Shown one piece after another: positions 1 through 33,530 of a stretch of 33,530 nt of DNA (positions within the stretch are counted from its first letter, which is position 1; every line of letters starts with the position of its first letter). This DNA is from Fidelibacterota bacterium (lineage in GTDB: Bacteria > Fidelibacterota > UBA2242). The translations under genes were made by a program, and so were the position numbers. The notes beneath the pieces were generated by a model. It had not been told where the DNA came from. It saw only the letters and a program-made list of their open reading frames with translations, and made no database searches. The DNA is taken from assembly GCA_003527965.1 (NCBI GenBank), contig DPVY01000263.1, forward strand, positions 1 to 33,530. Direction: 5' to 3'.

Positions 1-50
1 TGGGAACGAGCGTGGTGTAGGGGTTTGGGAATGAGTGTGGCATAGATCAA
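1..50. repeat. Two adjacent ~25-nt degenerate direct repeats (TGGGAAY-GAG-YGTGG-nn-TAG), possibly the end of a longer array cut by the window edge
   Basis: Unit 1-25 TGGGAACGAGCGTGGTGTAGGGGTT and unit 26-50 TGGGAATGAGTGTGGCATAGATCAA match at 16 of the first 20 positions (hand alignment). The same TGGGAAT-RAG core recurs at 407-485. Confidence 0.5.
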
Positions 51-53
51 CCC

Positions 54-122
54 AACCTTCAGAAGGTTATATCAAGCATCCTGACCAGTCTGTAAATCTT
101 CTATTAAACCTTCTGAAGGCTT
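54..122. repeat. Pair of near-palindromic 13-15-nt sites (AACCTTCAGAAGGTT and AACCTTCTGAAGG) that are also exact reverse complements of each other
   Basis: CCTTCAGAAGGTT at 56-68 is the exact reverse complement of AACCTTCTGAAGG at 107-119. Each site is itself palindromic around its central base, and the centres are 53 nt apart. Confidence 0.6.
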
Positions 123-389
123 CTGACTTTACCACTCGGCTGGTGCCGCCTTAAGTCAAGGGCTGGCAAACCTGCGGCTGAAAAATATCAAATAGTTTGC
201 ACCGGACACCGCATTTATCCGCCAAGCGCTCCGTCCCCGGAGAACCTGGCAATACCCTCTGATAAGTTATACAAGCCATGATGACGTTTGATTGTAATGA
301 GTAATTTCAATATTTGCAACTACAATTTGTGCCGGTGATATTTTGAAGAAGATAGAGAAAAAAATATAATAATTGACCTCATTGTAAAC

Positions 390-485
390 ATTCCCAAGCT
401 GGGACTTGGGAATAAGCAAGGTTCCGGGGTTTTGGAGGTAAGCAAGGTTCCGTGGGGCTTGGGAATGAAAAGAAAAGTGAGTCGC
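390..485. repeat. Hairpin followed by three tandem ~26-nt degenerate units with a TGGGAAT/TGGAGGT-AAG-CAAGGTTCCG core
   Basis: ATTCCCAAG (390-398) and CTTGGGAAT (405-413) form a perfect 9-bp inverted repeat with loop CTGGGA. TAAGCAAGGTTCCG occurs identically at 413-426 and 439-452, a 26-nt offset. A third TTGGGAATGA unit starts at 459. Confidence 0.6.
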
Positions 486-619
486 GAAGCTGTGTTGTAC
501 TTGTGTCTCCGCTCCCGCGGTGACACAGTCATTTTACCCACGATACTAAAGTCTCTGATTATAGAAATAATCCTAAATTAAGGTAAAGACTATCTGAAAA
601 TTTCCCGGATATTTCAGTT

Positions 620-647
620 GCGTCGGGATCTCACTCCTGACGCTTTT
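620..647 (+). terminator. Candidate intrinsic terminator closing the ORF-free upstream region
   Basis: GCGTCGGG (620-627) pairs with CCTGACGC (636-643) as an 8-bp stem with one G-U pair and an 8-nt loop. TTTT follows at 644-647. Confidence 0.45.
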
Positions 648-678
648 ATCAAATCTTAATCATACCAACAAATCGCGT

Positions 679-746
679 TATACCTGTCAGGTTTAAAAGA
701 TTCTTCTGCTTCGGATATGATTATTTGAATAAACCTGACAGGTATA
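679..746. repeat. Perfect 17-bp inverted repeat (TATACCTGTCAGGTTTA / TAAACCTGACAGGTATA) separated by 34 nt
   Basis: The arms at 679-695 and 730-746 are exact reverse complements. I saw only one copy in this window, and there is no U-tract after it. Confidence 0.7.
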
Positions 747-819
747 GAGATCCAGTTGCCCCGTTAGTCTATCATTACACTTCCGCATGACGCCAAAAAA
801 CATTAAGAATAACTTGTAA

Positions 820-847
820 TTGAACGAAATATTTTTAAAACTATATT
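820..847 (+). promoter_or_regulatory. Candidate sigma70-type promoter for phoH
   Basis: TTGAAC (820-825), a 16-nt spacer, then TATATT (842-847). GGAGAGG Shine-Dalgarno at 861-867 and ATG at 872. Confidence 0.35.
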
Positions 848-871
848 CCAGTTTTTTAACGGAGAGGTGTA

Positions 872-1822
872 ATGATTAAAAAAGAGATTGAAATCAAAGG
901 TGTGGACCCGCTTCTAGTGTTTGGCGTAAATGATTCACTCTTAAAAATATTAACAGAAAGTTTTCCACTGAAAATCGTCGCCCGGGGAAATAAAATTATT
1001 CTCTCCGGCGAAGAGCCTTTCACTGAACAGGTCAACCGCATTATTAATGAAATGCTTCTGACCATTAACCGGAAAGGATTTCTGAATGATGAGGATTTAA
1101 AGGCTTTGATTAATGTGGAGCTTAACGGCAAAAAACCCAATCTGAAAGAAGCGCCGGATACAATCATATTATATAAAAAAAGCGGTGTGATCAAACCCCG
1201 CTCCCTAAACCAGGAACGCTATTATAAATCCACGTTGAAAAACGATATCGTTTTTGGTATCGGACCCGCTGGTACCGGCAAGACTTATCTCGCCGTCGCC
1301 ATCGCGTTGGCGGCGCTGCGCAATCATGAAGTAAAGCGAATAGTCCTGACCCGCCCGGCTGTGGAAGCGGGAGAAAGCCTTGGCTTTTTGCCGGGAGATT
1401 TAAGAGAGAAAATCGAACCCTATCTGGCGCCGCTATACGACGCTCTGCATGATATGTTGCCAGCCGAAAAATTAAAGGCTTTTACGGATCAACATATTAT
1501 TGAGATTCTGCCCCTGGCATATATGCGCGGTCGAACGCTTAACAGCTCCTATGTTATTCTCGATGAGGCTCAAAACACAAGCAGCATGCAGATGAAAATG
1601 TTTCTGACTCGTCTGGGCGCCAATTCAAAAGCAATTATCACCGGCGATATTACCCAAATTGACATTCCGGACAAAAAGAGTTCCGGACTGATCGAGGCAA
1701 AAAATATTTTAAACCATATCGACGGGATCGATTTTATCTATTTTGATCCCAGCGATGTCGTTCGCCATCGCCTGGTAAAAGACATAATCAAGGCTTATAA
1801 CGGGGGAAGAGAAGAGGGGTAA
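872..1822 (+). CDS. phoH: PhoH-like ATPase (PhoH/YbeZ family)
   Basis: 316 aa with Walker A GPAGTGKT and Walker B ILDEAQN. The C-terminal PhoH-type region reads ITGDITQIDIP. A strong SD precedes the ATG. Confidence 0.93.
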   Translation: MIKKEIEIKGVDPLLVFGVNDSLLKILTESFPLKIVARGNKIILSGEEPFTEQVNRIINEMLLTINRKGFLNDEDLKALINVELNGKKPNLKEAPDTIILYKKSGVIKPRSLNQERYYKSTLKNDIVFGIGPAGTGKTYLAVAIALAALRNHEVKRIVLTRPAVEAGESLGFLPGDLREKIEPYLAPLYDALHDMLPAEKLKAFTDQHIIEILPLAYMRGRTLNSSYVILDEAQNTSSMQMKMFLTRLGANSKAIITGDITQIDIPDKKSSGLIEAKNILNHIDGIDFIYFDPSDVVRHRLVKDIIKAYNGGREEG

Positions 1823-1857
1823 CAAACACGGCTTATACTGTTTCTAATCTATTTCAA

Positions 1858-3615
1858 TTGACAGCGGCTTTACGGGTTCAATCGTTGCGCTATTTATGGC
1901 TTCTTTTCTTAATAATGTTTTTATCAACCGCTGTTTTTCCACAGATTGAAACCGATTCGACGGAAATTCCACTAAAAGTCTGGCTATATCTGGATGAATC
2001 AAGACTATCTGCAGACAACACTCAACCAATAATACTTCCCGAGAAAACTCTGAACCGGCTCAATAAAAAGGGGCATTATTCAGATAATCTCCTTTCGAAT
2101 TCAGAACCGTCGGCATCGATTTATGACCAGATTTCGCCCCACACATACAAAATAAACTATTACTCCCGGTCCTTATGCGCCTATTCCGCCGTTGTTTATC
2201 CTTCTCAAATCCAAGCGCTGAAACAATTGCCGATTATCCGTCAAATTCAGGAAATCAGAACCTTTAAGAAAAAGCCGGTTATTAAAACAGCGGAATCTTT
2301 AAAAATATTGAACAAATCTACTGCGGATCAACCTTTCTATGGAAACACCTATGCGCAGCTCGCTCAGCTTAATATCCCCGCGGTTCACGATTCCGGATAT
2401 ACGGGTCGCGATGTCAGGATTGCGATTATCGACGCCGGATTCTATAAAGATCATACCGCTTTTCAACATATCATTGACAGCGGGCGTTTAATTGCCGAGC
2501 GGGATTTTATTTTCAACGATAATAATGTCCAGGATGAAATACGCGAAGACACAACCTCCGCCGGCGCCCAGGCAAATCATGGAACTTCCGTATGGAGCGT
2601 TATCGGCGGATATGAGCCCTATGTTTATATCGGAGCCGCTTATAATGCCGAATTTTTACTTGCTAAAACCGAAAGAATCGGTTCGGAGAGTATTATTGAA
2701 GAAGATCGCTTTGTTGCGGCGGTTGAATGGGCGGAAGCCGGGGGCGCGGATATTATTAGCTCGTCAGTCGCATACCGTGACTTTGACAACCAAGCCGAAG
2801 ATTATTTTTTCAGGGATCTTGATGGTAAAACAAGCAACTCCGCCAAAGCGATAAACTGGGCTTTTGAACGCGGCGTCCTGTCGGTAATAGCTGCCGGCAA
2901 TGACGCGCAGCGTTTTCCGCAGGATGGCGGCCTGCTGACGCCATCCGACGCGTACGGCGCACTGACCGTTGGAGCGGTAGATCGCAACGGACAGATCGCC
3001 GGATTCAGTTCCCACGGTCCAACCGCCGATGGACGCATAAAACCGGATTTGTGCGCTCTGGGCGTCTATACTTATATTGCTTTCTCGTCTTCCGCAAGTC
3101 TGTATGGAACTCGGAGCGGGACATCTTTTGCGACCCCGCTGATCGCCGGCGCAGCCGCCCTGGTAATGGAGAAATTTCCCGATTTGCCTCCGGCGCAAAT
3201 CATTGAGCGGCTTAAAAAATATGCCTCCCTGTCCGATTCACCGGATAATCGGTATGGCTGGGGAATTCCGAATACCTTCCGGTCCCTATTTGAAAAAGAT
3301 TCCTCTTTTACACCGAATTTTTATACTGAAGAGACTATCTCCGCATTCCCGAATCCTGCTCTTCAGGAAGTCACTTTTTTCTTCCAATGGACAAACATAA
3401 TTCCATCCGCAGCTCCGACGACTTTCTTTGTCTATAACTCTATCGGTCAAACCGTCTGGAAATATACTCTTATCCCTAAAATTGTGGGATTGAATGAACA
3501 AATTGTCTGGAGCCTGCAAAATCTGCAAGGAAAAGGGGTTTCGTCCGGAGTCTACTTTTTATCCGTCAAAGACGGCGACAAATTCCTTCGCGGGAAACTG
3601 CTTGTATTACGCTAA
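1858..3615 (+). CDS. Secreted subtilisin-like serine protease (peptidase S8) with a T9SS-type C-terminal sorting domain
   Basis: Catalytic triad motifs IAIIDAGF (Asp), NHGTSVWS (His) and SGTSFATPLIAG (Ser). N-terminal signal peptide from a TTG start. The C-terminal ~80 aa (AFPNPA...GVYFLSV...GKLLVLR) look like a Por/T9SS CTD. Confidence 0.88.
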   Translation: MTAALRVQSLRYLWLLFLIMFLSTAVFPQIETDSTEIPLKVWLYLDESRLSADNTQPIILPEKTLNRLNKKGHYSDNLLSNSEPSASIYDQISPHTYKINYYSRSLCAYSAVVYPSQIQALKQLPIIRQIQEIRTFKKKPVIKTAESLKILNKSTADQPFYGNTYAQLAQLNIPAVHDSGYTGRDVRIAIIDAGFYKDHTAFQHIIDSGRLIAERDFIFNDNNVQDEIREDTTSAGAQANHGTSVWSVIGGYEPYVYIGAAYNAEFLLAKTERIGSESIIEEDRFVAAVEWAEAGGADIISSSVAYRDFDNQAEDYFFRDLDGKTSNSAKAINWAFERGVLSVIAAGNDAQRFPQDGGLLTPSDAYGALTVGAVDRNGQIAGFSSHGPTADGRIKPDLCALGVYTYIAFSSSASLYGTRSGTSFATPLIAGAAALVMEKFPDLPPAQIIERLKKYASLSDSPDNRYGWGIPNTFRSLFEKDSSFTPNFYTEETISAFPNPALQEVTFFFQWTNIIPSAAPTTFFVYNSIGQTVWKYTLIPKIVGLNEQIVWSLQNLQGKGVSSGVYFLSVKDGDKFLRGKLLVLR

Positions 3616-3621
3616 TTTCTA

Positions 3622-3652
3622 TTGACAACCTTATGAGCCCTCTACAGTCTAA
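3622..3652 (+). promoter_or_regulatory. Candidate ECF-type (autoregulated) promoter upstream of the sigma factor gene
   Basis: AAC (3627-3629), a 17-nt spacer, then GTCTAA (3647-3652), which resembles the ECF -35 AAC / -10 (C)GTC pattern. It overlaps TTGACA (3622-3627) with a short 15-nt spacer to TACAGT. Confidence 0.3.
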
Positions 3653-3668
3653 ACAAAGAGATTGATTT

Positions 3669-4223
3669 ATGGAACAACAAGAAATAGAAATAATTGAAAA
3701 AATAAAAAATGGTGACGGGATGGCCTTCCAGAAGATAATGAGCAAGTATGGAGAGCGAGTCATGGGGTTGGCCTTTCACTTCACTAAAAACCATCAGGAT
3801 GCCGAGGATCTTTATCAGGAAACCTTCATAAAGGTTTATCGGAATATCGATTCTTTTCGGTTTGAAAGCGAATTCTTCACCTGGGTATACCGCATATTGA
3901 CCAACCATGCCTTCAATTATTTCCGCAAATCCAAAAGAATGTCGATCGTTGATCCCGGGGAAAATGATTACCTGTGGGAAACCCTGCCCGCCGACGAAAG
4001 CTGCGAAGCCGACCAGGCAACTCTGAACTCATCGCTCCGGGAGGAAATAGACCGGGCTCTTCTGCAATTATCCCCGCAACAGCGAGTCGTATTTATCCTG
4101 AAGCACTATGAAGGAAAAAAAATCAAAGACATCGCCTTAATTCTGGATTGCACAGAGGGAACCGTTAAACGCTATCTATTCCGGGCAACACGCAAACTAC
4201 AAACAATCCTTGTAAAGGCCTAA
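3669..4223 (+). CDS. ECF-subfamily RNA polymerase sigma-70 factor
   Basis: 184 aa. Region 2 reads DAEDLYQETFIKVYRNIDSFR. Region 4 HTH reads LSPQQRVVFILKHYEGKKIKDIALILDCTEGTVKRYLFRATRKL. Confidence 0.92.
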   Translation: MEQQEIEIIEKIKNGDGMAFQKIMSKYGERVMGLAFHFTKNHQDAEDLYQETFIKVYRNIDSFRFESEFFTWVYRILTNHAFNYFRKSKRMSIVDPGENDYLWETLPADESCEADQATLNSSLREEIDRALLQLSPQQRVVFILKHYEGKKIKDIALILDCTEGTVKRYLFRATRKLQTILVKA

Positions 4224-4224
4224 A

Positions 4225-5280
4225 ATGGAGAAAACCATGAAACAGCATAAGCCCTATGAAGACATGCTTTTGCTTTACTTCTATGACGAACTAAATTCCG
4301 TTGATCGCGATATATTCACTCGCCATCTCGAGACCTGTTCCCGATGCAGGAACGAATTAGCCGGTTTGAATGCCATGAAAACGGCGTTCCGGCAGACGCC
4401 CAAAACAGTGCCGACACCGGCATTGATTGACCGTCTAAACAGGCAGGTCATGGCTAAAATTCAGAAATCCGGGCGCACCAAAATCAGTAAAAATATCCTG
4501 AATTGGGTTAATGACATTCAGGAATTCCTGGCCGGTGGATTAGCGCGTCCGCGCTACCAGTTAGTTGCGATAGGTATTACGTTTATTCTTGGCGTGTTTG
4601 TAGGAAAATTATGGTTAAGCAGCGGGCTCCGTAACGACCCTGATATGCTGGCGAATTTCGTGAGTTATCAGGCATCTCTGACGGAAACTGAAAAAGAGGG
4701 CGTCCAAAAATCCCTGACAAATTATCTGTTGCACTCCGGCAGTGTTGAAGTTGCCGATCTTATTCAAGAGACTCCGACGGAAAATGAAGACGGTATCATT
4801 AATGTAAATATAACAGTGGCAAAGGATTTGTCCCTGAGGGGCGGTCTGGACGATCCAACGATACAGAACATGTTGCGCTATGCTGCTTTGCACGACCGGG
4901 ATAAATCGCGAAGATTACACGCCGTAAAGCTTTTGTCAAAAACCCCACAAAATTCCGAAAATGAATCAACAATGATTGCCGTTCTACTGAAAGACAGTGC
5001 AGAGGAACTCCGCGTCAAAGCTATGGAAGTATTACGGACATATAAAATCAACAATCAGATACTCGATACCTATAAAACCATTGCGCTGCGTGACACCAGC
5101 CAGACTATACGAATGATTGCCCTTGAAGAGCTGTATAATAACGCCGATGAAAATGTGATTCCCATAATGGCATTGATCGTTGCCAATGACAATAATGAAG
5201 ATTTACGGGATTTAGCCCAAAAATATTTAGATGCTCTATGCGAAGCTCAATCACAGACAAACAACAAACAGGTAGAGTAA
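4225..5280 (+). CDS. Single-pass anti-sigma factor with a zf-HC2 (ZAS) motif and a HEAT-like repeat C-terminal domain
   Basis: It starts 1 nt after the sigma stop codon. H-x3-C-x2-C motif (HLETCSRC). One TM helix (YQLVAIGITFILGVFVGKLWL). The C-terminal part has repeats of the type RRLHAVKLL / ELRVKAMEVL / TIRMIALEEL. Confidence 0.8.
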   Translation: MEKTMKQHKPYEDMLLLYFYDELNSVDRDIFTRHLETCSRCRNELAGLNAMKTAFRQTPKTVPTPALIDRLNRQVMAKIQKSGRTKISKNILNWVNDIQEFLAGGLARPRYQLVAIGITFILGVFVGKLWLSSGLRNDPDMLANFVSYQASLTETEKEGVQKSLTNYLLHSGSVEVADLIQETPTENEDGIINVNITVAKDLSLRGGLDDPTIQNMLRYAALHDRDKSRRLHAVKLLSKTPQNSENESTMIAVLLKDSAEELRVKAMEVLRTYKINNQILDTYKTIALRDTSQTIRMIALEELYNNADENVIPIMALIVANDNNEDLRDLAQKYLDALCEAQSQTNNKQVE

Positions 5281-6629
5281 TGAAAATAAAATATTTTGGC
5301 TTAGTTTTTATTTTAACAGTCAGTGTTTTCACCTTTGCCGAAAAATTCCAATACGACGGCAGGCGTTATCACGGAGAAATCCGAAAAGAATACAGCATTT
5401 CCGATAATGGCGGATTAATTATGAAAAACATCCGCGGTGACGTAAAAATCGTCGGTGAAGCCCGTGATAACATCCTTGTCGCTGAGCGTTATAGCATCAG
5501 CGCCTACTCTGAATCAAGCGCAAAAAAAATATTCCGGGATAAACGGGCAAAATACATCCTAAAGGGTAAAACCCTGTTGATTGAAGGTTCCTCCGATTCC
5601 CGGCGCTACCGCAGTGATTTTACTATCCGGATTCCGTCAAAATTCAACCTTGATATCAGCGCCAGCGGCGGCGATATCGTTGCCGAAACCGTTACGGGGG
5701 TCGTTGACATTAATACCTCCGGCGGAGATGTTGATGTGATCGAAATTACCGGTAAATTGAATATTCACACCTCGGGCGGCGACATCAGCGCAATTAAATG
5801 TCGCAAAGATATTACCGTAAACACGTCGGGCGGTGACATTATTATGAAGAAGATCATCGGCAATCTTTATGCGAAGACTTCCGGCGGTGACATTACAATA
5901 GATGATCTGAATGGTGACGGAAAAGTCAAGACTTCCGGCGGCGACATTTACTTAACCCGTATTAAGGGTAAGCGCTTAGAGGCAAGTACGTCGGGCGGTG
6001 ATATTGACGCAGACTTTATTGACATAAACGTCAGCCTGAGCACATCGGGTGGCGATATCAATGTCGGTAAGACCAAATCCGATGTTCATCTGCGCACGTC
6101 GGGCGGCGATATAGAGATCGACGAAGTTGGCGGTAGTTTAGATGCCAGCAACTCGGGTGGCGATATCTATGTAAAACTTGTCAAAGGAGCCTGTAACCTG
6201 CATACGTCGGGCGGCGACATTGAAATTGACGCTGCTTTGCATAATGTCAAAGCGACAACCTCGGGCGGCGACATTTTGTTGTCAGCGGCAGCCGGCTCAA
6301 TATATGCTCATACTTCCGGTGGCGATGTTGAAGTTCGGAAGGTTCTTCATAAAGCTTTCAAAGATAATTCTATCGATTTAGCAAGTTCCGGCGGCAATAT
6401 TCGCATTTATCTGCCCGACAACATAAAGGCTGATATATTTTCCCGCATCACAGTCCACAATAAATGGGATAAAAATCAGATCCGCTCTGATTTTCCCCTC
6501 GACATTACCAAAGAGATCAAAGGATCTAAATTGATCATAACCGGAAAAGGGCGTATCAACGGGGGTGGCGATCCGGTAAATCTCAAAACCAGCTCCGGTA
6601 ATATAATAATTAGCAGATTGCTGCAATAG
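5280..6629 (+). CDS. Secreted DUF4097-like (LiaG/toastrack-type) beta-solenoid repeat protein
   Basis: The preferred start is ATG 5280, giving MKIKYFGLVFILTVSVFTFA (a signal peptide). It overlaps the anti-sigma stop as TAATG. There are 13 SGGD and 1 SGGN motifs, almost all exactly 18 residues apart. Confidence 0.85.
   Translation: MKIKYFGLVFILTVSVFTFAEKFQYDGRRYHGEIRKEYSISDNGGLIMKNIRGDVKIVGEARDNILVAERYSISAYSESSAKKIFRDKRAKYILKGKTLLIEGSSDSRRYRSDFTIRIPSKFNLDISASGGDIVAETVTGVVDINTSGGDVDVIEITGKLNIHTSGGDISAIKCRKDITVNTSGGDIIMKKIIGNLYAKTSGGDITIDDLNGDGKVKTSGGDIYLTRIKGKRLEASTSGGDIDADFIDINVSLSTSGGDINVGKTKSDVHLRTSGGDIEIDEVGGSLDASNSGGDIYVKLVKGACNLHTSGGDIEIDAALHNVKATTSGGDILLSAAAGSIYAHTSGGDVEVRKVLHKAFKDNSIDLASSGGNIRIYLPDNIKADIFSRITVHNKWDKNQIRSDFPLDITKEIKGSKLIITGKGRINGGGDPVNLKTSSGNIIISRLLQ
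5661..6400 (+). repeat. In-frame 54-nt periodic coding repeat (about 13-14 units) inside the DUF4097-like gene
   Basis: A recurrent AC(N)TC(N)GG(N)GG(Y)GA(Y)AT, encoding T-S-G-G-D-I/V, appears every 54 nt. One interval is 57 nt and the last is 72 nt. Confidence 0.85.
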
Positions 6630-6642
6630 AAATGGAAAACAA

Positions 6643-7548
6643 ATGATTTACAAGTGCAAGATGGTAAGTGTAAAAATTTTTATGATGAGTATTATTAGCA
6701 TCTGGTTAAGCTTGTTCCTGACAATCGCTTATGCAGAAGATATTGTTACCGAACAACACAATATCCCCTATCAAGGCGAAGAAGAGTTGGATGTCGGTAT
6801 TGAATTCAGCCTGGGAAAATTAGAGATCAAAAGCTGTCAAGATGATAATTACATTATGCAATCCGAAATTACCTATTCAAAAGAGCTGTATAAGCCGTCG
6901 GTTCAATATAAGACTGTTGGCAACAGAGGCAAGCTTCGCCTGGAGTCCAAACAGCAGGGAAAAAGTCATCATTGGGGCGGCTCTAAAAAAACATCTTCCG
7001 CCCTGAAAAACAACCACTGGCGCATAGCCCTGATCGAAACGGTCCCAATATCATTCAACATTGAAATGGGGCTGGGCAAAGGACTTTTGGACTTTAGCGG
7101 TTTACGGGTAAATGACCTGAATCTGAACTGCGGATTGAGTGATGTGGTCGTGGACTTCAATAAAAGCAACAAGGAAAAAATCAGGCGCTTATCTATTGAA
7201 ACCGGACTGGGGAACGTTGAAGCAAGCGGGCTCGGTTATGCCAATCTGGAACGATTTGATGTCGAGTGCGGTTTGGGCTCAACGACCCTGCGTTTTGACG
7301 GCGATCTGAATAGAGATATCAAGGGCCGGATCACGGTAGGACTCGGTTCCGTAAATGTAGAAATCCCTGAAGATTATGCCGTCCAGGTTGAGGCGGAAAG
7401 TTCCTTTTTATCCTCCCTGAATTTTAACGGTTTCAGAAGGATTGACGAGGACGTATATCGCAGTAAAAACTGGAAAAATGCCGAACACCGTATTTTTATG
7501 ATTGTGGAAATCGGTTTAGGCAGCGTGGATATTGACTGGATAAGATAA
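6643..7548 (+). CDS. LiaF-C/DUF2154-like toastrack protein with an N-terminal signal or anchor
   Basis: 301 aa with a hydrophobic N-terminus (IFMMSIISIWLSLFLTIAYA). Repeated rungs: IEMGLGKG, LNCGLSDV, IETGLGNV, VECGLGST, ITVGLGSV, VEIGLGSV. Confidence 0.7.
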   Translation: MIYKCKMVSVKIFMMSIISIWLSLFLTIAYAEDIVTEQHNIPYQGEEELDVGIEFSLGKLEIKSCQDDNYIMQSEITYSKELYKPSVQYKTVGNRGKLRLESKQQGKSHHWGGSKKTSSALKNNHWRIALIETVPISFNIEMGLGKGLLDFSGLRVNDLNLNCGLSDVVVDFNKSNKEKIRRLSIETGLGNVEASGLGYANLERFDVECGLGSTTLRFDGDLNRDIKGRITVGLGSVNVEIPEDYAVQVEAESSFLSSLNFNGFRRIDEDVYRSKNWKNAEHRIFMIVEIGLGSVDIDWIR

Positions 7549-7570
7549 TATAGATAGATTGTTTAAGTGA

Positions 7571-7606
7571 AAACGCAGTTCGATTGATCGGGCTGCGTTT
7601 TTTATT
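7571..7606. terminator. Bidirectional intrinsic terminator between convergent genes
   Basis: AAACGCAG (7571-7578) pairs with CTGCGTTT (7593-7600). It is followed by TTTTTATT on the + strand and TTTTCAC on the - strand. Confidence 0.75.
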
Positions 7607-7973
7607 CTTTTAGAAAATCTTCGCGGATCAATACCAGAATATAGGAGTGTGGTACAATCAAATATTTTTTACCTTCCAGCTCAATTTCAATGGCGTACTT
7701 CCGCAGAAAAATCGCATAGTCCCCTTCTTCCGCCTGAAGCGGCAAATATTGAGGCTCTTTGTTTTCGGGTGCCCAGGGCTCATCATTAGAATCATCGGGC
7801 AAGGGTAGCGGCAAACCCGGTCCGACTTTGACCACATGTCCACCCTGAACAGTTTCTTTTTCTTTCACGCCGGGCGGCAGATACAGGCCGGAGGGTGTTT
7901 TTGAATGATTGATATCGGGCTCTATTAACACCCTATCGCCTACAAGAATGATCTCTTTTCCATTTTTAAACAT
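7602..7973 (-). CDS. GroES/Cpn10-like co-chaperonin family protein, orphan, with an internal insertion
   Basis: 123 aa. GDRVLIEP...KTPSGLYLPPGVKEKETVQGGHVVKVGPG and ...GDYAIFLRKYAIEIELEGKKYLIV follow the GroES layout, including a mobile-loop-like segment. No groEL is adjacent. Confidence 0.55.
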   Translation of the reverse strand: MFKNGKEIILVGDRVLIEPDINHSKTPSGLYLPPGVKEKETVQGGHVVKVGPGLPLPLPDDSNDEPWAPENKEPQYLPLQAEEGDYAIFLRKYAIEIELEGKKYLIVPHSYILVLIREDFLKE

Positions 7974-8306
7974 ATATAAATTTACTAATCTTATACTTAA
8001 TCTGAAACAATCTTCTTTGTCTTCGGGTTATTTAACGTGAGTTTGATATGGCCTCACAAGAAAAGGAAAACAAAATAGCCTTCATGTTCCAATTATAAAT
8101 CGCTGAAGCAGTTATTGGTTTGGAGACGGTAGTACAAGTTCACCCGGATAAATCCGGGCATTGTCCTAAGAATAGAAATACCGGGGTGAAAAGAAAGTCT
8201 TCGCTACCCGAGGCAAACCGTTTCTCCCAAACAGATCACAAAGGACTTCTAAGAGGATGCCGCTGGCAAGCGGTTTATCAAAATTCTCTATAAACATTTT
8301 GCTTTA

Positions 8307-10388
<2,082 letters not shown>

Positions 10389-10411
10389 TTATCCACGATT
10401 TGAAAAAGGTA

Positions 10412-11191
10412 TTACTGTTTCTTTTCTTTTTCGTCAGTCTCTTTGTCTGTAAAGAATTTCATAAAAGGCTTTACCAGATCGATGGGTAGCGGAAAGATGA
10501 TTGTGGAATTATTCTCAGTAGCCACTTCGCGCAGGGTTTGCAGATAGCGCAGCTGCAGGGTAATAGGTTCCTTCGTCAGGACTTCAGCGGCTTTCAGCAG
10601 TTTGGCTGAGGCCTGGAATTCACCTTCGGCGTTGATGATCTTGGCACGGCGTTCCCGTTCCGCTTCAGCCTGTTTTGCCATGGCGCGCTGCATTTCAGTG
10701 GGCAGGTCGACGTGTTTAATCTCTACCTGAGAAACCTTGATGCCCCAGGGATCGGTATGTGTATCAAGAATAGCCTGTAGTTCCGTGTTGATTTTTTCAC
10801 GTCCGGAGAGCAGCTCGTCCAGTTCGGCTTGACCGAGAATACTCCGCAGGGTTGTTTGAGCCAGCTGGGAAGTAGCATCAAAATAATTTTCTACTTCAAC
10901 AATAGCTTTAGTGGGTTCCATTACCCGGAAAAAAACCACCGCATTGACCTGAACGGAGACATTGTCTTTTGTGATAATATCCTGAACGGGGACATCATAA
11001 ACCACCGTTCGCAGGCTGACTTTGACCATTTTATCAATAAAGGGGATTATTAAAAATAATCCGGGCCCCTTGGCGCCGATCATGCGCCCTAATCGAAAGA
11101 TAACGCCTCGTTCGTATTCCTTCAAAACACGGATAGCGCTGGACAGGACAAAAAACACTAAAATAATGATGGTGACAATAGAAAGTTGCAT
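10412..11191 (-). CDS. SPFH/band-7 (stomatin-like) membrane protein
   Basis: 259 aa with an N-terminal TM helix, then [12 protein letters not shown] and an SPFH core. A coiled-coil region reads [16 protein letters not shown]. Confidence 0.92.
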
Positions 11192-11206
11192 CTTATTCTC
11201 CTTTTT

Positions 11207-12553
11207 CTATTCAGGTTTATATTCTTCTACAGTTAATTGCATACGCTCAACGGATTTGACGATAATCTGAGCTCCTTTGGGGATCGGCCGGGCGGCCCGG
11301 GCTTTCCAGATTTCACCATGGACCTTAACAGTTCCTGATTCGGTAATGTCGGTGGTCGCGATCCCGATTTCACCAATAATACCCTCCATGCCGGTAGTTG
11401 GCTGGCGTTTATGGGCCTTTAAAACATAAGATAAGGCGACAATGAAGAAAAGGGCGGTAAAAATCACTACCGGAATAATGACCGCCAGGGAAACGGAAAA
11501 CAGGGCTTTGGGCGCTTCCGCGACGTCAAACAGCATCATAGATCCTAATATCATAGAGACTAATCCTCCTATTGTTAATAGCCCGTAGCTGGTTATACTT
11601 ATCTCTAAAATGAACAGGATAATGGCAACGATAATAAGGGCCACACCGGCATAATTGATCGGCAGTACCTGTAAGGCAAAAAATGCCAGGATCAGAAAGA
11701 CGATGCCGAGCACACCGGGGAAGATGGCGCCGGGGCTGCGAATTTCAAAAAAGAGTCCGTAAAAGCCCAGAATCAGTAATAAATAGGCGACGTTCGGGTC
11801 GCTGATAACATCCAGGATTTTGCGATGGAATCCCAGGGGACGGACGATGATTTTAGCATTATGGGTGGATAGAGTTTTTTCGCCTGACGGGACTTTAGTG
11901 ACTTTTCCGTCTAAATATTCAATAAATTCATCAAGATCTTTAGCGACGAGGTCAACGATATTCAGTTCCACGGCTTCGGTTTCAGTAATGGAAACGCTCT
12001 TCCGAACAGCCTCTTCGACCCACTCTTCGTTGCGCCCGCGTTCGTGGGCAAGACTGCGGATTTGTGCCACGGCATCGTTAGTCACTTTCTCCATCATAGT
12101 TTCGGTGCCGGCGGAATCGGGTTTGCTACCACCGAACGGGCTGCCGCCGCCCATGGTAACCGGGTGAGCCGCGCCGATATTGGTCCCGGGCGCCATAGCC
12201 GCGAAATGCGCCGCCACGGTAATGAAGACGCCGGCGGAAGCCGATTGCGCGCCCCGGGGACTAATGTAAACCGCTACCGGTACTTCAGAATTTAGAATGT
12301 CCTTGATGATATCCCGCATTGAGTTCATCAGACCGCCGGGCGTGTCCATTTTCAGGATCAGGCACTCGATCTTTTCCAAACCGGCTTTTTCAATGTTTTC
12401 GTGAATGTAGGACACCGCTACCGGATTGATTACACCATCGATCTCCAGAACCCAGATTTCACGGTTACCCGGATCCGAATCTGCGGCTGGAGCAGCAGTA
12501 AGCGGAATTAACAGAAGTAACAGGGAAATATAATATTTGAGTTGCTTTTTCAT
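11207..12553 (-). CDS. NfeD-family membrane-bound ClpP-class serine protease
   Basis: 448 aa with a signal peptide and an N-terminal ClpP-like domain (GAQSASAGVFI). It has a multi-TM middle and a C-terminal NfeD OB-fold (GTVKVHGEIWKARA). It lies 15 nt upstream of the SPFH gene. Confidence 0.9.
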   Translation of the reverse strand: MKKQLKYYISLLLLLIPLTAAPAADSDPGNREIWVLEIDGVINPVAVSYIHENIEKAGLEKIECLILKMDTPGGLMNSMRDIIKDILNSEVPVAVYISPRGAQSASAGVFITVAAHFAAMAPGTNIGAAHPVTMGGGSPFGGSKPDSAGTETMMEKVTNDAVAQIRSLAHERGRNEEWVEEAVRKSVSITETEAVELNIVDLVAKDLDEFIEYLDGKVTKVPSGEKTLSTHNAKIIVRPLGFHRKILDVISDPNVAYLLLILGFYGLFFEIRSPGAIFPGVLGIVFLILAFFALQVLPINYAGVALIIVAIILFILEISITSYGLLTIGGLVSMILGSMMLFDVAEAPKALFSVSLAVIIPVVIFTALFFIVALSYVLKAHKRQPTTGMEGIIGEIGIATTDITESGTVKVHGEIWKARAARPIPKGAQIIVKSVERMQLTVEEYKPE

Positions 12554-12763
12554 TCGTATGGAGTTCCTTTCAGAATATACAAGACAAAACGATGATTCTC
12601 AACCTGTTTCTTATTAATTCGGCTAATATTTAAATCCATCCACCTTTTAAAATCCGGAGGGTATCAGAAGCCGCAGCTATGATTGTAAACAGGATAAGAT
12701 TTAATAAAATCGAGCGAATTATACTCATCTGATACGAAATTATTATGCAAATTAGGAAAAGTA

Positions 12764-14068
12764 TCAGAAGAGAACAGCCATGGAAGCCGTCAATCGGTCT
12801 TCCGTATATTTTTGGCTGCTCCAGGTATCGAAATAAGGGTGTGATATTGTCTGATCGCCGACAGCTCGCTGGTAAGCGCAACCCAAAATAAAAGATTTTT
12901 TCAGGATTGTTTCGATTCCGGCGCCGATTAAATGATAATACTTGTCGTCGTCATTTTGAATATTTTCATAGGGTGACGGAATGCGGCGATAGGCCAATCG
13001 GGTTGAAACGGCATTGCCGATCGGCATGGCAAGGAATACACCGATGTCGGTTGTCTTGCGCAGGTTCCAATAAAGGTCGCGATTAATAGCGCTCTTGTCT
13101 TCCAGGCGATCGACTTCAATTTTCTGCCAGTTGTGGATTATAAGGTCCAGCCCGACAGTTAATTGTCCGAATTTAACGGCAAAAGAGGGGGCTATTTCCA
13201 TCGGATAACGGGATTCATATTCAAAATCATAATAATCGTTCTGGGTTGAATCGGGGTCAACGTCATAAGTAAATTTTTCCGAGAACTCACTGACTTCCTG
13301 AATAGTTAGATTTAAAGGTGTGGATATTTTCAACCCGAATTTAAAATTTGAGGAATGATAAGACAATCCGACGTCCATGTTGAAGCCGCTATAGTTGGGC
13401 TTGATGATTTCGCGGTTAATTATTTCATCATTTATCAGAACATCATTTTCATCAATCGCAGTTTCAACAGACTGGTAGCTGCGATCGCCGCCGTGAAAAT
13501 TCAAGGAAACTCCGGTATTGAAATTAGGTAAAAATTCAATAGCTCCGGCTATGCGAAGAGTATTCAAGGAACCGGTTTCTTCGATTTTTACTTCCTGATA
13601 GACGTCGCCGAAATCATAAGTGACTGTTCCCTTACTTTCCAGGTTTGAATAATAATAAGCCGAGGGAGTATAGCTGAGCGCAAACACCATGTTGCCACGA
13701 TAAACGGGAACAGGATATGCAAAACCAAAGTAGTCGGCGCGAACAGTATTGGAGGAGGTGGCAAATTCCTGTTGATTGCCGACCAAAGCCGAACGCTGAT
13801 CGACATTAAGATACTGCATTGAGACACAGGCTTTGGGGCGGCGGATATTAACCAAAAACGCCGGGTTTTCCAGCGTCGATGAGATATCCCTCGAAAGCAG
13901 GGAGTTATTATGCAGAGAAAAAGTCGAGGAGCTGATACCGTAAACATCACGGAACGGGCGCAGCGCTTCGCCGCTCATGGCTTCATTGAAAAATTGAGCC
14001 CGAATACTTATCGGAATAATAAAAAGAAAGACAAACAAGATTTTTAATTTTTGGGGGATACATGTCAT
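12764..14068 (-). CDS. Predicted outer-membrane beta-barrel protein (FadL/PorV-like N-terminal NPA motif); family uncertain
   Basis: 434 aa with a signal peptide (ILFVFLFIIPISIRAQ) and an ENPAFL motif. It has many amphipathic beta-strand segments and a C-terminal ...SMAVLF ending in Phe. Confidence 0.7.
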   Translation of the reverse strand: MTCIPQKLKILFVFLFIIPISIRAQFFNEAMSGEALRPFRDVYGISSSTFSLHNNSLLSRDISSTLENPAFLVNIRRPKACVSMQYLNVDQRSALVGNQQEFATSSNTVRADYFGFAYPVPVYRGNMVFALSYTPSAYYYSNLESKGTVTYDFGDVYQEVKIEETGSLNTLRIAGAIEFLPNFNTGVSLNFHGGDRSYQSVETAIDENDVLINDEIINREIIKPNYSGFNMDVGLSYHSSNFKFGLKISTPLNLTIQEVSEFSEKFTYDVDPDSTQNDYYDFEYESRYPMEIAPSFAVKFGQLTVGLDLIIHNWQKIEVDRLEDKSAINRDLYWNLRKTTDIGVFLAMPIGNAVSTRLAYRRIPSPYENIQNDDDKYYHLIGAGIETILKKSFILGCAYQRAVGDQTISHPYFDTWSSQKYTEDRLTASMAVLF

Positions 14069-14071
14069 ATA

Positions 14072-15337
14072 TTAATTCCTATTTCGGCTGTTTTTGGATG
14101 AATTGCCGGAAGATGATTTAGAAGAGGACTTGGAAGACGATGATTGACTACCTGGGGAACGTGAACCGGCTGAAGAACTTGAGCCGGAAGATGATGATCG
14201 GCTACTGGGTTTTGGTGAAACCGTGGAACTTCTCGGAGTCGACGAGCGAGTAGATCTTGAATTTGAAGGCGCTTTGTAGCTGGAACTCTTTGAGGAGCTA
14301 TTTGAAGACGATCTGGCTGATGATTGACGTTTTGGCGCCGAATATGTTTCTTTGTTTTTATTACTATTTTGTTTCTCCGGTTTACTTCTTTGCCGAACAG
14401 AGGGCTTTTTCTCCGGTGGGGTTAAAACGGGAGTGGGAGAGGGCTTGGTCGGAGCAGAGCGCCGGATTATTTTTGTCTCAGCTTTCGGCTGCGGGGGCTG
14501 TATCGTATTCTGAAAACCGGAGATAGATTTATCCCGAGGTTTGGGGGTGAGCCGTTGTTTCGATTGTTTTTCTTTTAAAACTTCCTGGGGGTTTTCAGAC
14601 GTCTGCGGTTTTGAGACAATCGGCGCTGAACTGTTGTTTCTCGAGCCGGACGATCCTATACTTCCCATATTTCCCGACCCGGCGCTCATCGGCAGGTCCA
14701 GGCTGGATTGGAAATCAGGGTTGGATTGTCTCGGTGTCAATGTTGCACGTTTTTGCCCTGTTGGAGAATCTTTAGGCTGCCAATCCGCTTTTTTCTGTTG
14801 TCGCCCCTCGGCAACCGGTTCACGGCTGCCATATCCCCCGCGATAATAACCGCCGTAGTAATAGGAGCCCCGGCCATAGTAATATCTCGAATATGGGTAA
14901 TTGTAACTACGGTAACGATAGGGATTATAATAACCATAACTGTAATAACCCCAGTCATAAAAGGGATCATAGAAAAAGGGATCGTAATAGCCCAAATAAA
15001 AGGAATGGTAAGAACTCCAGGGTGAATACCAGTAAGAATTGTAGTCATAGAATCTGCTGTGGGGATTATATCCATACCATAAATTACTGTTTAAAAAGTC
15101 TTGAGTGGCGTTCCGGTAGCCTTGATTATAATCAGAAATATCGGGGGCCTCAAACACATAACTTTCGTAGGAACCGACTTCATCGTCGTATTGACTGCTT
15201 TCGGCATCGTATTGTTGGTCATAATTCCCCCGGGAAACCTCTTCCCTGGAGACGGGTTCAGATAGTTTTGTATAGCAACCGGATAAAAGGAACAGGGCGA
15301 TTATCGCGGGTGAGAGTAATTTTAATGGTTTTTTCAT
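14072..15337 (-). CDS. Lipoprotein with a Tyr/Gly-rich core and a long basic Ser/Pro/Lys-rich disordered tail
   Basis: 421 aa with a lipobox LLSGC. By hand count there are 38 Tyr in about 135 residues (for example YYDPFFYDPFYDWGYYSYGYYNPYRYRSYNYPYSRYYYGRGSYYYGGYYRGGYG). The last ~90 aa are dominated by Ser. Its stop is 3 nt from the barrel gene start. Confidence 0.75.
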   Translation of the reverse strand: MKKPLKLLSPAIIALFLLSGCYTKLSEPVSREEVSRGNYDQQYDAESSQYDDEVGSYESYVFEAPDISDYNQGYRNATQDFLNSNLWYGYNPHSRFYDYNSYWYSPWSSYHSFYLGYYDPFFYDPFYDWGYYSYGYYNPYRYRSYNYPYSRYYYGRGSYYYGGYYRGGYGSREPVAEGRQQKKADWQPKDSPTGQKRATLTPRQSNPDFQSSLDLPMSAGSGNMGSIGSSGSRNNSSAPIVSKPQTSENPQEVLKEKQSKQRLTPKPRDKSISGFQNTIQPPQPKAETKIIRRSAPTKPSPTPVLTPPEKKPSVRQRSKPEKQNSNKNKETYSAPKRQSSARSSSNSSSKSSSYKAPSNSRSTRSSTPRSSTVSPKPSSRSSSSGSSSSAGSRSPGSQSSSSKSSSKSSSGNSSKNSRNRN

Positions 15338-15648
15338 GATATCATCCTTTTTATCTAATTGAATATAGTCATCATTATGCTTGTCGTCAAGATAATCATA
15401 CTATTTTGACTGAATTTTTCGGGAATTTGTTCCCGGTGATGTGATTTAGATCTATTATTGCCGGTATTTGAAGATACTTGCCACAATGATCAGACCGGTG
15501 TTGTTCGGTAAAATCCTATGGGAAGCCGACCGGAGCCGGGGTTAATATAAATTATAATAAAAGAAGATTGCAATATCATTTTCTTTTGGTATTCCCTTTT
15601 TATATTAAAACTTATGAAAAATTTTGGGATTAATGTATATTTCGCTTT

Positions 15649-17076
15649 ATGAAAAGATTTGTCAGAAAAAGTATTTCCATAGGCGGCACCTGGATAGGAG
15701 CCCGCTATATCTACCGGGAATTGTTGTTTCCGTTCTTTTTTTCCATTGGTGTGGTAACTTTTGTTTTGCTGGCGAATTTCCTGATCAAATCGGTAGATCG
15801 TTTATTGGGCAAAGGACTACCCGGGTCGGTGATTTTTGAGTTTTTATATTTGAACCTGGCCTGGATCATTGCCATGTCGGTGCCAATGGCGGTATTGGTC
15901 GCTTCCCTGATGGCTTACGGACGGCTGGCTGAAGATAATGAGATTACCGCTATGCGCGCCAGTGGCATCAGTTTTCTTACTATTCTGGGACCGGGGATTG
16001 TTTTTGGTTTTTTCGTGGCGGTATTTATGGTATTTTTTCACAATAATATACTTCCGGATTTTAATCATAAAGCCAGGTTGCTTTCGGGCGATATTTACCG
16101 TAAGCGCCCCGGCTTGAATATTGAACCGGGCTATTTTATGGATGATATTCCAGATTACTCCATCTATGTAAAAGAAAAATCCGGCGAACATTTGCGCAAA
16201 ATCACAATTTATAATAAAGATTCCCAGTCGGTCCAGACGACTATATACGCGGACAGCGGCTATCTTGAAATTGACGGGAATACGGTATTGTTTACTCTAT
16301 ATTCCGGGGAAATCCACGAGCTGGATATTGGAAATTTGCAAGACTATCGCCGTACCGATTTCCGGAAACACCGCATTGCCATTCCGGTAGATAACCTGAT
16401 GCTGGAGCGCCGGGATTCCGCCCGCCGGGGCGACCGGGAAATGACGATTGGCATGATGCGGGCAAATGTAAAAAAGTATGCCGGGGAGCGGGATAAGATA
16501 CTGGAGAAAATGCAGAAATTAGTAAAGACAGAGATCGACACCACCGGGGCTTTGGAAATTAAAGAAATAAAGAAAATTATCGAATACCGAAAGGAGCAAA
16601 ACCTGACAAATCTTCCCAAAAAGGAAGCCGATATAGAAAACCGCCGCTTGAATTCATTGTACACAAGATTGCAGGGTGAAGCCAATCTGGCATTCAGCTA
16701 TCAAAAACAGGTTAATAAATATCAGGTGGAAATTCACAAAAAATATTCCATTCCCTTTGCCTGCATTGTATTTATCATAATCGGCGCACCGCTGGGGGTC
16801 ATGACCCGGCGCGGCGGAATTGCCGTAGCGGCAACCTTAAGCATTCTCTTTTTCCTCGTCTATTATGTGTTTTTAATAGGTGGCGAGGAACTTGCCGATA
16901 TGGTGATCATTCCGCCTTTTTGGGCGATGTGGACGCCCAATATTTTGTTAATGCTGATTGGCATTTACCTGATTTATTACGCCATGTGGGAACAGAAAAC
17001 CGTCGATTTTTCGAGGCTGCTAAAATTTTTCAGAAAAAAAATCAAAAGACAAGCGCTAAAAACATTAAAAACATAA
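15649..17076 (+). CDS. LptF/LptG-family (YjgP/YjgQ) LPS export permease
   Basis: 475 aa with an N-terminal RYIYRELLFPFFFSIGVVTFVLL signature and six predicted TM segments. The large periplasmic or coiled insertion is typical of long-form LptF/G. Confidence 0.8.
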   Translation: MKRFVRKSISIGGTWIGARYIYRELLFPFFFSIGVVTFVLLANFLIKSVDRLLGKGLPGSVIFEFLYLNLAWIIAMSVPMAVLVASLMAYGRLAEDNEITAMRASGISFLTILGPGIVFGFFVAVFMVFFHNNILPDFNHKARLLSGDIYRKRPGLNIEPGYFMDDIPDYSIYVKEKSGEHLRKITIYNKDSQSVQTTIYADSGYLEIDGNTVLFTLYSGEIHELDIGNLQDYRRTDFRKHRIAIPVDNLMLERRDSARRGDREMTIGMMRANVKKYAGERDKILEKMQKLVKTEIDTTGALEIKEIKKIIEYRKEQNLTNLPKKEADIENRRLNSLYTRLQGEANLAFSYQKQVNKYQVEIHKKYSIPFACIVFIIIGAPLGVMTRRGGIAVAATLSILFFLVYYVFLIGGEELADMVIIPPFWAMWTPNILLMLIGIYLIYYAMWEQKTVDFSRLLKFFRKKIKRQALKTLKT

Positions 17077-17089
17077 CAGGAAGCAAACT

Positions 17090-18391
17090 ATGATCCCCAC
17101 TGATTTTATTGAGAAGAAAAAAAACGGGCAGGAACATTCATCGGCTGAGATAAAAGATTTTATCGGCGCTTACGTCAAGGGAGATATCCCCGATTACCAG
17201 ATGGCAGCCTGGCTGATGGCAGTGAACTTTCAGGGCATGACCGACCGGGAAACCATTGCCCTCGTGGACGTCATGCTGCATTCCGGCGAAACCATTGATC
17301 TGTCTCATGTAGAATCCTTCAAAGTCGATAAACACAGTACCGGCGGCGTGGGTGACAAGGTTTCCCTGATTCTGGCGCCCCTGGCGAATGCCGTGGGCTG
17401 CGTGGTGCCGATGCTTTCCGGGCGCAGTCTGGGTCATTCCGGCGGAACACTCGATAAACTTGAGAGTATTCCCGGCTTCAACGTAATGCTTGCGAAAAAA
17501 GAATTTATTCGTCTTGTCGAAAAATATGGTCTCGCAATGGGCGGGCAAACGGAAGAGGTCGTGCCGGCGGACCGGAAGATGTATGCTCTAAGGGATGTAA
17601 CTTCGACGGTTAAGTCGATTCCCCTGATCTGCGGCAGCATTTTAAGCAAAAAGATTGCCGAAGGTATCGACGGTCTGGTCATGGACGTTAAAACGGGCAA
17701 TGGCGCCTTCCTGCCGGAATACAACCAGAGCCAACGATTAGCCAAACAATTGAAAAACGTCGGACAGCAGTTTGGTTTAAAGGTCATATCGGTGATTACC
17801 GATATGAATCAACCTCTTGGGAACGCCGTCGGTAACTGGCTGGAAGTGGTAGAATCCATTAACACCCTAAAAGGCGACGGTCCGGCGGATTTGCTAGAAG
17901 TCACTTTGCATTTGACCGCCTGGATGGTAGTGTTGTCCGGTATCGAAAAGGACTTTGATAAAGCGGTACATTTACTGGAAAAAACCATTCAATCCGGCGC
18001 CGCTTATGAAAAATTTCTGATGATGGTGGAGAACCAGGGCGGCGACGTCGACCTGGTTCAACATCCGGAGAAGTACAAACGGGCAGCCGTAATCGCTCCG
18101 GTAATCTCGAATCATTCCGGTTATATCAAAGCGATCGATTCCTACAGTATCGGCATGACGGCGCTGTCGATAGGCACCGGGCGGAAGAATTTACAGGATG
18201 TGATCAAACCGGAAGTCGGCATTATAATTGAAAAGAAAATCGGCGCTGCGGTCAACAGAGCTGAGCCGCTTGCCGTGATTCACGCCCCGGATCAATCATC
18301 CTGGGAACAGGCGCAAATACAGATTCTAAATGCCTTTAAAATCACAGATTCAAAGGTTGCCCCGCCACCGTTGTTTTATGAGACGTTCTGA
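17090..18391 (+). CDS. deoA: Thymidine / pyrimidine-nucleoside phosphorylase
   Basis: 433 aa with motifs DKHSTGGVGDK and SGRSLGHSGGTLDKLESIPG. It starts 13 nt after the permease gene. Confidence 0.93.
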   Translation: MIPTDFIEKKKNGQEHSSAEIKDFIGAYVKGDIPDYQMAAWLMAVNFQGMTDRETIALVDVMLHSGETIDLSHVESFKVDKHSTGGVGDKVSLILAPLANAVGCVVPMLSGRSLGHSGGTLDKLESIPGFNVMLAKKEFIRLVEKYGLAMGGQTEEVVPADRKMYALRDVTSTVKSIPLICGSILSKKIAEGIDGLVMDVKTGNGAFLPEYNQSQRLAKQLKNVGQQFGLKVISVITDMNQPLGNAVGNWLEVVESINTLKGDGPADLLEVTLHLTAWMVVLSGIEKDFDKAVHLLEKTIQSGAAYEKFLMMVENQGGDVDLVQHPEKYKRAAVIAPVISNHSGYIKAIDSYSIGMTALSIGTGRKNLQDVIKPEVGIIIEKKIGAAVNRAEPLAVIHAPDQSSWEQAQIQILNAFKITDSKVAPPPLFYETF

Positions 18392-18738
18392 GGATGGCAA
18401 ATATTTATTCTTTTAAGCGTTCAGTTTTGTAATTCTCTCAGGGCATTTAACCCCTTAATTCTCAAATTCTTGTTTGTTTGTGCCAAAGGCATTCCTCCAG
18501 AAAGCGCTTGTCTTAAATGTGTCAGCAGCTTCGGGTTGTTATATATTTAATAATTCTTCGTGTTTATAAAAAGATTTTTCATTTTTGGGTTTTGGCTTGT
18601 CCAGTTTAGGGATATATAAGAATGATTGAGATTAAGGTTAAGGCTAGATGTAAAGAAAGTGTGTTGCTTTGAAAGAGTATTTTCGTCTCAACCCCGGCTT
18701 AATCTTAACTAAGATTTTAATAGAAAGAAAAAAATAGA

Positions 18739-18767
18739 TTGACACTAATAAAAAAAACTATTAACAT
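18739..18767 (+). promoter_or_regulatory. Candidate sigma70-type promoter of the ilv-leu operon
   Basis: TTGACA (18739-18744), a 17-nt spacer, then TAACAT (18762-18767). It lies 20 nt upstream of the leader ORF ATG. Confidence 0.5.
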
Positions 18768-18786
18768 AGGGCAATTATTGAGAATT

Positions 18787-18882
18787 ATGATTGATATGAA
18801 AACACCCCGACATATACTAGACATTATTATTTGGATAGTCCTTATTATTCTACTCATAGACAGGAGGGAAGGGGTAATTTAA
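18787..18882 (+). CDS. Branched-chain amino-acid leader peptide (31 aa), absent from the ORF track
   Basis: Hand translation gives MIDMKTPRHILDIIIWIVLIILLIDRREGVI* with 10 Ile, 4 Leu and 2 Val. 13 of the 15 residues 10-24 are branched-chain. The SD is weak (GAGA), and an alternative ATG sits at 18796. Confidence 0.55.
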   Translation: MIDMKTPRHILDIIIWIVLIILLIDRREGVI

Positions 18883-18918
18883 GTCTCTCATAAAATAAAA
18901 GTTTTAAAACCCCTTCCC
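18866..18918 (+). promoter_or_regulatory. Candidate antiterminator pairing of the ilv-leu attenuator
   Basis: GGGAAGGGGT (18866-18875, the last leader codons) is perfectly complementary to ACCCCTTCCC (18909-18918). The latter contains the 5' arm of the terminator. Confidence 0.5.
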
Positions 18919-18939
18919 AAAGCGAAGGGGTTTTTTTTT
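18906..18939 (+). terminator. Intrinsic terminator (attenuator) 30 nt upstream of ilvD
   Basis: AAAACCCCTTC (18906-18916), a 7-nt loop, then GAAGGGGTTTT. The run of nine T residues is at 18931-18939. Confidence 0.85.
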
Positions 18940-18968
18940 GAAAATAATTTTTAATAAAGGAATTCAGA

Positions 18969-20636
18969 ATGAAAAGTGATCAGATCAAAGAAGGATTGGA
19001 AAGAGCTCCGCACCGCGCTTTGCTGGGAGCCTGCGGAAAAAACAGGCAAGATTTTGACAGACCCTTTATTGCCATTGCAAACTCCTATACCGATATCGTA
19101 CCCGGGCATGTCAGACTCAATGAGGTCGGTAAAATTGTAAAAGAAGCTGTTTATGAAGCCGGCGGATTGCCCTTCGAGTTTAATACTATTGCAGTGTGTG
19201 ACGGCATTGCCATGGGACACGAGGGCATGCGCTACAGCCTGTTGAGCCGTGAGATTATCGCCGATGCGGTGGAAACCATGTTACGCGCCCATAGCTTCGA
19301 TGCTTTGGTTTGTATTCCTAATTGTGACAAGATTATCCCGGGAATGCTGATGGCGGCGGTGCGGGTTAATATTCCCACTATCTTTGTTTCCGGCGGTCCC
19401 ATGAAAGCCGGGAAGACGCCGAGTGGAAAAACAGTGGATCTGATCTCAGTATTTGAGGGTGTCGGCGCATATAAAGAGGGAAAAATTTCAGCTGAAGATC
19501 TGGCTGAAATTGAGAGCTATGCCTGCCCGGGTTGGGGCAGCTGTTCCGGAATGTTTACCGCAAATTCCATGAACTGCCTTTGTGAAGCGCTGGGGATTGC
19601 ACTGCCCGGGAACGGGACGATTCTGGCTGAGGATGAGCGCCGCAAAGATTTATATCGACAGGCAGGTCGCAGGATTGTGACAATGGTGACCGAAGACCTG
19701 AAGCCTTCTGATATCATTACCCCAAAAGCCCTTGATAATGCAATGATTCTCGATATGGCGATGGGGGGCTCTACAAACACAGTGCTGCATACATTAGCTC
19801 TGGCGAATGAAGCAGAAATTGAATTTGACCTGGAGCGGATTGACACTCTTTCGAAACGGGTCAAGAATATCTGCAAAGTTTCTCCTTCCAGCCAATTTCA
19901 TATCGAAGACGTCGACCGCGCCGGTGGGATTAGCGCTATTTTAAAAGAGATGCAGCAGGAAACGGATCTGATCAACGGCGATTGCGTAACAGTGACCGGG
20001 CTGACGCTGGCTGAAAATATCCGGGACGCCGAAATTCGGGACGAGGCGGTGATTCACCGCCTGGAAAACGCCTACAGCGTGACCGGCGGACTGGCTGTTT
20101 TAACGGGTAATCTGGCTCCGGAAGGCAGCGTAGTGAAATACGCCGGTGTGGCTGAATCCATGCGAACATTCGAAGGTCCGGCAGTAATTTTCGACAGTCA
20201 GGAAGACGCCTGTGAAGGAATTCTATCCGGAAGGGTAAAAACCGGTGACGTAGTCGTAATCCGCTATGAAGGACCCCGCGGCGGACCCGGTATGCAGGAG
20301 ATGCTGTCGCCGACATCATACATTATGGGGCGCGGTCTGGGAGAGAGCGTGGCGCTGATTACCGACGGTCGTTTCTCCGGTGGGACGAGAGGCGCCTGTA
20401 TCGGACACATCGCCCCGGAAGCCGCTGTCGGCGGACCCATTGCCCTGCTAAAAGCAGGCGACCGTATCGCCATAGATATTCCCAATGGAAAATTGGAGGT
20501 TTTGTTGAGCCGTGAAGAGATGGAGAAGCGGCGCAAAGCCTGGGAACCAGAGCCGCCCCGAGTGAATTACGGCGCCCTGGGACGCTATGCAAAAATGGCC
20601 TCTTCCGCCGCTAAAGGCGCGGTTTTGGAACTTTGA
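18969..20636 (+). CDS. ilvD: Dihydroxy-acid dehydratase
   Basis: 555 aa of the IlvD/Edd family. Motifs include [19 protein letters not shown] and [17 protein letters not shown] (Fe-S ligands). Confidence 0.97.
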
Positions 20637-20688
20637 TAATTAGATAAACAACCGATGAATACCAAAATTTAGCAGTAATGAGGAAAAA

Positions 20689-22419
20689 ATGAACGGTGCA
20701 GAAATATTAATTGACGGACTGAAGAAAGAAGGCGTAGATACGATCTTCGGCTATCCCGGCGGTGTCGTCATACCGATTTTTGACGTGCTCTATTCATGTC
20801 GGGAGATAAAATTTTTACTGACGCGTCACGAACAGGGCGCAGTACACGCAGCCGACGGTTATGCCCGGGCTACAGGAAAAGTCGGCGTTGCTCTGGTGAC
20901 TTCCGGACCGGGAGCTACCAATACAATTACCGGTATTGCCACTGCCAAACTCGACTCATCACCCATCGTGGTAATCAGTGGTCAGGTGCACACCAATAAT
21001 ATCGGCACCGATGCTTTTCAGGAAACCGATATGTTCGGCTTGACACGTTCTATTTGCAAACACAATTATCTTGTGAAAAATATCCTGGATTTGCCACATG
21101 TTTTAAAAGAGGCTTTTTACATTGCCAGATCGGGGCGTCCGGGACCGGTTTCGATTGATATCCCGGTAGATGTGGCAACGGCGAAGTTAAAGAATTACAA
21201 TTATCCTGATGACGTTAAACTACCCGGCTATAAACCGGTTCTGCGCGGGAACCCGATGCAGATCGAAAAATTGGCCAGGGCGATTAATGTGGCTCAAAAA
21301 CCGCTTCTCTATACGGGTGGCGGAATTGTCAGCGCAGGCGCTAGCGAAGAGCTTCGGCAGCTGATTGACAAAACGCAGATTCCGGTTGTAGTTACACTGA
21401 TGGGGCTGGGAAGCGTACCCCACAATCACCCCTGTTTTCTGGGAATGCCGGGGATGCATGGGCGGGTGGCGGCTAATAAAGCCCTGGTGGAGTGCGACCT
21501 GTTGATCGCCATTGGCGTTCGCTTTGATGATCGCATTACCGGTCCGCGTCATACCTTTGTGCCTAATGCAACCGTGGCTCATATCGATATCGATCCCGCG
21601 GAAATAGGAAAAAACGTCAGGACTCATATTCCGGTGGTAGGCAATGCCAAAGATGTACTTAAAGATTTGATTGAGAAGGTAAAACCAAGAGTTAAAAATT
21701 CCTGGAATGAGCGCACGGAATATTGGGAAGAAAAATATCCGTTGACCTATAAAAAATCGGATGAAGAAACAATATCGCCTCAATTTGTAATTGAAAGAGT
21801 GAATAAATTTGCCGGTCCTGAAACAATAGTTGTAACCGACGTGGGTCAGAACCAGATGTGGACGGCGCTTTATTATCATTATTGCCAACCGCGAAAGTTT
21901 TTAAGTTCCGGCGGACTGGGCACCATGGGATTTGGTCTGCCGGCTGCCATGGGGGCAGCTCTGGGAAAACCTGAAAATCAAGTAATTTGTATATCGGGTG
22001 ACGGTGGTATCCAGATGAATATTCAGGAACTGGCGACCTGTGCGATCAACCGGATTCCGGTTAAGCTGATCGTAATTAATAATTTTTACCTTGGTATGGT
22101 CAGGCAGTGGCAGGATCTTTTCTGGGACAAAAAATATTCACAGGTCTGCTTACTGCATTCTCCGGACTGCCCGGATGAATGCCGTGGTCCGAACGAAAAC
22201 TGTCCACCGCAATATCTTCCCGATCTGGTCAAGGTAGCCGAAGCAAACGGTCTGCCCGGATACAGGGCGACCTCATTTTCAGAAGTAGATGAGGTGCTGA
22301 AGAAGGGTTTGGCTCATGACGGACCGGTATTGATGGAGTTTGTAGTGAACCGGCTGGAAAATGTATTTCCAATGGTTTCAGCCGGGAAACCGCTTAGCGA
22401 TATTATGATGGGAGACTAG
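20689..22419 (+). CDS. ilvB: Acetolactate synthase (AHAS) large catalytic subunit
   Basis: 576 aa. N-terminal TPP domain reads IFGYPGG...RHEQGAVHAADGYAR. TPP-binding motif is GDGGIQMNIQEL. Confidence 0.96.
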   Translation: MNGAEILIDGLKKEGVDTIFGYPGGVVIPIFDVLYSCREIKFLLTRHEQGAVHAADGYARATGKVGVALVTSGPGATNTITGIATAKLDSSPIVVISGQVHTNNIGTDAFQETDMFGLTRSICKHNYLVKNILDLPHVLKEAFYIARSGRPGPVSIDIPVDVATAKLKNYNYPDDVKLPGYKPVLRGNPMQIEKLARAINVAQKPLLYTGGGIVSAGASEELRQLIDKTQIPVVVTLMGLGSVPHNHPCFLGMPGMHGRVAANKALVECDLLIAIGVRFDDRITGPRHTFVPNATVAHIDIDPAEIGKNVRTHIPVVGNAKDVLKDLIEKVKPRVKNSWNERTEYWEEKYPLTYKKSDEETISPQFVIERVNKFAGPETIVVTDVGQNQMWTALYYHYCQPRKFLSSGGLGTMGFGLPAAMGAALGKPENQVICISGDGGIQMNIQELATCAINRIPVKLIVINNFYLGMVRQWQDLFWDKKYSQVCLLHSPDCPDECRGPNENCPPQYLPDLVKVAEANGLPGYRATSFSEVDEVLKKGLAHDGPVLMEFVVNRLENVFPMVSAGKPLSDIMMGD

Positions 22420-22422
22420 AAA

Positions 22423-22938
22423 ATGGTTGAAAAACATACTGTTATTGTGACTGTCTTAAATAGTGCAGGCGTGTTGGCTCGGGTGGCTGGTTTGCTGTCC
22501 CAGCGGGGTTATAATATTGAGAGCGCTATCGGTGCCCCCACTGAAAATCCCGAAATCTACAAGATTAGTTTGGTGGTTGCGGAGAGCAAGGAGCACATTG
22601 AACAGATAACCAAGCAATTGAATAAATTGGTCGATACACTGAAAGTCGTCGACATTTCCCACAAGGACAACTATATCGTCCGGGAATATATCATCCTCAA
22701 AATGGATGTTACCCAGAAAAAACGAGTTGATTTGTTTAATTTAATAAAATATTTTAAAGCTCATCCAATCGACATTACTTCTGATCACATGATTCTTGAA
22801 CTTTCGGGGAATCCCCGGAAGATCGATCGCTTTATTGAATTAATGAAGCCCTTTGGAATTAAAGAATTTGTCAGGAGTGGAGAGTTTGCGATGGCTGAAT
22901 ATCAAACACCAAAAAAAGGAGAGAAAAATGGCTATTAA
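22423..22938 (+). CDS. ilvN: Acetolactate synthase small regulatory subunit (ACT domain)
   Basis: 171 aa reading [30 protein letters not shown]. It starts 3 nt after ilvB. Confidence 0.93.
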
Positions 22939-23929
22939 GATGTACTATGACAAGGATGGCGATCGGGAAATACTTAAGGGCAAAACAATTGCAATTATTG
23001 GCTATGGCAGCCAGGGACATGCTCAGGCTCAGAACCTGCGGGACAGCGGCTACAATGTTATCGTTGCCGACAGAAAAGGCAGCGAAAATTATCTGCTGGC
23101 TAAAAGTCACGGATTTAAGCCCATGACTGCTGCGGAAGCCAGCGCCAAAGCCGATATCATTCAGGTCCTGGTTCCCGACGAATTGCAAAAAAAGGTCTAC
23201 ACGGGAGAGATTGAAAAATATCTTACCGCCGGAAAAGCTCTGGTGTTTTCCCACGGTTTCAATATTCACTTTGGGCAGATCGTTCCTCCGCCGGATGTGG
23301 ATGTCTACATGGTGGCGCCCAAAGGTCCGGGGCATCTGGTTCGTCGTCAATATGAAATCGGCGCCGGTGTTCCATCGTTGATTGCCGTTTACCAGGACGC
23401 TACGGGCAAGGCTAAAGAGATGGCCCTGGCGCATGCCTGCGGAATCGGCGCCGGTCGGGCCGGGATAATTGAAACTTCATTCAGGGAAGAGACTGAAACC
23501 GACCTCTTCGGCGAACAGGCAGTCCTTTGCGGCGGCGTAACCGAATTGATCAAAGGTGGTTTTGAAACACTTGTTGATGCCGGATACCAGCCGGAAATTG
23601 CCTATTTTGAGTGCCTGCATGAGTTGAAACTGATTACAGATTTGATTCAGGAGGGGGGTATTGGCTGGATGAATTATTCGATTTCCGATACGGCAGAATA
23701 CGGCGAATACACACGTGGACCCAGACTGGTTAATGCAGATGTTAAAAAAGAGATGAAGGCAATCCTGTGCGAAATCCAGAGTGGCAGTTTTGCCAAAGAA
23801 TGGATTCTTGAGAATCAAGCCGGGCGTCCGACCCTAAACGCCAGCCGCCGGGAAAACAGCGAACTGCTGATTGAAAAAGTCGGGAAGCAGTTACGCGGCA
23901 TGATGTCATGGCTGAAAAAAGAAAAATAA
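22928..23929 (+). CDS. ilvC: Ketol-acid reductoisomerase (class I)
   Basis: The preferred start is ATG 22928 ([12 protein letters not shown]), preceded by AAAGGAGAG. Rossmann motif is [13 protein letters not shown]. It overlaps the ilvN end by 11 nt. Confidence 0.96.
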
Positions 23930-23931
23930 GT

Positions 23932-25509
<1,578 letters not shown>

Positions 25510-25524
25510 AAACCCGGAGATATT

Positions 25525-27069
25525 ATGGATAAACGCAAAATAATTATTTTTGACACAACCCTGCGGGACGGGGAACAGAGTCCCGGCGCTTCGCTGACGG
25601 TCAATGAAAAGCTGGTAATAGCCCACCAATTGGCGCGGTTAGGCGTTGACGTGATTGAAGCCGGATTTCCGATTGCCTCCGAGGGGGATTTCGAAGCTGT
25701 AAAGGTGATTGCCCGGAATGTCAAGGGACCGACGATTGCCGGTTTAGCTCGGGCAAACGACGCCGATATCGACCGTTGCTGGGAAGCAGTGAAATACGCT
25801 GAAAAGCCCCGCATTCATACCTTTATCGCAACTTCGAAAGTCCATCGCGATGAAAAATTGCGGAAGACAAAGGAAGAAGTCATCGATCTTGCGGTAAAGG
25901 CCGTCAAACGGGCGAAAAGTTACTGCGACGATGTGGAGTTTTCGCCGGAAGACGCTGCCCGCACGAGCCCGGATTACATGTGCGACGTCGTGCGTGCCGT
26001 CATCGCCGCCGGGGCAACTACGGTGAATATTCCCGATACCGTAGGCTATTCCGAGCCGCAGGAGTTCGGCGACCGGATTCGCTATCTTTTCGAGCAAGTG
26101 CCCGAAGCAAAAAATATAGTGGTCAGTGTCCATTGTCATAACGATCTCGGCAATGCCGTGGCAAATTCACTGGCGGCGGTGGAAGCCGGCGCCGGTCAGG
26201 TAGAAGGCTGTATAAACGGTATCGGCGAACGGGCCGGGAACGCCTCCCTGGAAGAGGTCGTCATGAACCTCACGACCAGGAAGGACTTTTATAATGTAGC
26301 GCTGAATATTAATACCCGCGAGATATATAAAACCAGCCGGTTGGTATCCAATTTAACCGGCATCGAAGTGCAGCGCAATAAGGCTATTGTCGGTGTGAAT
26401 GCCTTTGCCCACGAAGCCGGCATCCATCAGCATGGTGTTTTGAAGAGCAAAGCAACCTACGAAATCATGACGCCCGAAGAGGTCGGCTGGATGGGCGAAA
26501 ATCTGGTGATCGGCAAACATTCCGGCAAACATGCCGTGACCGCCCTTCTGCAAGACGAAGGATTTCAACTGGATAAGGACCAGATTCAACAAATCACCGA
26601 AAAGGTCAAAGATCTGGCCGATAAGCAGAAATCTGTTGAGCGGGAAGATGTTATTGCCATTGCCCGTGATATTACTCATCAGCTGTCCGAAGAAGAGCAA
26701 TTTGTCAAATTAGAAGAATTTGCCGTGATTACCGGTTCCGATATGACGCCCACGGCATCGGTGAAATTGCGGGTCAACGGGGAGCTGAAAATCGCAGCCG
26801 GGGTTGGCGATGGACCGGTTGACGCGATTAGTAATGCAATCTGGCAAATGGTAGATCCTTCTTTAAAACTGATGGATTACCATCTGAAGGCGATTACCGG
26901 CGGGACCGACGCCCTGGCAGACGTGTCGATCAAACTTTCCGATGAAAAGCAGAATATATTTGTGGCCCGCTCGGTGGACGAGGATGTGATCCGCGCCAGC
27001 GCCAAAGCCATTGTGAAAGGCATCAATAAAGCCTTAAGTTTCAGGGAAAAAATTCATCCGCAGCGTTAG
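25525..27069 (+). CDS. leuA: 2-isopropylmalate synthase
   Basis: 514 aa with [14 protein letters not shown] and HCHNDLGNAVANSLAAVEAGA. It has a C-terminal LeuA allosteric domain. Confidence 0.93.
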   Translation: MDKRKIIIFDTTLRDGEQSPGASLTVNEKLVIAHQLARLGVDVIEAGFPIASEGDFEAVKVIARNVKGPTIAGLARANDADIDRCWEAVKYAEKPRIHTFIATSKVHRDEKLRKTKEEVIDLAVKAVKRAKSYCDDVEFSPEDAARTSPDYMCDVVRAVIAAGATTVNIPDTVGYSEPQEFGDRIRYLFEQVPEAKNIVVSVHCHNDLGNAVANSLAAVEAGAGQVEGCINGIGERAGNASLEEVVMNLTTRKDFYNVALNINTREIYKTSRLVSNLTGIEVQRNKAIVGVNAFAHEAGIHQHGVLKSKATYEIMTPEEVGWMGENLVIGKHSGKHAVTALLQDEGFQLDKDQIQQITEKVKDLADKQKSVEREDVIAIARDITHQLSEEEQFVKLEEFAVITGSDMTPTASVKLRVNGELKIAAGVGDGPVDAISNAIWQMVDPSLKLMDYHLKAITGGTDALADVSIKLSDEKQNIFVARSVDEDVIRASAKAIVKGINKALSFREKIHPQR

Positions 27070-27093
27070 TGCGAAATACTACAGGAGTAAACT

Positions 27094-28356
27094 TTGGGAA
27101 GTACGATTACGGAAAAAATAATGGCCCGGCATTGCGGTCGGGATATGGTAAAGCCCGGCGAGTTGATTAATGCCGAGATCGACGTCGTCATGTGTCACGA
27201 CGTGACCACCACGCCGGCTATTGATATGCTGGCTGAAAAGGGGCTGCAAAAAGTTGCGCACCCGGAACGGGTGGTAATCATGCCCGACCATTTTGTGCCC
27301 AATAAAGACATTAAGTCCGCCGAGATGGTAGCGAAAATCCGGCGCTGGGCCAAAGAACAGGGCATTGAAAAGTTTTATGAACTGGGACGTCATGGCGTTT
27401 GCCATGCGCTTTTACCAGAGCAGGGACATGTGCAGCCGGGAACGACTATCGTCTGCGGGGACAGCCATACCTGTACCCATGGGGCGCTTGGGGCTTTTGC
27501 TACCGGCATCGGCAGCACCGATCTGGCGGCGACCCTGGCGACCGGGGAATTGTGGTTCAAAGTACCTGAGACAATCCTGTTCCGTTTGAACGGTAAACTG
27601 CAGAAAGGCGTCTGTTCCAAAGATGTCATCCTGGCGATTATCACCCGGATCGGCGTGGATGGTGCTCTCTATAAAGCTATGGAATTTACCGGAGAATTGA
27701 TTGACGATCTGTCCGTCGAGGCTCGTATGACTATTTGTAATATGGCTATCGAAGCCGGCGGCAAATCCGGGATAATTAATCCGGATCAGAAAACCATCGA
27801 CTACGTTAAAGCCAGAACCGCTGAGCCTTTTGAAGTTTTTGTCAGCGATGCCGATGCCGAATATGCTGCAGTAATCGAGATGGACGTTACGGATTTGGAA
27901 CCGGTCGTGGCGTTTCCCCATCTGCCAAGCAATGGCAGGCCCGTTTCTCAGGTTGGGGATATCGCTATTGATCAGGCTTATCTCGGCAGCTGCACCAACG
28001 GACGCATCGAGGATTTACGGATAGCGGCACAAATCATGCGAGGACATCAGGTCGCTCCGGAAACGCGTATGATCGTTGTGCCCGCCACCAGCGACATCTG
28101 GAAACAGGCTAATCATGAAGGCTTGCTCGATATTTTCATGGAAGCAGGAGCCACGGTTTCTGCGCCCACCTGCGGCGCCTGTCTCGGCGGACACATGGGA
28201 ATTTTAGCGGCGGGCGAACGTTGTATCAGCAGCACCAACCGCAATTTTGTAGGGCGTATGGGCAGCCCGAAAGCGGAAGTCTATCTGGCTGGTCCCGGCA
28301 CCGTGGCGGCATCGGCGGTCGAAGGTAAAATCGCCGACCCGCGTAAGTATTTATAG
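27094..28356 (+). CDS. leuC: 3-isopropylmalate dehydratase large subunit (short, LeuC/HacA type)
   Basis: 420 aa from a TTG start after AGGAG. Aconitase-family Fe-S ligand regions are [14 protein letters not shown] and CGACLGG. Confidence 0.94.
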
Positions 28357-28364
28357 GAGAACAG

Positions 28365-29941
<1,577 letters not shown>

Positions 29942-30117
29942 CGGTCCCGGTATATAGTCTGTTCTATAATGTCGTCGTTTTACACGAAAGAATATCGTGG
30001 TGTTTTAACGGGGGGTGCCGGTACGATAAGGTAAAAAGCAAACCCTGTTTTTTTACATATCATTAAATTGTCTTCATGTCGGATGTTATAGTTTTCTGGT
30101 ATTGACTTAAACGCAAT

Positions 30118-30146
30118 AAAGCCCTCTATAATAGAGGGCTTTATAT
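30118..30146. terminator. Bidirectional intrinsic terminator between leuB and the MFS gene
   Basis: AAAGCCCTCT (30118-30127), loop ATAAT, then AGAGGGCTTT (30133-30142). U-rich sequence follows on both strands. Confidence 0.8.
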
Positions 30147-30165
30147 TCTTGCCTGGACTCTATTA

Positions 30166-31611
30166 TTATCCTTGTATATTTGGCAATTCCAGACCATAGC
30201 CTTTTTTCTTATCTTCTGCTTTAAGCAGGAAGGCAAAGATCAAGGCCAGAACAGTTAATCCTATGAAGATCAACCAGGTTGTAGAATAATCATAGGCAGG
30301 TATGGTTCCCGCAGCTTTAAGTTCGTCCAATTTTGTTGCAATTTCTCCATTAGACAACCCGCTTGCGGCAAACTTTATTTTGTAGTCTGCTATTAAAGGC
30401 GAGATATTCGGATTCGTTTTATTAAGGACCAGCCCAAGGATAAACGGTACTCCCATAAGTCCCCAGTTTTGTATCCAGAAAATAAAGGCATAAGCTGAGC
30501 CGAGTTGTTTTTCAGGAATAATTTTAGGCACCGAAGGCCACATGGCGGAAGGTACCAGAGAAAATGCAATACCGAGTAAAATAGCATTCGCTACCGCTAT
30601 CCAAACACTGGTGATAAACGGCAGATAAAAAATAATATGAACGACGATTAGCATAAGTGAACCAAGAATCATAATCGAGGCTCCTTTTCCTTTTCTATCA
30701 TAAATACCACCAAATAATGGGGTCAGAAAAATTGTGCCAAACGGCACTAAACTGGGTATAAGACCGGCCCACTTATCCGACACACCAAATTTATTCACCA
30801 TTAAATCGGGCCCATATTTATAAAAGGGAAAAACTGCCGAATAAAACAATACGCATAAGATTGCGATATACCAAAAGCCTCTATTCCCAATAATTACTCC
30901 CAAATCCTTCAACTTAAATTTGTCCTCACCAAAACTATCTGACAGGGCTTTTTCCTGCGTATCTAACTTTCTATCCATCACGTTGTAAATCAGGAAAGTA
31001 AAAAATCCGATAATGAGAAATAATAAACCCATTAAAACCGTTGTGGGAATATTAGTTTTTTTGGCAAACCACGCCCCAAAAGCAAGTGGAACGAATGATC
31101 CCAGTCGGGCGATGGCAACCTGCATACCCATAGCGGTTGCCATTTCTTTTCCTTTAAACCATTTTACAACCGCCTTTGAAACTGTGATGCCTGCATATTC
31201 AACACCGACACCAAATAGCGCATAGCCAAAAGACGCATAAAATATCCGAGCTTTCAGTCCTAGAATCACGGCATCGGGCCCGAATTTTCCGGCGAAAGCA
31301 TAATATTTTATAGCAGCACCTGCTACCATTATTAACGAAGATGAAATTGTGCTGAAGCGGATACCCATTTTGTCAAGTATAATGCCGACAATGATGAGCA
31401 TTAAGAAAAATACATTAAACCAACCGTAAGCACTTACAACAGTTCCAAAATCGGAGCTGCTCCACCCATAAGCTGTCTCGAGCATTGGTTTCAGGGGTGA
31501 TAGGATTTCACAAAATAGATAACCGGCAAACATTGTGAAAGAAACAATCCCCAATGCTCCCCACCGCGCCGTCTTTGAATCTCTTATAGTTTTGTTAATC
31601 TGATCTGTCAT
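30166..31611 (-). CDS. Major facilitator superfamily transporter
   Basis: 481 aa with about 12 hydrophobic helices and an MFS loop motif (ILDKMGIRF). A hydrophilic insert sits before the last helix. Confidence 0.85.
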   Translation of the reverse strand: MTDQINKTIRDSKTARWGALGIVSFTMFAGYLFCEILSPLKPMLETAYGWSSSDFGTVVSAYGWFNVFFLMLIIVGIILDKMGIRFSTISSSLIMVAGAAIKYYAFAGKFGPDAVILGLKARIFYASFGYALFGVGVEYAGITVSKAVVKWFKGKEMATAMGMQVAIARLGSFVPLAFGAWFAKKTNIPTTVLMGLLFLIIGFFTFLIYNVMDRKLDTQEKALSDSFGEDKFKLKDLGVIIGNRGFWYIAILCVLFYSAVFPFYKYGPDLMVNKFGVSDKWAGLIPSLVPFGTIFLTPLFGGIYDRKGKGASIMILGSLMLIVVHIIFYLPFITSVWIAVANAILLGIAFSLVPSAMWPSVPKIIPEKQLGSAYAFIFWIQNWGLMGVPFILGLVLNKTNPNISPLIADYKIKFAASGLSNGEIATKLDELKAAGTIPAYDYSTTWLIFIGLTVLALIFAFLLKAEDKKKGYGLELPNIQG

Positions 31612-31721
31612 GTTTTAACCTGCTCTTTCTGCAATTGGTTTTTCAAGAAAATCGCCTGTAATCTACGGAAATCCTTTTAAAATCTATAAACTATTATATT
31701 GGGCTAAATAGATTCGATTTA

Positions 31722-32216
31722 TTATAAGAGTTTCGCTAAAATAAATCCCGTTATAAAGGCAATACCTATTATGAGTGGAATTTTAATTTTAGCAATGAAG
31801 GATGTTTCTTTTTCAGTATTCGATATAGGTTCAGGTATTGCGGTGCAAGGAAGATATTCTTCTACGGCACTAATAAGCACATCAATATCAAAAGGTTTGG
31901 GAAAAACACGAACGGCACCGAGCTGGTGTGCCTTATCGAGTAAGAGATTTTTTGAGCCCTGATAAGTAGCCCCGGAAATAGCAAAAACAGGTACTTTGGG
32001 ATATAATCGCCTAATTTCCTTAATAGTTTCAAAACCGCCTTTTTTAGGCATTAAAATATCGATTATAATTAAATCGGCATTATACTTTCTCTGTAAAGAT
32101 AATCCCTCTCCCCCGTCGGAAGCTTCATATACTAAATATCTATGCTTTGCCTCTAAAGTAGCTCTTAAAAGCGCTCGTATATCAGCTTCATCGTCAATTA
32201 TTAAAACTCGTGCCAT
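31722..32216 (-). CDS. REC-only (CheY-like) response regulator with a C-terminal hydrophobic tail anchor
   Basis: 164 aa with VLIIDDE, the phospho-acceptor context LIIIDILMP, AISG and FPKPF. The last 21 aa (IKIPLIIGIAFITGFILAKLL) form a predicted TM helix. Confidence 0.85.
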   Translation of the reverse strand: MARVLIIDDEADIRALLRATLEAKHRYLVYEASDGGEGLSLQRKYNADLIIIDILMPKKGGFETIKEIRRLYPKVPVFAISGATYQGSKNLLLDKAHQLGAVRVFPKPFDIDVLISAVEEYLPCTAIPEPISNTEKETSFIAKIKIPLIIGIAFITGFILAKLL

Positions 32217-32254
32217 TTTGCCCCTTTTTCATTCTGTTTATTATTATCAACAGA

Positions 32255-33530
32255 TTACTGCGGTAGCCCCAGCTGCTCCCTCACGGTTTTTAGAAGCTGC
32301 TCAATTGTATAGGGCTTGAATATAAATTTTATCCCTTTTTTCTCCAACACAACCCTGTTTATCCTTCTTTGTGTATAACCGCTGTTTAAAATAACTTTAA
32401 GATTAGGATTTTTTCCGGTTAATTCGCGGGCAAGTTCCAATCCGCTTTTGCCCGGCATGACAATATCACTTAATAACAGGTGAAAATCTCCGTTTTCTTT
32501 CTTAAATATTTCAATTGCTTTTTCTGCGTTTTCTGCTCTATAAACATTGTATTTGTATCTTAAGAGCAAACTTGAGACAAAATCCAGTAAATTTTGATCG
32601 TCTTCAACAACTAAAATACGCTCACCATTTCCAAACAAATCACTGATTGATATTGTTTCTGTTTTTATACCAGTATCTTCTCCGAAATAAGCGGGCAGGT
32701 AGACTTTAAACATCGCACCCTTCCCCGGTTCACTGCTGACGGATATCCATCCGTTGCGATTCTTGATAATGCCATAAACAACCGAGAGCCCAAGTCCCGT
32801 GCCCCGGCTCCTTTCTTTTGTTGTAAAAAAGGGTTCAAAAATCCTCTGGATGTTGTCTTCTTTAATACCCACACCGGTATCTTCGAAAATTAACCTGACA
32901 AATTTCCCGGGATAAGAATCGGGAATGTTTCTTGAATCGAGATCGCTGATAACAATATTTTCGGTCTTCAAGAAAATTTTACCACCCCCCGGCATAGCAT
33001 CTTTAGAGTTAATCGCCAGATTCATTATTACCTGGATAATATTACTGCGATCTGCAAATATATTCCATAATTCATCGGAATGTTCGGTAATAATTGCAAT
33101 GTTTTCACCTATCAGGGGTTGAAGCATCTTCATCAGGTCTTTTATTAATTCATTGAGATTAATAGTCGATAGCTCGGCTATCTGGTTGCGACTAAAAAGA
33201 AGTAGTTGACTTGTAATTTTGGTTGATTGCTTGCAGGCTTTTATGATATGTTCTATTTGTTTATTTAACGGGTTGTCGCGACCTAAATCCATACTTATAA
33301 TTTGAGCCCGCCCCTGGATAATCGTTAAGATATTATTGAAATCATGAGCGATGCCACTAGCCAAGTTACCAATAGATTCCATTTTCTGGGACCGGATCAA
33401 CTGTTTTTGAAGTTGATCCTTTTCTTCGTTTTCAAGCTTGTTAACCAATGCGCCGGCAAAAATATTGCTAATTGTCTGAAGGATATCGATATCTTCATCT
33501 ATAAACTCTGTATTGTCCTGAAATAGGTTG
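32255..33530 (-). CDS. Hybrid sensor histidine kinase (HisKA + HATPase_c + REC), 5'-truncated by the window edge
   Basis: H-box GIAHDFNNILT, N-box NLAINSKDAM, G-boxes DTGVGI and GTGLGLS, and a C-terminal REC (ILVVEDD...LLLSDIVMPGKSG). The frame stays open from 33448 to 33529. My hand translation there (NLFQDNTEFIDEDIDILQTISNIFAGAL) looks like the end of a GAF/PAS domain. Confidence 0.9.
   Translation of the reverse strand, partial: NLFQDNTEFIDEDIDILQTISNIFAGALVNKLENEEKDQLQKQLIRSQKMESIGNLASGIAHDFNNILTIIQGRAQIISMDLGRDNPLNKQIEHIIKACKQSTKITSQLLLFSRNQIAELSTINLNELIKDLMKMLQPLIGENIAIITEHSDELWNIFADRSNIIQVIMNLAINSKDAMPGGGKIFLKTENIVISDLDSRNIPDSYPGKFVRLIFEDTGVGIKEDNIQRIFEPFFTTKERSRGTGLGLSVVYGIIKNRNGWISVSSEPGKGAMFKVYLPAYFGEDTGIKTETISISDLFGNGERILVVEDDQNLLDFVSSLLLRYKYNVYRAENAEKAIEIFKKENGDFHLLLSDIVMPGKSGLELARELTGKNPNLKVILNSGYTQRRINRVVLEKKGIKFIFKPYTIEQLLKTVREQLGLPQ

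Follow-up and report, generated by a model that had tools for sequence, protein, structure and literature searches.

What does a tyrosine-rich lipoprotein do when its gene lies directly before that of an outer-membrane barrel, and do the two belong together? The question arises from a window of 33,530 nucleotides of an uncultured Marinimicrobia bacterium, the whole stretch of DNA analysed here. A sequence-only reading of this DNA took the two genes as a dedicated pair, proposed that the barrel exports or anchors the lipoprotein on the surface, and recognised neither protein. Here, we examine the layout of the pair, its spread, the family of the barrel and the roles that the pair may have.

The two genes and the disordered lipoprotein

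Both genes lie on the minus strand. The lipoprotein gene is an open reading frame for 421 amino acids at 14072..15337, and the barrel gene codes for 434 amino acids at 12764..14068, stop codons included. Their junction reads ...AAT TAA TAT ATG, in which a 3-nt spacer (14069..14071, minus strand) keeps both genes in the same frame (TAA TAT ATG). The two reading frames and the 3 nt between lipoprotein stop and barrel start had been correctly reported from the sequence. The gap varies from -4 to 55 nt in the orthologous Marinimicrobia pairs and reaches up to 117 nt in other phyla.

The neighbours of the pair are lptF/G, NfeD, SPFH and ligA, with no fatty-acid or aromatic catabolic genes among them. 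A promoter and terminator scan, whose consensus models do not cover the host phylum, found no terminator between the barrel and NfeD. We rejected NfeD-SPFH as part of the module. They lie 3′ of the pair in 18/18 loci of the window's own family but in 0/14 other-family loci of the phylum and 0/11 loci of other phyla, the last being those with enough downstream DNA.

The lipoprotein starts with a signal peptide and lipobox at residues 1–21 (15275..15337, minus strand). Its N-terminus reads MKKPLKLLSPAIIALFLLSG before the Cys, a classical lipobox (LLSG before Cys21) that is kept in orthologues. The lipidated N-terminus CYTKLSEP at residues 21–28 (15254..15277, minus strand) is proposed as a docking segment by analogy with the N-terminus of BamH (PMC12578637). 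It is the most conserved part of the partner in 64 distinct sequences, with Tyr at +2 in 58, Thr at +3 in 59 and Pro at +8 in 50. The Cys-Tyr-Thr...Pro motif is common to several phyla, for example as GCYTQLAKP in loci L062, L067 and L073.

By composition, an acidic linker follows at residues 29–70 (15128..15253, minus strand). Residues 22–70 have a net charge of -10, and the acidic head has -5 to -11 in 18 orthologues. The aromatic block at residues 71–175 (14813..15127, minus strand), delimited by composition, invariant alignment columns and dN/dS, has 32 Tyr, 12 Gly and 12 Ser in 105 residues. Its motifs NLWYGYNP and YLGYYDPFFYDPFYDWGYY are invariant columns in alignments A2 and A5, and its YDPFFYDPF repeat is found again in Bacteroidota partners. 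The protein has 41 Tyr in total. The densest 135-residue segment (from residue 35) holds 38, matching an earlier hand count of about 38 in about 135.

The remaining residues 176–421 (14075..14812, minus strand), delimited by composition and alignment, form a basic tail of net +32 with a Ser/Lys/Arg low-complexity end. Residues 176–300 are rich in Ser, Pro, Gln and Lys with net +11, and residues 301–421 have 49 Ser, 13 Lys and 11 Arg with net +21. Short motifs are aligned at the family level (EGRQQKKA, DFQ..L.LPM.AG and GFQN). In 18 orthologues, the net charge of the last 150 residues ranges from +11 to +31, and nearly all of these proteins have a K/R-rich C-terminus. The low complexity belongs to the protein and not to DNA slippage, since the gene has only one weak 12-nt repeat and the tail uses all six Ser codons.

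The lipoprotein is predicted to be disordered throughout, with a pLDDT of 22–37 over its full length in an AlphaFold model of a read-through fusion. The fusion was made by translating through TAA (TAA=G), and alignment A4 held 7 fused orthologues, 17 partner N-terminal fragments and 31 barrels. When barrel and partner were co-folded as such a fusion (AlphaFold monomer, 7 paired rows, 250-residue linker), the partner stayed below a pLDDT of 40 and no interface was formed.

The lipoprotein gene is under purifying selection. Its dN/dS against a sister genome is 0.28 overall, 0.14 in the Tyr block (the lowest of the protein) and 0.22–0.50 in the tail, and that of the barrel is 0.14. Hence the low-complexity frame, whose conservation had been in question, is maintained, and orthologues keep the Tyr-rich core and the basic tail. 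The LLSGC lipobox, the Tyr-rich core and the basic tail with its Ser/Lys/Arg end agree in composition with the sequence-only reading.

No Pfam or NCBIfam family matches the lipoprotein at E≤1, and no T9SS C-terminal domain was found on it. Outside the window's own family (23/26), a partner profile run over 151 genomes of the phylum picks up a single genome. Profile searches cannot keep pace with the fast evolution of the partner, which was found by inspection of open reading frames instead.

Conservation of the pair

The partner gene immediately precedes the barrel gene in 18/18, 15/15 and 20/20 Marinimicrobia loci. These 53 loci come from many families and comprise every inspected locus with upstream DNA. 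The barrel is present in 34/37 sampled genomes of the window's order. The conserved adjacency, seen in 53/53 Marinimicrobia loci and again in other phyla, supports the two as a dedicated pair, which is what had been presumed of them.

The module can be described as an exported protein with an aromatic block and a basic S/R/K/G tail, encoded directly 5′ of a same-strand FadL-type barrel, and the window has this form. Loci of Pontibacter, Mariniphaga, Flavobacteriales, Balneolaceae and Prevotella share this architecture; they belong to a set of Bacteroidota and unclassified loci selected by the partner's motif only. The Pontibacter carriers are cultured. The Bacteroidales module barrels have 517–574 amino acids, and the Marinimicrobia barrel profile gives the Prevotella barrel no more than 24 bits.

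Two side observations were made in these loci. The Pontibacter partner bears a YXWGXW name in UniRef only, without the Pfam repeat match, and the Pontibacter and Mariniphaga partners match no Pfam family at E≤0.01. In several Bacteroidota, a gene that by eye is like prolyl-tRNA synthetase lies upstream of the pair.

The barrel and its relatives

The barrel has a signal peptide at residues 1–24 (13997..14068, minus strand), where the sequence suggests cleavage between SIRA and QFF and the model has a helix at 6–20. By motif conservation, an N-terminal extension and hatch follow at residues 25–78 (13835..13996, minus strand) with EALRPF and NPA. The RPF motif of the extension is present in 39/64 distinct barrels. 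The NPA motif at residues 68–70 (13859–13867, minus strand) is invariant as N68, P69 and A70 in 36 barrel sequences (alignment A1). Two features noticed earlier are both in place, ENPAFL at residues 67–72 and the terminal Phe of the C-terminus ...MAVLF.

Residues 79–434 (12767..13834, minus strand) make the barrel body, assigned by DSSP of two independent models, and its strand count of 14 holds if residues 127–151 and 291–312 are single kinked strands. The AlphaFold model has a pLDDT of 80.8 and a pTM of 0.79. In the two models, strands 3–7 are 24–27 residues long with strand 3 kinked, and these long strands are predicted to form an extracellular pillar. NPA is at mature position 44–46 versus 33–35 in E. 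coli FadL, a numbering taken from the mutants N33A and P34A named in the PDB. The N-terminus is about 11 residues longer than that of E. coli FadL, and the extension is positioned in the model with a pLDDT below 66.

As modelled, this protein is a 14-strand barrel of the FadL superfamily and is closest to BamG, so at least one of the two proteins is no longer without a family. The top Foldseek matches are BamG (9hiv_F, 9n2d_B and 9hjm_F; E 9e-16, TM 0.60), and then FadL and TodX. FadL, TodX and TbuX match with E values of 1e-13 to 3e-9 and TM 0.52–0.59. The sequence-only reading had seen a danger to the pairing in a well-known barrel family with unrelated partners. The FadL fold is indeed matched, but Pfam PF03349 (Toluene_X) is not at E≤1 and the partner is obligatory.

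The gathering threshold of that Pfam family is 29.7 bits, and the module barrels of L062, L073 and L077 from other phyla pass it at 64–79 bits. To the NCBIfam BamG profile (NF053685), the window barrel scores 54.9 bits over profile positions 36–285 only, where the cut-off is 250. A better BamG candidate is in the same genome on contig C183, with 148 bits over the full length, and adjoins a DNRLRE-domain (BamH-like) lipoprotein and a TPR lipoprotein. We therefore rejected the barrel as BamG itself, being below the cut-off and second to a gene beside a BamH-like lipoprotein.

The PorP/SprF and PorV/PorQ barrels of the type IX secretion system (T9SS) share the broad superfamily, and PorP-like genes adjoin the gene of the protein they anchor (PMC9143113). 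Pfam PorP_SprF (PF11751) is matched at 22.4 bits versus a cut-off of 22.3, over profile positions 97–201 of 273. One barrel orthologue is named PorP/SprF by NCBI and the name TraF is also used on orthologues; both annotations were rejected as borderline partial matches. No NCBIfam PorV or PorQ profile (NF033709/NF033710) matches the barrel, PorV (8gl6_F) ranks 36th in the Foldseek list with a poor TM of 0.38, and separate PorV-like and PorQ-like genes are in the same genome. Partial profile cover, the poor PorV fold match and a partner without the T9SS C-terminal domain set the pair apart from these systems.

All FadL-superfamily members of the genome carry NPA, the BamG-like and PorV-like barrels included, so the motif does not indicate transport. 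The barrel profile gives 24–232 bits for the module barrels of other phyla versus 4–19 bits for four same-genome FadL-type paralogues. A maximum-likelihood tree of both sets has an unresolved backbone and long branches, and the separation rests on the profile ranking and the synteny.

BamG and BamH are part of the Bacteroidota BAM complex (PDB 9hiv, 9n2d, 9hjm; PMC12611786, PMC12578637). BamG holds BamH via the long strands 3–7 and an N-terminal extension (PMC12611786, PMC12578637), which reaches about 10–12 residues beyond FadL (PMC12578637). The window pair is alike in having a 14-strand FadL-fold barrel, for which BamG is the best structural match, with a lipoprotein, and in the predicted pillar of strands 3–7, the extended conserved barrel N-terminus and the conserved lipidated partner N-terminus. 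It also shares the operon arrangement of BamG2-BamH2 (Bt1785-Bt1786; PMC12578637).

The differences are as plain. The window barrel falls well short of the BamG cut-off, and a better BamG-like/BamH-like operon is present in the same genome. BamH is a folded two-domain carbohydrate-binding-like scaffold with an acidic surface-export signal, whereas the window partner is predicted disordered and is without the signal. The window pair is the Marinimicrobia form of the module.

Possible roles of the pair

We favour, with a probability of about 0.4, a docking pair in the style of BamG and BamH with a disordered, sticky partner facing the periplasm. From the sequences and textbook knowledge, Sec would export both proteins, the barrel would be inserted into the outer membrane, and the partner would be lipidated at Cys21 and sorted to the same membrane. 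The tight gene coupling may match their amounts. By analogy with BamG holding BamH, the near-invariant Cys-Tyr-Thr-x-hydrophobic-x-x-Pro N-terminus of the partner would dock on the FadL-fold barrel, at its conserved extended N-terminus and its pillar of long strands 3–7.

The rest of the partner, some 380 residues predicted to be disordered, would most likely extend into the periplasm, as the partner is without an acidic surface-export signal. Along this chain would come the acidic linker, then the multivalent aromatic block with its strong conservation, and last the basic tail, conserved in composition. Its Tyr and Arg/Lys make-up would suit self-association and binding of envelope polyanions such as peptidoglycan, lipid head groups and LPS. 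From this make-up, the role of the pair would be envelope cohesion or organisation and not catalysis or protein export. The models also keep the hatch, the NPA motif and the strand-3 kink of true FadL channels, which count against a docking-only role and leave room for transport.

Surface lipoproteins of Bacteroidota have at least 2 acidic residues after the lipid Cys as an export signal (PMC12578637). By this rule, which is Bacteroidota-derived and may not hold for Marinimicrobia, the partners fall short with 0–1 acidic residues in the six after Cys in 24/24 (1 in YTKLSE of the window), versus 2 in the genome's BamH-like lipoprotein (CEEKIPT). The Prevotella homologue has an ordinary signal-peptidase-I type signal instead of a lipobox, and no known export tag. 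The surface exposure proposed before is thus not supported.

It is rather unlikely, though to be taken seriously, that hydrophobic molecules pass through the barrel as a functional FadL-type channel, with the lipoprotein gating it or capturing and handing on the substrate at the periplasmic exit. The barrel shares with FadL, TodX and TbuX (PF03349; PDB 1t16, 3dwn, 3bs0, 3bry) the 14 strands, the hatch with invariant NPA, the strand-3 kink in both models and the C-terminal Phe, and their fold matches are strong. The orthologues of other phyla reach the Toluene_X threshold. The window barrel, however, does not at E≤1, NPA is genome-wide among the FadL-superfamily members, and the pair differs in its about 11 extra N-terminal residues, its obligatory disordered-partner gene and its lack of a fatty-acid or aromatic catabolic context. 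We know of no characterised FadL channel with an obligatory disordered partner. The window barrel also has an N-terminal extension similar to the one that fills the lateral opening of BamG (PMC12578637).

In FadL-type barrels the N-terminal hatch plugs the lumen, and a 14-strand barrel closed in this way does not serve as a passage for proteins. Export of the lipoprotein through this barrel is unlikely for that reason, as the hatch and NPA motif are retained, and anchoring is the most plausible part of the earlier proposal. That the lipoprotein is a surface adhesive, cross-linkable or matrix polymer, exported or anchored by the barrel, we regard as doubtful on the whole. In composition, its 28% Tyr core and basic tail do resemble adhesive or phase-separating proteins, and the Bacteroidota BamA has an external Tyr/Gly/Asn-rich disordered loop (PMC12578637). 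Against a surface polymer stand the missing acidic signal after Cys, the plug, the missing T9SS C-terminal domain and the unlipidated Prevotella homologue.

The inferred extracellular parts of the barrel have a net charge of -19 (mean -20.6 in 34 orthologues), and this acidic crown could hold the basic tail. We set this match aside as evidence, since the genome's other outer-membrane proteins are no less acidic and the barrel's net charge is ordinary among them. The B. fragilis BSAP-1 receptor OmpS/B1R-S (BF9343_1563, 556 aa) is described as a barrel of the FadL family whose extracellular domain is tall and has an acidic groove that binds a basic, disordered peptide of the toxin (PMC4999547, PMC12853789). 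It is preceded by an exported-protein gene, is dispensable in rich medium and needed for gut colonisation (PMC4999547, PMC12853789), and is described as a putative hydrophobic-molecule transporter (PMC12853789), which would also suit a channel. Its size is like that of the Bacteroidales module barrels, but it would be a distant relative in any case, even the Prevotella barrel scoring so low. PDB sequence searches found no relative, and a homologue search with the Prevotella barrel was filled by Prevotella clusters.

We think it improbable that the pair is a second BAM accessory in which the barrel binds BamA and the Tyr-rich chain is a holdase for nascent barrels. BamG is the best fold match and the best NCBIfam match, and Bacteroides have BamG2-BamH2 operons (PMC12578637). 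Yet the BamG score is far under the cut-off, the genome has the better BamG-like gene beside DNRLRE-domain and TPR lipoproteins, the partner has no BamH-like fold, and none of the inspected loci has a bamA link. That the two proteins are merely co-transcribed envelope genes without interaction is hardly credible: the artificial-fusion co-fold, a weak test, gave no docked pose, but their adjacency persists in Marinimicrobia and beyond while every other neighbour varies, NfeD-SPFH being downstream only in the window's own order.

FUS is a phase-separating protein with a Tyr and Arg/Lys make-up. Going further than docking, we speculate, at long odds, that several phyla of the FCB group (Fibrobacterota-Chlorobiota-Bacteroidota) share an uncharacterised envelope system, and that this pair represents it in Marinimicrobia. 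Its barrel would nucleate a FUS-like disordered lipoprotein, which would associate with itself into a layer beneath or upon the outer membrane; in phyla without Braun's lipoprotein, such a layer could, for instance, tether the outer membrane to peptidoglycan. Or the basic tail would be the natural ligand of an acidic barrel groove that the Bacteroides MACPF toxins mimic.

The outer membrane of the FCB group was recently shown to be unlike that of E. coli, with a FadL-fold barrel of BAM holding lipoproteins. Here, the design of a lipoprotein plus a FadL barrel would be used a second time, beyond Bacteroidota into Marinimicrobia, and with a strongly conserved partner for which no fold is predicted. 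To our knowledge, the FCB-group phyla have no Lpp-type tethers, and an envelope tether or organiser would fill this gap. A tether or organiser would also be a rare functional, membrane-anchored and fully disordered bacterial protein. Even as only a FadL channel and its accessory, the two genes would still make a pair that is near-universal, and unannotated, in a phylum abundant in the ocean.

A dedicated lipoprotein-barrel gene pair

The partner gene (14072..15337, minus strand; 421 aa) and the barrel gene (12764..14068, minus strand; 434 aa) share one frame, and their junction reads stop TAA, TAT and then the barrel ATG. The source genome is metagenome-assembled (2.56 Mb, 85% complete), and proteins closely related to its own carry the label Candidatus Marinimicrobia/Neomarinimicrobiota. 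The partner starts with a textbook lipoprotein signal, MKKPLKLLSPAIIALFLLSG before the lipidated C, followed by an acidic linker (residues 22–70, net −10), an aromatic block (71–175; 32 Tyr, 12 Gly, 12 Ser and 6 Phe), a Pro/Gln/Lys/Ser stretch (176–300, net +11) and a Ser/Lys/Arg tail (301–421; 49 Ser, net +21). At its densest, it has 38 Tyr in 135 residues, which agrees exactly with the hand count of the sequence-only reading. A slippage artefact was rejected as the source of the low complexity, because Tandem Repeats Finder gave a single weak 12-nt repeat and the 49 tail Ser use all six codons. When the pair was co-folded in AlphaFold as an artificial fusion reading through the stop, the partner stayed at pLDDT 22–37, which supports disorder; the model contains no docked pose and says nothing firm on docking.

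Of 41 relatives, 36 have a single copy of the barrel. It was found in 34 of the 37 genomes sampled from the window's order and in 78 of 151 genomes phylum-wide (E ≤ 1e-10), being rarer in some families and absent from some small (~1-Mb) genomes. Wherever DNA upstream of the barrel was available, the same-strand ORF 5′ of it was a lipoprotein with the aromatic block and basic tail at 18/18 family-level loci, and the partner likewise stood there at 15/15 order- and phylum-level loci and 20/20 further loci of about ten other families, with gaps of −4 to 55 nt in Marinimicrobia. The orthologues nearly always keep a K/R-rich end, and after the lipid Cys, 64 distinct partners show Tyr in 58, Thr in 59 and Pro at +8 in 50. 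The observation is real and the pair dedicated, as had been proposed, with the partner's block-and-tail make-up kept across the inspected loci.

The partner looks like an orphan because its rapid divergence defeats sequence searches; its profile found 23 of 26 in its own family and one genome only beyond it. Against the sister genome, its dN/dS is 0.28 overall (Tyr block 0.14, middle 0.22, tail 0.50) and that of the barrel 0.14; both genes are under purifying selection. We found no publication on the pair.

The surroundings are ordinary chromosome. Upstream lie a divergent lptF/G permease, pyrimidine-nucleoside phosphorylase and an ilv/leu operon, and 3′ of the pair (10412–12553, minus strand) are NfeD1b-type (448 aa) and SPFH/stomatin (259 aa) genes, then ligA. 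NfeD-SPFH follows the pair at 18/18 family loci. Outside the family and order of the window it is not retained, being found at 0/14 loci of other families of the phylum and 0/11 of other phyla with enough downstream DNA. Hence, the conserved unit is two genes.

An extra exported protein of 130–235 aa, with a conserved P-x-I-[YF]-H and no Pfam or NCBIfam match, sits between barrel and NfeD in many family relatives and occurs also in some genomes of the order (e.g. at inspected loci L004:787–1476 and L033:2585–3025). It is missing from the window genome and its sister, leaving a 210-nt gap (12554–12763 in the window). The ilv/leu operon includes tandem LeuA/homocitrate-synthase-like genes (23908–27069; 533 and 514 aa), and its G+C of 0.50–0.54 is higher than the 0.38–0.47 of the remaining window.

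Fold and identity of the barrel

The barrel's AlphaFold model, with 36 homologues as input, is confident (pLDDT 80.8, pTM 0.79), and its top PDB matches are all three solved BamG subunits, of B. thetaiotaomicron (9hiv_F; E 9e-16, TM 0.60), F. johnsoniae (9n2d_B) and P. gingivalis (9hjm_F). FadL, TodX, TbuX and CymD follow at TM 0.5–0.6, and PorV comes only at rank 36. Pfam returns PorP_SprF only, borderline and partial at 22.4 bits, and NCBIfam BamG scores 54.9 bits, far under its cut-off of 250. By the thresholds of these families, the barrel was rejected as a member of BamG, PorV, PorP or Pfam FadL. Thus, of the earlier statement that neither protein was recognised as a characterised family, the half on the barrel falls, as it is of a known fold family and nearest to BamG, and the half on the partner stands, as it has no described equivalent.

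BamG holds the lipoprotein BamH via long strands 3–7 (pillar) and an extended conserved N-terminus (PMC12611786, PMC12578637), and the window barrel shares both. Two independent models give 24–27 residues for strands 3–7 and 11–23 for the others, on a 14-strand reading with two kinked strands. The invariant NPA hatch motif is at mature position 44–46, versus 33–35 in E. coli FadL, which leaves about 11 extra N-terminal residues. Hatch, kink, pillar and C-terminal Phe are also discernible in the sequence.

The inferred extracellular crown is acidic (net −19), but further outer-membrane proteins of this genome are acidic to the same degree, so its charge does not set the barrel apart. In B. fragilis, the BSAP-1 receptor BF9343_1563 (556 aa), a FadL-family barrel preceded by an exported-protein gene, binds a basic disordered C-terminal toxin peptide in an acidic extracellular groove, and is required for gut colonisation and dispensable in rich medium (PMC4999547, PMC12853789).

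The module outside the phylum

One genome per species was scanned with the partner motifs YDP[FWY][FS]YDPF and NLWYGY, and loci were chosen by the partner alone. The loci belong to unclassified bacteria, a Cytophagia-labelled MAG, Balneolaceae, Mariniphaga, a Flavobacteriales MAG, Prevotella and three cultured Pontibacter species. At twelve of them, the gene after the partner is a barrel matching the Marinimicrobia barrel HMM; most of these barrels match Pfam Toluene_X too, and none reaches the BamG or PorV cut-off. Module barrels score 24–232 bits with the HMM, all above four same-genome paralogues (4–19 bits), and the maximum-likelihood tree of the barrels has a backbone without resolution. 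The partners often start with GCYTQLAKP and have an acidic linker, YDPFFYDPF repeats and a long tail of Arg, Ser, Gly and Lys whose last residues are RRR, RRKR or GGRR. The module appears to predate the phylum, its members being publicly named 'hypothetical protein', 'YXWGXW repeat-containing protein' or 'OmpP1/FadL family transporter'.

Gemmatimonadales MAGs (loci L061, L064, L065, L068, L081 and L082) encode exported proteins of 490–610 aa with a YDPFFYDPF-type aromatic repeat, a Ser/Arg/Gly tail ending RRR or RRKP and an N-terminal domain differing from the partner's. No barrel adjoins them in their loci, and they may be barrel-independent relatives of the partner family. At Bacteroidota loci L066, L069, L074 and L076, the module lies back-to-back with a prolyl-tRNA synthetase-like gene (by eye, from N-terminal sequence), just past which Pontibacter sp. 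FD36 (L076) has a short NfeD-like protein.

Topology, possible roles and the BamG-like unit

The sequences show two exported proteins, of which the partner is a lipoprotein, and tight coupling of their genes. The barrel had been suggested to export or anchor the lipoprotein on the surface; export through it is unlikely, as a chain of ~400 residues would face a plugged 14-strand barrel. Among the six residues that follow Cys, Bacteroidota surface lipoproteins have at least two that are acidic (PMC12578637). By this Bacteroidota-derived rule, applied here to another phylum, 24/24 partners have 0–1 and the genome's BamH-like protein at least 2. The Prevotella homologue has an ordinary signal peptide only. 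The disordered chain would then face the periplasm, its lipidated Cys-Tyr-Thr...Pro segment docking on the barrel as BamH does on BamG.

The aromatic block, as the most constrained part, is probably the main functional element, and the tail, kept in composition and free in sequence, may act through charge. A Tyr block with an Arg/Lys tail has the stickers of disordered proteins that self-associate, and it would bind polyanions of the envelope as well. This favours, with a probability of about 0.4, a disordered organiser or tether of the envelope that is anchored by the barrel. That the barrel is a FadL-type channel with the partner as its accessory is a doubtful option; FadL and TodX are among the structural matches, ranking after BamG. 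A surface adhesive polymer is unlikely, agreeing with the Tyr-rich composition and not with the predicted periplasmic side. An alternative BAM module is less likely still, the fold being BamG-like and a better BamG candidate lying elsewhere in the genome. Two proteins without interaction would be very improbable for genes so constantly adjoined.

That candidate is on contig C183 of the same genome (locus L021, all minus strand). Its barrel gene (1492–2688) matches NCBIfam BamG over the full length at 148 bits, under the 250 cut-off, with a DNRLRE-domain lipoprotein gene (2693–3946; acidic post-Cys C-EEKIPT) 5′ and a TPR lipoprotein gene (184–1470) 3′ of it. The window barrel was ruled out as BamG itself, since the C183 gene matches the model better and has the BamH-like neighbour. 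The genome also encodes one further FadL-like, one PorV-like (C183, L027: 84–1346) and one PorQ-like barrel (contig C49, L024: 1051–2064), so the window barrel is an additional superfamily member. The proteins flanking the PorQ-like gene (149–1042 and 2100–3278) end in what look like sorting domains of type IX secretion, suggesting that the genome has this system.

Docking of a lipoprotein on a barrel of FadL fold is a known kind of assembly, and the window pair would be a variant of it. The L021 genes are likely the BamH-BamG unit of this genome, and if so, a Bacteroidota-type BAM would be present in Marinimicrobia.

Follow-up and report, generated by a model that had tools for sequence, protein, structure and literature searches.

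The DNA immediately upstream of ilvD in the stretch analyzed here (the window; 33,530 nt, with all features described below on its + strand) most likely specifies a ribosome-mediated leader-peptide transcription attenuator of the ilvD-ilvBN-ilvC-cimA-leuABCD operon. Based upon comparative analysis and RNA folding models, we would place the probability of this assignment at roughly 85%. Except for a conserved 1:2 hairpin, the sequence hallmarks of this class of regulatory element occur together at the site, namely a small ORF (sORF) at the 5' end, a cluster of cognate codons within it, a terminator, a mutually exclusive antiterminator, and the corresponding geometry of these parts. Ribosome-mediated attenuation had already been proposed in a first-pass annotation of the window, and the proposal is supported by the linkage of the element to ilvD, by covariation, by the position of the sORF stop codon, and by the modeled boundary of the ribosome footprint.

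The operon itself extends over positions 18969–29941 and comprises nine genes, each of which scored above the cut-off of its NCBIfam model: ilvD (18969–20636), ilvB (20689–22419), ilvN (22423–22938), ilvC (ORF 22853–23929), cimA (23908–25509), leuA (25525–27069), leuC (27094–28356), leuD (28365–28853), and leuB (28856–29941). The intergenic gaps from ilvD to leuB are tight. The first-pass annotation had predicted a nine-gene operon including cimA, which is borne out, and had guessed that the source belongs to the FCB group, which is also right, as the encoded IlvD is 100% identical to a protein from a Candidatus Marinimicrobia metagenome-assembled genome (MAG). The nearest IlvD clusters (70–83% identity) are likewise labeled Marinimicrobia, Neomarinimicrobiota, or Fidelibacterota, and roughly 100 clusters share at least 70% identity.

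A sigma-70-type promoter is found at 18739–18767, consisting of a -35 box (TTGACA, 18739–18744), a 17-nt A-rich spacer, and a -10 box (TAACAT, 18762–18767), just 5' of the sORF as first described, and it is the best promoter-like match within 18000–19500. Transcription would probably start near 18774–18776, ~12 nt 5' of the sORF. The pattern TTGAC(A/T)-17/18-TAnnnT recurs at the equivalent position in 13 of 15 relatives. The distance from the -10 box to the sORF start is 19 nt in the window and 12–31 nt among the relatives, which makes the sORF the first cistron, preceded by a short 5' UTR that is also AU-rich. A poor Shine-Dalgarno (SD) sequence (GAGA) had been listed as a weak point of the attenuation proposal. 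The SD before the window sORF is indeed weak and the SD is inconsistent among the relatives, but the objection is softened by the fact that about a third of the window genes are likewise without an SD-like motif.

The sORF (18787–18882; ATG at 18787, TAA at 18880–18882) contains 31 codons plus the stop and encodes MIDMKTPRHILDIIIWIVLIILLIDRREGVI, in which 10 Ile, 4 Leu, and 2 Val account for 16 of the 31 residues. Codons 10–24 (18814–18858) form the putative regulatory run, with Ile, Leu, or Val at 13 of 15 positions, and the conserved core of this run is ATT ATT CTA CTC ATA at 18844–18858. This agrees in full with the unannotated branched-chain-rich ORF originally described. When the intergenic region (18392–18968, 577 nt) was shuffled 5000 times with dinucleotide content preserved, no shuffle attained a density of 13/15. 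When 17 leaders were pooled, they contained 113 Ile, 77 Leu, and 32 Val codons, and Val therefore contributes just 32 of the 222 branched-chain codons. Codon choice within the leaders is also distinctive. In 25 window genes, CTA is used less than any other Leu codon (5.7% of Leu codons), whereas the leaders use it more than any other (26/77, 34%) and place it at the end of their conserved ATT-ATT-(ATC)-CTA-(CTC) core. Apart from the Ile/Leu run and an RNA-constrained C-terminus, the leader peptides diverge in sequence. The exact window peptide had no match in a collection of 15 billion proteins and has therefore never been called by gene callers, so a description of this family should be useful for annotation.

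The 3' end of the sORF overlaps the first of three RNA segments that form two competing helices. Segment 2, the 5' arm of the antiterminator (GGGAAGGGGT, 18866–18875), lies in codons 27–30 and ends 4 nt before the stop codon. Segment 3 (18906–18918) contains both the terminator 5' arm (AAAACCCCTTC, 18906–18916) and the sequence ACCCCTTCCC (18909–18918), which pairs with segment 2. Segment 4 (18924–18939) includes the terminator 3' arm (GAAGGGGTTTT, 18924–18934) and a T9 tract (18931–18939). Segment 2 and positions 18909–18918 are a perfect 10-bp complement, as was initially noted, and the intrinsic terminator reported shortly before ilvD is also confirmed, with 11 pairs, 7 of which form a CCCCTTC/GAAGGGG core, a loop at 18917–18923, and the T9 tract ending at 18939. 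The calculated energies are -22.4 kcal/mol for the antiterminator duplex and -15.3 kcal/mol for the terminator. The hairpin at 18906–18934 is the sole terminator-like site within 18000–19500, and the pattern CCCCTTC-N3-10-GAAGGGG occurs once in the window versus zero times in 100 shuffles. From the T tract to the ilvD ATG (18969) there are only 29 nt, while the sORF stop codon is 86 nt from the same ATG. As the 29-nt gap contains no promoter-like site, transcription of ilvD must pass through the terminator.

The first-pass annotation had further remarked upon the absence of an obvious 1:2-type hairpin. This is only partly correct. A weak pairing between ACCCC (18804–18808, candidate segment 1) and GGGGT (18871–18875) does exist in the window, and it appears in the minimum free energy (MFE) structure of both 18770–18908 and the leader from its ATG. 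Judging from these folds, it is a candidate anti-antiterminator or pause hairpin. The part of the remark that stands concerns conservation, as the relatives contain no conserved 1:2 partner and the arm instead pairs with varied parts of the sORF (mean P 0.42–0.94).

The upstream DNA of relatives was collected by three routes. A scan of species genomes with IlvD yielded at least 80 loci, and among the matches listed the only close relative was L001, while the other 79 were at most 69–70% identical and came from mixed phyla. Exact look-ups of the IlvD clusters provided L081, L082, L085, and L208–L216. Lastly, metagenomes were scanned with a DNA pattern describing the three arms, which provided L125, L139, L157, L168, and L170, as ilvD follows the pattern in 5 of the 120 matches listed. 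The other 115 metagenome matches listed serve as a negative control, and in none of them does an Ile/Leu-rich sORF end at the arm. Overall, 14 distinct relatives (IlvD 70–84% identical), labeled Marinimicrobia, Neomarinimicrobiota, or Fidelibacterota together with one Fibrobacterota MAG, share the promoter, the sORF, the antiterminator, and the terminator directly before ilvD. Conservation of a branched-chain-rich small ORF upstream of ilvD orthologues, which had been put forward as a check of the proposal, is thus observed. In the shared layout, -35 and -10 boxes are followed by a 21–32-codon sORF whose last codons contain a purine-rich arm, and then by an AU-rich spacer and a hairpin with T5–T9.

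The gene 5' of the element is a nucleoside phosphorylase gene in the window, while the 5' neighbors elsewhere include genes for an M14 peptidase, a Por secretion tail protein, and an IS91 transposase, thrC, argR, a DNA-alkylation repair gene, and genes for PAS sensors. Because the 5' neighbor varies while ilvD is constant, the element can be assigned to ilvD. The extent to which the peptides differ can be appreciated from L001 (MISEMNFNRHIDHIILWISLIILLVDRREGAV), L081 (MIRFPHIVLVLSIIILLVVQREGVN, with a GTG start), L082 (MNMNLVNNLSLITLLVITIIILKRKGIKG), L139 (MKQLLLHILPLTIILIPGEKG), L085 (MSQLKNLLNSVVLIWGIIFILLGGWKG), L213 (MSRIKNIWQPIVLIGIIIILIGGEGVI), L212 (MSYLKSIHCIVLPWSIIILARGEGVI), the first and second units of L211 (MTKLNFNILNIIVIIISIILVHSEEAI and MMKTSQNILNIIVIISIILLSTEEAV, respectively), and the Fibrobacterota MAG locus L216 (MKNSSSAFNSGESVSLIIVSLIIAPQGAEG). 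Two reading frames run through the arm, G-GAA-GGG-G in the window group and AAG-GGG in L082, L085, L139, and L215. Despite this, the sORF is open through the arm in every leader and its stop codon falls 0–12 nt past the arm, which indicates that the arm is constrained at the RNA level and that the point at which translation would end is constrained as well.

We also examined both helices for covariation. In a MAFFT alignment of whole leaders, the terminator 3' arms were out of register, and this alignment was excluded from the pair counts, which were instead made from an in-register pseudo-alignment of the three arms of 16 leaders, with the TTC in the 5' arm of the terminator as the anchor. 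For the terminator stem, 97.2% of the cells were paired and 5 of 11 pairs had changed on both sides. None of 500 shuffles matched its percentage of paired cells, both-side pairs, both-side cells, or covariation score, and registers slid from the true one gave at most 77.5% paired cells and at most one both-side pair. For the antiterminator, 86.3% of the cells were paired and 4 of 10 pairs (9 cells) had changed on both sides, with a covariation score of 0.167 versus 0.089 in shuffles. Its score, percentage of paired cells, and number of both-side cells were each reached by 0 of 500 shuffles, while the both-side pair count of 4 is a weak measure, having been reached by 47 of 500. It should be noted that the leaders share ancestry and the shuffle controls for both helices consequently overstate significance. 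Covarying stems, another check that had been suggested for the proposal, are therefore found for the terminator and for the antiterminator. The clearest example is L211, in which all three segments have changed together, reading GAAGAGGC / GCCTCTTC / GAAGAGGC versus GAAGGGG / CCCCTTC / GAAGGGG in the window. L081 offers a further example, with GAGAGGGGG paired to CCCCTTCTC. The five loci retrieved with the DNA pattern have arms fixed by the search and are unable to covary, and the covarying cases all came from the IlvD-based retrieval, which is unbiased as to the leader.

Folding of the leaders was consistent with two mutually exclusive structures. In RNAs cut before the terminator 3' arm, the MFE structure was the antiterminator in 15 of the 16 leaders that have the arm, the exception being L082. 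At equilibrium, the untranslated truncated RNA likewise had an antiterminator probability of 0.86–1.0 in 15/16 leaders, and a leader that is not translated might thus default either to termination, as is the case for trp, or to read-through. A translating ribosome was then modeled by forcing a 29-nt footprint (A-site -15 to +13, an assumed extent) to be unpaired during equilibrium folding. With truncated transcripts, the antiterminator probability was ~0.7–1.0 for every A-site position as far as the final few codons of the Ile/Leu run and fell to 0 within a few codons past them, and this was the case for 16/16 leaders. The footprint boundary in the window lies at codons 23–25, which means that the end of the run coincides with the point from which a stalled ribosome would mask the arm. 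With full-length leaders and a ribosome at the stop codon, the terminator probability was 0.95–0.97 in 15/16 leaders (0.66 in L213), and that of the antiterminator was 0.00 in 16/16. Within the limits of this footprint model and across the 16 leaders, the predicted geometry agrees with the first-pass annotation, in which a ribosome at the stop codon masks the arm and a stalled ribosome frees it. When full-length transcripts were folded at equilibrium, A-sites at codons 13–17 and at CTA-22 favored the antiterminator in the window, while several relatives favored the terminator at every ribosome position. As the terminator wins at full length in these relatives, the switch must be kinetic, and we judged full-length equilibrium folding to be the wrong model for a kinetic switch and used the truncated-transcript model in its place.

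Taken as an attenuator, the element would tune operon expression to how much charged tRNA-Ile and tRNA-Leu is available, and less so to the availability of charged tRNA-Val. With ample Ile and Leu, the leading ribosome would reach the UAA at 18880 and cover GGGAAGGGGT (18866–18875). With this arm covered, the nascent ACCCCTTCCC would pair with GAAGGGGT, and the resulting hairpin plus U9 would end transcription 29 nt short of ilvD. Under Ile or Leu shortage, the ribosome would be expected to stall at codons 10–24, including the rare CTA codons, leaving the arm exposed. The arm could then pair with 18909–18918 upon its emergence from the RNA polymerase and pre-empt the terminator, which should permit read-through into ilvD. 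Translation of the sORF, and the close coupling of its ribosome to the polymerase that such a sequence of events implies, are both predictions of this scheme.

An entirely different basis for the switch would be a translation-independent RNA element in which a protein, a tRNA, or a metabolite binds the leader and the reading frame is simply a by-product of its AU-rich composition. Precedents exist in the tRNA-Leu T-box of the B. subtilis ilv-leu operon and in the LEU element of leuA in Actinobacteria (PMC1262725), and a work cited in the same article reports that codon mutations in a candidate Streptomyces ilvB leader were without effect. The weak SD of the window sORF would also fit with an untranslated leader. 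In a search of the whole window, no Rfam family matched at its gathering threshold, and the T-box model did not match within 18600–19000 even at E-values up to 10. The riboswitch models in Rfam similarly produced no match in the leader, where the sub-threshold matches to Rfam families were weak and driven by the terminator. A T-box or riboswitch was accordingly rejected, this being the purpose for which an Rfam scan had originally been recommended. The families describing known leaders (Leu_leader, Thr_leader, His_leader, Trp_leader, Phe_leader, and the leu/phe leader) also did not reach their gathering scores, and the best sub-threshold match was Phe_leader with 24.4 bits versus a threshold of 55, again driven by the terminator. 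The relatives have no conserved structure between the start codon and the arm, where the pairing partners differ from one leader to the next, and the frame stays open to within 0–12 nt of the arm in all of them despite the frame changes. In addition, the Ile/Leu enrichment is far above chance, the rare CTA codon is preferred, and the end of the run coincides with the footprint boundary. Taken together, we regard a translation-independent switch as improbable.

Even less probable, in our estimation, is a leader-peptide device whose main effect would come from Rho, from mRNA stability, or from translational coupling with re-initiation at ilvD, and not from an intrinsic terminator. Leader ORFs near the main gene have been proposed to aid re-initiation (PMC4833913), and FCB relatives in the Ignavibacteria and Calditrichota have Ile/Leu-rich sORFs before ilvD that are not accompanied by a U tract. 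The sORF stop codon in the window is, however, too far from the ilvD start for simple re-initiation, and the strong hairpin with its T6–T9 tract is both conserved and covarying in the Marinimicrobia family. Finally, the peptide resembles a single transmembrane helix flanked by charged residues, toxic-sRNA and hydrophobic-ORF families were among the sub-threshold Rfam matches (which the terminator hairpin drives), and trans-acting leader peptides such as peTrpL exist (PMC7298713), but an independent small hydrophobic membrane or toxin-like peptide gene with its own terminator, beside a separately controlled ilvD that is adjacent only incidentally, is the most improbable explanation of all, given that the short gap between the T tract and ilvD is devoid of promoter-like sites, that the element tracks ilvD and not the 5' neighbor in every relative, that the peptide is unconserved beyond the Ile/Leu run and the RNA-constrained C-terminus, and that the terminator-complementary arm covaries with the terminator. 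Two further assignments were likewise rejected. The hairpin is not the terminator of the upstream gene, which ends at 18391, about 550 nt away, and a separate ilvD promoter was discarded for want of a promoter-like site in the 29-nt gap.

With ribosome-mediated attenuation as the preferred reading, the element can be compared with well-studied systems. The leuL leader of E. coli and Salmonella encodes a short peptide before the leu operon, with a run of Leu codons that includes the rare CUA/CUC, a terminator in competition with an antiterminator, and a logic based upon ribosome stalling. The element in the window resembles leuL (RF00512) in each of these respects, having a leader peptide, rare Leu codons, a terminator/antiterminator pair, and a predicted stall-versus-stop logic. 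In contrast to this shared design, there is no sequence or covariance-model similarity to Leu_leader RF00512, which was absent even from the sub-threshold matches. The codon run is also mixed and Ile-dominated, the operon joins ilv, cimA, and leu genes, and a conserved 1:2 hairpin is not evident. The enterobacterial ilvGMEDA (ilvL) and ilvBN (ivbL) leaders encode multivalent Ile/Leu/Val peptides of ~32 residues and rely upon competition between a terminator and an antiterminator. Here too, a multivalent leader peptide would control branched-chain genes, but the lineage differs, neither the peptide nor the stems are related, Val codons are in the minority, and a single attenuator would serve the whole pathway, including citramalate synthase. 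The likeness to the enterobacterial leu, ilvGMEDA, and ilvBN attenuators, for which the first-pass annotation had called the mechanism classic, is nonetheless upheld.

Outside of the Proteobacteria, Ile/Leu/Val-rich uORFs with hairpins have been described before ilv genes in Corynebacterium (ilvBNC, with the ilvB-II motif), S. aureus, and Listeria (PMC10272879, PMC11857589, PMC5794164, PMC5864092). The element in the window similarly consists of a branched-chain-rich uORF with hairpins, but its sequence and architecture are unrelated to these leaders, and the Firmicutes examples act together with other regulators (CodY, T-box), with no element of this kind detected here. The T-box of the B. 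subtilis ilv-leu operon is comparable in that it governs the same kind of operon through a terminator/antiterminator choice that reports tRNA charging. It differs in that uncharged tRNA is sensed directly by a structured RNA of ~200 nt, with no involvement of translation, whereas the leader in the window measures ~150 nt from start codon to T tract and is mostly occupied by the sORF.

A full-text literature search returned no paper joining Marinimicrobia with leader peptides. Vitreschak et al. (2004) reportedly predicted some attenuators in Bacteroidetes/Chlorobi. According to a 2010 survey, the leader-peptide systems known at the time came only from Proteobacteria and Actinobacteria, along with the Firmicutes cases of the survey itself (PMC2965389). 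As judged from its sequence, the element thus appears to be a textbook attenuator in a lineage for which we found no published description. The mechanism itself is known and its presence is not surprising, and our general understanding of attenuation is unchanged by this element.

The element does provide a concrete regulatory candidate for an abundant uncultured ocean lineage, and it leads to the prediction that in Marinimicrobia a single leader controls all of Ile/Leu/Val synthesis, the formation of isoleucine via citramalate included. Attenuation by a leader peptide works only if the lead ribosome stays close behind RNA polymerase. Conservation of the attenuator would accordingly constitute indirect genomic evidence of coupled transcription and translation in Marinimicrobia and other FCB lineages.

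More tentatively, we can envision a three-segment family that operates by ribosome occlusion only, with no conserved anti-antiterminator and with read-through as the possible default of the untranslated leader. Such a family would be common to Marinimicrobia and at least one Fibrobacterota MAG, would sometimes occur in tandem, and would have ilvD-leader cousins in Gemmatimonadota, Ignavibacteria, Calditrichota, and Anaerolineae. We consider this generalization possible but doubtful. If it is true, leader-peptide attenuation, along with a tight coupling of transcription to translation, would be widespread across the FCB superphylum and possibly ancestral there, and we found no published account of such attenuation for this superphylum. 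Among more distant loci, Gemmatimonadetes L059 has an Ile/Leu-rich sORF before ilvD with a full four-segment attenuator, Anaerolineae L021 has such an sORF together with a terminator, and the Ignavibacteria/Calditrichota loci L016, L018, and L020 have Ile/Leu-rich sORFs with alternative pairings and no U tract. The occurrence of Ile/Leu-rich sORFs before ilvD in several phyla therefore suggests that the design is widespread.

The predicted attenuator family is not confined to Marinimicrobia, since the same architecture recurs, with longer arms, at 783-945 of an ilvD locus from a Fibrobacterota MAG (L216). The small leader reading frame (sORF) of this locus is MKNSSSAFNSGESVSLIIVSLIIAPQGAEG, and its end, GGAGCGGAAGGG, complements CCCTTTCGCTCC within the terminator CCCCCTTTCGCT..AGCGGAAGGGGG-T5. 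Among more distant ilvD loci, that from Gemmatimonadetes (L059, 1183-1400) carries the sORF MEVAQLSRNRIVNHSLVLISLVLIPLLIVGLIDVGSRRRA, followed 3’ by the segments GCCTCTCCC, GGGAGAGGC, GCCTCTTCC, and GGAAGGGGC-T6, an arrangement which, as read from the sequence, is that of a classical four-segment attenuator. The Anaerolineae locus (L021, 3292-3460) has the sORF MSYTSLALISLNLISLILLIGIKEIPRVWVQAKVLSK and then a terminator.

Ile/Leu-rich sORFs carrying GGGATTATTATT also lie upstream of ilvD in Ignavibacteriaceae (L018, 3716-4000) and Calditrichota (L020, 3458-3700), as well as in a third locus (L016). In all three, GGGATTATTATT is followed by AATCCCAAA and next by TTT[CT]GGG[AG]TT, so that each leader contains three mutually complementary segments, after which a U tract is absent. 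These leaders may employ the same logic in a non-terminator version, either translational or Rho-dependent. The interval between the leader sORF and ilvD in the Calditrichota locus (3700-3860) additionally contains a long imperfect hairpin, in which one arm consists of (GTAAGAA)n, a 7-nt unit repeated in tandem, and the opposite arm of the complementary sequence.

Within Marinimicrobia, one relative (L211, IlvD 71% identical) has two complete leader-peptide attenuators arranged in tandem upstream of ilvD (668-979). Its first (668-751) and second (841-921) sORFs each have their own GAAGAGGC arm and a GCCTCTTC/GAAGAGGC terminator with T8. A second Ile/Leu-rich sORF is likewise found in another relative (L214, 865-942), followed by a hairpin whose U tract is poor and for which an antiterminator arm is not evident. 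In a further relative (L082), an IS91-family (Y2) transposase gene (299-1024) is located directly upstream of the ilv operon promoter and leader.

In the window, a second promoter-like site, TTGATA-16-TATACT (10/12 matches), lies inside the leader sORF at 18791-18818, and any transcript begun there would lack the sORF start. Farther downstream, the ilvC ORF as mechanically called (22853-23929) begins with TTG at 22853 and shares 86 nt with ilvN. Because its NCBIfam match begins only at residue 28, the authentic ilvC start probably lies close to 22934. The last 22 nt of ilvC fall within the cimA ORF (23908-25509).
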